A DNA stretch of 64,000 nucleotides from Octopus sinensis. Taxonomy: Eukaryota. The stretch lies in assembly GCF_006345805.1 (NCBI RefSeq), contig NW_021832599.1, positions 1 through 64,000 on the forward strand, written 5' to 3'. The notes below the pieces were generated by a model. It ran no database searches. It was not told the origin of the DNA and saw nothing but the letters and a program-made list of their open reading frames with translations. Both the position numbers and the translations under genes were made by a program. Shown here piece after piece: positions 1 to 64,000 of the stretch; position 1 is the stretch's first letter, and every line of letters begins with the position of its first letter.

Positions 1-1030
1 ATGTAATCTTTTTAAATGCAGCGAAAAGATGAGAGATGTTTGGAGCAGTTGAGTATAAGATTTCTGTATTTTTGTTAAGCAGTTTATGATATCTATGCTC
101 AGAAGGAAATTGTTAGTTTATTAGCTTGGAAATGCTTTTAGCACTATGGGGTGACAGGTGGATTATACCATTCTATATTTTTGATTCTGTTTCTTCTTTT
201 GGTAGGTGTATTTATTGTATTGGAGTAATAATTCAGCTTTTCTGTAAAACTGCTTTCTTTACGAGTAAAGTAAAAATATCCCGAATTTCCAAATTATTCT
301 CATTTGAGAACAATTTGGGAATTTTAATTGATATTCTGCGGATTAGATTGTCGATGCTCTGAGGGTAGCTTGATGATTTGTGCATATTTTAGTACTCAAT
401 TGTCTTTTGAAAGAGTAGTAGGTTAAATATTAATAAATTAATAGATTTCGGAGTACCTCGACCAGAATCATAAAACCTAATTTCGGAAAAACATTTAAAA
501 CATTTAATCCTTTCTGGATTAATTGGTTATCGTCCTTTGAATTTCCGGAGATTGATGAGGCTGTCGTCCTTGTATAACCCATCAGATATGAACGGGACTT
601 TGTCATGTAGGAGATAAGTTCATTTTTATTGGCAGAAGTTTTGATATTACAATGCCGCCGAAAGATATGTTATCTTCTTTTCTTTTTGTTATAGAGGAAT
701 GTTTTAATAAAGTAGAATGTGGATTTTCATGCTTTGAAGAACGTTTCGATAATCGTTGGCTTTATGCAGTGATGGTATTTGCAAAATTAATGGCATCTTT
801 TCATATGGATTTCGTAATTGACGGATAAAAAGTCACAGATAACGAATTGGAAACAACAATAATATTTTGTGTTATTTTGAATGGAGTGGAACCAATTGAT
901 GATAGTTGTTGAACGGTTCTAAGGTGGTTGAGAGGCCATTTAATATGGGGAATAAAAAAAATCAATAATTGATTTGCAATTTCGCTATCAGCTCTGAATA
1001 ATAGGTTAATGAGTGTGTTTAATGCGTGTA
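1..1030 (-). mobile_element. Degenerate Penelope-like retroelement, reverse transcriptase and thumb region (runs off window start)
   Basis: Minus-strand translation across frameshifts gives PLE RT motifs in order: LIN...ADSEIA (~1000), TFYPSIT (~830), GLYKDDSLI (580-554, YxDD motif), HKSSSYPQSI...RRIS...SNE, WYNPP, and FPSEHRYHKLLNKNT..LYSTAPNI. Many stops. Confidence 0.85.
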
Positions 1031-1354
1031 TGTGTGTCAATGAATACAAATGAATTCTATACTTACACTTACATATATGTGTGTGTGTACGAGTGTACAT
1101 AGACACACACACGCACATACATACACATACACACACGCATACACAGAAGTTTGGCGGTATGAAAAGGGAAAAAGAACTCAATACGTAAAGTAGAGCCTAT
1201 GTATAAATTTATTAGCTGTAAAGAACACTACATACGTCAAAGAGGTGCCAGGCATATTTGCTTGTACGAAAGTCCTGGCCTTTGAATCACTTATGTAGTT
1301 TTACAGACCTCTCTCGCTCTACCCATCTCTGATTGAATGTATGTGTGTGTGCTA

Positions 1355-1401
<47 letters not shown>

Positions 1402-1519
1402 AAATATTTTATTAGTTACCTTTTACTTCTTTCTGTAACCAGACGGCGGCCACGCTGGAGTATCACCTTGAGGAATATTAGTCGGACGAATTATTTTTTA
1501 AGCCTGGTACATATTCAAT

Positions 1520-1595
1520 CGTACTGTTTTGCTCTTTTACTGAACCGCTATTTATGGGGGCGTAAACACACCAACACAGGTTAGCAAGCGGTGTT

Positions 1596-1629
<34 letters not shown>

Positions 1630-1750
1630 CGTATAATATACATTCCTATATATATACATATATATACAACAAGCTCCTTTCAGTTTCCGTCTACCAATTC
1701 CATTCACAAGACTTGGTCAGCCAGCGGCCATATTAGAAGACACACTTACG
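1520..1750 (-). mobile_element. tRNA-derived SINE family B, degenerate partial copy
   Basis: Contains ctttcagtttccgtctaccaa and internal (CA)n, shared with the copies at 7.5, 21.3, 46.7, 57.4, 61.8 and 63.4 kb. Confidence 0.6.
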
Positions 1751-1752
1751 CT

Positions 1753-4060
1753 AGGAGCAGTATGTAGTATGGATGTATGTATTTTTGTATGTATGTGTGT
1801 GGTTGTGTAGTATGTATGTATGTATGTATGTATGTATGTTGCAATGTATGGTAATGTATGTAGTATGTATGTATGTATGTATGTGTGTATGTAGTAATGT
1901 ATGTGTGTGTGTATTGATGTATGTAGTATGTATGTATGTATGTATTAATGTATGAATGTATGTATGTAGTGTAGTATGTATGTTTGTATGTCTGTTTGTG
2001 TATGTATGTATGTATGTTGTGTGTGTATGTATGTAGTATATGTATGTGTGTGTATGTGTTATGTATGTATGTATGTATTTATGTATGTATGTATGTATGT
2101 GTGTAGTATGTATGTTGTATGTATGTATATGTGTATGTATGTATGTAGTATGTATGTATGTGTGTTGTATGTATGTAGTATGCATGTATGTATGTATGTA
2201 TGTATGTATGTGTGTATGTATTTATGTATGTATGTATGTATGTATGTGTGTATGCATTATGTATGTGTGATGTATGTATGTATGTATGTGTGTATGTATG
2301 TATGTATGTAGTATGTGTTGTTGTAGTATTTGTATGTGTTATGTATGTATGTATGTATGTATGTATGTATGTATGTGTGTATGTATGTATGTATGTATGT
2401 TGTGTATTATGTATGTATGTTGTGTGTGTATGTATGTAGGTATGTAGTATGTATGTATGTATGTATGTATGTATGTATGTATGTATGTGTGTATGTATGT
2501 ATGTGTGTATGTATGTCTGTATGTATGTGTGTGCGTATGTATGTATGTATGTATGTGTGTATGTATGTATTGTGTATGTATGTATGTATGTATGTATGTG
2601 TGGTGTATGTATGTGTGTATGTATGTATGTATGTATGTATGTATGTGTGTGTATGTATGATGTGTATGTATGTATTTATGTGGTGTGTATGTTGTATGTA
2701 TGTATGTATGTATGTATGTATGTATGTGTGTATGTATGTATGTATGTATGTATGTATGTGTGTGTGTATGTATGTATTTATGTGTGTGTGTGTATGTATG
2801 TATGTATGAATGTATGTATGTATGTATGTATGTATGTGTGTATGTATGTACGATGCATGTATGTATGTATGTGTGTATGGTGTATGTATGTATGTGTGTG
2901 GTATGTATGTGTGTGTGTATGTATGTATTATGTATGTATGTATGTATATTGTGTGTATGTATGATGTGTTGTGTGTATGTATGTGTGTATGTATGTATGT
3001 ATTGTATGTATGTTGTATGTCTGTGTTTGTGTGTATGTATGTGTGTTGTATGTATGTATGTGTTTATGTATGTATGTATGTATGTATGTATGTAGTGTGT
3101 GTATGTATGTGTGTATGTATGTATGTATTGTGTCTGTATGTATGTATGTGGTTCTGTATGTATGTTGTATGTATGTATGTATGTTGTATGTGTGTGTGTG
3201 TATGTGTGTATGTATGTATGGTATGTATGTGTGTGCATGTATGTATGTATGTATGTATGTATGTATGTATGTATGTATGTGTGTATGTATGTATGTATGT
3301 AGTATGTATGTTGTAGTATGTATGTATGTTGTATGTATGTATGTATGTATATATTATGTATGTATGTATGTATTTGTATGTATGTGTATATGTATGGATG
3401 GATGTATGTGTGTATGTATGTCTGTATGTGTGTGTGTGTATGTGTGTATGTCTGTATGTATGTGTGTATGTATGTTATGTATGTATGTATGTGTGTGTGT
3501 GTATGTGGTATGTATGTATGTATGTATGTTATGTGTGTATGTATGTATGTATGTTAGTATGTATGTATGTATGTATGTGTTTATGTATGTATATATGTAT
3601 GACACTGTAGTATGTGTGTATGTACACATGTATGCTGTGTTAGGTCATGTATGTATGTAGTAGTTGTATGTATGTGTGGTGTGTGTAATTATGTGTGATG
3701 TATGTAGTAATGTTGTATGTATGTATGTATGTGTGTCTTTGTGTGTGTATGTATGTATGTATGTGTTTTGTATGTATGTGTATTATGTATGTATGTGTAT
3801 GTACGTACGTATGTATGTGTGTATGTTGTATGTATGTGTGGGTATGTTGTCTGTCGGTCTGTAGGATGTATGTGTGTATGTATGTATATATTATGTAGTT
3901 GTATGTAGTGTGTAGTATGTAGTCATGTGTGGTATGTATGTATGTAGGTATGTATGTATGTATGTATGTATGTACGTAGTGATGTACGTACGTATGATGT
4001 GTGTGTGTATTATTATGTACGTATGTATGTCTACGTATGTAGTGTGTGTGTGTGTATAGC
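1753..4060. repeat. ~2.3 kb degenerate (TATG)n/(TG)n microsatellite
   Basis: Continuous GTAT/GTGT units with indel variants; source of the [13 protein letters not shown] pseudo-ORFs. Confidence 0.95.
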
Positions 4061-4239
4061 CCCTGTGTTTCAGTCGTCACTTCGCCATATACGTACTGAA
4101 CAAAAACAAGTACAAGCACGCACACACACACACACGCACACGCACCACCACACGCACGCACACACACACACGCAGAATAGTTAAAGAAGACAGATGGCAG
4201 TTGGGCGACATTGTCATCATAACAAGACAATGACTGATG

Positions 4240-5000
4240 GACGTGAGACGGGACGGTGGCAGCAATGGCGGCAACGGTAGCAATGGCGGCGGCGGCAGTG
4301 ATGATGTGGAAGTGATGGTGGATCGGAGGCGGTGTGGTGGCGATGGAATGGTGAAGTGGTGGCGTTGATGGCGGTGGAAGTAGATATACTGGTGATATTG
4401 GTGTTGGCAGTAGTAAGGGTTTAGTATCGAGGAAGGGGTTGTTGTTTGTTGTTTGTGGTGGTTCTGGTGATAGTGGTGGTGGCACTGGTGGTAGTAGTAG
4501 CGCTGGTGGTAGTTATGGTGCAGGCAGTAGTAGTGGTGGTGGTGTGGTGGTGTCGATGGTGGTGGTATTGATTGTAGTGTTGGAATAGTACTGGTGGCAG
4601 TCGTGGGAGTGATGGTACTGGTGCTAGTGGTGTGGGTGGTGGTGGTGGTACTAGCAGTGGTGGTACTGGCAGTGGTGGTGGTGGTTGTGGTGGTGGTTGT
4701 GGTGGTGGTTGTTGTGGTGGTTGTTGTGGTGGTGGTTCTGGTGGTGGTGGTGGTGGTGGTGGTGGTGGTTGTGGTGGAGGTGGTGGTGGTGGTAGAGATG
4801 GTGATTTAGAGGGTCGTTGCTGTTGCTGTTGCTGTTGTCATTTGGTTGCGGTGGTGATATGTGTGTGTGTGTGTATGGGGAGGGGGAATCGATGGAAGTG
4901 ATGCTGCTTGGGGATGGTGTCGGCGCTAGTAGCTTTAGCAATGTTGATGCTAGTAGTTATGCGGTGGTGGTCGTGGTCGTGTTGGTCGCCTTGCCAGAGA
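4240..5000. repeat. Degenerate (TGG)n/(TAG)n trinucleotide low-complexity tract
   Basis: Runs of ggt/tgg/gtt, purest at 4680-4800. Confidence 0.85.
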
Positions 5001-5084
5001 TGGGGAAGGCGATTCGAAGTATATTCATAGTGAAAAGCAGATATAAAAATATATATACATATATATATACATTTATATATACAT

Positions 5085-5115
<31 letters not shown>

Positions 5116-6535
5116 GATATATACAGAGAGAGAGAGAAAGAGAGGAAGAGAGAGAGAGAGAGCGGGAAAAAGAGGATGAGGAGGGAGAGAAGGAGGAGTA
5201 TATTTATGGGAAGATAGATAAGAATGGTTAGAATGAGGTGGTGTACGGGTGGGTGATGTAGTATGTAATTAATTAGTGTCTACTTTGTTATGCCAACATC
5301 ACTTACATCTCCTTTGATGACTGGCCCACTAACTCATCACACACATCACACACATCACACACACGTATACATACCACAAGCGCACGCATACGTATTTATT
5401 TATATACATTTGTGTAAGTGTGTATGTGTGTGTATAAGTGTGTGTGTAAGTGTATGCGTGTTGTCTATGTTTGTGTGTGAAAAGTTGTGTATGTAAATAG
5501 TCATGGTCTTTTATACATACCAAGAGAAAACAGCGGTTGAGCTTATAAAGCAGCGAACAGAATCAGAATCATATATATACTTACATACATATATAGATAT
5601 ATATATATGTATATATATAACATATATATATACATATATATATACCAACATATATATACACACACACACCACACACACACACTATATATATATATATAAT
5701 ATATATATATTATATATAATATATATTATATGTATGTATGTTATGGATGTATGTATATAATATGTCAGAGACAGAGAGGGATAGAGAGAGGGAGATATAC
5801 GGAGAGCGAGAGAGGGGGGACAGAGATGGCGTAGATAGAGGGGGGAAGGAGACGTGTGTGTACATGTGTACACGAATGTGTGTAAAAGATGAAAAAGAAG
5901 TGACTGAAACACGCACAGACCTACATTGTACATACATGCATATAGATTTATGTGTGTGTGTGTTTGTAGCTGTGCACATATCACGTATTTATTGAGATAT
6001 TTATACATTATAATGATATACATTTCTTGTGAAGCGATCCTCACATGAGAAAATAATGACATAAATATATCATAAATTATATATTACATACATCTTTAAC
6101 AGACCTGCACAAAGAATGATTCTTTGCTGTACGCCTCAACCCCACCATCCACAGCAGCTGCCTAAACTGCTAAGTCTAACTTTGTCTTCTCCCTCCCTCT
6201 ATCTGCCTTATCCTCTCTCTCTCTCTCACTCTTTTTTCCCTTCCTTTCTTTCTTGTTCTATCTCTCTCCCTTTTCTCTTCCCCCCCTCTCCCTCTCTCTC
6301 TATATAACTTTATCAAGATATGTCGGCTGCAATGTCTTTTCATACACGAAATACACGAAATAAGGCCATGTTCGTATTTATTCTATCGTAAATTTAATGG
6401 GACGAGGAAGATATCTTCGTGATTGTGGATGGTTGTCTTGCGTGTGATGAGTCTAATGTGGAATGGACTCTAGTAGCTTTACGTGCGCGCACGTACACAC
6501 ACACACACACACACACAGATTCATATATACATATA

Positions 6536-7030
6536 CAGTGTTTGGGCTAAAATTGACGGTATGTACAAAAGGAAAAGAAAACACTAAATCCTACCCAAAA
6601 TTGAAGTATTTTTAAAAAATCAAAAACTATAAACTAGATTATGTGATAACAGTTTCCTCAAAGTAGCTGCCCTCAGCTTCCACCACGGCTTCAAGACGGC
6701 TCCGGAATCTGGTGCATGCGTTCCTCACTGGGAAGATCTTAGAACAACTCCTTGATCTTGGCCTCCAGTTCAGCCTTGCTCAGAGCGGTTCGTGTCTTTC
6801 TCAAATGCGCCTCACACATAGTAATCCAAGGAATTACAGTCGGAGGACTTCATGAAGTCGTAGAAATTTTCCGACAACCACTTCTGACTCTTTCCGTAGG
6901 TATGGCAAGACGGAGCCAAATCCTGCTGCCACAGATATGGCCTTGCAGCAGCAATCCTCTCCAGCTTGGAATTGACCAGATGTCTCCTGCATCTTCAATT
7001 GAACCTAACAACATGTTCAAAGATGTAGAG
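6536..7030 (-). mobile_element. Tc1/mariner (maT/DD37D-like) transposase 3' remnant with one terminus
   Basis: TA|CAGTG terminus at 6536. Minus strand: YIFEHVVRFN, RPYLWQQDLAPSCHT..KSQKWLSENF, SSDCNSLDYYV*GAFEKDTN, CTRFRSRLEAVVEAEGSYFE. Internal deletions and stops. Confidence 0.75.
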
Positions 7031-7489
7031 ACGAGTTTTGGTGTGTGGACGCAGTAAGGATGTCCGCTCTGTCCTTTTCCGTTGGCCACGGTTTCGTCGT
7101 CTCCTGTCCATGTCACATCTGACAGTCTTTACAATGTTCACAGAGTATAAAGCAGCAGTCATGACATCAACATTTGATACCCGGCGCAAATCATCGTAGT
7201 ACTCGTAACTCTTTTCTAATACTCTGTTCGTTTCCATTCCTCCATGTCAGTTAACTTTTTCCAGCTACAACTTCAGTCTTTATGCTCTCCAACACCGTTG
7301 ACTATCCATCAATACATCGAACTGTTCCTGGAAAAAGGAGACATAAAAAGATCGTCAAATTCAATCCGAACATGTATAAAAACACACACTTGCATATACA
7401 CACAAATACAACACACACGCATTGCACACAGACTAATACACACATTCACGCAATCACGCCCCTTCTCTACACAAATACATTCCAATAAT

Positions 7490-7740
7490 CACTGGATCCA
7501 ACATCGTTTGACAACCGATGTTGGGGGAACAAACACAGAAACAAATACACATACACACACATATACATATATATACGACGGGCTTCTTTCAGTTTCCGTC
7601 TACCAAATCCACTCACAAGGCTTTGGTCAGCCCGAGGCTATAGTAGAAGACACTTGCCCAAGGTGCCACGCAGTGGGACTAAATCCAGAATCATGTGCTT
7701 GGTTAAGCAAGCTACTTACCACACAGCCACTCCTACGCCC
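7490..7740 (-). mobile_element. tRNA-derived SINE family B, 5' half
   Basis: Minus strand begins ggagtggctgtgtggtaagtagcttgc with A/B-box-like motifs; internal (CA/TA)n. Confidence 0.8.
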
Positions 7741-7751
7741 ATAATAAAAGT

Positions 7752-7877
7752 AAGATTTCTCTTGAATGAAACAGTTCTAGTCCTGTAGAAGCTCCTTCTA
7801 TATATAAATTAATTTTACTCTGCTATGTATGAGTACCTTATTTACTGTGGTTAACCCCGGATCAACCCGGACCTACA
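7752..7877 (+). mobile_element. 5'-truncated copy of the hammerhead-bearing short element seen at 57762-57897
   Basis: Near-identical to 57769-57897 (aagatttctcttgaatgaaacagttctag...acccggacctac) but starts inside the catalytic core (CTG missing); ends in (AT)n. Confidence 0.85.
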
Positions 7878-8716
7878 TATATATATATATATATATAGAT
7901 AGATAGATGATAGATAGATAGAAGATAACAGACAGACAGACAGACAGACAGACAAAAGACATACAGACAGACAGACAGACAGATAGATAGATAGATGCAT
8001 ACATATATTTATTTAAAAAATATTTTTGCATCTGTTTTGCAGCATTCTTCATGTGAAATGGTATGTTGAAAGATATTGTGCTTTGTTAGTTGTATATTGT
8101 CAATAAAATACATAAGGGGCACAACATCGTCGATAACGTCTCCTTGCGTGATACTGAACTATGGCAAGTCAATTAATCAATTAATTTATTCATTTATTTA
8201 TTTATTATCTAATTATCTAATTACCTGATAAAAGAACAAGTGGAATACAACTATACAGCTACATGTGATTTAATTGGTAACATGACTCTTCCAAAACAAT
8301 ATGTATATATATATATATATATCGTTATGAATGACAACAGAAGTATTAGTTCAAAATAGCAATCTGTATATCATACTTTAAGCAGATATATTGTAGAAAG
8401 CCTGCTAAGCTGCAACACTTGTCTCGAGAATGTATCTCTTATAGATGCATAGTGTTAAAAAGCATAAATATATCTGAAGCAAAAATTTTCCAGCAGCGAT
8501 GGATAGCAACGCGGATACCAATGCCATCGGAGTAACAAAAGGAACTACAAGGGAGAGGAAGCGGGTATCTTATAAATAATGGGCCATACCAAAACATGTA
8601 CGCGATAAACCTGGATTCTATTTTGTGGGAAGTGAAAGCAGTGCTTAGGCAGTGTTTGGTGCATAAATAGGCACGTCAATAGGTTTCCTCTCTCTTCTCA
8701 GAGTCAATATTTTTAG

Positions 8717-9465
8717 AAACGTTAGCCCGCCGGGTGAAATGCGTAGCGGCATTTCGTCTAGCGTTACGTTCTGAGTTCAAATTCCGCCGAGGTCGACTTT
8801 GCCTTTCATCCTTTCGGGGTCGATTAAATAAGTACCAGTTACGCACTGGTGTCGATATAATCGACTTAATCCGTTTGTCTGTCCTTGTTTGTCCCCTCTA
8901 TGTTTAGCCCCTTGTGGGTAGAAAAGAAATAGGTATTTCGTCTGTCTTTGCGTTCTGAGTTCAAATTCCGCCGAGGTCCACTTTGCCTTTCATCCTTTCG
9001 GGGTCGATTAAATAAGTACCAGTTACGCACTGGTGTCGATATAATCGACTTAATCCATTTGTCTGTCCTTGTTTGTCCCCTCTATGTTTAGCCCCTTGTG
9101 GGTAGTAAAGAAATAGGTATTTCGTCTGTCTTTGCGTTCTGAGTTCAAATTCCGCCGAGGTCGACTTTGCCTTTCATCCTTTCGGGGTCGATTAAATAAG
9201 TACCAGTTACGCACTGGGGTCGATATAATCGACTTAATCCGTTTGTGTGTTCTTGTTTGTCCTTTCTGTATTTAGCCCCTTGTGGGTAATAAAGAAATAG
9301 GTATTTCGTCTGTCTTTGTGTTCTGAGTTCAAATTCCGCCGCGGTCCACTTTACCTTTCATCCTTTCGGGGGTCGATAAATTAAGTACCAGTTGCGTGCT
9401 GGGATCAATCTAATCGAGTGGCACCCTCCCCCAAAATTTCGGGCCTTGTACCTAGCGTAGTGAAG
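8717..9465 (+). mobile_element. tRNA-derived SINE family A, tandem tetramer of ~182-bp body units
   Basis: Partial head (aaacgttagc..gaaatgcgtagcgg), four units each with B-box gagttcaaattcc, last unit with a different 3' end; flanked by 11-bp TSD AATATTTTTAG (8706-8716 / 9466-9476). Confidence 0.9.
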
Positions 9466-10275
9466 AATATTTTTAGTTTTTCCGTGACATCTGAGTTACC
9501 TTAAATACTGTGCTTTTACATTGTTTGCTTCCGCGGATATACTCTACATCAATGGGAAGTTTTAAATTACTCGGTTTTTCAGCTGCTAGATATATTTTGA
9601 CAATGAAGTGAAAGTTCGCTTATTCATGTGTCTGAACGAATGCATATGTTGTTTAAATCGAACATTAAATGAGATCTTCGTAAAATATTTCCGCGCTATT
9701 CACATTTGAAACATCTGTTCTTTGTACAAGTTCCCTTTCAGAGCACTTATTGCCGTGTGAAAGTTCAATTGGTTCCGTTTCCGCAGTTGCTCAGCGTCCG
9801 GACATTGTTGACTTTGCGGAAACTATGTCGAATAGTTGGAATTGTGCGCAGGACGATTTCGGCAGTCAGTCAAGTTCACTTCTTCAAGTCCTGGGAAGCG
9901 AGATGGCGGTGGAGAAAGAATTACTGCGTTCCAGTAAATTTGCTGAAAGGTGTACGACAGCGGCATGAATGTTACTCTTCGCCGGAGAACACGGCTAGGA
10001 GAAAGATTTTACACTTGGTAGCCAGGATTTTTTTAAACTTCCTTGTTGGGTCTAGAGGAAGTAACGGGACTCATAACCGTTGCAGGCCCTCAAAGCCTGG
10101 TAAAATTGGTTCCGTTAACCTTTCGAGGTATTTTGTATTATACGTATTCCCACCCGTATACACGTTTGTACATTTACGTACACCTCCATATGTTTTGTAG
10201 CTTCTTTTGTAGGACATTATCTATGTAGCCCATGAGGGCATGTAGTAGTAGTGGTGGTAGTAGAAGTAGTAGTAG

Positions 10276-10324
<49 letters not shown>

Positions 10325-10436
10325 ATTTCACCAGGCGTGTCCATGTATAAAACCATATAATTGATCATATTACCTTACAATCTCTCTTTCCATATATACA
10401 ACCCACTCCAGACATATATGGACGTGTATATATATA

Positions 10437-10468
<32 letters not shown>

Positions 10469-11184
10469 TAAGAGATAGAGAGTAGAGAGAGAGAGAGAAG
10501 AGATAGATAGATAATAAGATTGAGAGAGAGATAGATGTATGTGTATGTATGTGTGTATATATATATATTATATATATATACACACACACTCACATACATA
10601 CATACATATGGGTGGGTATATATGCATATCTATATGTATGTGTGTGTGCGTGGGTGTGTGTGTATGTATGTGTTTATAATATATATATATATATGTATAA
10701 TTTATATATATATATATATATATATAATTTATATTACCATTAAATAACAAAGCTATTCGACGCTAGATACCTTAAACAAACGAAAAAGAAAAAGAGTATA
10801 AAATAAAAACTGTGTGAAGAAAAACTTGGCTTCAAATCTTGCATTGTTATGAATTTTCCAGCAGTATTCTACGGTCTAATGATTCTTAATAGACATTCAC
10901 CATACCTGGTCGGGTTTGATAACGATATGGTCGCCTCTTTTGTGCTACACACGAATATAAGGACATCTATTAGTTATAATTGAGTTATCTGTACCAAGAA
11001 TAGCTGGCATACATACCTGTCTTACTGCTGATGTTGTTGTTGTTGTTGTTGTTGCTGATGATAATGATGTTGTTGACGTGGATGTTTAGCCTCAGTTTTA
11101 TCATGCTAGGCATATGAAAAAAAAGCCATGCCAGTTATGACCATCACGTCTTAATTACAGGTAGCGGCTAACCCGGGACGACAC

Positions 11185-11730
11185 TAATGCGTTTCTTAGT
11201 TGGTGGAATTTGAACTCAGAACGTAGCGGCAGACGAAATACCTATTTTTATTCTTTATACACACAAGGGGCTAAACACAGAGGGGACAACAAGGACAGAC
11301 AAACGGGTTGAGTCGATTATATCGACCTCGGTGCGTAACTGTATTATTTAATCGACCCCGAAGGATGAAGGCAAAGTCGACCTCGGCGGAATTTGAACTC
11401 AGAACGTAGGGCGGAGACGAAGTACTATTTCTTTACTACCCACAAGGAGCTAAACACAGAGGGACAAACAAGGACGGACAAACGGGTTAGTCGATTATAT
11501 CGACCCCAGTGCGAAACTGGTACTTATTTAATCGACTCCCGAAAGGATGATGAGGCAACGTCGACCTCGGCGGAATTTGAACTCAGAACGTAGCGGCAGA
11601 CAAAATACCTGTTTCTTTACTACCCACAAGGGGCTAAACACAGAGGGGACAAACAAGGACGGACAAACGGGTTAGGTCGATTATATCGACTCCAGTGCGT
11701 AACTGGTACTTATTTAATCGACCCCGAAAG
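11185..11730 (-). mobile_element. SINE family A, three tandem units
   Basis: Three copies of ...ggaatttgaactcagaacgtagcggcagacgaaatac... at ~182-bp spacing. Confidence 0.85.
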
Positions 11731-12030
11731 ACTGTAGGACGTGCGTGTGTGTGTGTGTGATTTGAAGTGGGGATTTGGCAGCTATTTCCACAAGATCGAA
11801 CAATGCCGTTGAGGCGTTCAAGTCGACTCACCTGCGTTATTGTCGTTCATTGTTAATGGTGGTGGTTGGGGGTGTCGAGGCGACAGACTTGGTGACGGTG
11901 GTGGTGTTGATAATGACACTGAGTGAATTCACATTGTCAATAGTTGAATGATTTTTTCTCCCTTCAGCTCTTCCATTCACATATATATATGTATTTGCGT
12001 GAATGCACAGAAACGCGTGAACACACACAC

Positions 12031-12062
<32 letters not shown>

Positions 12063-12085
12063 CACACACACACCACACACATAAC

Positions 12086-12123
<38 letters not shown>

Positions 12124-12170
12124 AGATTCGTGCAGATATATAAATTATATTTTTCTATGCTCATATTCCC

Positions 12171-12206
<36 letters not shown>

Positions 12207-12246
12207 ATCTATCTATCTATCTACTATCTATCTATCTATCTATCTA

Positions 12247-12304
<58 letters not shown>

Positions 12305-12335
12305 GGTCTGTCTGTCTTCTGTCCATCCATATTAT

Positions 12336-12400
<65 letters not shown>

Positions 12401-12423
12401 TATATATATTATATATATTAATC

Positions 12424-13021
12424 ATATCAGGGTAGCAAAAAATTCAAGAGAAATTTTCGCCACCAGCGGTCCACTGAGAAAGAAAAAAATAGTCAACAGA
12501 CTATATAATATACATTCAACAATATTAAGGAAAGGCCTTGATAGGCCAAATAAAAACATTTACCCTTATCATCTTTGGACTATGCATCGTTTCGACATAC
12601 ATATTGGCAAAGCGATTTAATTAAATTAAATTAAACCTATTTGCCACTGGCCTGTATCGTCATCAAAGAAGCCAGGGAAATATATATCCACGAGGCGACA
12701 GCATCGACGCCTCGAGAATATATATTCTAAATTTTCAAAATTTACCGTCACCGCGCCAACTTCACAGCAGGAAATATAAACTGCTGATTTAATTTCAGAA
12801 TTAGCCAAAAAAATCATTAATTAATCAATATCAGGGTAGCAAAAAATTCAAGAGAAATTTTTCGCCACCAGCGGTCCAGTGAAACTATGCATAGTCCAAA
12901 GATGATAAGGGTAAATGTTTTTATTTTCCTTTGGTTTCTGAATTACAACTATTTAGCGGTTTGAGTTTAGCTGCTCTTTCTAGTGGGTCGAATGGCCATT
13001 CCTTAATATTGTTGAATGTAT
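12424..13021. mobile_element. PLE pseudo-LTR-like segment with nested direct and inverted repeats
   Basis: ~50-bp direct repeat 12424-12473/12828-12878; inverted repeats 12552-12593/12881-12922 and 12510-12532/12999-13021; flanked by (AT)n. Confidence 0.55.
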
Positions 13022-13022
13022 A

Positions 13023-13533
13023 TCTATATATATAAAACTGTAGTTGTGTGAGTGTCTGTCCCCTTCGATTTAGATTCCTAACTACTTTCCCACATTTTGC
13101 GGTGCAGTTTTAACGAACTTCGGGTATCTTATAGTCGTGATTCATATCGAGCCGTCTGATATTTAGCGCGCGTCTACGATGAGTCTACGATTTAAAAATA
13201 ATTTAACATCATTTTTTATTCCATTTTAATGAATAATTTTTCGTGTGTCGATGGCGGAGGAGTTGGCGTCCATGGTCCATCTGCACCTGTTTGCTTCTCC
13301 CCCTTCTTCCTCCCTCGTGAAGCTGTGGGGAAGGGATGGTAAGGAAATCAACGTCGTAAAGCGTTGTCAAGGAGACCAGCGTTCTTTTAGAACACGACTT
13401 CATGGCTTGAAGACACCAAAACAGAAATGGCTAAGAAAGCCCGAATTGGCATCTATAAGGGAAGTAACTCTCTAAAAATGCTTATATAGTTATTTCCCTT
13501 ACAAAACCGAGCAACGCCGGGCGATACTACTAG
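13023..13533 (+). mobile_element. Non-autonomous mini-Helitron, 511 bp
   Basis: A|TCTATATATATAAAA 5' end; 3' imperfect hairpin ccgagcaacgccggg then CTAG|T; no TSD; closely similar to 27354-27864. Confidence 0.9.
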
Positions 13534-13681
13534 TATATATATATATATATATATATATCACCGGGACCGACCAGGCTATCAGATGTTGCTACACATCGCT
13601 GGTTACAATGCGCTTTGCATTGTTTTAGCCTTCAAGTGACGCCACCCCGTGTGTATATATATATATACACATATACATACA

Positions 13682-13837
13682 CAAAGGGTGCTGAAAAGTT
13701 CCTGGCTTTAAGGGTATCGTGAAAGGCCTGGTTGAATGCCCAAACTTTGAGAGGGGAATACGTTGACTACCATCATAATGAACTAATCTTCCTGTATTTC
13801 TTTTACCCAAACCCAGGAACTTTTCTACACCCACTCG
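13682..13837. mobile_element. Mariner-derived MITE
   Basis: TIRs gggtgctgaaaagttcctgg / ccaggaacttttctacaccc; homologous to 56326-56542. Confidence 0.7.
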
Positions 13838-13908
13838 TGTCGTATATATATGTACCGTTGGCGATTTTTTCCTCTGTCTTCCCTTCTCTGGATCTTTCCT
13901 TCTCCTAT

Positions 13909-13942
13909 GTTTCCGACGAAGAGCTCGCTCGAAACGTTAAAC
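13909..13942 (+). ncRNA. Minimal type-I hammerhead-like motif, variant core
   Basis: GTTT-CCGACGA-A-GAGC(TC)GCTC-GAAAC-GT-T-AAAC: stem I gttt/aaac, stem II GAGC/GCTC, loopless palindromic stem III. Core differs from CUGANGA (U4C, extra A). Confidence 0.45.
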
Positions 13943-14096
13943 CCTCCTTCTTTCCTTCTTTCCTGAGCGTCCAATATACTATATTTGTTCTACGTCGTCC
14001 TCGCGTTGTGTTGTGTTTTTTGTGCTTTCTTTCTTGTTTGGATTAACTATATATATATATATATATACAATAATATGTTACATTACTCGATAGTCA

Positions 14097-14156
14097 AGAT
14101 AAAACTCTGAGTTTCAGATGCCGAAGTGGGAATCCACGACATCTCTTCGGTTATCT
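14097..14156 (-). ncRNA. Type-I hammerhead-like motif with palindromic stem III
   Basis: Minus strand AGATAA-CCGAAGA-GATG..CATC-T-GAAAC-TC-A-GA-GT-T-TTATCT: perfect 6-bp stem I, long stem II, ACTC/GAGT stem III, NUH = GUU. Core has U4C. Confidence 0.55.
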
Positions 14157-14172
14157 GGCTATTTGAAAACGC

Positions 14173-14219
<47 letters not shown>

Positions 14220-14832
14220 ATCATGCTCAGAATTGAAAACCTACTAAGCTGCGGTATTCAAATCCAATAAACAGCCACCCAACGGCAGCAGGTGGCTCAA
14301 ATCCTTCGAGAACGATCCGTTTGAAGTCATTGCAAGCATTTGGATGTGTGTTTGTGTGTGTGGCGCTTTTTCCAATCAACCCAACCTCTTCTCATGTTAT
14401 GATGAGGATGGCGAAGTGAACTAAGGAGATCCAAAACAATGATTTTCGCGAGAGATGAAAGGAAGTCACGAAATAATTGAATGAAGGAAAGCAAAAAGGA
14501 GAAATAAAGAGAGACAGAGAAGTACTGTGAAGGAAGGAAGGAAGAATGGAGAAATCAAAATGAAGACGCTCGAATAAGGGAGAATTTTGGTTGACGATAA
14601 AGATTAAGACGATGAGAGATGGATAAATGGGAGCGAAGAATGATAGGTCAGAAGAGAAAGACATAATGGAGAGAGAGATATGAAAGAAATAAAGAGTTTG
14701 AACAGAAGAAAGAAAAGGGATAATTCAAAGGAAGGAAATAGAAAAATAATGACTGGTCTGTTGTTATCACTGGCTGAAGGTTCGTTAAACAGAAAGGCGG
14801 AATACTGGATTTAATCGATATTACTGGTGTGA

Positions 14833-15360
14833 AGACGTGTGGCTGGCCTAGTGGTTAGGGTAGCTACACTCACGATGGTAAACTCGTGATTTCAAATCCC
14901 AGGCCGGGTGCTGCATTGTGATTCTGAGCAAAACACTTCATTTCATGTTGCTCCATGTATAAATGATTCAGTTGTAAATGGGCTCCAGCAATAGCTGGGT
15001 GGAGGCACATCGCTTAGTGGTTAGAGCAGCGGACTCGCGGTCGAGGGATCGCGGGTTCGAATCTCCGACCGGGCGATGTTTGTGTTTATGAGCGAAACAC
15101 CTAAGCTCCACGCGGCTCCGGCAGAAGGTAATGGCGAACTTCTGCTGACTCTTTCGCCGCAACATTCTCTCACTCTTTCCTCCTGCGTCTTGCAGCTCAT
15201 CTGCGACGGACTGGCGTCCCGTCCAGGTGGGGAACCTATACGCCAAGGAAACCGGGAAACCGGCCCTTATGAGCCAGGCGTGGCTCGAGAAGGAACAAAC
15301 AAAAAATAGCTGGGAAGTTAAATCTGCAATGGACCGACGTCCCGTTCAGAGGAGAGGTGT
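14833..15360 (+). mobile_element. Old tRNA-derived SINE with V-domain-like 3' part, interrupted by a younger SINE
   Basis: Head ggcctagtggttaggg...tttcaaatccc; resumes after 15314 with tgcaatggaccgacgtcccgttcagagg (resembles the V-SINE core as I recall it). Confidence 0.55.
15000..15304 (+). mobile_element. Young tRNA-derived SINE (V-domain-like) nested in an older SINE
   Basis: A box gcttagtggttagag, B box gggttcgaatctcc, tgcgacggactggcgtcccgtccagg motif, A-rich tail; 10-bp TSD AATAGCTGGG (14990-14999 / 15305-15314). Confidence 0.85.
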
Positions 15361-15862
15361 TGTAAACTCAATCATTTGTACGTCATGAGAATAGCTTACG
15401 ACATACCTAAGTATATTACTGGTATATATTTGATTAACCCTCAAAGATGCAAAATAAAATTGGGCCAGGTGGAATTTGAACTCCGAAAGTAAAGCAAAAG
15501 ATTTATATCTCGGTGCGCTAACCGTTTCTTCGGAATTGGGAAACCATAAAGTATTAGGAGCTGGGAGTGGGTTCGATGATTGATTTATCGAATCAGATAT
15601 GAAGGGGACTGTGCCCGTGAGATTTTCTGGTCCTTTTGGACTTTAGGGTGATTCATCGAAAATTTGGGAGGGATTTCTAGTGCTACGTGGATCTGGAGAG
15701 AAAGGACTGAGAAACGTGTCTATCGTAAAGTTTGGAAGGTTAGAGAAGTGGAGATAATATGATACAGGTACTTAGGGTGGGTTAGCATGATTGTCAGGGT
15801 ACGAGTGATGACCATAGTTTTGTGGTGGTGGTGGTGGTGGTGGAGGTGGTTCTTACATGGTG

Positions 15863-15895
<33 letters not shown>

Positions 15896-16132
15896 CTTGC
15901 ATGGTGTTGATGTTATTGGTGGTGGTGGTTCTTGTATGGTGTTGGTGACTGTGGTATCGGTGATAGTAGTAGTGGCAGTGTTAGTAATGGTGTCGTGGTG
16001 GTGATGATAGTGTTGGTATTGATGATGGTAGTGGTGATAGGGATGGTGGTATTAAGAATGGATGTTGAGGTGATGATAGTGGTGACAGCGATAGTAGTGT
16101 AGTAGTAGTAGTAGTAGTAATAGTGATGTTGG

Positions 16133-16945
16133 CCGAAACGTTAGCACGCCGGGCGAAATGCTTAGCGGTATTTCTTTACTACCCACAAGGGGCTAAACAC
16201 AGAGGGGACGAACAAGGACAGACAAACGGATTAAGTTGATTATATCGACCCCAGTGCGTAACTGGTACTTATTTAATCGACCCCGAAAGGAAGAAAGCCA
16301 AAGTGGACCTCGGCGGAATTTGAACTCAGAACGTAACGGCAGACGAAATACCCATTTCTTTATTACCCACAAGGGGCTAAACATAGAGGGGACAAACAAG
16401 GACAGACATAGGTATTAAGTCGATTATATCGACCCCAGAGCGTAACTGGTACTTAATTTATCGACCCCGAAAGGATGAAAGGCAAAGTTGACCTCGGCGG
16501 AATTTGAACTCACAACGTAACGACAGACGAAATACCGCTAAGCATTTCAGCACGCCGGATGAAATGCTTAGCGGTATTTCGTCGTCGTTACGTTGTGAGT
16601 TCAAATTCCGCCGAGGTCAACTTTGCCTTTCATCCTTTCGGGGTCGATAAATTAAGTACCAGTTACGCACTGGGGTCGATATAATCGACTTAATACCTAT
16701 GTCTGTCCTTGTTTGTCCCCTCTATGTTTAGCCCCTTGTGGGTAATAAAGAAATGGGTATTTCGTCTGCCGTTACGTTCTGAGTTCAAATTCCGCCGAGG
16801 TCCACTTTGGCTTTCTTCCTTTCGGGGTCGATTAAATAAGTACCAGTTACGCACTGGGGTCGATATAATCAACTTAATCCGTTTGTCTGTCCTTGTTCGT
16901 CCCCTCTGTGTCTAGCCCCTTGTGGGTAGTAAAGAAATAGGTATT
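16133..16945. mobile_element. SINE family A fold-back: + head, inverted dimer, 12-nt loop, + dimer
   Basis: Arms ~16170-16547 and 16560-16945 are reverse complements with about 2 mismatches seen; centre gcatttc-agcacgccggat-gaaatgc. Confidence 0.9.
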
Positions 16946-17174
16946 ACTGATGATGATGATGACAACGATTAAGGTGTTGGTGGTGGTGGTGGATTTAGTG
17001 GTGGTCACGGTGGAGATGGTCGTGGTGTTTTAATGGATGGGCTTATAAAAGTGGAAGTGGCATTGGTGTGTATATGTGTTGTATGTATATGTGTGTCTGT
17101 TTGTGTATGCTCACTCAAATATGTTTGTATATATCAATATATACCTGTCTCTCTCTATATATATATAGTCATAT

Positions 17175-17558
17175 GGAGGCGCAATGGCCCAGTGGTTAGG
17201 GCAGCGGACTCGCGGTCATAGGATCGCGGTTTCGATTCCCAGACCGGGCGTTGTGAGTGTTTATTGAGCGAAAACACCTAAAAGCTCCACGAGGCACCGG
17301 CAAGGATGGTGGTGATCCCTGCTGTACTCTTTCGCCACAACTTTCTCTCACTCTTACTTCCTGTTTCTGTTGTACCTGTATTTCAAGGGCCCGGCCTTGT
17401 CACTCTCTGTGTCACGCTGAATATCCCCGAGAACTACGTTAAGGGTGCATGTGTCTGTGGAGTGCTCAGCCACTTACACGTTAATTTCAGAAGCAGGCTG
17501 TTCCGTTGATTCGGATCAACCGGAACCCTCATCGTCGTAACCGACGGAGTGCTTCCAC
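17175..17558 (+). mobile_element. tRNA-derived SINE sharing its head with 15000-15304 but with a different 3' module
   Basis: A/B boxes ggcccagtggttagg / ggtttcgattccc; 12-bp TSD ATATAGTCATAT (17163-17174 / 17559-17570). Confidence 0.85.
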
Positions 17559-17759
17559 ATATAGTCATATATCTTTATACAAGTGTGTGTGTGTGTGTGT
17601 GTGTGTGTACGTGTGTGTTAACTAACAAGAAGTGCTTCGTGTACTGCTTGTTAGCCAACTATGTTTAACAGGTTCATGTACATTCGGACGTGGAAAGACC
17701 TTCGCTGCTGAAATTGTCTCAGGAGAAAACTTCCTCTTATGTATGTGAAAATATCATTA

Positions 17760-18840
<1,081 letters not shown>

Positions 18841-19043
18841 TCTTTTGAAAATTTTTCATTCTTTGTTTGTCTAATGTATTGTGAAGCTTTTGTTTTGGTA
18901 TTAACGTTACTTTATAGCATTTTTATTTTATATCTTCCTATCTTCTCTCATTTTCTCTTCCTTTTTGCTCTTTTCTCTTTTCTCTTTTTCATCTTTCATT
19001 TTTTCTTTTTTCATTTCGGTTCTTTTATTTCTAATTATTTCTT

Positions 19044-19085
<42 letters not shown>

Positions 19086-19228
19086 CCTCTCTCTCTCTCT
19101 CCTTCACTTCTCTCTCCTTTCTCTTTCATTTTTTATTCATCTAAAACTCGGTCCGAGCCAGGAATGAGAAACTGGTGAATGAGAGAAAGAAACTGGGTAT
19201 TACACGTGTGTGTGTGGTGTGTATGTGT

Positions 19229-19269
<41 letters not shown>

Positions 19270-20028
19270 CGTGTGTGCACGCGCGCGCGAGTGAGGTGTG
19301 TGTTTGAACGTCTATATATATGTGTGTGTGTGTACATATGTGTGTGTACATGTGTGTGTATGAATGTGTGTGTATGCATATGTGTATGTATATATGTGTG
19401 TGCGTGTGCATCTTTGTATGTATATGTGTAAATGTTGAGAGAGAGAGGGAGAAAGAGAAAGAGTGCGGAGAGCAAGAATGAAATGTTGGTATGGAATAGA
19501 GATTCAAGCTTTCATATACACAGACTCACAGACTCACAGACACACAGACATTTAGATAGACAGAGCAAAAAGACAGAGCAAAAGAAATATTTCTCCTCCG
19601 TCGCAGCCGTCTTTACCACAAGCACCATCATCAGCACTACTGCCGCACAAGCAGTAACAACAATAGCAACAACAACAACAACAACAACAATAACTGCATC
19701 AGTATCAGCAGCATCAGCAGCAGCAGCGGCGGCAGCAGCCATTTTTGCCTTTGAAGTCGGTTAACATCAAAGGAAGTCGGATTAGTGTTTCTTCAACGGA
19801 AGACAAAACTACTAACATCTCTTTAGTCATTGAATAAAACAAGATATTTGTGTGTAGCCATTACGACTGCCACCGCCGCCAGTGCCACCACCACCACCGC
19901 CACCGCCGCCGCCGCCGCCACCACTACCACCGCCACCACCACTTCTGGCTCCACCACTGCAGCAACTCTTACTACTACTACTACCACGACTTAAAAAATA
20001 AAAAAAACATCTCCACATCACTACCACC

Positions 20029-20081
<53 letters not shown>

Positions 20082-20175
20082 AACTAGTACTACTGCTACT
20101 ACTACTACTACTACTACTAACTAACAGCATCTCCACTACGAACCCCATCACCACCACCCGCAACAGCAGCGCCAC

Positions 20176-20584
20176 CTATTTCTTTACTACCGACAAGGGG
20201 CTAAACACAGAGAGGACAAACAAGGACAGACGAACGGATTAAGTCGATTACATCGACCTCAGTGCGTAACTCGTACTTAATTTATCGACCCCCTAAATGA
20301 TGAAAGGCAAAGTCGACCTCGGCGGAATTTGAACTCACAACGTAAAGACAGACGAAATACCTATTTCTTTACTACCCACAAGGGGATAAACACAGAGAGG
20401 ACAAACAAGGACAGACGAACGGATTAAGTCGATTATGTCGACCCCAGTACGTAACTGGTACTTATTTAATCGACCTCGAAAGGATGAAAGGCAAAGTCGA
20501 CCTCGGCAGAATTTGAACTCAGAACGTAACGGCAGACGAAATACGGTTACGCATTTCGCCCGGCGTGCTAACGTTTCTGCCAGC
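20176..20584 (-). mobile_element. SINE family A dimer with head
   Basis: Two units plus head gcatttcgcccggcgtgctaacgtttctgccagc, inside a (CCA)n tract. Confidence 0.88.
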
Positions 20585-21164
20585 AGCACCACCACCACCA
20601 TCATCAACTCCCACTACCACAACCTCTACCTCCTTCTCCTTCACCACCACCCCTATTACCCCTATCACAATCACCACCACAATTTCCAACATCGCCAGCA
20701 CCACCATCATCATGATCACCATTGCCTCACCACAACCTCTAGCACCACCATAATACCAGCCGCTATCCAATCACTGTCACACCACCTATGTCATCAATAC
20801 AATCAACATGAAGGACCGATGCTCGACTTGCTAGAAACACCAACCAAATATCCCTTAACTATCTCTCTACTGTCTTAAGTAAGGAAAGGACAAAATAATA
20901 TAGTCTTTCCATAACTCTAAAAATGATGAGATGGTCACATGACAAATTTGCTTTATCAGGAATGATTCGGGACTAACAAAACAAAAACAACGCTGAGGAT
21001 TTCCTCTTCGTAACTTTGGCTAAGAACCAGTCAGGCAGCAAGGAGCTTTTGGATGAAATATCCAAGACAACTGTTCCTGATTCCCAATCATTCTGAGTTT
21101 GTAACATACTGGAACAAACTAAAATACGATGTACCTCACATGGTAATTTTAGAAAAAAAAAGGG

Positions 21165-21927
21165 GGTACTTTTTGGTTATCTCACGCCCATTACAAAATT
21201 GGGTTATTTCACCCCGTTTTACGAGAAATATCGGTACTTTTGGTTATCTCCCCCAACAGAAAACTTGTTTAACCCTCAATAAAAAAAAAAAAACGAAAAT
21301 ATTGGCTGTGTGGTAACATGGTTCCGGGTTCAGTCCCACTGCGTGGCATCTTGGCAAGTGTCTTCTGCTATAGCCCCGGCCGACCAATGCCTTGTGAGTA
21401 GATTTGGTAGACGGAAACTGAAAGAAGCCTGTCGTATATGTATATAGATATATATAAGTGTGTGTGTATATGTTTGTCTGTCTGTGTTTGTCCCCTAGCA
21501 TTGCTTGACAACCGATGCTGGTGTGGTTACGTCCCCCCGTCACTTAGCGGTTCGGCAGAGAGAGTGATAGAATAAGTACTGGGCTTACAAAGAATAAGTC
21601 CCGGGTCGATTTGCTCGACTAAAGGCGGTGCTCCAGCATGGCCGCAGTCAATGACTGAAACAGTAAAAGAGTAAAAGAGTAAAAGAGAGAGTATGAAAAC
21701 TGACAAAAATTAAACATCTTACAGAATCTGATAGCATTTTTATAACAATTCATTCCATTCCTATTGAAGTGGCAAAAAGTCAACAATGTGTTGAAGTATT
21801 GAATCAAAAGGATCGAACTCTTTTAATCCAATCTCTTGTTGCAACATTAACTCATCATTTTAGTGGGGAGATAACCCAATTTTTAATGACAATTTTTTAA
21901 TGGGGGTGAGATAACCAAAAAGTACCA
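21165..21927. mobile_element. Inverted-repeat (MITE-like) element of unknown superfamily, interrupted by a SINE
   Basis: ggtactttttggttatctcac (twice, ~21165 and ~21234) inverted to gtgagataaccaaaaagtacc (~21907-21927); related gggagataacccaattt at ~21866. Confidence 0.45.
21301..21690 (+). mobile_element. SINE family B, near full length
   Basis: tggctgtgtggtaa head, ggttcagtccc B box, internal (TA/TG)n, (GTAAAAGA)n tail. Confidence 0.88.
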
Positions 21928-24736
21928 AAAATGCAGCTTGATAGTTTACAATTTAGAAAACATATATAGAAAATTATTGTTTATCATCGACTTGTGAGGA
22001 TGCCGAATGGTTAAGAAATTCGTTATACATTCACTTGATTTCGGGGTCAAGGAACATCCTGGATAAGCGTCTTATGTCATTTTCTCGGGTCCCCATCTTC
22101 CTGAGGAAGATGGTGGCCCAAATAAATAGGTCTATTTTTAGCATTCGGCAGTAAAGTATCGAACGAAACTAAGAGAGAGAGAGTACTAGCTCTTGGCAGG
22201 AAGTTAAATATGGGATCTGTGGGATTCTCTGATTGACCCTAAATGGTGGTTTCCCTTTCGGGATACATTTTTCTTTCATTAACTCTTTTATATTTACACC
22301 GTTGTTTTTTTTTATACCTGCTTCCAATTCATAGTCTTCTCTGTAATCCTCCCCTCATCTTTGTAATCTGTCTTTGTAGTTCTCCACCATTGGTTACCCT
22401 TGTGCTGTGAAAAAAGCAATGAGCTGGTAGAATTATTAAAGCGTCGAAAAACTGCTTTGTAGTATTTCTCCCGGATTTTCACTTCTGAGTTCAAATCCAC
22501 AGTAAAAATAACCAAACGCACAACCAGGCCTTCTACTCAACTCACTGTTGCACCAGAAAGAAATAGTAAATAAAAAACAACTTAGAGATTAAATATAAGC
22601 AAAAGGAGAAATTCTTGAAGAATTAGTTCTAAAACAACCCTGAGATAGACTTCTGGTGAAGCTTTCACTACATGAGTGTCCTGCAAAACTTTTCCTATAT
22701 AAAGCAAGATTTTCTGAAAAAGATCAGACAAAGAACAATTAGAGCGGACTTTGAAAGCTCTCTTCTCTGCCAAGAATTATCCAGTCTTCAAGATAAGTGT
22801 GAATTTTCGCCTTTTCTCCGCCCCAACAAGGACCATATATAGAGTTTGTGGAGTAAAAATTCACAACACTTGCGGTTGGCCTGCAAGCAAGATCTGTTGC
22901 TTACTGCCTTCAGGTCATTACTTATAGAAGCGGTAACTATTAGCAAAACCAAGATTTTGATATAGATATTCACGCTTCTCGATGATTACAAAATGTAGGT
23001 TTCTTTCAGTCGCCCTGACCGAATGGGGTGGTAATGGTGTTTCAAAAATGGTGCTGATGAAAAGCCAGTGGCCTTGGACAAGTTAAGACCGGCAGCGAAA
23101 ACAGTGTCTTTAGACGAGTGTCTGTTTGTGCCACGACTAGGGCAGCGTAACCGGGAGGACTTTTCCAGGCGTCTAAAAACATTCTTGGGGACGTCCCCGT
23201 CATTAGTATTAGCGGGTGTGTAAAACCAACACCCCATCTCTGGTAGTTCCAACACGCCAATCTGGGTTGTATAAATCGTATCCAGGTAAAGTATTTGTTA
23301 GTTCAGCGGATAAGGGTAGCTTAAACTACCCACAATTTCGGTTGATGGTCTATGTAGACCGCAAGTCTGTTATCTGCACGGTATCTGTTATCTGCACGGT
23401 AAACTGAGATAAGATACAACGATAGGAAACCAGCTACAGGAAAGTGAGCACGTTGTTTCCGGTAGGATGCCTACAGCAACGGTTCTCTGACAGCGAAACG
23501 TTCATAAAAGGGAAAACTTCGGTCGTGGTGGTAATTAAAACACGCCCCCCCCCACCGAATAACTGACACATCACACCATTATTAGCATAAGCACTACGTA
23601 TAATCAAGTCTTCCGCTAAACTGCTGCATAATACGTGATACGTTGTGTGGAGATATTTGAAATATGCGGCACAAAGCAATCCGTTCTTGGTTCTGAACCT
23701 GAATTGGCAAATATATGACTTCTTTTCAAAAGAGATTAACTATTCACCCCTGAGTTCGACTGATCTGAACAATAGAGTGATATTGTAAATATTAAATCAT
23801 AAATAGTAGATTCACTTATTCGCTTCTCTACATATTTACCTGCAAGCCGTCATGTTGCCAGTGGTGTATGTAATTAGCCATTTGGGGATTTCATCACCAG
23901 CTCACGACAGAACTTTAAACACTAGCAATCAGTAAAACAGCCAACTGTTAACCACAGCTCACAGATCTTGATCTTCCTTGCAGGGACTAATCGCATGAAT
24001 ATCGACATACGAACGAAAGCACTATTTTAACAAGCCACAAGCCATTGACGCTTAACAGTTTACAGCTACAAGCTAGAGCAGCGGAAACGACTGCTAGGCA
24101 CCGCAAGCCATTGCAGTTTGTTCAGCATACAGTTACAAACCATTTGTAACTTACACAACTTTTAGTCACACTCCATTGCATCGTATGCAATTTACAGTTA
24201 CAAGCCAACGCAACTTTTGCAGCTCATAGTTACGCATACTTTGACGTCCGTTGCAACAACAGAACCTCGAATAGGAGTCTTGCTTTAGCGCTTCAAAATA
24301 CGAGACGCGTGAATAATTAACTTGAACACTAATTTATAACTGTCAGATTCTGTAAAAGCATGTGTATTTTTCTCCTTTTCCAAGCCTCTCTAAAAAAGAT
24401 TCGTAATACACAAGAGTCTAACGTATTTTCTATACTTGAATTATTTAATAGAAATTGATTCGAGAACTTTTTATATAACGTATGAACAGTTCAAAGTAAT
24501 ATCAAAACATTACTCGTAACTGATGTTTTATATAACACATAAATACCTATATCATATTAGTTTAATCTGTGGTCCTATATTATTTGCAATAAAAATTATT
24601 CTATGACTTAGGCTAGACAGTTCTAAAACACCAAAATCAGAACAGAGTATGAGATGATAAATAAAGAGATAAATTAATAAATAAATACTTACACACACAG
24701 ACATATGCATACACACACATATGTATATGTGTGTGT

Positions 24737-24776
<40 letters not shown>

Positions 24777-24815
24777 GAGTTTGTATGTGTGTGTGTGAGT
24801 ATATACATTCATATA

Positions 24816-25645
24816 CGTGGTCTGATCAATAAGTATCCGGACGGTTCCTACAGTAGCTAAGCTAAAGCATGAACTCTGCGCATTAAGTTTTAACGTTCTA
24901 GCTTACTTCCGTTGTTTATAGCAGAGTTTCGAAGGAAGGTGTGTAGCGTGTGATCATTGCATTGACCATGACAGAGAAAACTAAGCAGAGAATCTACATC
25001 AAATTTTGCCAAAAGCTTGGTGATACCTGCTCAGAGGCCTACACACAGTTTTCAAAACGTTTTCATCGATCTCGACACTGTCAAAGAGATCTTGTACAAC
25101 TGGAACCCGGGTGTCATTTTGGTCAGCTGAAAGCAGTTTTGGCACAAACTTGGCAGACACATGTCTCGTACCCAAATCTTCAGTGGACTGAACTGAACCG
25201 TAACTAATTTGCATATCCTCTGATAACTCACAGATGGTGATTCGACGATTTCCCATCACAGCTGCACGCACATCTGCGATGTTTTTCTCAGTTCTGCTGG
25301 TTGCGGGTCTCCCAGAACGTTCGTCAATGTTGACAGTTTTTCGGCCATACTGCAAGCGTCTGAACCACTCGTACACTTGTGTGCGGCTCATACACTCCTC
25401 TCCATACACTTTCTGCAACATTGCGCAGGCCTCTGAGCAGGTATCGCCAAGACAACTTTCTCTCTCACGGTCAATGCTATTAACCTTCCTTCCAAGCACT
25501 GCTGTATACAGTGGAAGTGAGCTAAAACGTTAAAACTAAGTGCGCATGCACAGCAGAGTTCAAGGTCAATTTTCCCAAGCGGCTTTACTCTTCGTGCTTT
25601 AGCTTCGTGACTATGGCAACAGTCCAGATACTTATTGGTCAAACG
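24816..25645. mobile_element. Rearranged mariner element made of two 5' halves in inverted orientation
   Basis: TA-flanked TIRs cgtggtctgatcaataagtatccggac / gtccagatacttattggtcaaacg; + strand MTEKTKQRIYIKFCQKLGDTCSEAY; - strand LGDTCSEACAMLQKVYGEECMSRTQVYEWF...ERSGRP...SAKFVPKLL. Confidence 0.85.
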
Positions 25646-25651
25646 TATATA

Positions 25652-25701
<50 letters not shown>

Positions 25702-26487
25702 AAACTTAGATATGTTCCGACCAAAGATTGGTCCAGGCCATATATATATATATATAATATATAATATATATATATATTATATATATATATATATATAATA
25801 TATATTATATATATATAAAATAAAATAGAACATATGCATATATATAAACATATATGTACGTACCTACCTCTACATGTACATATACACGCATATATGTGTA
25901 CAGGACACCAAAAAGACGTCGAACACATAGAGAGACGAAACACATAGACACAAACCAAGGAACAAGACAAGCAAAAAAAAGAGAGAGATACAGGACATAA
26001 GCACAACGAAAAATCCCTTCTTCAGTCGCTAAGGTTTCATCTACTAAACGTTTCGAAGGATAAAAGCGAGACGTATACTTCGAAGAAAACTTCCTTCCCG
26101 CGAAAAGCAAATCAATTAAAATTCTGAGATCTTTTCGCAGAGGGGTAAAATATATATATATATATATATGTATGTATCGGGCGGCTTTTAAGCTAGCTCC
26201 TGTGGAGGGCTCTTCATTGGTCCTTGGGCTCAACAGTGACACTTCATGCATTGAGTACATATCAAATCTTATTAAACTTGGCCAAGCCATGAACAATTTT
26301 TCATCAAAACAACTTGGAATTTATAGCAAAGCTGCATGATAAACAACAATTTTTTGTCATACCATTCCAGTGTCAGTACAATTTTTTTCTATCTAACCTC
26401 TTTCTCTCTCTCTCCCTCCCTCTCTCTCTCTCTTTTTCTCTCTCTGTTGATTGTTTTCAACCATCACCATCAGCATCACCAGTACCA

Positions 26488-26712
26488 CCTATTTCTTTAC
26501 TACCCACAAGGGGCTAAACACAGAGCGGACAAACAAGGACAGACATAGGTATTAAGTCAATTACATCGACCCCAGTGCGTAACTGGTACTTAATTTATCG
26601 ACCCCGAAAGGATGAAAGGCAAAGTCGACCTCGGCGGAATTTGAACTCACAACGTAACGCAGACGAAATACCGCTAAGCATTTCGCCCAGCGTGCTAACG
26701 TTTCTGCCAGCC
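26488..26712 (-). mobile_element. SINE family A monomer with head
   Basis: One unit plus head in a (CAC/CAT)n context. Confidence 0.88.
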
Positions 26713-27353
26713 GCCATCGCAATTGCCATATACACACAATTCAGACTTCTGACGCCACCACTATCAATACCTTTGACTTCGCCGCCTTCCCCTCCATCAC
26801 CATCACCACTGTCTTTCACATCGCTTACTCTCACCGTCATTCTTGACCACCACCACCACCGCCACCACCACCACCACCACCATCATCACCGCCGCCTCCG
26901 CCTCTATCACAGCTACAGCTCATACTATTACTATCACCCCATGCCCATCACAAAAAGGCTAAATGTTCGCTCAGCATGTTACTTCAGTGGTCAGTCTCTC
27001 TTTCTCTCACATCCCCCCTCTCTCTCTCTTATTATTACTCCCACTGCCACCATCAACATTACTACTTTTAATAAAAACCTCATCAACTCTCCCTAAATTT
27101 CTTTGTCTCTCTTTCTCTCCTTCTCTCTTTCTCTCTCTCTGTTTCTCTCTCCCTGTTTCGCCACCACCTTCACCGTCTCTATGCCGACTAATACTCTCAC
27201 CCCATCATAAGGAATAGTAGGAGTGCCATTGAATAGTGAGAGAGGAAGTCTAAGTGTGACACACTGACATACAGAAATTAGTTTTCACCTTTATCATATT
27301 ATATTATATTATATCATATTATATTATATTATATTATATTATATTATATTATA

Positions 27354-27864
27354 TCTATATATATTAAACTCTAGTTGTGTGAGTGTCTGTCCCCTTCGAT
27401 TTAGATTCCTAACTCCTCCCACATTTTGCGGTGCAGTTTAACCAAATTCGGGTATCTTATAGTCGTGATTCATATCGAGCCGTCTGAGTATTAGCGCGCG
27501 TCTACGATGAGTCTACGATTTTAAAAATAATTTAACATTAATTTTTATTCCATTTTAATGCAATTTTTCGTGTGTCGATGGCGGCGAGCGGAGTTGGCGT
27601 CCATGGTCACACCTGCACCTGTTTGCTTCTCCCCCTTCCCTCCCTCGTGAAGCTGTGGGGAAGGGAGTGTAAAGAAATCAACGTCGTAATGCGTTGTCAA
27701 GGAGGCCAGCGTTCTTTTAGAACAACGACTTCATGGCTTGAAGACACCAAAACAGAAATGACTAAGAAAGCCCGAATTGGCATCTATAAGGGAAGTAACT
27801 CTCTAAAAATGCTTATATAGTTATTTCCCTTACAAAACCGAGTAACGCCGGGCGATACTGCTAG
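27354..27864 (+). mobile_element. Non-autonomous mini-Helitron, 511 bp
   Basis: A|TC 5' end in (ATATT)n; hairpin ccgagtaacgccggg; CTAG at 27861-27864; paralog of 13023-13533. Confidence 0.9.
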
Positions 27865-28157
27865 TCTTTATATATAAAAGTGAGGTTGTGTGCTGTCTGT
27901 CTCCTACGATTTAGATTCCTAACTACTCCCACATTTTACGGTGCAGCGTAACCAAAAGCGGGTATCTTATAGTCGTGATTCATATCGAGCCTTCTGGGTA
28001 TTAGCGCGCGTCTACGATGAGTCTACGATTAAAAAAAAAAATTACCATCATTTTTTTTATTTTAATGCATTTTTTTGCTATTTTTTGGCTATAACTCTCT
28101 AAAAATGCTTATATAGCTATTCCCTTACAACCCGAGCAACGCCGGGCGATACTGCTA

Positions 28158-28158
<1 letters not shown>
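27865..28158 (+). mobile_element. Shorter related mini-Helitron (294 bp) joined head-to-tail to the previous copy
   Basis: Starts TCTTTATATATAAAAG immediately after CTAG; lacks the central ~220 bp; ends cccgagcaacgccgggcgatactgCTAG|T. Confidence 0.88.
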
Positions 28159-28199
<41 letters not shown>

Positions 28200-28705
28200 A
28201 TAAAATATATGTATATAGTAACTATGTATTTGTCGTAATCTCTGCGCCATTACCTACTCATGTGTTATGTAATCGATCAAGGTGAACGAGAGTTAATGGA
28301 TGCGATCATCAACAGCAGGTTTGTGGGTGTCTCTGAAAAGAGGGATTAAAATAGACCGTATCAGTCGTTCTCGTGAGTCACTGCAGCGACGATGCTCGTC
28401 TCGCCTCGATGCATATTGTGTTTTTTAAACACAAGTCTATGAAGAGATTTTTATCTCAGACAATTCCACACCACCATGCCTTCTAACGGTGCGAGTACCT
28501 TTGTATGATGCCTAAATGGTGATACTGTTGTTTTTTGTTGTTATTCGTGGGGTTACGGCGAACAGCAGTTGTTACATGTAGGATGGCTGTCTTAGGGATG
28601 CACGTTGGACAATGAAGCCCGGATTTTTTGCATAGAGCTACATATGAGAAAGACGGGATGGTCACAGCAGATGTGTTCAATTCAGGGTAATCTAGGAATT
28701 AACAA

Positions 28706-29121
28706 GGCGGCGAGCTGGCAGAAACGTTAGCGCGCCGGGCGAAATGCTTAGCGGTATTTCGTCTGCCGTTACGTTCTGAGTTCAAATTCCGCCGAGGTCG
28801 ACTTTGTCTTTCATCCTTTCAGGGTCGATAAATTAAGTACCAGTTACGCACTGGGATCGATATAATCGACTTAATCTGTTTGTCTGTCCTTGTTCGTCCC
28901 CTCTGTGTGTAGCCCCTTGTGGGTAGTAAAGAAATAGGTATTTCGTCTGCCGCTACGTTCTGAGTTCAAATTCCGCGGAGGTCGACTTTGCCTTTCATCC
29001 TTTCGGAGTCGATTAAATAAGTACCAGTTACGCACTGGGGTCGATGTAATCGACTTAATCCGTTTGTCTGTCCTGGTTTGTCTCCCTCTGTGTTTAGCCC
29101 CTTGTGGGTAATAAAGAAATA
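28706..29121 (+). mobile_element. SINE family A dimer with full head
   Basis: ggcggcgagctggcagaaacg head plus two units; 20-bp TSD GGTAATCTAGG(AA/GG)TTAACAA, 18/20 match. Confidence 0.9.
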
Positions 29122-29148
29122 GGTAATCTAGGGGTTAACAATAATAAC

Positions 29149-29373
29149 TATTTCTTTACTACCCACAAGGGGCTAAACACAGAGGGGACAAACAAGGACA
29201 GGCAAACGGATTAAGTCGATTACATCGACCCCAGTGCGTAACTGGTACTTAATTTATCGACCCCGAAAGGATGAAAGGCAAAGTCAACCCCAGCGTAATT
29301 TGAACTCAGAACGTAACGGCAGACGAAATACGGCTACGCATTTCGCCCGGCGTGCTAACGTTTCTGCCAGCTC
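29149..29373 (-). mobile_element. SINE family A monomer, tail-to-tail with the previous element
   Basis: One unit plus head, 27 bp downstream of the + dimer. Confidence 0.88.
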
Positions 29374-29802
29374 AACACTTCAGTACATTTACTAAGTTTC
29401 ACCCATGACACAAAACCGCACTGAAGTATATTACATTGCACCAAATATAGTTACATCTCACTGTACCACCGCATCACATCTCGCAAAACCGCACCACACC
29501 ATACGAAATTACACCACCACGCCGCCAATGAGGTAGCCTCCGTGGAGTTACTCAACCTGCTAGAAACAGTGACCCATAACTCCCTCAAATCACACTCTGC
29601 CTCGTATGTAAGGACAAGATGCATTAGATAATGTACTTACACATTCTCCTCAAAAGATAGGATGGTCACGGTTAGAACGCCTTCGCTCAAAGGTGTGCTC
29701 TTATAGGATTCACATGGAGCTAAACAACTCCCCACTCCAACGATGAACCTCTCTGCACTACACAACATTTTACTGGTATACTACAACACACTACACCCCT
29801 TA

Positions 29803-30215
29803 CCTATTTCTTTACTACCCACAAGGGGCTAAACATAGAGGGGACAAACAAGGACAGACAAACGGATTAAGTCGATTATATCGACCCCAGTGCGTAACTG
29901 GTACTTATTTAATCGACCCCGAAAGGATGAAAGGCAAAGTCGACCTCGGCGGAATTTGAACTCAGAACGTAGCGGCAGACGAAATACCTATTTCTTTATT
30001 ACCCACAAGGGGCTAAACACAGAGGGGACAAACAAGGACAGACATAGGTATTAAGTCGATTACATCGACCCCAGTGCGTAACTGGTACTTAATTTATCGA
30101 CCCCGAAAGGATGAAAGGCAAAGTCGACCTCGGTGGAATTTGAACTCAGAACGTAACGGCAGACGAAATACCGCTACGCATTTCGCCAGGCGTGCTAACG
30201 TTTCTGCCAACTCGC
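29803..30215 (-). mobile_element. SINE family A dimer with head
   Basis: Two units plus head ending ...tgccaactcgcc; flanked by (CCA)-rich DNA. Confidence 0.88.
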
Positions 30216-31019
30216 CACCCCTTACCACTACACCTATCACTTCACGACAGCAACTACTGCCACCACCATCAATATCACCACCACCACAACTACCACCACT
30301 ATCACCACCACCACCACCACCACCACCGCCACCACCACCTCCACCACCACACTTCACTACGTCTTTAAACACCAGACACATTAACGGCTAAGATGAATAT
30401 TATTACTGTCGAAATGGCTGTCGGAAATTACCGAACATTACTTGGTTATTTATCAAAGAATTAGTTGAAACAACAACCTGATAGTGTCTGAGAGTTGGTG
30501 CCAGCCATATATATATTTTTTGTCATGAAGCCAGTTCTGTCTTTACCACTCCCCCTCTTTACCCTGCACTCTTACACTTCCCTTCATCCCGAACCACCTC
30601 ATCCGAGTCAAATCCATCGTTACAACCGTGACGCATGGATTCACTTGCTTTGTCACATCTGACTTCTTTCTCGGTAGTAAACATCGCAGACTGAATTATG
30701 TTGGTGTGCGATGAGAAGAAGGTATGTTCTACACAAGAGACAGGGTCCCTAATTAGGGAGTAAACAGGGATATCAAGTCTTTCTTTCTAATAAAGGTATT
30801 CTGCGAGGAAACGTTACCCATGCCGATTTTGTGAACTCGTGTCTTAAAATAAATTTTGCTGTCTCTCAGGAGGATCATTACTTCAATAATAGACACACGC
30901 ATTGGTTCTATTTCACTTCTTCATTATTAGTCAATTGGTTAACTATTTAACTAATTGACTAACCGATTGTTTGCATTATCATTCAGTTAATCAATCAATC
31001 AGTTATATTTGTCCAAGTT

Positions 31020-31238
31020 AAGGGCGGCGAGCTGGCAGAAACGTTAGCACGCCGGGCGAAATGCGTAGCCGTATTTCGTCTGCCGTTACGTTCTGAGTTC
31101 AAATTTCGTCGAAGTCGACTTTGCCTGTCATCCTTTCGGGGTCGATAAATTAAGTACCAGTTACGCACTGGGTCGATGTAATCGACTTAATCCCTTTGTC
31201 TGTCCTTGTTTGTCCCTCTTGTGAGTAGTAAAGAAATA
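31020..31238 (+). mobile_element. SINE family A monomer with shortened tail
   Basis: Full head; 16-bp TSD TATATTTGTCCAAGTT (31004-31019 / 31239-31254). Confidence 0.9.
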
Positions 31239-31634
31239 TATATTTGTCCAAGTTCCGTCGTTATCATTCGCAACTTCTTTAATGACATGCTCTTTCTAGG
31301 TCAGGTCAGCTCCAGATTTGTCTGTAAAGAAGTAAAATATAACCTGTGTGTGTGTATGTGTGTGCGCGCATGCGCGATATTATTGGCAGAATGACTGTCT
31401 TGAGATACACCACTACCCATTGACTCTCACTCTGCCGCGGGTTAAGCACAATTTAAAAGATATTGTTTGTATGAGGAACACTTTACTGATTAAGAACATT
31501 ATGACAATAGTAAATATCATTTTCGAGTTCATTATTTTAATTTGTGTAATTAATGAGTTAAGTTAATTTTTTGGTTTAAAAAGCAAAAAGCAAGGCCATG
31601 TAGGGGGGATTGGAGTTATGTACAGGGAGGGTGT

Positions 31635-31913
31635 TCATGCAAAGAGTTCAGGCCATTTCTGGTCAAGAGAGACTTTGAACCGAGCGGTCGTCGGCATCTT
31701 CACTATCTCGTCCGGCAGCTTATTCCACGGATCCGCAACCCGGACGGAGAAAGCCCCTCTCCTTCGATTGAGATGAAATCGTCGCAGATAGAGCTTTTCG
31801 GAGTGACCCCGCAGCCGACGCTCTGGAGCAGGAGTGAAGAACAGCTCTTTCGAGAGGTTACACTTTCCGCTTATGATGTTGTGAGCAAGAATGAATACCC
31901 TTTGCACAAACAA
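31635..31913 (-). mobile_element. CR1/L2-type LINE ORF2 C-terminal fragment
   Basis: ILAHNIISGK...FF...RLRGHSEKL...RRGAFSVRVADPWNKLPDEIV...FKVSLD matches the CR1-clade RT C-terminal pattern. Confidence 0.8.
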
Positions 31914-32344
31914 TTATATGTTTTTGTTGGTCCCGGAAGTTTGCAGCCATTGCATGGAAAATGATGCGCTGCGGATATTCAGTGATTGTGAAAGATCTCC
32001 GATGGTGTCGCCACGGCTGCCGATAAGCACACATACGCACTCTCACCGTTGCAAGTCTTCAGTTCAGTTTTGAGTGAGGGAAATTTCAAGAGTCCACCCT
32101 TTTGCGTCATCTGTGAATAACTTTCATTAACACTAATAACTTTCATTTCATTTAATGTTATATTTTCGTCTCACTATATCAAGTAGCTAGCACTTAATTG
32201 TATCCCTCTCTCTTTCTCTCTCCCTCTCTCCCCTCTCTTTCTCTCTATCTTTCTTCGTCTCTTTGTCTCTCTCGCCGTCTCTCTTTTCATTTCTGTCGCT
32301 CACTCTCTCTCTCTCGCTCTCTCTCTCTCTGCATACATACATAC

Positions 32345-32346
32345 AC

Positions 32347-32427
<81 letters not shown>

Positions 32428-32448
32428 GTCTGTTTATCTATCTATCTA

Positions 32449-32508
<60 letters not shown>

Positions 32509-32510
32509 CT

Positions 32511-32578
<68 letters not shown>

Positions 32579-32580
32579 CT
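32345..32580. repeat. (TCTA)n microsatellite (similar tract at 12172-12330)
   Basis: Near-pure TCTA run. Confidence 0.95.
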
Positions 32581-32799
32581 GTCTATGTGTCTGTATCTCT
32601 CTCCACCTCTCTCTTTCCCTTCCACTCCCTATCTCTCTCTCTCCGCATACGTGCGTGCGCGCGAAAAGTTGGCAGAACAGCACTACAAAAAGATTTGTAG
32701 GAAAGACAAAAGCACAAACGGACAGGTACCAACCTGATTCCTCCATTAATTGGCAACTGGAAATAATTACAATTTATACACACACACGCACACACACAC

Positions 32800-32833
<34 letters not shown>

Positions 32834-33565
32834 CACACACACACACACACGCACGCACACACACACACACGCGCACGTAAGTTACCAATAGCACAGCCCC
32901 TACCCACTTCTGCCCCACCTTTCTTGCCCGGATTGGCCTCACCAGCCACCTCCGGTCTCACAGCAGCAATTCCACCAAATGATGATCAATGGTCATCTTC
33001 GAACCCGAAGGACGAACATTCATTCATATCCAAATAAGTGTAGCTGTCAATATGGTCGTAAATTAAATGAATTCAACAAATGCTTAAGAGAGACGTAAAC
33101 CTCCGTCGTACTTATAGAATATCTCCGAGGTCGATGAAAAAGGGAGCGACTGGAGACTGCTGTTTCAACTATTCTTATTATTTCATCAGCAATCGATTAG
33201 ACTACGTTTTGCTATCGCTGTGAAGCTTTACTATGAAGAACATACACTGCTGGATCACTAAGCCTATTTGGTACAGAATGCATAGAGTTACTTAAAACGT
33301 GGGATACCCCCATTAGTGTTCTCTGTGAAAATGCAGATGGCATAGTTAAAAGTTCGAATGAAGTCGAACAACTGTGATAAAAAATTTTTAAAAATTGTTT
33401 CCAAATGTTTTTTTTTTTTTGGAAGGATTAGGCTGTTGCACTAAAACGAAAGCAAGGATTGCAGTAAAAGAAAAGGCAACATCTATTTTTAGGCCCGAAC
33501 GGAGCGTGCCGTTTGCGGCGTTGAACCAGGTCAGTAAAGAGATTGAAAGACTGGCAAGGTATTAA

Positions 33566-33737
33566 GACATAGGTATTAAGTCGATAACATCGACCTTAGT
33601 GCGTAACTGGTACTTAATTTATCGACCCCGAAAGGATGAAAGGCAAAGTCGACCTCGGCGGAATTTGAACTCAGAACGTAACAGCAGACGAAATACCACT
33701 TAGCATTTCGCCCGGCGAGCTAACGTTTCTGCCAGCT
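33566..33737 (-). mobile_element. SINE family A partial unit with head
   Basis: Contains ggaatttgaactc and the head gcatttcgcccggc..tgccagctc. Confidence 0.8.
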
Positions 33738-34419
33738 CTCCGCCTGGGAGCGTATGCCGTCACTATGGTGATTGAAGGTTTGTCGGTTGTCATCTGTATG
33801 TGCGTGCGTGCATGCGTCCATCCGTCCGTGTGCGTGTCCGTGTGTGTGTGTGTGTTGCAACAGCTCCGTCCCACACCTGTGTGAATTGTATCCTCACATG
33901 TGTACCTTATTGAAGATTCAGCAAACACTCAGTGTCCAGAACACAAATACCACCCGTCCTATACAACAGCAGAAAAGAAAGCTAGTCTGCAGGAAAGAGA
34001 TCGCTTTGGTGTATGCGAGACACATTAATGTGTGTACTTAAACATACTTAAAGTCGTAAACCAAGAAAAATTAATTAAAATTACACCTTTGTAGAGTGCA
34101 ATTTTAATTAATGACAAAAATCATTATCCTCGTGATTAAGAAGGGGGTGAAAAAAATCATTATTTTAGTGATTAATCCTAGTCAATCGACAAATGCAGAA
34201 AAGACAACCCCGAAATTTGAATTAATCAAAATATATTAAAAATAAAATATAATGAAGAACGAGTGAGCTGTTTTGGTAGTAAGATTAGAACTGTGAACAT
34301 TAGAGATGTGATGTCATTATATTGGGATTGGTGAGGCATTAATGGAAGGCGGTGTAAAAAGGGTAAAGACACTCTTAGGTTATGAATGGATAGAAGGTTA
34401 CCCTCCGAGGCACAAGAGC

Positions 34420-34677
34420 CGACAAGGTTGTTTATGGAAGACCAGCAGTCGCCCATGCATAACATCTCCTGTCTCTACGTCACTGATGTTATCGAAGGGA
34501 AAGGCAAAGGGGCCGATACAGCTTGGCACCAGAGACGTCGCAACTCATTTCTACAGCTGAGTGAACTGGAACAACGTGAAATAAAGAGTCTTGCTCAAGA
34601 ACACAACACGCAGCCCTGTCCGGGATTCGAACTCACTACCTCATGATTGTGAGCCCGACACTCTAACCGCTGAGCCG
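34420..34677 (-). mobile_element. tRNA-derived SINE, another family
   Basis: Minus strand ggctcagcggttagagtg...gagttcgaatcccgg (A/B boxes), then gtgttcttgagcaagactctttatttcac. Confidence 0.75.
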
Positions 34678-34899
34678 TATGTCGTTATTTAATATCCTAG
34701 CATGGAGCTGATTGAATAATGCATTATGTCGAAGCAATCAATTTTTTTTCCTTTTAAGCGTTGGGCATCTAGGATTACATTACCCAATGTGTCATTTATA
34801 ATCCTTAAGACTAAAGATCTGTGTCACAAAGACATGATACCCTCAGATCAGAAAAGTCGAACTCTTCTGATAAAGATGTCGCTGCACGGAACTATCAAA

Positions 34900-34957
<58 letters not shown>

Positions 34958-34997
34958 TTATATATACTAATCTATATATCTATATATATATCTATAT

Positions 34998-35029
<32 letters not shown>

Positions 35030-35925
35030 CATTTTCGTAGCACACAGATACACACACAGCACAAAGTAAAATGGTCATTATAGGACGGGCTTCCACGCAA
35101 TTTCCGACAACCACAATTCGCTCACACGTCATTAGTCGGCCTTAAGGCAATAGTAGAAGTCACTTGCCCGAGTTGCTACGGAGTGGGACCGAACCCGAAA
35201 CCACATGGCTACAAAGTAAGTTTCTAAACTACACACTCATACGTATACCTGTATGTTTGAGAAAGAAAAAAAAAACACACCACGAACACAAGACCAGAAA
35301 CTAGTATTACGGTTTTCAATTTCTTAACGATTATGATTTCTAGTATATCAAAGATGTTACATCATAGCGTGATGCCGGGTTCAACGAGTGTATGAACCCC
35401 GAGACGTCTATGGGTCTCACTGTAATGTAACGCTTGGGATCAACGAAAGTTTACGGGCGTTGGGGTTTACGACAGTTTGTATTTCATGGCAGTTAAAACA
35501 TGTATGTAGGTATGTGCATACGTGTGTGAGTATGTGTGTGCGAGTATGTACACACGCACACACGCACACGCACACGCAAACATATATATATATATTGTCT
35601 GCTGGCAACTTTTTTCCATTTTTTTAAGGGTAAATACCCAAACTTTCTCTGCTGTTTACACAGGTATACTGCATTCAAAGTTTACGTTCTTGTTAGTAAT
35701 ATATATATATATATATATATATGCAGCACAGATTTTTGTCAGTGAACAAGTCGTAGTCTTATAGCGACGAAAATATTTTGAAAAATTAAAACTTAAATGT
35801 TGAAGTGAATCGAACGGCTTTTGTGTGTTCTTAAATGGCTTACAAACACCTTCCACGCTGCATAATTGTTATATATATATATATATTGTATATATATATA
35901 TGTATATATTATATATATGTATATA

Positions 35926-36004
<79 letters not shown>

Positions 36005-36056
36005 GTTTAAATATTTGTGTGCATAGATTTTATGTGAAGTCGTGTGTTGAAACAGA

Positions 36057-36529
36057 TATTGTTATATTCGAATTCATATTGCCAGTTTAGCCAAAAAAAC
36101 ACACGCACTCTATATTTGGTGTTATTTTGCTTCAGTGATATTTATTTTTTACATTAATCTAATCTTATTTCGGCCAAAAGTTCTTTCGTCACACTCCTGT
36201 GACCGCATCAGTGGTCCTTTGTTTTCTTCTCACTTACTTGTGTCTCTCCTTACTAACCGTCAGCCATTGTATTTCTATTGTATGTCTTCATTTGCGCATG
36301 CTTATATCTCTATGTGCCGTCTATGTTTATTTAGTGGTGTGGTGAGGGGGATGCCTGTAATATTGTATCTTCTGGTTATATACATTCTTGTAATTTGTAT
36401 TTGTTTTGTTGTTGTTGCTTTTGTTCTAATTTTGTTCATGTGTTTACATCCACCCATTATTATCATTACATATGCTTGTATGTATGTATAACAACAATAT
36501 TAGTAATAATTTAATAATAAATATAATGA

Positions 36530-36574
<45 letters not shown>

Positions 36575-37522
36575 CTATTACATATACATATATATATACA
36601 TATATATATATATACATATATACACACACATATACACATATACATACACATATACATATATATAGTTATTCATTCTATTTCTTTAATTATCTGTGTATTT
36701 ATTATGTTTGCAGGATCCACTATCGTCATATGTTGTGGTGTGCGCTATTGCTCCATTCTAGTTTTCTATTCAGGCTAGGTTTATTTTCTATTATATGTGT
36801 AGCTTCTGTAATTGTCTAATTGTGGCATCTGTTATATGTGTGGACAATATCTTAATCTCTATGTTATTGATTGATCCCCGTGTTCTTGTTCATCGTGTTG
36901 GTACAGAATCGATGAGCTTTTACCTTCCTTGAGTTGTCTCCAATGTTCATTCACCCGCTCACCAATGCTTCTTGCTGTTTCCCCTACGTATGTTACTGTC
37001 TTGTTACTGCATCGTCCCTCTATACATCTTATACTATAGACCACATTTCTGGCTTTACAGTTTGTTTGTTGGGCTAAATCTACATACAGTGCAATAGTAT
37101 CCGTACAGAGAGTTCTACTAAAAGGATAGCTTCTACCAATTATAGATCTGATAGGGTTGCCTGGCTTTTCAACAACCTTAATTCTTAGTTTAAGTTTATC
37201 TAGGGTCCTTCTAAAGCGGTACGCCAGTTCACCTCCAGGGGTGGTGTCAACGAACATGACACTCTGGTATTTATGGCTATCATACCAAGAGTTGGCCTTC
37301 CCTATAAATGGCTGACGGTTAGTAAGGAGAGACACAAGTAAGTGAGAAAAAACAAAGGACCACTGATGCGGTCACAGGAGTGTGACGAAAGAACTTTGGC
37401 CGAAATAAGATTAAGATTAATGTAAAAAATAAATAACACTGAAGCAAAATAACACCAAATATATAGTGCGTGTGTTTTTATGGGCTAAACTGGCAATATG
37501 ACCATTCCGAAATATAACAATA
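36057..37522 (-). mobile_element. 5'-truncated Penelope-like element: GIY-YIG endonuclease fragment between ~215-bp inverted repeats
   Basis: Minus strand CKARNVVYSIRC...C...TYVGETARSIGERVNEH and, after a frameshift, TEATHIIENKPSLNRKLEW; inverted arms 36057-36268 and 37307-37522. Confidence 0.85.
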
Positions 37523-37535
37523 TATATATATGTAT

Positions 37536-37568
<33 letters not shown>

Positions 37569-37614
37569 TATATATATAATATAATATATATATATATATA
37601 TGTATATAATATAG

Positions 37615-37657
<43 letters not shown>

Positions 37658-37729
37658 TATATATATATATATATATATACGTATATAATATATATATATA
37701 TGTATATATATATGATGTATATATATATG

Positions 37730-37764
<35 letters not shown>

Positions 37765-38185
37765 GATATATATATATGTATATATATATATATGTATATA
37801 GATATATGTATATATATATATATATGTATATATATTATATAGTATATATATATATATATGTATATATTGTATATATATATGTATATATATGTATATATAT
37901 GTATATATATATATATATATGTATATATATGTATATATATATGTATATATATGTATATATATATATATATATCTGTATATATATATGTATATATATAGAT
38001 ATGTATGTATATATATATATATATAGTATGATATGTATATATATGTATATAATATATGTATATATGTATTATATATATATATGTATGTTATATATAGATA
38101 TGTTTGTATATATATATATGTATATGTATGATATATATATATATATAGTATATGTATGTATGTATGTATATGTATGTATGTAGTA
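37523..38185. repeat. ~660 bp degenerate (TA)n/(TATG)n microsatellite
   Basis: Direct inspection. Confidence 0.95.
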
Positions 38186-38826
38186 CGTATACACCCACGA
38201 TATAATATAGTACAGTGTGTTCAGCACTCCGACTAGACGACACAAGGTCGCAAGTGACGATAGCTTAGGCCTCATTGTGGTACAGCACTGTATGTACCTC
38301 ATGATGAATGGGTACGTGGTTATAGGCAAGTTTTGTGCACCAAGCTGACACATGTGTGGGTGTTCACGGATGAGTTCCTTATTTGTACTGGGTTAACGCT
38401 TGAAAAATATAACAGAAAGCCTATTTTGTTTTTTATCAACAACGACCAGTTACTTCAAGTTCGCAGAATGAACTCTTCAAATCCCTTCTCTCACGAGAGA
38501 GAGAGAGAGAAATGAGATTTAGAAATCTCGTTTGCGTGAGATTTGATCTGCCAAGAGACAACCCCCATCTGTCATCTTACACAAAATGCAGAATTCAAAG
38601 ATGGTGTATCGTAGAATGTTTATTTTTCGGTTTTCGTTTTTATTTCTGTGTTTCTTTGTTTTGTTGGGTGGGTTGGGGGGTGGAGGTGTGGTGGGGGAGA
38701 GTGGGGGTTCGGTGCATTCGACATGTTTTGTGACTAACTAGGCGTAAATAAATAACATAAACTCTGGCTCCAAAAATGAATACTCTTTTTTCCGTTCATT
38801 ATAACAAAGGGGTGTGTATGTGTGTG

Positions 38827-38914
<88 letters not shown>

Positions 38915-38915
38915 C

Positions 38916-38946
<31 letters not shown>

Positions 38947-39041
38947 GTGTATGTATGTCTATATGTATATATACATGTTGTATGTATGGTATGTATGTAT
39001 GTATGTATGTATATGTATCATCTATCTTCTCTCTATATATA

Positions 39042-39584
39042 TCTCTATATAAAAACTGAAATGCGTTTTTTACCGCTTGGTTCGCTTTCAATGCCACTAC
39101 ATCCCGTCCGATTCGCTCCAAAATTTACAGGGACATGTAGAATGAGGTGACGATGCGCGTGGGCTACCTTACAAATCCCTATCTTAAAGGTGTGGTGCTA
39201 GGGGCCATCTTCCTACCTCACCCTATTTCCTCCGTACTCTGTCACTCCTCTTCATTTGACAATGCAACTATCATTATTTAATGTAAAGTCTTCCTCAAAT
39301 CACTCTGTCGCTATTTACTCTCTTCCAAGAACATTTTCACTCACTCTATCTCTTACCTTCCTATACGTTTTACTCATGTATCTATCAGCGTTCATGGACA
39401 GTAACAAATATTACATCGCCATCCCCATTGCCATCGCATTCTATTATCTACCTGTCAACACACACACACACATATATATACATATATCTAATATTATATT
39501 TTTATTTTTATGTTTTTGTTTTTGGTGTTTTACTGTTTCATTTCCCTATTAGTGGTTTTATCTCTAATTTAATTTCTACAGCGT

Positions 39585-39641
<57 letters not shown>

Positions 39642-40100
39642 TATGTGGCCCCAGTACACCCGAATGAAATCGGGTTCTCTTCATCAAAATGTGAAAAGGG
39701 GTCTACAATTATCATCGCCACAACTTATGTATGTCTTCCTCACTCACTCACTCTTTTTCCTAATGATAATTATCATCGCCACCACCAACACCACCAACAC
39801 ACAATCTGGACAATCTTTCTCTTATAACAAATCATGTTTACATTGCAACGACGTCTGCCACCTCCGCCGTCTCTATTTATTCTGCAAATGACCAGAACTC
39901 GGGAAACTTGGTTGAGTGTTCTATGGTCTATGACCAGAACTCGGGAAACTTGCTTGACTGTTCTATGGTCTATGACCAGAAATCGGGAAACTTGGTTGAG
40001 TGTTCTATGGTCTATGACCAGAACTTGGGAAACTTGGTTGAGTCCTCATCTTACAAAATGTGGCCCAGTAGACCCAAATGAAATCGGGTTATATTAACCA
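39042..40100 (+). mobile_element. Possible degenerate non-autonomous Helitron
   Basis: A|TCTCTATATAAAAACTGAAATG start with ccgattcgctccaaaatt motif; hairpins cccga-atgaaa-tcggg at ~39659 and ~40071; terminal CTAG not preserved. Confidence 0.4.
39888..40043 (+). repeat. 42-bp minisatellite, ~3.7 copies
   Basis: atgaccagaactcgggaaacttggttgagtgttctatggtct at 39888, 39930, 39972, 40014 (partial). Confidence 0.92.
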
Positions 40101-40723
40101 AAAGGTGAAAAGGGTAAAATGGGGCTGGAAGGGGATTAAAATTAAAGGAGCGGGTGTTAGCAATTCTCTGTTACATCAAGCTAAAAAATTTGCTCCAGCC
40201 TTTTAATCGTCAATGTGTTGCTGTCCATGATGAAGAAGTTTTGAATGCTTGCCATCGTGAGTCTACTGTCGTGAGAAAGAATCAAGTCAAAACTTGGTTT
40301 TTAGGGATTTTCTTTTACATCAAGTTCAAAATTTTACGCCAGCCGTTGACTGTCAATACGTTGCTGTCCGTCGTTAAGAAATGCCAGCCATGGTGACTCT
40401 ACTATCCTCAAATTCTATCCCTTCAAACTTTGGTTTCCAATATTTTATTATTTTTATTCAGCTCGCAAGTTCGTCTGTCCCTTTTAAATGTTAGTGTTTT
40501 GCTGTCTGTCTTGAAGCAGACCTTTCCTTTGTAACTGCCTGATATTTATGATTGATCTTTCTAAATATTTTATTTCTCAACTTACTCAAGATCTTTGTTG
40601 TTTATAAATGGGAGAGAGATACATAAAGATAGAGAGTAAGAGAAAGCGAGGGAGAGTCCGAGAGAAAGGAAGAGTAAGAGAGTGGGAGAGTGAGAGAGAA
40701 AGGAGAAAGAACAAAGAGGGAGA

Positions 40724-41015
40724 ATCATCATCATCATCGTTTAACGTCCGTTTTCCGTGCTAGCACGGGTGGACAGTTTGACAGGGGTCTGGGAAGCCAG
40801 GAGGCTGCACCAGGCCCAGTCTGATCTGGCAGTGTTTCGACAGGTGGATGCCCTTCCTAACGCAACCACTCTGTGAGCGTAGTGGGTACTTTTTTCGTGC
40901 CGCCTGCACAGGTGCCAGGGGGGCTGGCAGCGGCCACGATCGGTTGGTGCTTTTTTCGTGCCACCAGCACAGAAGCCAGTCAAGGTGGCGCTGCAATCGG
41001 CCACGTTCGGATGCT
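40724..41015 (-). mobile_element. SINE 3' portion with RTE-type (GAT)n tail; related copy ~43550-43755 (+)
   Basis: Minus strand ggttgcgttaggaagggcatccacctgtcgaaac...ggacgttaaacgatgatgatgat. Confidence 0.6.
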
Positions 41016-41113
41016 GCTTTTTTTTTGCTGAAAGGAAGCAACATAAAGTAACAACCACACCTTTACCCGCGCGTAGAGCGGGTCACCTTCAGCTAGGTAT
41101 ATATCTATATATA

Positions 41114-41157
<44 letters not shown>

Positions 41158-41263
41158 GTGTGTGTGTAGTGTGTATGTCTATATGTATATATAAGTTTGT
41201 AGATGTACATAGTATGTATGTATGTATGTATGATGTACTATCTATCTTATTATATATACATGC

Positions 41264-41310
<47 letters not shown>

Positions 41311-41725
41311 CCTCAGTATGCGTGAGTGCGTCTGTGTTGCGCCCGCCTGCGTGCGTTGTGTGTAAGTGTTCATTGTGTAAACACTCTCCTCACCGTTGCA
41401 CAAAAGATAAAAGTTATTTCCAGATATACACGGAATGTAAATTGAGAGCTTATTAGATTACTGAATGACTTCCCCTTCATATTTTCATACCTGATGCCTA
41501 CGTAACAAATACAAACACACACACACACACACAAATACACACGTATATATACATCGGCAGGTATAAGCATTTCACCTTTCGAGAAGGAATCTTTCAAAAG
41601 CGCTCTGTAAGCTGGTTTTCTCTAAATGCAGACGAACAAGATACTATAAAAACAAGACTATTATATAATACCACATATCACGTATGTATACATTATACGT
41701 ATATATATATATATATATTATATAA

Positions 41726-41760
<35 letters not shown>

Positions 41761-41903
41761 GATATATATATATGCATGTATATATATACATATATATATA
41801 TGTTTTTATTATATATAATATAGATATATATAATATTTATTTATATATGCATATGAATTTTATATATATATATATATATATGTGTTGTGTGTGTGTTTAT
41901 AAA

Positions 41904-41934
<31 letters not shown>

Positions 41935-42189
41935 GTATTAATATATATATATATATAAATATTTATATATATTAATATATATATATATTTATATATACTT
42001 ATATATATAAATTTATATCTATATATATAATATATATATAGAAAGAGAGAGAGAGGGAGAGAGAAAGTGAGACAGAGGGAAGGCGAGAGGGAGAGAGATG
42101 AATACAAACCTACATACATACGTTATATATTTATTATATATACATTCACAATTTACCAGGACACACACACACACCACACACACACACAC

Positions 42190-42238
<49 letters not shown>

Positions 42239-42298
42239 TATATATTATGTATTCGCCATGATAGATTACTAGCCACTACACATTCTTCTCTCCTTGTT

Positions 42299-42336
42299 TC
42301 TTTCTGTGGCAGAGCATAGGCTCGAAACATTAAAGA
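42299..42336 (+). ncRNA. Decayed hammerhead-like motif
   Basis: TCTTT-CTGTGGC-A-GAGC(ATAG)GCTC-GAAAC-AT-T-AAAGA: stems I and II kept, core degenerate; homologous to 43281 and 13909. Confidence 0.3.
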
Positions 42337-42600
42337 CTTTTTCACTTCCCGAGCGTTAAACTAATACATCTGTTTGTTGTCCACACCACCTGTCTTCGTC
42401 TTTTGTTTTGTGAATCTCCCTAAATGTATATATATATATTTATATATATATATGTATATATATATGTAGATAATATATATATATAATATAATAACACCAT
42501 ATATATATAATACATATATATATGTATGTATGTATGTATGTATGATATATATATATATATATACATACGTACATACATACATACATACATACATACATTC

Positions 42601-42650
<50 letters not shown>

Positions 42651-42705
42651 CATATGTATGTATGTATGCGTGTATGTATGTATGTATGTATATATGTATG
42701 TAAAA

Positions 42706-43030
42706 GTGCGTGGTTTAATGGTTAGGACATTCGGACCACTATCGAAAGATCGTAAGTTCGGTTCCTTGCGGCACGCTGTGTCCTCGAGTAAGACACTTTA
42801 TTTCCCGTTGCTCGAATCCGCTCAGCTGCCAAAAATAAATAGTGGCTGCAATTGAAAGGGCCATCCCTTGTCACATTCTGTGTCGTGGTAAATCTCCCAC
42901 CGAACTACGTTCAGGTTACGCGCATGTGTAGAGTGCTCAGCCACTTACACATTAATTTCACGCACGAGCAGGCTGTACCACAGACCAGATCAGCTGGAAC
43001 AATCGTCCTCGTAACCAACGATTGTCAGTT
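42706..43030 (+). mobile_element. Old SINE with the same 3' module as 17175-17558 but a different head
   Basis: Shared gaactacgtt...agtgctcagccacttacac.ttaatttca...agcaggctgt segment. Confidence 0.6.
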
Positions 43031-43280
43031 AATGTATGCATGTATAGAGAGACAGGATGGGGGAAGGAAGGAGAGAGACATGGATGTAGCTCCAGGGTAA
43101 AAAGATCTTTGATTCCCACCCATGCTCTGTCTTATTGCGCACCACCTTGTACAGGTGTTTTCGCCTTTAGCCCCAGGCCGATCCAGCCCTTTTAAATGGG
43201 TTCGGTAGACAGAAACTGTAAGAAGCCTGTCGTTTATGTATATTTCACTCCTTTTTTCTCTCCTTGTTTTTTTCTGTGTA

Positions 43281-43318
43281 TCTTTCTGTAGAAGAGCGTA
43301 GGCTCGAAACGTAAAATA
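43281..43318 (+). ncRNA. Hammerhead-like motif, variant core
   Basis: TCTTT-CTGTAGA-A-GAGC(GTAG)GCTC-GAAAC-GT-A-AAATA, inside a ~170-bp element ending in (TA)n. Confidence 0.35.
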
Positions 43319-43412
43319 CTTTTTCTATTCCTGAGCGTTATACTAATACATCTGTTTGTTTTGTACACCACCTGTCTTCGTCTTTTGTTTTTTTCATAAA
43401 CTCTCCCTATAT

Positions 43413-43504
<92 letters not shown>

Positions 43505-44595
43505 TGTGTGGACTTGCTTGCATTTGCGTGCACCCTGTCTTGACATCACGAGATGACTGTAAACGGGCATCAACATTATATCAACGATGTTGTCAGATTC
43601 CAGTCTCCCGCGAGAAACGTCTGGCCATGGGAATATTAAGTAGCTTTGAAATAGGTGAGAGTTGCTGACAGGAAGAGCACCCGGCTGTAGAAAAGCTGCT
43701 CCAACACATTTTGTTCACAAGCATGAAAAACTGGACGTTAAATGATGATGACAATGATACATACACACATACGAATATATATTTACATACACACACAGAC
43801 ACACACGCACGCACACGCACACGCACACACACATAAATGGAGCAAAAACGCGATAGAAGGCATTAAAACGTTCGGAGAGATAGATGCTACAAAGCCGAAC
43901 TAGGGAAACAACAATTAGAAGGACAGGCAAAAAAGGACGGGTCATTCTTGGCTTTCTTTCATCAGTCAAGTCCTAGAAGTCACGACCATTTCGGGCAGTT
44001 ACACTTGAGATGGTTCAATTTTGTTGCCCCCAAAAAGTCTAAACTAAGAGCCCTTTGTAAGAAAGCTAGCGAATGAGTACGGCAACAAAGACAAAAAAGA
44101 AAAACAAACAAAAAAAAACAGAGAACATGGTACACAATTACGAATACAACAACAAGAAATAACAACAGGCGTCTTTCGACAGGGAACGAATCAAATTGAG
44201 CTGGTGTGTATGAAGTGGAAGCCTAAAGGCAGGAACATAGGAGAAGGACATAAAAGGTGATTACGGTCGGCAGTCAGGCCAAGAAAGAAAGATCATGGCT
44301 GGTTGGACACCGGTCACGTGGAAGGAGGTCAGATGGGTAGGGACAGCGGGATTGAAGGATTAGAATAAAATCAGAGACAAAGAGAAAGGTACAGGGGAGA
44401 TAAACGAATTAAAGAAAGAAAGGGCCAAAAAGTTAAAGAGAGGGACAAGAAGTTAAAGAAAGAGAGGGCCACTTGAGATGGTTCGATCTGGTTGCCCCAC
44501 CTCCAAAAAAAAACCTCTAAGCTAAGAGCATTAGACCTCTTTGTTAGAAAGTTAGTGAATCTGTACACCAACAAAGACAATATAGATAGATAGAT

Positions 44596-44646
<51 letters not shown>

Positions 44647-44742
44647 TAGTTGGATATGTATATGTATATATATATATATATATATAAATATATGCATACA
44701 TACATACATGCATGCATACATACGTGCATACATGCATACATG

Positions 44743-44774
<32 letters not shown>

Positions 44775-44805
44775 CATATACTTATATATATATATATATA
44801 TATAA

Positions 44806-44843
<38 letters not shown>

Positions 44844-44868
44844 TGTGGTGTGTGTGTGTGTGTGTGCG

Positions 44869-44901
<33 letters not shown>

Positions 44902-45059
44902 ATCCAAGAATGGAGGTTGCGGTATTACATTTACCCCTTCATTACGGTCGTTTCAACAACTCGCAGTTCAATGACATGTAGTATCAGAGCGCGCGCGCAC
45001 AGACACATTTGATTGCCTAGTATTACAACATATCACATGTGATCTATGTTCATCTCACA

Positions 45060-46500
45060 AGACAAGGATAAAAGAAGCGTTATTGCTAGGACATGACGAT
45101 GTGATATTCAATGGAGACGCTGTGTGTATTAGCTGGCCCTGTCCGATGTTTCAATGCTAGTTTTCTTCAGCAAATTTCTGACTGAGACAGGCCATTCGTA
45201 ATCTCTTCTCATAATGTATCCACTTAGATATCAAGGCTGAAACACCCATCAAGCAGCTTTGCCGGTTTGTCGATCCAGCCGCCGACAACACTGGGTCAGC
45301 GGTACAGATTTGTTCTGTAGGTGCCGAACCGCAAGCCCACCGACCAGTCTGGGTTGGATTTGCTCCTCATTGCCTCTGGTTCTTTTTGAATGGTGCTGAT
45401 CATTTGAATTTCGTACTGCCCGACACCATTACGACGACGTTGTTGACATATACCTACACAGTTTTCCTGTGCCACAGTTCGAACTGGATGTCCCTTTGCA
45501 CCTCTACTTGCTGCGGTGGTGGCTCGAGAGTTAGTACATGGATTTGAGATGAAAGAGCAAACTGTTTGGCTATGTAGCCATTTAGTCTGCCCATTGACAA
45601 GATGTCGCTGCGCATTGCTGCGATTACGATTTTGAAAACTAAACTGAAATCAATTGCACTGACGATGGCTATCATGTACAGATGGTCGACCCTATCGAAA
45701 TATTTCCATCGATCTAAATTGATCAGAGTTTCTCCGACGCTGGGTTTGTTACTCATCCTCTCTACAATGAATCCTGTGAGATGGAAATTGTCGTGAACAG
45801 ATTTGCCCCGAATCGCACAGGTTTTTGCTCCTCCACCATAGTATGATGAAAGGCACCAGTCTTTTTGCTAGCATCTTCAAAATTTGAACTTTGCAGTCAG
45901 TAAAGTTATGACCAGAAATTTATGAAAAATATCCTCTTTGTTTGCATGTATTTCCGACAGTGCTACCATTCCCCGTTTCGCAGAAGTGTGAATTCGTGTT
46001 TTCTGCTGTCATTTACATTCAACTGCCAAGACGTTTGGCAGGTAAGTCTGGTTTTTACACGCAAATCTGTTGGGTTGACCATCCAAGCCAGGCGATTTCT
46101 CCCACTAACTCTGTCTCAACTGCTGTTATCGATTTTTCGCAGTAATTCAAATCCTTTGCCAAGAGATGCAGTCGGCTGTCGATGTAAACAATGAAGTTCA
46201 CAATCTTCTCAGTTCTGTCACTCGCTACGAACAGTTGAACAACTTGCCACGAGTAGTTAATGATCCCCCCCTTCGTTAATTATTGCCTATTCCTTAATTT
46301 CGTTTCTGAATGATTTGCGCATCGGGAACGATGACAACAACTTCCAGTAACCTAGGTATCTACCCGGCACCTTTAGGTTGGCTGTGCAATATAGAAATTT
46401 ATAACCTTTGTAACCAATCAAAAGAAAATCAAAAGACATCCGTCGCCATCTCTATACTTTGGCTTAACAACTATTTTATCGTGATTCGATCCTGATAACC
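45060..46500 (-). mobile_element. Degenerate L1/Tx1-type LINE reverse transcriptase fragment
   Basis: Minus strand KMLAKRL, ICAIRGKSVHDNFHL, LINLDRWKYFDRVDHLY, RLNG, VLTLEP, RKLALKHR; many stops and frameshifts. Confidence 0.8.
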
Positions 46501-46679
46501 CCAACGCTATTGGTCTATAGTCACACTAGTACATCCAGGAAATTCAGTCGCCACCTGTCAGACAGAACTATGATTGCAGTATTACCTTCTCATATGGTTA
46601 AACCCTTAAAATCCCGGTGTGGGCTTAAATCTCCCAGCTGTTCTAAAGAAACTAACATTCTCAACACGATCCTAGACAT

Positions 46680-46904
46680 TTACTCTTTTACTCTTTTACT
46701 TGTTTCAGTCATTTGACTGTGGCCATGGTGGAGCACCGTCTTTACTCGAGCACATCGACCCCAGGACTTATTCTTTGTAAGCCTAGTACTTATTCTATCG
46801 GTCTCTTTTGCCGTACCGCTAAGTTGCAGCGACATAAACACACTAGCATCGGTTGTCAAGCGATGTTGTGGGGGACAAACACAGACACACAAATATATTC
46901 ACAC

Positions 46905-46971
<67 letters not shown>

Positions 46972-47130
46972 TACGACGGGCTTCTTTCAGTTTCCGTCTA
47001 CCAAATCCACTCACAAGGCTTTGGTCGGCTCAAGGCTATAGTAGAAGACACTTGCCAAAGGTGCCACGCAGTGGGACTGAATCCGGAACCATGTGGTTGG
47101 TAAGCAAGCTACTTACCACACAGCCATTCC
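46680..47130 (-). mobile_element. SINE family B, full length with internal (TA)n
   Basis: Head ggaatggctgtgtggtaagtagcttgc, B box, (GTAAAAGA)n tail. Confidence 0.88.
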
Positions 47131-48243
47131 TGGCTCAGTTGTGGGAATAGAAGTGCCACTAAATTAAAGACACTACCTTCACTGCTGCTGCTGTTTGGTA
47201 GGAACAGCTTACCATGCGGGTCCAATAGAGAATCGTCTAGTTCTAAACTTTATCGAAACAACACTGCTACAAACTGCTCGTTCCTGACCGGCCATAAAAC
47301 GCGTACACTCTTTGGTCAGTGAAGATGGACGCGAGTGTGTGCACCCCAGAAAAACTTAGTAACCTCACATCAGTGAGCAAGGAACTCCAGGTCACATACA
47401 TTTATAGATACTATTCAAAGAGCTGTTGGTTGGAAGACAAGTGATACCACTCACCTAGGTTATAGAGAAAGACAATCCGGATTTCTCGACGGAGAGGTCT
47501 TCTTGTGCGTTCTGTTTTTAAACTTACCCACATTTCCTATTTTTCCTGACCGTCAAAATCTGTTTGATTGAGTTTGGGGAACGAATTCGTCAGGTTTCCC
47601 CCCATGTATTTTTTTTTGTGTTATGAACTCCTTCAATTCATTCTTATATATATTAACACGAGTGAAGGCAATGAGAGAATTACTGTATGCTTGGCGATTG
47701 GTGCCGCCGTTGTTTTTGTTGTTGCATTTATATTCTTGCTGTGGTTTTACTTGCGTGTTTTCCCCCTTGTTCTTGTTGATGCGGTTGCGGATTTAGATGT
47801 TTGTTTTCCCAGTTATTGTGGTGGTGGTGGTGGTGGTGGTGTGATGGTGGTGGTGGCATTGGCGCTGGTACTGGTACTAATGATAGTTGGCTTCTTCATA
47901 TCAGTATTAATATCTTTGGTGTGACAGGAAAGCAATTTGTCAAAGTACGTCAGGCGATCTCTAATCTCAGTTGGTTATTTTGTTGGCAATGGATGGGTTT
48001 GATCGTCGTAAATAGCTTCACTGATAGATCTGGCTTTGATGTAGAGAATTTATTAAAATCACAGCAGAAGGAGAAAGAGAGGTGGTAGAGAAAGAACATT
48101 TCATTTATGTCTAGGGTTTATATAAAAGCTTTTGTGAAGAACATACATCAAACAACTCATTATCTGTATTAATAAAGGGCGATTCCCCCTTCCTCCTCTC
48201 TCTCTCGTTCGCTCGCTCTTTCTCTATCTCCATCTTTCTCCTC

Positions 48244-48274
<31 letters not shown>

Positions 48275-49034
48275 TTGTCTCACTCTCTCACTCTCTCTCG
48301 TTTCATATTTATTCTTCACAAAAGCTTCTCATACAAGTCAAATGTTCCGTGTGTTGTGATGATTTTAATAAAAAAAAAACCTTCATACTCCATCCATATC
48401 AGAACCTGATCTTTCAGAAGCTGTGATGCAGCCATCAAACAGATCCAATTGCTAAACAATTGACATACTTTTATGAATTGCTTTACTGTGAATACTGAAA
48501 TAAACAGAGCACTGATGTATGTGTGTGTATGTGTATGTATATATATATATATATATATGTATATACTGGTGTGAATAGACGAGCAGAGATAGATATATAT
48601 CGTGTAATGAATTCTTTAGAGATATCTACGGAAAACATATATTTATTGTTATTTATCTCAAGACTCATCTTTTCATATTAAAATATCAGAGTGAGAGCTT
48701 AACGTTCTCTCGTGTGTAGATATTGTGTGTTGACCTAACTGCAAATAGTTTGTTTAACAAGGTTACACGAGAAATTTTGCTTTCTCTTTTTTTCCACATT
48801 CTGCATGGGAACGCTAAATATGCATTACGAGTGTTCGTAGTGTTGCAAGCAGTGCTGTATCGATGGTTAACTACGGTGAAAATATATCAGTATTACATGT
48901 TCGTTTCCGACTAATACTGTTTTTTTTTTTCATTAGTTTATAATTTCATTTTTCTATCTCTACGATACTGCAAGAAATGGACGTCTTAATGGTAGACGTG
49001 AGCGTAAAATGCAGCTTGAAACGTCTCTCTACAG

Positions 49035-49401
49035 CAGTGCTTTTCAAACTTTTTGCTGGAAACATTCCACTGGCTCGGGGTCGATTTGCTCGACTAAAGG
49101 CGCTGCTCCAGCATGGCTGCAGTCAAATGACTGAAACAAATAAAAGAGTAAAAGAGAGAGAGAGTAAAGAGTATTTGAGCGAGGATTGAAAATGAGGCGT
49201 GGAAAGTCGTGTTTATGGCTTGGGTAACCCCTATGGCTCGGGGAACCCCTATGCAATAATTTAATAGTCTTATGCACACATATCTGCACAGGAGAATTAA
49301 AAATTACTGCCGATTTTAGCAGTTTTGTAACTTCTTGCGGAACCCCTAGACTGTACTGGCGGAACCCCAAGGTTCCGCGGAACCCTGGTTGAAAACCACT
49401 G
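49035..49401. mobile_element. hAT-type MITE carrying a SINE-B 3' fragment
   Basis: TIRs CAGTGCTTTTCAA / TTGAAAACCACTG; perfect 8-bp TSD CTCTACAG (49027-49034 / 49402-49409). Confidence 0.85.
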
Positions 49402-50416
49402 CTCTACAGTGAGACAATAAACGTCCGGTTTGAAACAAGATTTAATCTACATAGTCACATGAGGATCTACAGAAGTTAAATCTTTGTCTCAGAGGGATTG
49501 CTGACAATTACATACAAATACATAGGAAAACATGTATTCCGCCATATAAATATATATGAGCATAACATAAAAACGACACAAGCAAATAAAAATTGGGTAA
49601 TTGTAATTTGTCCATTGATAGGCAATTTTGATAAACCATAGTACTGTAAGGTCTCACATATATAAGTTAAAAACCCTCGATTAACAAGCGTTATCATACT
49701 ATGATGGGCGTAATCGGCTGGGCCGATCGGCATGGAACTTTGTAGGGGTATTCGGGGGGGGGGGTCTCTAGGGTGGTTTATATATAGGTTTAGTCTCCCC
49801 CTATTTTCAGAGAAATTTCATCAATTGAGGTAACTTTGGTACCCGGAGATAACTTTGGCAGAAGAAATAGGGTGGCCTATACCCTCCTAAAGGACATGCT
49901 TGACCTCCTCCTTCTACCCCTGTCTCTGTCCCACCAACACCCCTACCTGAGTAACACCAACAATTAATGCAAATTTGGCACCCGGAGGTAAGTTTTGTAA
50001 GAGGAATAGAGAGGCTTACCTTCTCCCGCAAAAATCAGTCCGATCTCCTCTTCCTCTCCCGCCTCGCCCCCACCCCACCCAACCTCTTCTCCCTCTATTG
50101 AGTAATATTGTCGAATGAAGTAACTTTGGCAACCTGGGCCTCCTACACTGAGTGTGAGAATTAGATCTCTCCTTTCGAACACATAAACAGTTTCGAAACA
50201 TTGTTTACAAAATAATAGCTGATCATTTGCGAAGGAGCGTGTCTACAGTCAACACTTTGGACTTTTGCTCTAGTAACTTTTCCTTACTATGTATCATACT
50301 ACGGTATATAAAACAGTGAATTACATAATATACGTTCATTATATTACACGTTAATTAAAATGCAACAAAAGATTCTTTTTTATGTTGCTCATTTATTATT
50401 TTATTCGTGTCAGATC

Positions 50417-53400
50417 ATGACACCAAAACTGAAGTCGTCAATCGGGAGAAAAACAAGAAATGCTGCTTCTGCCAGTAGGACTCGGTCGGACGAAGCGTAC
50501 AGGGAAGCCGAACAAGAAAGAGATACAGAAGCACGGGGTGCAAAGCGCCAAAATATAGAAGTGAGAGACTCTGAGCAACAAAGAAATACCTCAGCACATC
50601 GATCAAGTGGGCTAAATCTGGCTGTCAGAGATGCAGAACAAGACGAAAATACCGCAGCACGTCGATCAAGTGGGCTAAATCTGGCTGTCAGAGATGCAGA
50701 ACAAGACGAAAATACCGCAGCACGTCGATCAAGTGGGCTAAATCTGGCTGTCAGAGATGCAGAACAAGACGAAAATACCGCAGCACATCGATCAAGTGGG
50801 CTAAATCTGGCTGTCAGAGATGCAGAACAAGACGAAAATACCTCAGCACATCGATCAAGTGGGCTAAATCTGGCTGTCAGAGATGCAGAACAAGACGAAA
50901 ATACCGCAGCACGTCGATCAAGTGGGCTAATCTGGCTGTCAGAGATGCAGAACAAGACGAAAATACCGCAGCACATCGATCAAGTGGGCTAAATCTGGCT
51001 GTCAGACATGCAGAACAAGACGAAAATACCGCAGCACGTCGATCAAGTGGCTAAATCTGGCTGTCAGAGATGCAGAACAAGACGAAAATACCGCAGCACA
51101 TCGATCAAGTGGGCTAAATCTGGCTGTCAGAGATGCAGAACAAGACGAAAATACCGCAGCACGTCGATCAAGTGGGCTAAATCTGGCTGTCAGAGATGCA
51201 GAACAAGACGAAAATACCTCAGCACATCGATCAAGTGGGCTAAATCTGGCTGTCAGAGATGCAGAACAAGACGAAAATACCGCAGCACGTCGATCAAGTG
51301 GCTAAATCTGGCTGTCAGAGATGCAGAACAAGACGAAAATACCGCAGCACGTCGATCAAGTGGGCTAAATCTGGCTGTCAGACATGCAGAACAAGACGAA
51401 AATACCGCAGCACATCGATCAAGTGGGCTAAATCTGGCTGTCAGACATGCAGAACAAGACGAAAATACCGCAGCACGTCGATCAAGTGGGCTAAATCTGG
51501 CTGTCAGACATGCAGAACAAGACGAAAATACCGCAGCACGTCGATCAAGTGGGCTAAATCTGGCTGTCAGAGATGCAGAACAAGACGAAAATACCGCAGC
51601 ACGTCGATCAAGTGGGCTAAATCTGGCTGTCAGAGATGCAGAACAAGACGAAAATACCGCAGCACGTCGATCAAGTGGGCTAAATCTGGCTGTCAGAGAT
51701 GCAGAACAAGACGAAAATACCGCAGCACGTCGATCAAGTGGGCTAAATCTGGCTGTCAGAGATGCAGAACAAGACGAAAATACCGCAGCACGTCGATCAA
51801 GTGGGCTAAATCTGGCTGTCAGAGATGCAGAACAAGACGAAAATACCGCAGCACGTCGATCAAGTGGGCTAAATCTGGCTGTCAGAGATGCAGAACAAGA
51901 CGAAAATACCGCAGCACGTCGATCAAGTGGGCTAAATCTGGCTGTCAGAGATGCAGAACAAGACGAAAATACCGCAGCACGTCGATCAAGTGGGCTAAAT
52001 CTGGCTGTCAGAGATGCAGAACAAGACGAAAATACCGCAGCACATCGATCAAGTGGGCTAAATCTGGCTGTCAGAGATGCAGAACAAGACGAAAATACCG
52101 CAGCACGTCGATCAAGTGGGCTAAATCTGGCTGTCAGAGATGCAGAACAAGACGAAAATACCGCAGCACGTCGATCAAGTGGGCTAAATCTGGCTGTCAG
52201 AGATGCAGAACAAGACGAAAATACCGCAGCACATCGATCAAGTGGGCTAAATCTGGCTGTCAGAGATGCAGAACAAGACGAAAATACCGCAGCACGTCGA
52301 TCAAGTGGGCTAAATCTGGCTGTCAGAGATGCAGAACAAGACGAAAATACCGCAGCACATCGATCAAGTGGGCTAAATCTGGCTGTCAGAGATGCAGAAC
52401 AAGACGAAAATACCGCAGCACGTCGATCAAGTGGGCTAAATCTGGCTGTCAGACATGCAGAACAAGACGAAAATACCGCAGCACGTCGATCAAGTGGGCT
52501 AAATCTGGCTGTCAGACATGCAGAACAAGACGAAAATACCGCAGCACGTCGATCAAGTGGGCTAAATCTGGCTGTCAGAGATGCAGAACAAGACGAAAAT
52601 ACCGCAGCACATCGATCAAGTGGGCTAAATCTGGCTGTCAGAGATGCAGAACAAGACGAAAATACCGCAGCACGTCGATCAAGTGGGCTAAATCTGGCTG
52701 TCAGACATGCAGAACAGACGAAAATACCGCAGCACGTCGATCAAGTGGGCTAAATCTGGCTGTCAGAGATGCAGAACAAGACGAAAATACCGCAGCACGT
52801 CGATCAAGTGGGCTAAATCTGGCTGTCAGAGATGCAGAACAAGACGAAAATACCGCAGCACGTCGATCAAGTGGGCTAAATCTGGCTGTCAGAGATGCAG
52901 AACAGACGAAAATACCGCAGCACGTCGATCAAGTGGGCTAAATCTGGCTGTCAGAGATGCAGAACAAGACGAAAATACCGCAGCACGTCGATCAAGTGGG
53001 CTAAATCTGGCTGTCAGAGATGCAGAACAAGACGAAAATACCGCAGCACGTCGATCAAGTGGGCTAAATCTGGCTGTCAGAGATGCAGACAAGACGAAAA
53101 TACCGCAGCACGTCGATCAAGTGGGCTAAATCTGGCTGTCAGAGATGCAGAACAAGACGAAAATACCGCAGCACATCGATCAAGTGGGCTAAATCTGGCT
53201 GTCAGAGATGCAGAACAAGACGAAAATACCGCAGCACGTCGATCAAGTGGGCTAAATCTGGCTGTCAGAGATGCAGAACAAGACGAAAATACCGCAGCAC
53301 ATCGATCAAGTGGGCTAAATCTGGCTGTCAGAGATGCAGAACAAGACGAAAATACCGCAGCACGTCGATCAAGTGGGCTAAATCTGGCTGTCAGAGATGC

Positions 53401-54007
53401 AGAACAAGACGAAAATACCGCAGCACATCGATCAAGTGGGCTAAATCTGGCTGTCAGAGATGCAGAACAAGACGAAAATACCGCAGCACGTCGATCAAGT
53501 GGGCTAAATCTGGCTGTCAGACATGCAGAACAAGACGAAAATACCGCAGCACATCGATCAAGTGGGCTAAATCTGGCTGTCAGACATGCAGAACAAGACG
53601 AAAATACCGCAGCACGTCGATCAAGTGGGCTAAATCTGGCTGTCAGACATGCAGAACAAGACGAAAATACCGCAGCACGTCGATCAAGTGGGCTAAATCT
53701 GGCTGTCAGAGATGCAGAACAAGACGAAAATACCGCAGCACATCGATCAAGTGGGCTAAATCTGGCTGTCAGAGATGCAGAACAAGACGAAAATACCGCA
53801 GCACGTCGATCAAGTGGGCTAAATCTGGCTGTCAGAGATGCAGAACAAGACGAAAATACCGCAGCACGTCGATCAAGAAGTTCTCCTACAGTTAGAGCTA
53901 CCGAACAAACCTATAACACTCGAGCACGACCGCGAGGTAGGCCAGCTCAATCGAAGATTATGAGCTACAAAATATTTCCCTCGCCGATAGTGAAATCGAT
54001 GAAATGA
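50417..54007 (+). CDS. Helitron RepHel-derived N-terminal ORF with ~52 x 21-aa repeats and an AT-hook; six 1-nt frameshifts as assembled
   Basis: MTPKLKSSIGRKTRNAA..., repeat VRDAEQDENTAARRSSGLNLA, then RARPRGRP. Six single-base homopolymer deletions (~50927, 51048, 51300, 52715, 52903, 53088) restore the original frame; corrected length would be ~1198 aa. Confidence 0.6.
50585..53877 (+). repeat. 63-bp minisatellite, ~52 highly homogeneous copies, no spacers
   Basis: Unit gatgcagaacaagacgaaaataccgcagcacgtcgatcaagtgggctaaatctggctgtcaga; period 63 (e.g. 50630 to 50693); three recurrent SNP sites. Confidence 0.97.
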
Positions 54008-54025
54008 TCAGAGATTATAACTTAA

Positions 54026-54877
54026 TTGCAGTGCAAGATAGATTTTGACGAAAATAAGGTCCCAGTATCACACCGGTCTCACAGCTGTGGCAGTTTTGGA
54101 GATTATATATGCTCGCATTGCAAAGCGAAATACTGGCCTGCTGAACCAATTTCCCTGTGCTGTGAAAAAAAGAAAGTTGAAGTTGAGCCTATTCCAAATC
54201 TATCAGATGACTAGCACTATGACCCGGCAACGCTGGGTCATAGTTCTAGTGAATGCATATAAAGCTGCATGCGTGCACACATACACGCGAGTACTGTCCA
54301 AATCTCCGACCAATCACATACAGCTAGCTGGCATTCAAATGGCGTATCAAGTTTCGGGCATTTTGAGATGGGTTTTAGATAGAAAATTCAAAAAAAAAGT
54401 CACTTCTATTGATTTTTTATGGCTTTGCGGAGTGACTGGGGAAATGTAAAGATGTCCACGTCCACCCTTAGACAGTTTTGAATGACCATAGAAAGTGCGA
54501 GCCCTCTAACTGAAAAATTGTGGATTTGTATAAAGGACACGCACACAGACACACACAGAGACATTTTGCCGTTTATATATATAGAGATATTGAAATTATG
54601 GGCCGATGGCAGATTTATAACAAAAATTCGATCATACAACAAAACACTTGCATTTGCTTCAATTGAATGCAAAATTGATAGTTAGTCATGCGGATTTAAT
54701 CCAGCATTCAATATACAAGGTAAGGGCCAGACTCTGGATCGCGTCGGTGTGTTTCTATCCTCTCCGATGTTCATGTACGGTCAGCTGTATGTCGCAATGA
54801 GTAGGGCAACGGATTCAGCTAATTTGAAACTTAGTTGTGGACAAACGGAGAATATTGTTTACAAAGAGGTTTTGTAA
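54026..54877 (+). pseudogene. Helitron Zn-finger region (interrupted) fused in frame to the helicase C-terminus
   Basis: Same frame throughout: ...CCEKKKVEVEPIPNLSD[insert]EILKLWADGRFITKIRSYNKTLAFASIECKIDS*SCGFNPAFNIQGKGQTLDRVG...KEVL*; HUH Rep and helicase core are absent. Confidence 0.85.
54211..54585 (-). mobile_element. Mini-Helitron (375 bp) nested antisense in the large Helitron's Zn-finger coding region
   Basis: Minus strand TCTATATATATAAACGG ... GACCCAGCGTTGCCGGGTCATAGTGCTAG|T; removing it restores codons GAT GAG ATA TTG. Confidence 0.88.
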
Positions 54878-55018
54878 AGACAGTACCATGAATGTGTTAT
54901 GTAAATGTTTATATATTGTTCAATAAGGTACACTATATAGTTTGGCACTCTCAAATACAATGAATAAAAATAAGCACATTACAACTTAAAATGTCTCGAT
55001 TTGCATCCTGTCCTCGTC

Positions 55019-55119
55019 ACCCATCGTAGATGGGTAAGTTTGCTAGTCTAAGTAACTTTGCTAGTAAGTTTGCTAGTCTAAGTAACTTTGCTAGTAAGTT
55101 TGCTAGTCTAAGTAACTAG
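55019..55119 (+). terminator. Helitron 3' hairpin/CTAG followed by ~2.8 copies of a 30-bp unit
   Basis: Hairpin 55019-55035; unit taagtttgctagtctaagtaactttgctag; CTAG at 55043, 55061, 55073, 55091, 55103, 55116. Confidence 0.8.
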
Positions 55120-56325
55120 GAGACAAAAATACTCTCTTAAATCAAAAAGCAATTTATTGGATGTTTATATAAATCTATTGTTTTAAATGAGGGTTTCTGG
55201 GTGTTTCATAAGCTACTGTTTATTGGAGTAGTGAACTGTGCTTTTCTCAGAAGTATTAGCGACATAAAAAAAAACCGAAGGTGTATTTATCGAACTACGT
55301 TGTACCGCCATGTTTTTCCATTGTTGGTCGAAGACTAAAGACTGGTTTCTTTTGGAATTACAGAAATATACAAATGAATGTAAACCTAATTACTTATGTC
55401 ATAACTGATGATATTGTCTTCAGTAAGTATATTTAATATGTAGAAAAGGATAGCCTTAATCCAGTGGTCTGTTTAATCCCTACTGTCCGATCAATAGGTA
55501 TCTTTAGCAGAATCCACTTTGTTATTCCACTTATGACACCGGTTTGAAAATACCGGAACATATTAAAAAAATGTAAATAAGCATGTCATACTAAAATCAG
55601 ATATATTGTTCATTACTTATGTTAACCAAGTAAGGACAACTCTACATGTTTCACCTTTGTTAAAACTCTTTAGTAAAAGTTTAGCCTCACTGTAAATTAA
55701 CTTCATCAAATTTTTAAGTAAATAGCCTAAAATGTATATCTGTTATGGTGTAGCAAGAGATTTGCTGTAAAAACACATTAATCATTCACATAAGTTATAG
55801 TCTCGCGAAGTATAAGTGTATTCTAGAAGAGGTAGCACATGTGGTGAAGGCACTTCTCTTGTTCCCTCGAAAACAAGTCGTTACATTTGGTCTCTCACTA
55901 TCACTTATATCTCACCTGTGGCTCCAAAAAGCTGTAACATGCAAAGCGACAAGATCCCATCAAATATCTTTGTCAAGAGGACTGAATAAACATAATGAGA
56001 ATAAAGGGGGTTGGGTAAGAGCATATCTACCCTAACATGTAAAAATAGTCTCTGGTGGACAAAGAAGAACGGTAAGTCCAACGGTCAAGAATTTTACTGA
56101 ACGCCGATAGCACATTGACACATTATAAATGTCCTGGTCATCAGTCACAGCATCCGGACTTGTCTCCGGCCGTTCTAACTTCATCTTGATTCTGAATCAA
56201 GACTGACCAGGACATGAGTGCGAGGTTTTTCCCCCCTTAAGTTATACAATATCATGGTCTAAATCCTAAAGAAGGATGGATAAATAGAATAGTTTGAGTG
56301 AATGGAAACATAGATTCAGTTAAAA

Positions 56326-56542
56326 TGAGGGGTTGCTGAAAAGTTCCTGGCTTTAAGGGTGTCACGAAAGGCCTGGTTGGAGGCCCAGCCTTCCGAGTTC
56401 TTTCATAGGGATCAGAAAAACTGAAGGACTGCTGTAATAAGTGTATGAACCTGAGAGGGGAATTCGCCGAATAAAATTATTTCTGACTGATCCACCCGTA
56501 TTTTCTTTTACCCAAAGTCAGGAACTTTTCAGCACACCCTCT
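56326..56542. mobile_element. Mariner-derived MITE
   Basis: TIRs gaggggttgctgaaaagttcctg / caggaacttttcagcacaccctc; homolog of 13682-13837. Confidence 0.8.
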
Positions 56543-57404
56543 TATATGTTGTTGTCGCATTGCCACAAACATAAAGTCATAACCGGTTTAATCGATAGAG
56601 TGACTAACTATCAGAAGGTCGAACAGTAATATCTTACAAATAGCGATTTATTCCGCGGTTCTGATGCTGTTTTTTTTTTTTTGCGTCTTCAGATGAAAAG
56701 TCACGTTACTCTACTGGATCGTTAGATCAACATGAAATGCGTCATCAATAATGCGTGAAGAGCATGTCAGGCCGCCGGCACAGCTTAGCCCAGCAACTTG
56801 GAAATGACTTATCAGTAACAGGAAATGACTTATCAAAGAATCGAACTCGATGAGCAGATTCCGTTTGCCGAGCATTTACTACACATTTTCAGCATTTGCC
56901 AAAGTCTAACGCACTCAGTTGTGGCTAACTGATTAAACACAGGGATCATCAAAGCTACACAAGATTGACAATCCTATTGTTTTGAGAGTATCTGGGACTG
57001 CATTGTCCTTACTTTTATTTAGATTGTGTCGTGTGTTTTAAGGGAGATTTAGCCTCTATTTTCAGCATCGTCATTCGAAGCATGTGTTGTCCCAGCAGTA
57101 GTGAAGCCCTAAGTTTATATAAAACTTGCAGGCGCCTTTTTTAAACATTTTACTCCACAAAAATGAAAATCATGTCTTTTCATTATTTTGAGGTCTCCGA
57201 AAATTGCGACCCCTTAATATTTAAATTGCTTAAATCAGACCCTGTGTCCAACAATTTATTGTTGCACTGTCCCTTATTATTCAATAGTCTTTTATATCAA
57301 CATCACGCTTACCAATACCCCATCTTCATAAACATGAACTTTCTTACCCAACCCATAAACACGACTTTCCACGCCTCATTTTCAATCCTCGCTCAAATAC
57401 TCTT

Positions 57405-57660
57405 TACTCTCTCTTTTACTCTTTTACTTGTTTCAGTCATTTGACTGCAGCCATGCTGGAGCACCGCCTTTAGTCGAGCAAATCGACCCCGGGACTTATT
57501 CTTTGTAAGTCCAGTACTTATTCTATCGGTCTCTTTTGCCGAACCGCTAAGTGACGGGGACGTAAACACACCAGCATCGGTTGTCAAGCAATGCTAGGGG
57601 GACAAACACAGACACATAATCATATACACACACATACATATATACATACATATATATATA
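57405..57660 (-). mobile_element. SINE family B, 3' half
   Basis: (GTAAAAGA)n tail, ggcggtgctccagcatggc, internal (CA/TA)n. Confidence 0.85.
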
Positions 57661-57712
57661 TATATTATATATATATATTATATATATATATATATATTTA
57701 TTATATAGAAGG

Positions 57713-57763
57713 AGCTTCTACAGGACTAGAACTGTTTCATTCAAGAGAAATCTTCAGGAAGCT
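57713..57763 (-). ncRNA. Second type-I hammerhead ribozyme, mirror copy on the opposite strand
   Basis: Left arm of the 57696-57827 palindrome; identical except stem-III loop TTCTAGTC. Confidence 0.72.
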
Positions 57764-57810
57764 TCCTGAAGATTTCTCTTGAATGAAACAGTTCTAGACC
57801 TGTAGAAGCT
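57760..57810 (+). ncRNA. Type-I hammerhead ribozyme (minimal, PLE-type)
   Basis: Stem I AGCTTC/GAAGCT; core CTGAAGA 57766-57772; stem II T-TTC(TCTT)GAA-T; GAAA 57785-57788; stem III ACAG/CTGT with loop TTCTAGAC; NUH = GTA, predicted cleavage after 57804. Confidence 0.75.
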
Positions 57811-57893
57811 CCTTCTATATAATAAATTAATTTTACTCTGCTATGTATTGAGTACCTTATTTACTGTGGTTAACCCCGAATCAACCCGGGACC

Positions 57894-58000
<107 letters not shown>

Positions 58001-58049
58001 CATACATACATATATATATATATTATATATACACACACACATATATATA

Positions 58050-58113
<64 letters not shown>

Positions 58114-58120
<7 letters not shown>

Positions 58121-61100
58121 GGCTTAGTAAAATAAATTACTTTGCCGCATACTGAACTCATTAGAAATAGCAGCTAAAAAACTTTTTTAAAGCTATTTCT
58201 AATACTTAAAGAAAATCTCTCTCATATATAGTGTTTGCTTAATTCAACTCACAAAAGTTTGGGGGTAAGGACATCGAAAAATCAAATGCTAAGGTTATTC
58301 GAGAACGTACGTTTCAAGATTAGTCAAAACAACATTTCTATCATCGGCTCAGAAATTCCTTGGTTTGGATTTGGAAACACTGAAAATAAGAACATACCCT
58401 TTCGAAGATCTGCTCCCAACTAACAGTGCCAACAAATTCAAATAAGCAAGCGAAGAATCTCTGTTCTCCCCTTTCCACCAGCGTGGGTTAAAATCATCAA
58501 ACACTATGCTTATTTCGGTAAAATCCGAAGCATTAATCAGAGGGAGATTAATTATAATTTCAACAATTGAGGGCAAAATTAATTAATTATTAATCAATTT
58601 CACCAAGTGTTCAGTATGCAAAGGACCATTCAAGGCGAATTCAAATTATTACATTATATAAAAGGGCTTAGTAAAATAAATTACTTTGCCGCATACTGAA
58701 CTCATTAGAAATAGCAGCTAAAAAACTTTTTTAAAGCTATTTCTAATACTTAAAGAAAATCTCTCTCATATATAGTGTTTGCTTAATTCAACTCACAAAA
58801 GTTTGGGGGTAAGGACATCGAAAAATCAAATGCTAAGGTTATTCGAGAACGCACGTTTCAAGATTAGTCAAAACAACATTTCTATCATCGGCTCAGAAAT
58901 TCCTTGTTTGGATTTGGAAACACTGAAAATAAGAACATACCCTTTCGAAGATCTGCTCCCAACTAACAGTGCCAACAAATTCAAATAAGCAAGCGAAGAA
59001 TCTCTGTTCTCCCCTTTCCACCAGCGTGGGTTAAAATCATCAAACACTATGCTTATTTCGGTAAAATCCGAAGCATTAATCAGAGGGAGATTAATTATAA
59101 TTTCAACAATTGAGGGCAAAATTAATTAATTATTAATCAATTTCACCAAGTGTTCAGTATGCAAAGGGACCATTCAAGGCGAATTCAAATTATTACATTA
59201 TATAAAAGGGCTTAGTAAAATAAATTACTTTGCCGCATACTGAACTCATTAGAAATAGCAGCTAAAAAACTTTTTTAAAGCTATTTCTAATACTTAAAGA
59301 AAATCTCTCTCATATATAGTGTTTGCTTAATTCAACTCACAAAAGTTTGGGGGTAAGGACATCGAAAAATCAAATGCTAAGGTTATTCGAGAACGTACGT
59401 TTCAAGATTAGTCAAAACAACATTTCTATCATCGGCTCAGAAATTCCTTGGTTTGGATTTGGAAACACTGAAAATAAGAACATACCCTTTCGAAGATCTG
59501 CTCCCAACTAACAGTGCCAACAAATTCAAATAAGCAAGCGAAGAATCTCTGTTCTCCCCTTTCCACCAGCGTGGGTTAAAATCATCAAACACTATGCTTG
59601 TTTCGGTAAAATCCGAAGCATTAATCAGAGGGAGATTAATTATAATTTCAACAATTGAGGGCAAAATTAATTAATTATTAATCAATTTCACCAAGTGTTC
59701 AGTATGCAAAGGGACCATTCAAGGCGAATTCAAATTATTACATTATATAAAAGGCTTAGTAAAATAAATTACTTTGCCGCATACTGAACTCATTAGAAAT
59801 AGCAGCTAAAAAATTTTTTAAAGCTATTTCTAATACTTAAAGAAAATCTCTCTCATATATAGTGTTTGCTTAATTCAACTCACAAAAGTTTGGGGGTAAG
59901 GACATCGAAAAATCAAATGCTAAGGTTATTCGAGAACGTACGTTTCAAGATTAGTCAAAACAACATTTCTATCATCGGCTCAGAAATTCCTTGGTTTGGA
60001 TTTGGAAACACTGAAAATAAGAACATACCCTTTCGAAGATCTGCTCCCAACTAACAGTGCCAACAAATTCAAATAAGCAAGCGAAGAATCTCTGTTCTCC
60101 CCTTTCCACCAGCGTGGGTTAAAATCATCAAACACTATGCTTATTTCGGTAAAATCCGAAGCATTAATCAGAGGGAGATTAATTATAATTTCAACAATTG
60201 AGGGCAAAATTAATTAATTATTAATCAATTTCACCAAGTGTTCAGTATGCAAAGGGACCATTCAAGGCGAATTCAAATTATTACATTATATAAAAGGGCT
60301 TAGTAAAATAAATTACTTTGCCGCATACTGAACTCATTAGAAATAGCAGCTAAAAAACTTTTTTAAAGCTATTTCTAATACTTAAAGAAAATCTCTCTCA
60401 TATATAGTGTTTGCTTAATTCAACTCACAAAAGTTTGGGGGTAAGGACATCGAAAAATCAAATGCTAAGGTTATTCGAGAACGTACGTTTCAAGATTAGT
60501 CAAAACAACATTTCTATCATCGGCTCAGAAATTCCTTGGTTTGGATTTGGAAACACTGAAAATAAGAACATACCCTTTCGAAGATCTGCTCCCAACTAAC
60601 AGTGCCAACAAATTCAAATAAGCAAGCGAAGAATCTCTGTTCTCCCCTTTCCACCAGCGTGGGTTAAAATCATCAAACACTATGCTTATTTCGGTAAAAT
60701 CCGAAGCATTAATCAGAGGGAGATTAATTATAATTTCAACAATTGAGGGCAAAATTAATTAATTATTAATCAATTTCACCACGCTGGTGGAAAGGGGAGA
60801 ACAGAGATTCTTCGCTTGCTTATTTGAATTTGTTGGCACTGTTAGTTGGGAGCAGATCTTCGAAAGGGTATGTTCTTATTTTCAGTGTTTCCAAATCCAA
60901 ACCAAGGAATTTCTGAGCCGATGATAGAAATGTTGTTTTGACTAATCTTGAAACGTACGTTCTCGAATAACCTTAGCATTTGATTTTTCGATGTCCTTAC
61001 CCCCAAACTTTTGTGAGTTGAATTAAGCAAACACTATATATGAGAGAGATTTTCTTTAAGTATTAGAAATAGCTTTAAAAAAGTTTTTTAGCTGCTATTT

Positions 61101-61797
61101 CTAATGAGTTCAGTATGCGGCAAAGTAATTTATTTTACTAAGCCCTTTTATATAATGTAATAATTTGAATTCGCCTTGAATGGTCCCTTTGCATACTGAA
61201 CACTTGGTGAAATTGATTAATAATTAATTAATTTTGCCCTCAATTGTTGAAATTATAATTAATCTCCCTCTGATTAATGCTTCGGATTTTACCGAAATAA
61301 GCATAGTGTTTGATGATTTTAACCCACGCTGGTGGAAAGGGGAGAACAGAGATTCTTCGCTTGCTTATTTGAATTTGTTGGCACTGTTAGTTGGGAGCAG
61401 ATCTTCGAAAGGGTATGTTCTTATTTTCAGTGTTTCCAAATCCAAACCAAGGAATTTCTGAGCCGATGATAGAAATGTTGTTTTGACTAATCTTGAAACG
61501 TACGTTCTCGAATAACCTTAGCATTTGATTTTTCGATGTCCTTACCCCCAAACTTTTGTGAGTTGAATTAAGCAAACACTATATATGAGAGAGATTTTCT
61601 TTAAGTATTAGAAATAGCTTTAAAAAAGTTTTTTAGCTGCTATTTCTAATGAGTTCAGTATGCGGCAAAGTAATTTATTTTACTAAGCCCTTTTATATAA
61701 TGTAATAATTTGAATTCGCCTTGAATGGTCCCTTTGCATACTGAACACTTGGTGAAATTGATTAATAATTAATTAATTTTGCCCTCAATTGTTGAAA
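58114..61797. repeat. 545-bp tandem array with an internal inversion, flanked by (TA)n
   Basis: Forward units at 58114, 58658, 59202, 59747, 60290 (last truncated at ~60780); then inverted partial, full and partial units to 61797; near-identical copies. Confidence 0.95.
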
Positions 61798-61837
61798 TAT
61801 ATATATATATATATATACATACATATATATACATAGA

Positions 61838-61985
61838 TACGACAGGCTTCTTTCAGTTTCCGTCGACCAAATCCACTCACAAGGGGCTATAGCAGAAGAC
61901 ACTTGACCAAGATGCCACGCAGTGGGAACCCGTAACCATGTGGTTGGTAAGCAAGCTACTTACCACACAGCCACTCCTGCACCTA
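61838..61985 (-). mobile_element. SINE family B, 5' part
   Basis: ggagtggctgtgtggtaagtagcttgc head. Confidence 0.8.
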
Positions 61986-62139
61986 TAAAAAAAATGTACG
62001 AAATTTATATAAATTCTACGTTCGAATACTTGTTACTATGGAACTTTGTACAACAACATACCTGTCAAATATAATCTTTCGCAGAATATTGTTCCTATAG
62101 ATTATTACATTTATCATATAGTAATGTTGCTTTTATCAA

Positions 62140-62520
62140 ATATCGTTTGGTATTTCATACAATATTGCCCTGAATTTAATATAAAGTTAACAGTAGAATA
62201 TGAAAACACCAGAGATGGTCTGTGTCAGCAATTAGTAATTTCTATCGAAATGTTAGGCCCTTCATCTGCATCATAACAAACCAATTTAATTTACATTGGA
62301 ATTGTTTATATTTATCGAATATTGTTTGGCGTTTCATAGAATATGGTATCTGTCGAATATAGTTTGATATTTCATAAAATACGGTATCTACCAGACATAA
62401 CTTGGCATTTCATAGAGCGTGGTACCATTGGTATTTCACAGAATACGAAATACAGTTTGTTATCAAATACAGTTTGAGATTTCATACAATATCGTAATTA
62501 TCTAATATCGTTTGGTATTT
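62140..62520 (+). repeat. Degenerate ~37-bp minisatellite
   Basis: Recurrent aatatNgtttggtatttcataNaata motif, ~7 copies. Confidence 0.55.
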
Positions 62521-63419
62521 TATATTTCGTGGATCTTGTCTGTCCGTCTCTACCGGAATCTAGTGGTTTATTTTTATAGGAAAATCTGGACGACTGCATA
62601 TGTATACACCAACGTATATATTACATGTATATGTTATTTTTACATCTATTCCCGATCTTACTCTCACATTCACAAAGCTAAGTATGCACGCATCCGTCTC
62701 CACTCTGCTCTACCCAGAAACCACGTATCTAACAATCCACTTCCTTCCTCCATTAATACTATCACTCTTGTATAATATACAACACACAAAACTATCTTTT
62801 CATATATAAAGGCATTGACCTCGAAATGTCGGCAGTTTTCCTTTCTTCAAGCCAACTAGATATATTTTCAATAACGACCACCTTTTTAACATACATAGCC
62901 ACGCATAATACATAACTGTTGAAGATGCATTCATAATTATTCTGTCTGCCTTATCCCATCTACATAAAACTAAAGAGAACTGCAACGAAAGTTCCTCGTC
63001 CATTGATCCTGAAAGGGTTTATGTAGTTTGAAGTAAGTTTTTAAGCTGCTTTTAATGAGTCGACGAGTTGATTGTAATGTGTGTGTGTGTTTGTGTGTGT
63101 GTGTATAGGATTGGTAGTAATGATGATGATGATGATACTCAATCATATCACAAATCATTAAGAGCAAAAGTAGATACATAAAGGCGATATTAGGCGTTAG
63201 AGGTTGGAAATATGCTGATTATGTCGGCGATATCAGACAATTAACGAGATTATGATGACGTAGGAGGTGGAATATATGGAATATATGTAGAAAATTCTAT
63301 TAAGGAGTTTATGAAATGGCTGCTGCTGTTGTATATCCCTAGACGAAAGGCATTCCAGCCGTGACAGACATGGTTTATCTCAGACTGTGTTAACCAAATA
63401 TGTCCTTTTTATTCTTTTA

Positions 63420-63830
63420 TTCTTCTATTCTTTTACTAGTTTAGTCATTTGATTGTGGCCATGTTGGAGCACCGCTTTAAAAGGTTTTAGTCGAAGAAAT
63501 CTACCTCAAGACTTATTCTTTGTAAGCCTAGTACTTTTGCCGAACCGCTAAGTTACGGGGACATAAACACACCAGCATCGGTTGTCAAGCGATGGCGGGG
63601 GTACCAACACAGACACACAGACACACACATACAGATACACACACATATGCACACACACACGCACACACACGACGGGTCTCTTTCAGTTTCCGTCAACCAA
63701 ATCTGCTCAAAGGTTTTGGTCGGCCCGAGGATACAGTAAAAGACACTTGCACAAGGTGTTACGCGGTGGAACTGAACCCGAAACCATGTGTCTGAGAAGC
63801 AAGCTCCTTAATACACAGCCACGCCTGCGC
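63420..63830 (-). mobile_element. SINE family B, diverged near-full-length copy
   Basis: Same head, internal (CA)n and 3' body as the other family-B copies. Confidence 0.8.
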
Positions 63831-64000
63831 CTATTTCTTCAAAAAAAAAGAAAAGAAAAAAAACCCCCAACAAAATAGAAAAGGTATAAAGTAATTCGAG
63901 ATAGTTTTGGGAGCCATATTCAGCAAGGCCAGAGATCACTTGCAGGCTGCACCATTAAATCGCATGTAAAATGCGTGAGTCAATGTGAGAGCCCCTACGT

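What the first reader, a model, noticed from the sequence alone, without database searches (positions are those of the whole stretch)
50417..54007. Helitron ORF inflated by ~52 copies of a 21-aa (three-heptad) repeat ending in an AT-hook
Seen: the 63-bp unit is in frame with a Helitron-type N-terminus. Older diverged units flank the homogeneous core (YREAEQERDTEARGAKRQNIE, VRDSEQQRNTSAHRSSGLNLA ... VRATEQTYNTRARPRGRP). Only three substitution sites recur (R/H, D/H, A/S) and none creates a stop. All six frame disruptions are 1-nt losses in AA/AAA/GGG runs and sum to zero shift. Established: Helitron RepHel N-termini often contain R/E-rich repeats, and PRGRP is the AT-hook core. Inference: the true allele may encode an uninterrupted ~1200-aa, mostly helical or coiled-coil protein with an AT-hook but no Rep or helicase activity. 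It could be a repressor or domesticated chromatin protein, or just a minisatellite expanding inside a dead element. A splice-acceptor-like sequence (ttttattcgtgtcag) sits just before the ATG.
Basis: partly seen in the sequence, partly recalled or inferred. Interest (0 to 1): 0.75.

Follow-up and report, generated by a model that had tools for sequence, protein, structure and literature searches.

The report
Minisatellite blow-up inside a dead Helitron
A 63-bp repeat that normally occurs 3-5 times at the start of an octopus Helitron transposase gene has expanded to 52 near-identical copies in one broken, non-autonomous copy; this is an ordinary repeat expansion, not a new chromatin protein.

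Summary
There are 52 head-to-tail 63-bp units at 50624-53893, in frame with an ATG at 50417. Three variant sites recur. Six units lack 1 nt in a short homopolymer, for a net shift of -6.

The host is a canonical Helitron, 49694-55046. It starts 5'-TC, ends with a hairpin plus CTAG, and sits between A and T. It is a dead deletion derivative: Rep and most of the helicase are missing, the junction is IQGK|GQTLDRVG, and two paralogues in Octopus vulgaris share that junction. A 377-bp Helitron is nested in its Zn-finger region. It also carries a TAG stop and a 7-bp deletion.

Five other copies, one of which still holds Helitron_like_N and PIF1 remnants, have only about 3-5 diverged units. The expansion is therefore private to this locus. 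It is also young: units differ at 1.3% of sites, against about 14% between copies.

The "AT-hook" PRGRP is specific to this copy. Four relatives read RLRA/RLRV there, and the text after it is out of frame. AlphaFold gave contradictory folds, so the coiled-coil idea is unsupported. Three of the six reading frames of the unit are open, so the long ORF is a by-product of a 3n period.

The six deletions look like long-read assembly errors. Low interest.

The parts
49694..55046 (+). The whole element: a non-autonomous, internally deleted canonical Helitron of 5,353 bp. It has the form A|TC...CTAG|T.
   Evidence: The 5' end TCATACTAT follows a host A, and homology begins at the same base in the window, L002 and L005. 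The 3' end CCCATCGTAGATGGGTAAGTTTGCTAG|T is shared by L001, L002 and L003, and the flanks diverge immediately after it.
49694..50416 (+). The 5' leader. It ends in a pyrimidine-rich stretch plus CAG (50399-50413) directly before ATC-ATG.
   Evidence: It is conserved in L001, L002 and L005. In L002 the O. vulgaris gene model P0002 splices an exon ending at 16960 onto position 66197, the ATC that follows this CAG.
50417..50623 (+). The RepHel start codon, 27 unique residues, then the old diverged units A (50498-50560) and B (50561-50623).
   Evidence: Translation. The same residues appear in P0001, P0002 and L005.
50624..53893 (+). The expanded array: 52 units of 63 bp (21 aa). Units 5, 7, 11, 34, 37 and 40 are 62 nt long.
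   Evidence: The unit-type string is aabcAbDbacAaeddaaaaaaabaababaddbaDaaAaaAbababaeddbaa. Multi-unit blocks recur in it: aedd twice, and babaddba against babaeddba.
53891..53946 (+). The last old unit E (VRATEQTYNTRARPRGRP). The AT-hook-like PRGRP lies at 53930-53944.
   Evidence: Other copies read RLRARQ (L002), RLRVTH (L001), RLRASQ (P0033) and *LRATQ (L005) at this point.
53947..54040 (+). A stretch read out of frame. A 7-bp deletion after 53946 and a 1-nt insertion at 54040 turn the ancestral ...QAQLQVEEDELQNISLADSEIDEMITDYNLIAVQD into AQSKIMSYKIFPSPIVKSMK* (TGA at 54005-54007).
   Evidence: DNA alignment with L001 and L002. P0033 and L002 read straight through in the ancestral frame.
54047..54210 (+). 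The Helitron N-terminal Zn-finger-like motif: DENKVPVSHRSHSCGSFGDYICSHCKAKYWPAEPISLCCEKKKVEVEPIPNLSDD.
   Evidence: 16 hits among 1.84 billion representatives, all Helitron-type N-termini. C29, C32 and C46 are invariant. The profile matches Helraiser 7lcc_A at E = 6.5e-14.
54211..54587 (-). A nested 377-bp non-autonomous Helitron of another family. It runs 5'-TCTCTATATATA ... hairpin ... GCTAG-3' and sits between A and T.
   Evidence: It is absent from L001, L002 and L005 at this position. A second copy in L002, with different flanks, starts and ends at the same bases. The hairpin folds at -12.9 kcal/mol, z = -6.2.
54588..54723 (+). The continuation of the RepHel N-terminal region (LKLWADGRFITKIRSYNKTLAFASIECKIDS*SCGFNPAFNIQGK), with a TAG stop at 54683-54685.
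   Evidence: It matches the F..NIRAYN..LA.AS.GC...GFNPTFKIQGK block of P0032, P0034, P0036, P0038 and P0040. L001 and L002 read TSS where the window has S*.
54718..54723 (.). The junction of the 2.8-kb internal deletion that removed Rep and most of the helicase. It has 6 nt of microhomology (aggtaa).
   Evidence: L005 6349-6499 aligns to window 54577-54723, and L005 9327-9642 aligns to window 54718-55044. The missing L005 segment holds Helitron_like_N (E = 1.5e-32) and PIF1 (E = 4.8e-54). L001 and L002 align straight across the junction.
54724..54877 (+). The remnant of the PIF1-type helicase C-terminus (GQTLDRVGVFLSSPMFMYGQLYVAMSRATDSANLKLSCGQTENIVYKEVL*).
   Evidence: There is a weak Herpes_Helicase match. 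It is 73-85% identical to the helicase C-termini P0003, P0004 and P0005.
54878..55046 (+). The 3' non-coding end, with the terminal hairpin ACCCATC-gta-GATGGGT (55019-55035) and CTAG (55043-55046).
   Evidence: The hairpin folds at -5.7 kcal/mol, z = -3.5. It is conserved in L001, L002 and L003 and in a Macrobrachium locus.

Best explanation
This is a dead, non-autonomous copy of an octopus Helitron. A short block of tandem 63-bp coding repeats, native to the transposase N-terminus, has expanded in it as a neutral minisatellite.

Shown:
- The autonomous-type relative has about 4 diverged 21-aa units (R-x-x-E-Q-x-x-x-T-x-A-R) between its start codon and the Zn-finger-like motif.
- A deletion derivative that lost Rep and most of the helicase amplified in the genome.
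- In this one copy the B/C-type unit rose to 52 nearly identical copies.

Inferred:
- The expansion happened by replication slippage and unequal exchange between pre-existing tandem units, long after insertion. Recurring multi-unit blocks of variants are the trace of this.
- The long open frame exists only because the period is a multiple of three and the unit has no stop in that frame.
- No protein function is needed or indicated.
- The six 1-nt gaps are most likely long-read homopolymer errors that could not be polished inside a perfect repeat.
For: **Helitron identity.** The 5'-TC and the 3' hairpin plus CTAG lie between A and T, and several copies share these boundaries. The N-terminal profile matches Helraiser at E = 6.5e-14.

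**A dead copy.**
- The 2.8-kb deletion junction is shared with L001 and L002, while L005 keeps Helitron_like_N and PIF1 remnants there.
- A Helitron is nested at 54211-54587.
- There is a TAG stop at 54683.
- A 7-bp deletion and a 1-nt insertion lie after the array.

**A private expansion.** The distance from the ATG anchor to the Zn-finger anchor is 3660 bp in the window. It is 523 bp in L001, 453 bp in L002 and 420 bp in L006. L005 has 4 units. TRF finds 2.4 copies at 84% identity in L001 and none in L002. A search of 5.8 billion proteins returned no protein containing the homogeneous unit.

**A young array.** Units differ at 1.3% of sites. The window differs from its paralogues at 12.6-14.7%.

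**No sign of selection on a protein.** All three variant sites are non-synonymous. Three of the six frames of the unit are stop-free.

**Error-like deletions.** There are six private homopolymer deletions and no private substitutions. The 544-bp array in the same window shows the same profile, with 4 deletions against 2 substitutions. The O. vulgaris reference was assembled from Nanopore plus 10x reads (PMC13282606).
Against: No reads, transcripts or population data could be examined, so expression and the true copy number are untested.

The six deletions fall into two groups, units 5-11 and 34-40. This has P of about 0.01 under uniform placement, though the statistic was chosen after seeing the data. 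It could reflect locally poor polishing or something else.

Only five other copies were inspected (L001, L002, L004, L005, L006), so other expanded copies could exist.

The window's own species and assembly are inferred from its paralogues. They were not given.
Confidence: 0.85

Rival explanations
1. The array is a coding exon in use. It would be transcribed from the Helitron's own 5' region, or spliced onto host exons through the CAG acceptor just before the ATG. It would yield a repeat protein of about 1,198 aa acting as a repressor or a domesticated or chimeric chromatin protein.
For: If the six deletions are errors, the ORF 50417-54007 is uninterrupted at 1,198 codons. The acceptor-like sequence is conserved in the family. 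An O. vulgaris gene model uses it to join host exons to the Helitron N-terminal exon in a paralogue (P0002).
Against: The copy keeps both transposon ends and is otherwise decayed. The C-terminal tail and PRGRP are out-of-frame or copy-specific text. All variation is non-synonymous. Two further frames of the unit, one on each strand, are also open. No annotated or predicted protein with the homogeneous unit exists among 5.8 billion sequences. No gene with this product is on record. The structure predictions contradict each other.
Confidence: 0.04
2. The array is real, but its length and internal detail are partly assembly artefacts. Copy number may be over- or under-called by a long-read assembler, and the six deletions are errors.
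For: The private deletions are confined to homopolymers. The nearby 544-bp array shows similar 1-nt length jitter, and a 100% complementary 855-nt inverted duplication lies close by. The reference for the closest species is based on Nanopore reads.
Against: The ordered, non-random pattern of five unit types with recurring multi-unit blocks is not what a collapsed or hallucinated consensus would give. The flanking old units anchor both ends in unique sequence.
Confidence: 0.1
3. The array matters as DNA rather than as protein. It could be a nascent satellite, a piRNA or heterochromatin source, or a structural chromatin element, as described for some Helitron-borne minisatellites.
For: Helitron-internal tandem repeats have given rise to satellites in Drosophila (DINE-TR1; PMC6947457). 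They have also given rise to functional periodic DNA in C. elegans (bioRxiv 10.64898/2026.08.08.743475).
Against: This is a single locus. The unit occurs nowhere else in the window or in about 220 kb of related loci. No test of chromatin state or small RNAs was possible.
Confidence: 0.04

Closest known systems
Canonical Helitron (HLE1) non-autonomous deletion derivatives
   Same: It has 5'-TC, a 3' hairpin plus CTAG, and an A|T target. The termini are shared with a longer copy that carries Rep and helicase remnants (L005). The internal deletion is shared by several dispersed copies. These are the features listed for HLE1 in PMC11417382.
   Different: It keeps the first ~260 codons and the last ~50 codons of RepHel, joined at a 6-nt microhomology. 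It then gained a 3.3-kb array and a nested Helitron.
Helitron-borne minisatellites and satellites (Drosophila DINE-TR1 central tandem repeats; C. elegans Helitron1/HelitronY1 35-bp minisatellite)
   Same: A tandem array inside a non-autonomous rolling-circle element, with copy number that varies between insertions.
   Different: Those arrays are described as internal tandem repeats or minisatellites of the element, and in C. elegans they are in the family consensus; that they are non-coding is my own knowledge. Here the seed is a coding 21-aa repeat of the transposase N-terminus, and the large expansion was seen at one locus only.
Helraiser (bat Helitron transposase, PDB 7lcc) N-terminal region
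   Same: An R/E/K/Q-rich leader is followed by the C..C...CC Zn-finger-like motif and then the F..NIR..N..FAFAS...F.I.G..YHR block. The profile match has E = 6.5e-14 over residues 36-234.
   Different: The alignment does not address periodicity, and I did not check the Helraiser leader for a 21-residue tandem period. The octopus family has 4-5 recognisable 21-aa units.
AT-hook (core P-R-G-R-P)
   Same: The string RPRGRP is present at 53927-53944.
   Different: It is not conserved in any of four relatives. It arose from three substitutions in this decayed copy, has no basic C-terminal flank, and sits at a frameshift. There was no Pfam hit.

Membership tests
Canonical Helitron (HLE1) | 5' terminus begins with TC | tested here: met
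   TCATACTAT starts at 49694. Homology to L002 and L005 starts exactly there, after a host A in all three.
Canonical Helitron (HLE1) | 3' terminus is a short hairpin followed by CTRR | tested here: met
   ACCCATCgtaGATGGGT lies at 55019-55035 and CTAG at 55043-55046. The DNA fold is -5.7 kcal/mol, z = -3.5. It is conserved in L001, L002 and L003.
Canonical Helitron (HLE1) | Insertion between A and T without target-site duplication | tested here: met
   The window has A49693|TC...CTAG|T55047. Every copy has T after CTAG and A before TC, and the flanks are unrelated.
Canonical Helitron (HLE1) | Autonomous members encode Rep (Helitron_like_N) and a PIF1-type helicase | tested here: not met
   This copy lacks both; only about 50 C-terminal helicase residues remain. 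The related copy L005 has remnants of Helitron_like_N (E = 1.5e-32) and PIF1 (E = 4.8e-54). The window copy is therefore a non-autonomous member.
Helitron RepHel N-terminal Zn-finger-like region | A C-x2-C ... CC motif followed by the NIR.YN..(F/L)A(F/L)(A/T)S block, homologous to Helraiser | tested here: met
   Cysteines are invariant in 12 sequences. The profile matches 7lcc_A at E = 6.5e-14.
AT-hook DNA-binding motif | An R-G-R-P core in a conserved, basic context | tested here: not met
   The core string is present, but relatives read RLRA/RLRV, and the tail is out of frame. Pfam gave no hit at E <= 10.
Coiled coil (heptad repeat) | Hydrophobic residues at the a/d positions and a consistent helical prediction | tested here: inconclusive
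   The a/d positions are V, A, E, A, S, L. AF2 predicts one helix for residues 7-152 of the N-terminus (pLDDT 89 in 2 of 5 models). It predicts an all-beta solenoid for 15 units (pLDDT 67 in 2 of 5 models).
TE-derived minisatellite | Head-to-tail units, much more alike than the age of the host element allows, with locus-specific copy number | tested here: met
   52 units differ at 1.3% of sites, against 12.6-14.7% between element copies. The other copies have 3-5 units.
Domesticated transposase gene | Loss of transposon termini, an intact ORF, and orthologues under purifying selection | tested here: not met
   Both termini are intact and the ORF is broken at several points. All array variation is non-synonymous. 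Orthology across species could not be tested.

The most novel reading that the evidence does not exclude
The expanded array, preceded by a conserved acceptor-like CAG that a gene model in a paralogue already uses, may act as a capturable terminal exon. Host or Helitron-driven transcripts would then make a highly repetitive protein of about 1,200 aa, born from a transposase leader. That would be a de novo repeat protein arising by minisatellite expansion.
Probability: 0.04. Interest if true: 0.5.

Novelty: new member of a known kind. Interest (0 to 1): 0.2.

Why it matters
The main value is as a caution. A long, clean-looking ORF with a recognisable N-terminus and a motif-like ending can be produced entirely by in-frame expansion of a stop-free 3n unit inside a dead transposon.

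It also documents three things:
- An octopus Helitron family whose transposase leader is built of 21-aa tandem units.
- That such coding repeats can seed minisatellites.
- That residual homopolymer deletions persist inside perfect repeats of long-read assemblies.

If the locus proves polymorphic, it would make a convenient VNTR marker.

Tried and rejected
- **Pfam on the N-terminus plus units and on the Zn-finger ORF.** It gave only sub-threshold noise.
- **Second word-based protein search with the Zn-finger plus helicase tail.** It returned only helicase C-termini. The exhaustive search was needed to find the N-terminal relatives.
- **An intron to explain the stop at VKSMK* that L001 shares.** I considered a donor at GAG|GTAGGC and an acceptor at ttgcag. 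I rejected this because L002 and P0033 read continuously in another frame, and the GT is unique to the window.
- **L003 (O. sinensis) as a possible autonomous parent.** It holds only a helicase C-terminal fragment.
- **P0032 (1,135 aa, the closest long relative) and the window's own 191-aa ORF.** Neither is on record as a gene, so no DNA context could be fetched.
- **The net-zero frameshifts as compensatory.** I rejected this because stop codons lie between the first and second deletion of each group.
- **A fold search of the models.** I did not run it, because a single helix or a low-confidence solenoid would give meaningless matches.
- **A 5' boundary at about 50100, as suggested by the rearranged L001.** L002 and L005 overruled it.
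Full report

Yes.
- Tandem Repeats Finder reports a single array at 50584-53877: period 63, 52.4 copies, 98% matches, no indels at its resolution, score 6343. This is by far the strongest array in the window.
- Cutting at the unit start gives 52 units from 50624 to 53893. 24 are identical to the consensus, which encodes VRDAEQDENTAARRSSGLNLA.
- Substitutions occur at only three positions: position 7 G>C (D>H), position 31 G>T (A>S) and position 38 G>A (R>H, a CpG site).
- Six units are 62 nt long: units 5, 7, 11, 34, 37 and 40. Each loss lies in an AA, AAA or GGG run, and the cumulative shift is -6.
- The frame of ATG 50417 passes through two older, diverged units (A at 50498-50560, B at 50561-50623) and then the array. 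It runs on into VRATEQTYNTRARPRGRP... and TGA at 54005-54007.
- The unit occurs nowhere else in the window.

As assembled, however, the frame meets stops: the first at 50990-50992 and three more in units 34-36.

**2. What carries the array?**

*The reading frame continues into a Helitron gene.* Downstream of the array the same frame continues into DENKVPVSHRSHSCGSFGDYICSHCKAKYWPAEPISLCCEKKKVEV (54047-54210). After a gap it resumes as FITKIRSYNKTLAFASIECKIDS.SCGFNPAFNIQGK and then runs directly into GQTLDRVGVFLSSPMFMYGQLYVAMSRA...NIVYKEVL*.
- An exhaustive search of 1.84 billion representative proteins with the 62-residue Zn-finger ORF found 16 hits, all N-termini of Helitron-type proteins.
- A profile of these matches the solved bat Helitron transposase Helraiser (7lcc_A, residues 36-234) at E = 6.5e-14.

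*Related copies.* The closest proteins, P0001, P0002, P0033 and P0035, are 'hypothetical predicted proteins' of Octopus vulgaris. I fetched their loci (L001, L002, L004, L005) and compared them with the window.

*Boundaries.*
- Homology to L002 and L005 begins exactly at TCATACTAT (49694), after a host A in all three copies.
- Homology to L001, L002 and L003 ends exactly at ...ACCCATCgtaGATGGGTAAGTTTGCTAG (55046), followed by T and then unrelated sequence.
- The terminal stem folds better than 199 of 200 shuffles.
- These are the defining features of a canonical Helitron (HLE1) as summarised in PMC11417382.

*Internal deletion.*
- L005 holds 2.8 kb between the positions that are adjacent in the window at 54718-54723.
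- Translated piecewise, that segment carries remnants of Helitron_like_N (E = 1.5e-32), PIF1 (E = 4.8e-54) and the Pif1 2B domain.
- The window, L001 and L002 all lack it and share the same junction, IQGK|GQTLDRVG, with 6 nt of microhomology.
- The window copy therefore belongs to a deletion derivative that amplified after losing Rep and most of the helicase.

*Further damage in the window copy.*
- A 377-bp element lies at 54211-54587. On the minus strand it starts TCTCTATATATA and ends with a strong hairpin plus GCTAG. It sits between A and T, and a second copy with the same ends and different flanks lies in L002. It is a Helitron nested in a Helitron.
- TAG at 54683-54685 replaces a serine codon of L001 and L002.
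- A 7-bp deletion lies after 53946 and a 1-nt insertion at 54040.

**3. The tail and the 'AT-hook'.**
- L002 and P0033 read continuously from the last unit into the Zn finger...VRAAEQIYNTRARLRASQAQLQVEEDELQNISIADSEIDEMITDYNLIAVQDNFDE..SHRSHSCG.
- In the window the 7-bp deletion throws this stretch out of frame. This produces AQSKIMSYKIFPSPIVKSMK*. The 1-nt insertion at 54040 happens to restore the original frame for the Zn finger.
- L001 has a different 1-nt deletion at nearly the same place, so its annotated protein P0001 ends with the same out-of-frame text.
- PRGRP itself corresponds to RLRAR (L002), RLRVT (L001), RLRAS (P0033) and *LRAT (L005).
- Three substitutions in this roughly 14%-diverged copy created the string. 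It is not a feature of the family.

**4. How unusual is the repeat number?**
- The family natively has a short block of 21-aa units with the pattern R-x-x-E-Q-x-x-x-T-x-A-R. L001 has A, B, C, D and E. L002 and L005 have four.
- The distance from an anchor at the ATG to an anchor in the Zn finger is 523 bp in L001, 453 bp in L002 and 420 bp in L006. L006 is a short contig from a public read set. The same distance is 3660 bp in the window.
- TRF sees 2.4 copies at 84% identity in L001 and nothing in L002.
- A search of 5.8 billion proteins with a query containing two homogeneous units returned only P0001 and P0002.
- Other Helitron N-termini also carry R/E/A-rich repeats upstream of the Zn finger (P0036, P0040, P0042, P0044, P0046), and Helraiser has an R/E/K/Q-rich leader.
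- Tens of units are not routine. The expansion is private to this locus among the copies examined.

**5. Age and mechanism.**
- The window copy differs from L001, L002 and L005 by 12.6-14.7%, a Jukes-Cantor distance of 0.069-0.082 per lineage. The array units differ from each other at 1.3% of sites, 0.0067 per lineage.
- A recent O. vulgaris repeat study equates a JC distance of 0.09 with about 25 My and places a Helitron burst there (PMC13282606). On that calibration the family amplified roughly 20 My ago, and the array was expanded or homogenised within roughly the last 2 My. This is a rough inference.
- The order of unit types (aabcAbDbacAaeddaaaaaaabaababaddbaDaaAaaAbababaeddbaa) contains recurring multi-unit blocks: aedd twice, and babaddba against babaeddba.
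- The rare S/H type repeats the state of the flanking old unit B.
- I infer expansion by slippage and unequal exchange among pre-existing tandem units. It was not observed.

**6. Is there evidence for a protein?**
- None was found.
- The unit is stop-free in two of three forward frames and one reverse frame, so any in-frame expansion gives long ORFs.
- All three polymorphic sites are non-synonymous.
- The structure predictions disagree. The N-terminus plus 4.4 units is modelled as one continuous helix, with pLDDT 89 in two of five models and 53-68 in the others. Fifteen pure units are modelled as a beta-solenoid, with pLDDT 65-67 in two models and below 31 in three. Single-sequence AlphaFold is unreliable on perfect repeats, and I draw no conclusion from it.
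- The a/d positions of a heptad reading would be V, A, E, A, S, L, which is weak.
The pyrimidine-rich CAG just before ATC-ATG is conserved. The O. vulgaris gene model P0002 uses it as the acceptor, joining an exon 49 kb upstream to the Helitron N-terminal exon. That shows a gene predictor accepts it. It does not show that the window copy is expressed.

**7. The six deletions.**
- They are private events on different unit backgrounds, all in short homopolymers. There is not one private substitution among the first 51 units.
- Real mutation would be expected to give more substitutions than indels (general knowledge, not tested here).
- The 544-bp array at 58076-60830 shows the same excess, with 4 single-base deletions against 2 substitutions.
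- The O. vulgaris reference was built from Nanopore and 10x reads.
This is inference, and the window's own assembly is not known to me.
- Their grouping (units 5, 7, 11 and 34, 37, 40) is tighter than random, with P of about 0.01 on a statistic chosen after the fact. It cannot be compensatory, because stops lie between them. Locally unpolished stretches are the simplest explanation.
- Even with all six restored, the element stays dead for the reasons in section 2.

**8. Verdict.**

This is a canonical, non-autonomous, decayed Helitron in an octopus genome, with a locus-specific and recent minisatellite expansion seeded by the transposase's own 21-aa leader repeats.
- The closest known phenomena are Helitron-borne tandem repeats and minisatellites in Drosophila and C. 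elegans. The difference here is that the seed is coding sequence.
- The 'AT-hook' and 'coiled-coil chromatin protein' readings are not supported.
- Interest is low.
- The residual novel possibility is an expressed repeat protein or captured exon. I put it at about 4%.

Noticed in passing
window 54211-54587 (minus strand); L002 ~54053-54440: A 377-bp non-autonomous Helitron of a different family is nested in the Zn-finger region of the main element. It runs 5'-TCTCTATATATA ... hairpin ACTATGACCC/GGGTCATAGT ... GCTAG-3' and sits between A and T. A second copy with the same ends is present in O. vulgaris.
   Followed up: yes
window 55034-55117: A 30-bp unit repeated 2.8 times at 100% identity starts inside the main Helitron's 3'-terminal 13-mer. 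GTAAGTTTGCTAG therefore occurs three times in a row, interleaved with TCTAAGTAACTTTGCTA. It could be slippage at the terminus or repeated termination. It is absent from the other copies.
   Followed up: partly
L007 9889-10340 and L008 9780-10430 (Macrobrachium nipponense CP062050): A freshwater prawn genome carries fragments of the same Helitron family. The helicase C-terminus is 83-85% identical in protein to the window, closer than the O. sinensis fragment at 73%. Nucleotide identity to octopus copies is 77-80% over 450-550 bp. In L008 the 31-nt 3' terminus is 97% identical. This is a candidate horizontal transfer between decapods and octopuses; contamination is not excluded.
   Followed up: partly
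window 58076-61800: A 544-bp tandem array of 5 units is followed by about 2 units in inverted orientation. The arms 59808-60662 and 60779-61633 are 100% complementary over 855 nt, with a 116-nt spacer. This is either a true palindrome or a long-read fold-back assembly artefact. The units differ mostly by single-base deletions.
   Followed up: partly
L002 10001-66442 (O. vulgaris gene model P0002): An annotated gene joins exons at 10001-10129 and around 16784-16960 to a terminal exon that is the Helitron N-terminus. The join uses the CAG directly before ATC-ATG as acceptor. This is a chimeric host-transposon gene model spanning 56 kb.
   Followed up: partly
window 8751-9393, 11205-11730, 16170-16945, 28753-29125, 29801-30172; L001 ~9580-9810: A 184-bp SINE-like unit occurs repeatedly as dimers or trimers in both orientations. 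One copy is inserted in the 5' leader of the Helitron copy in L001.
   Followed up: no
window 1760-4057: A very long (GTAT)n microsatellite of about 589 units at 79% matches. The window is generally dense in microsatellites.
   Followed up: no
window 49076-49227 and 57344-57491: Two copies of a short interspersed repeat, 95% identical, flank the Helitron in inverted orientation. Further copies lie at 21603-21679 and 46683-46762.
   Followed up: no
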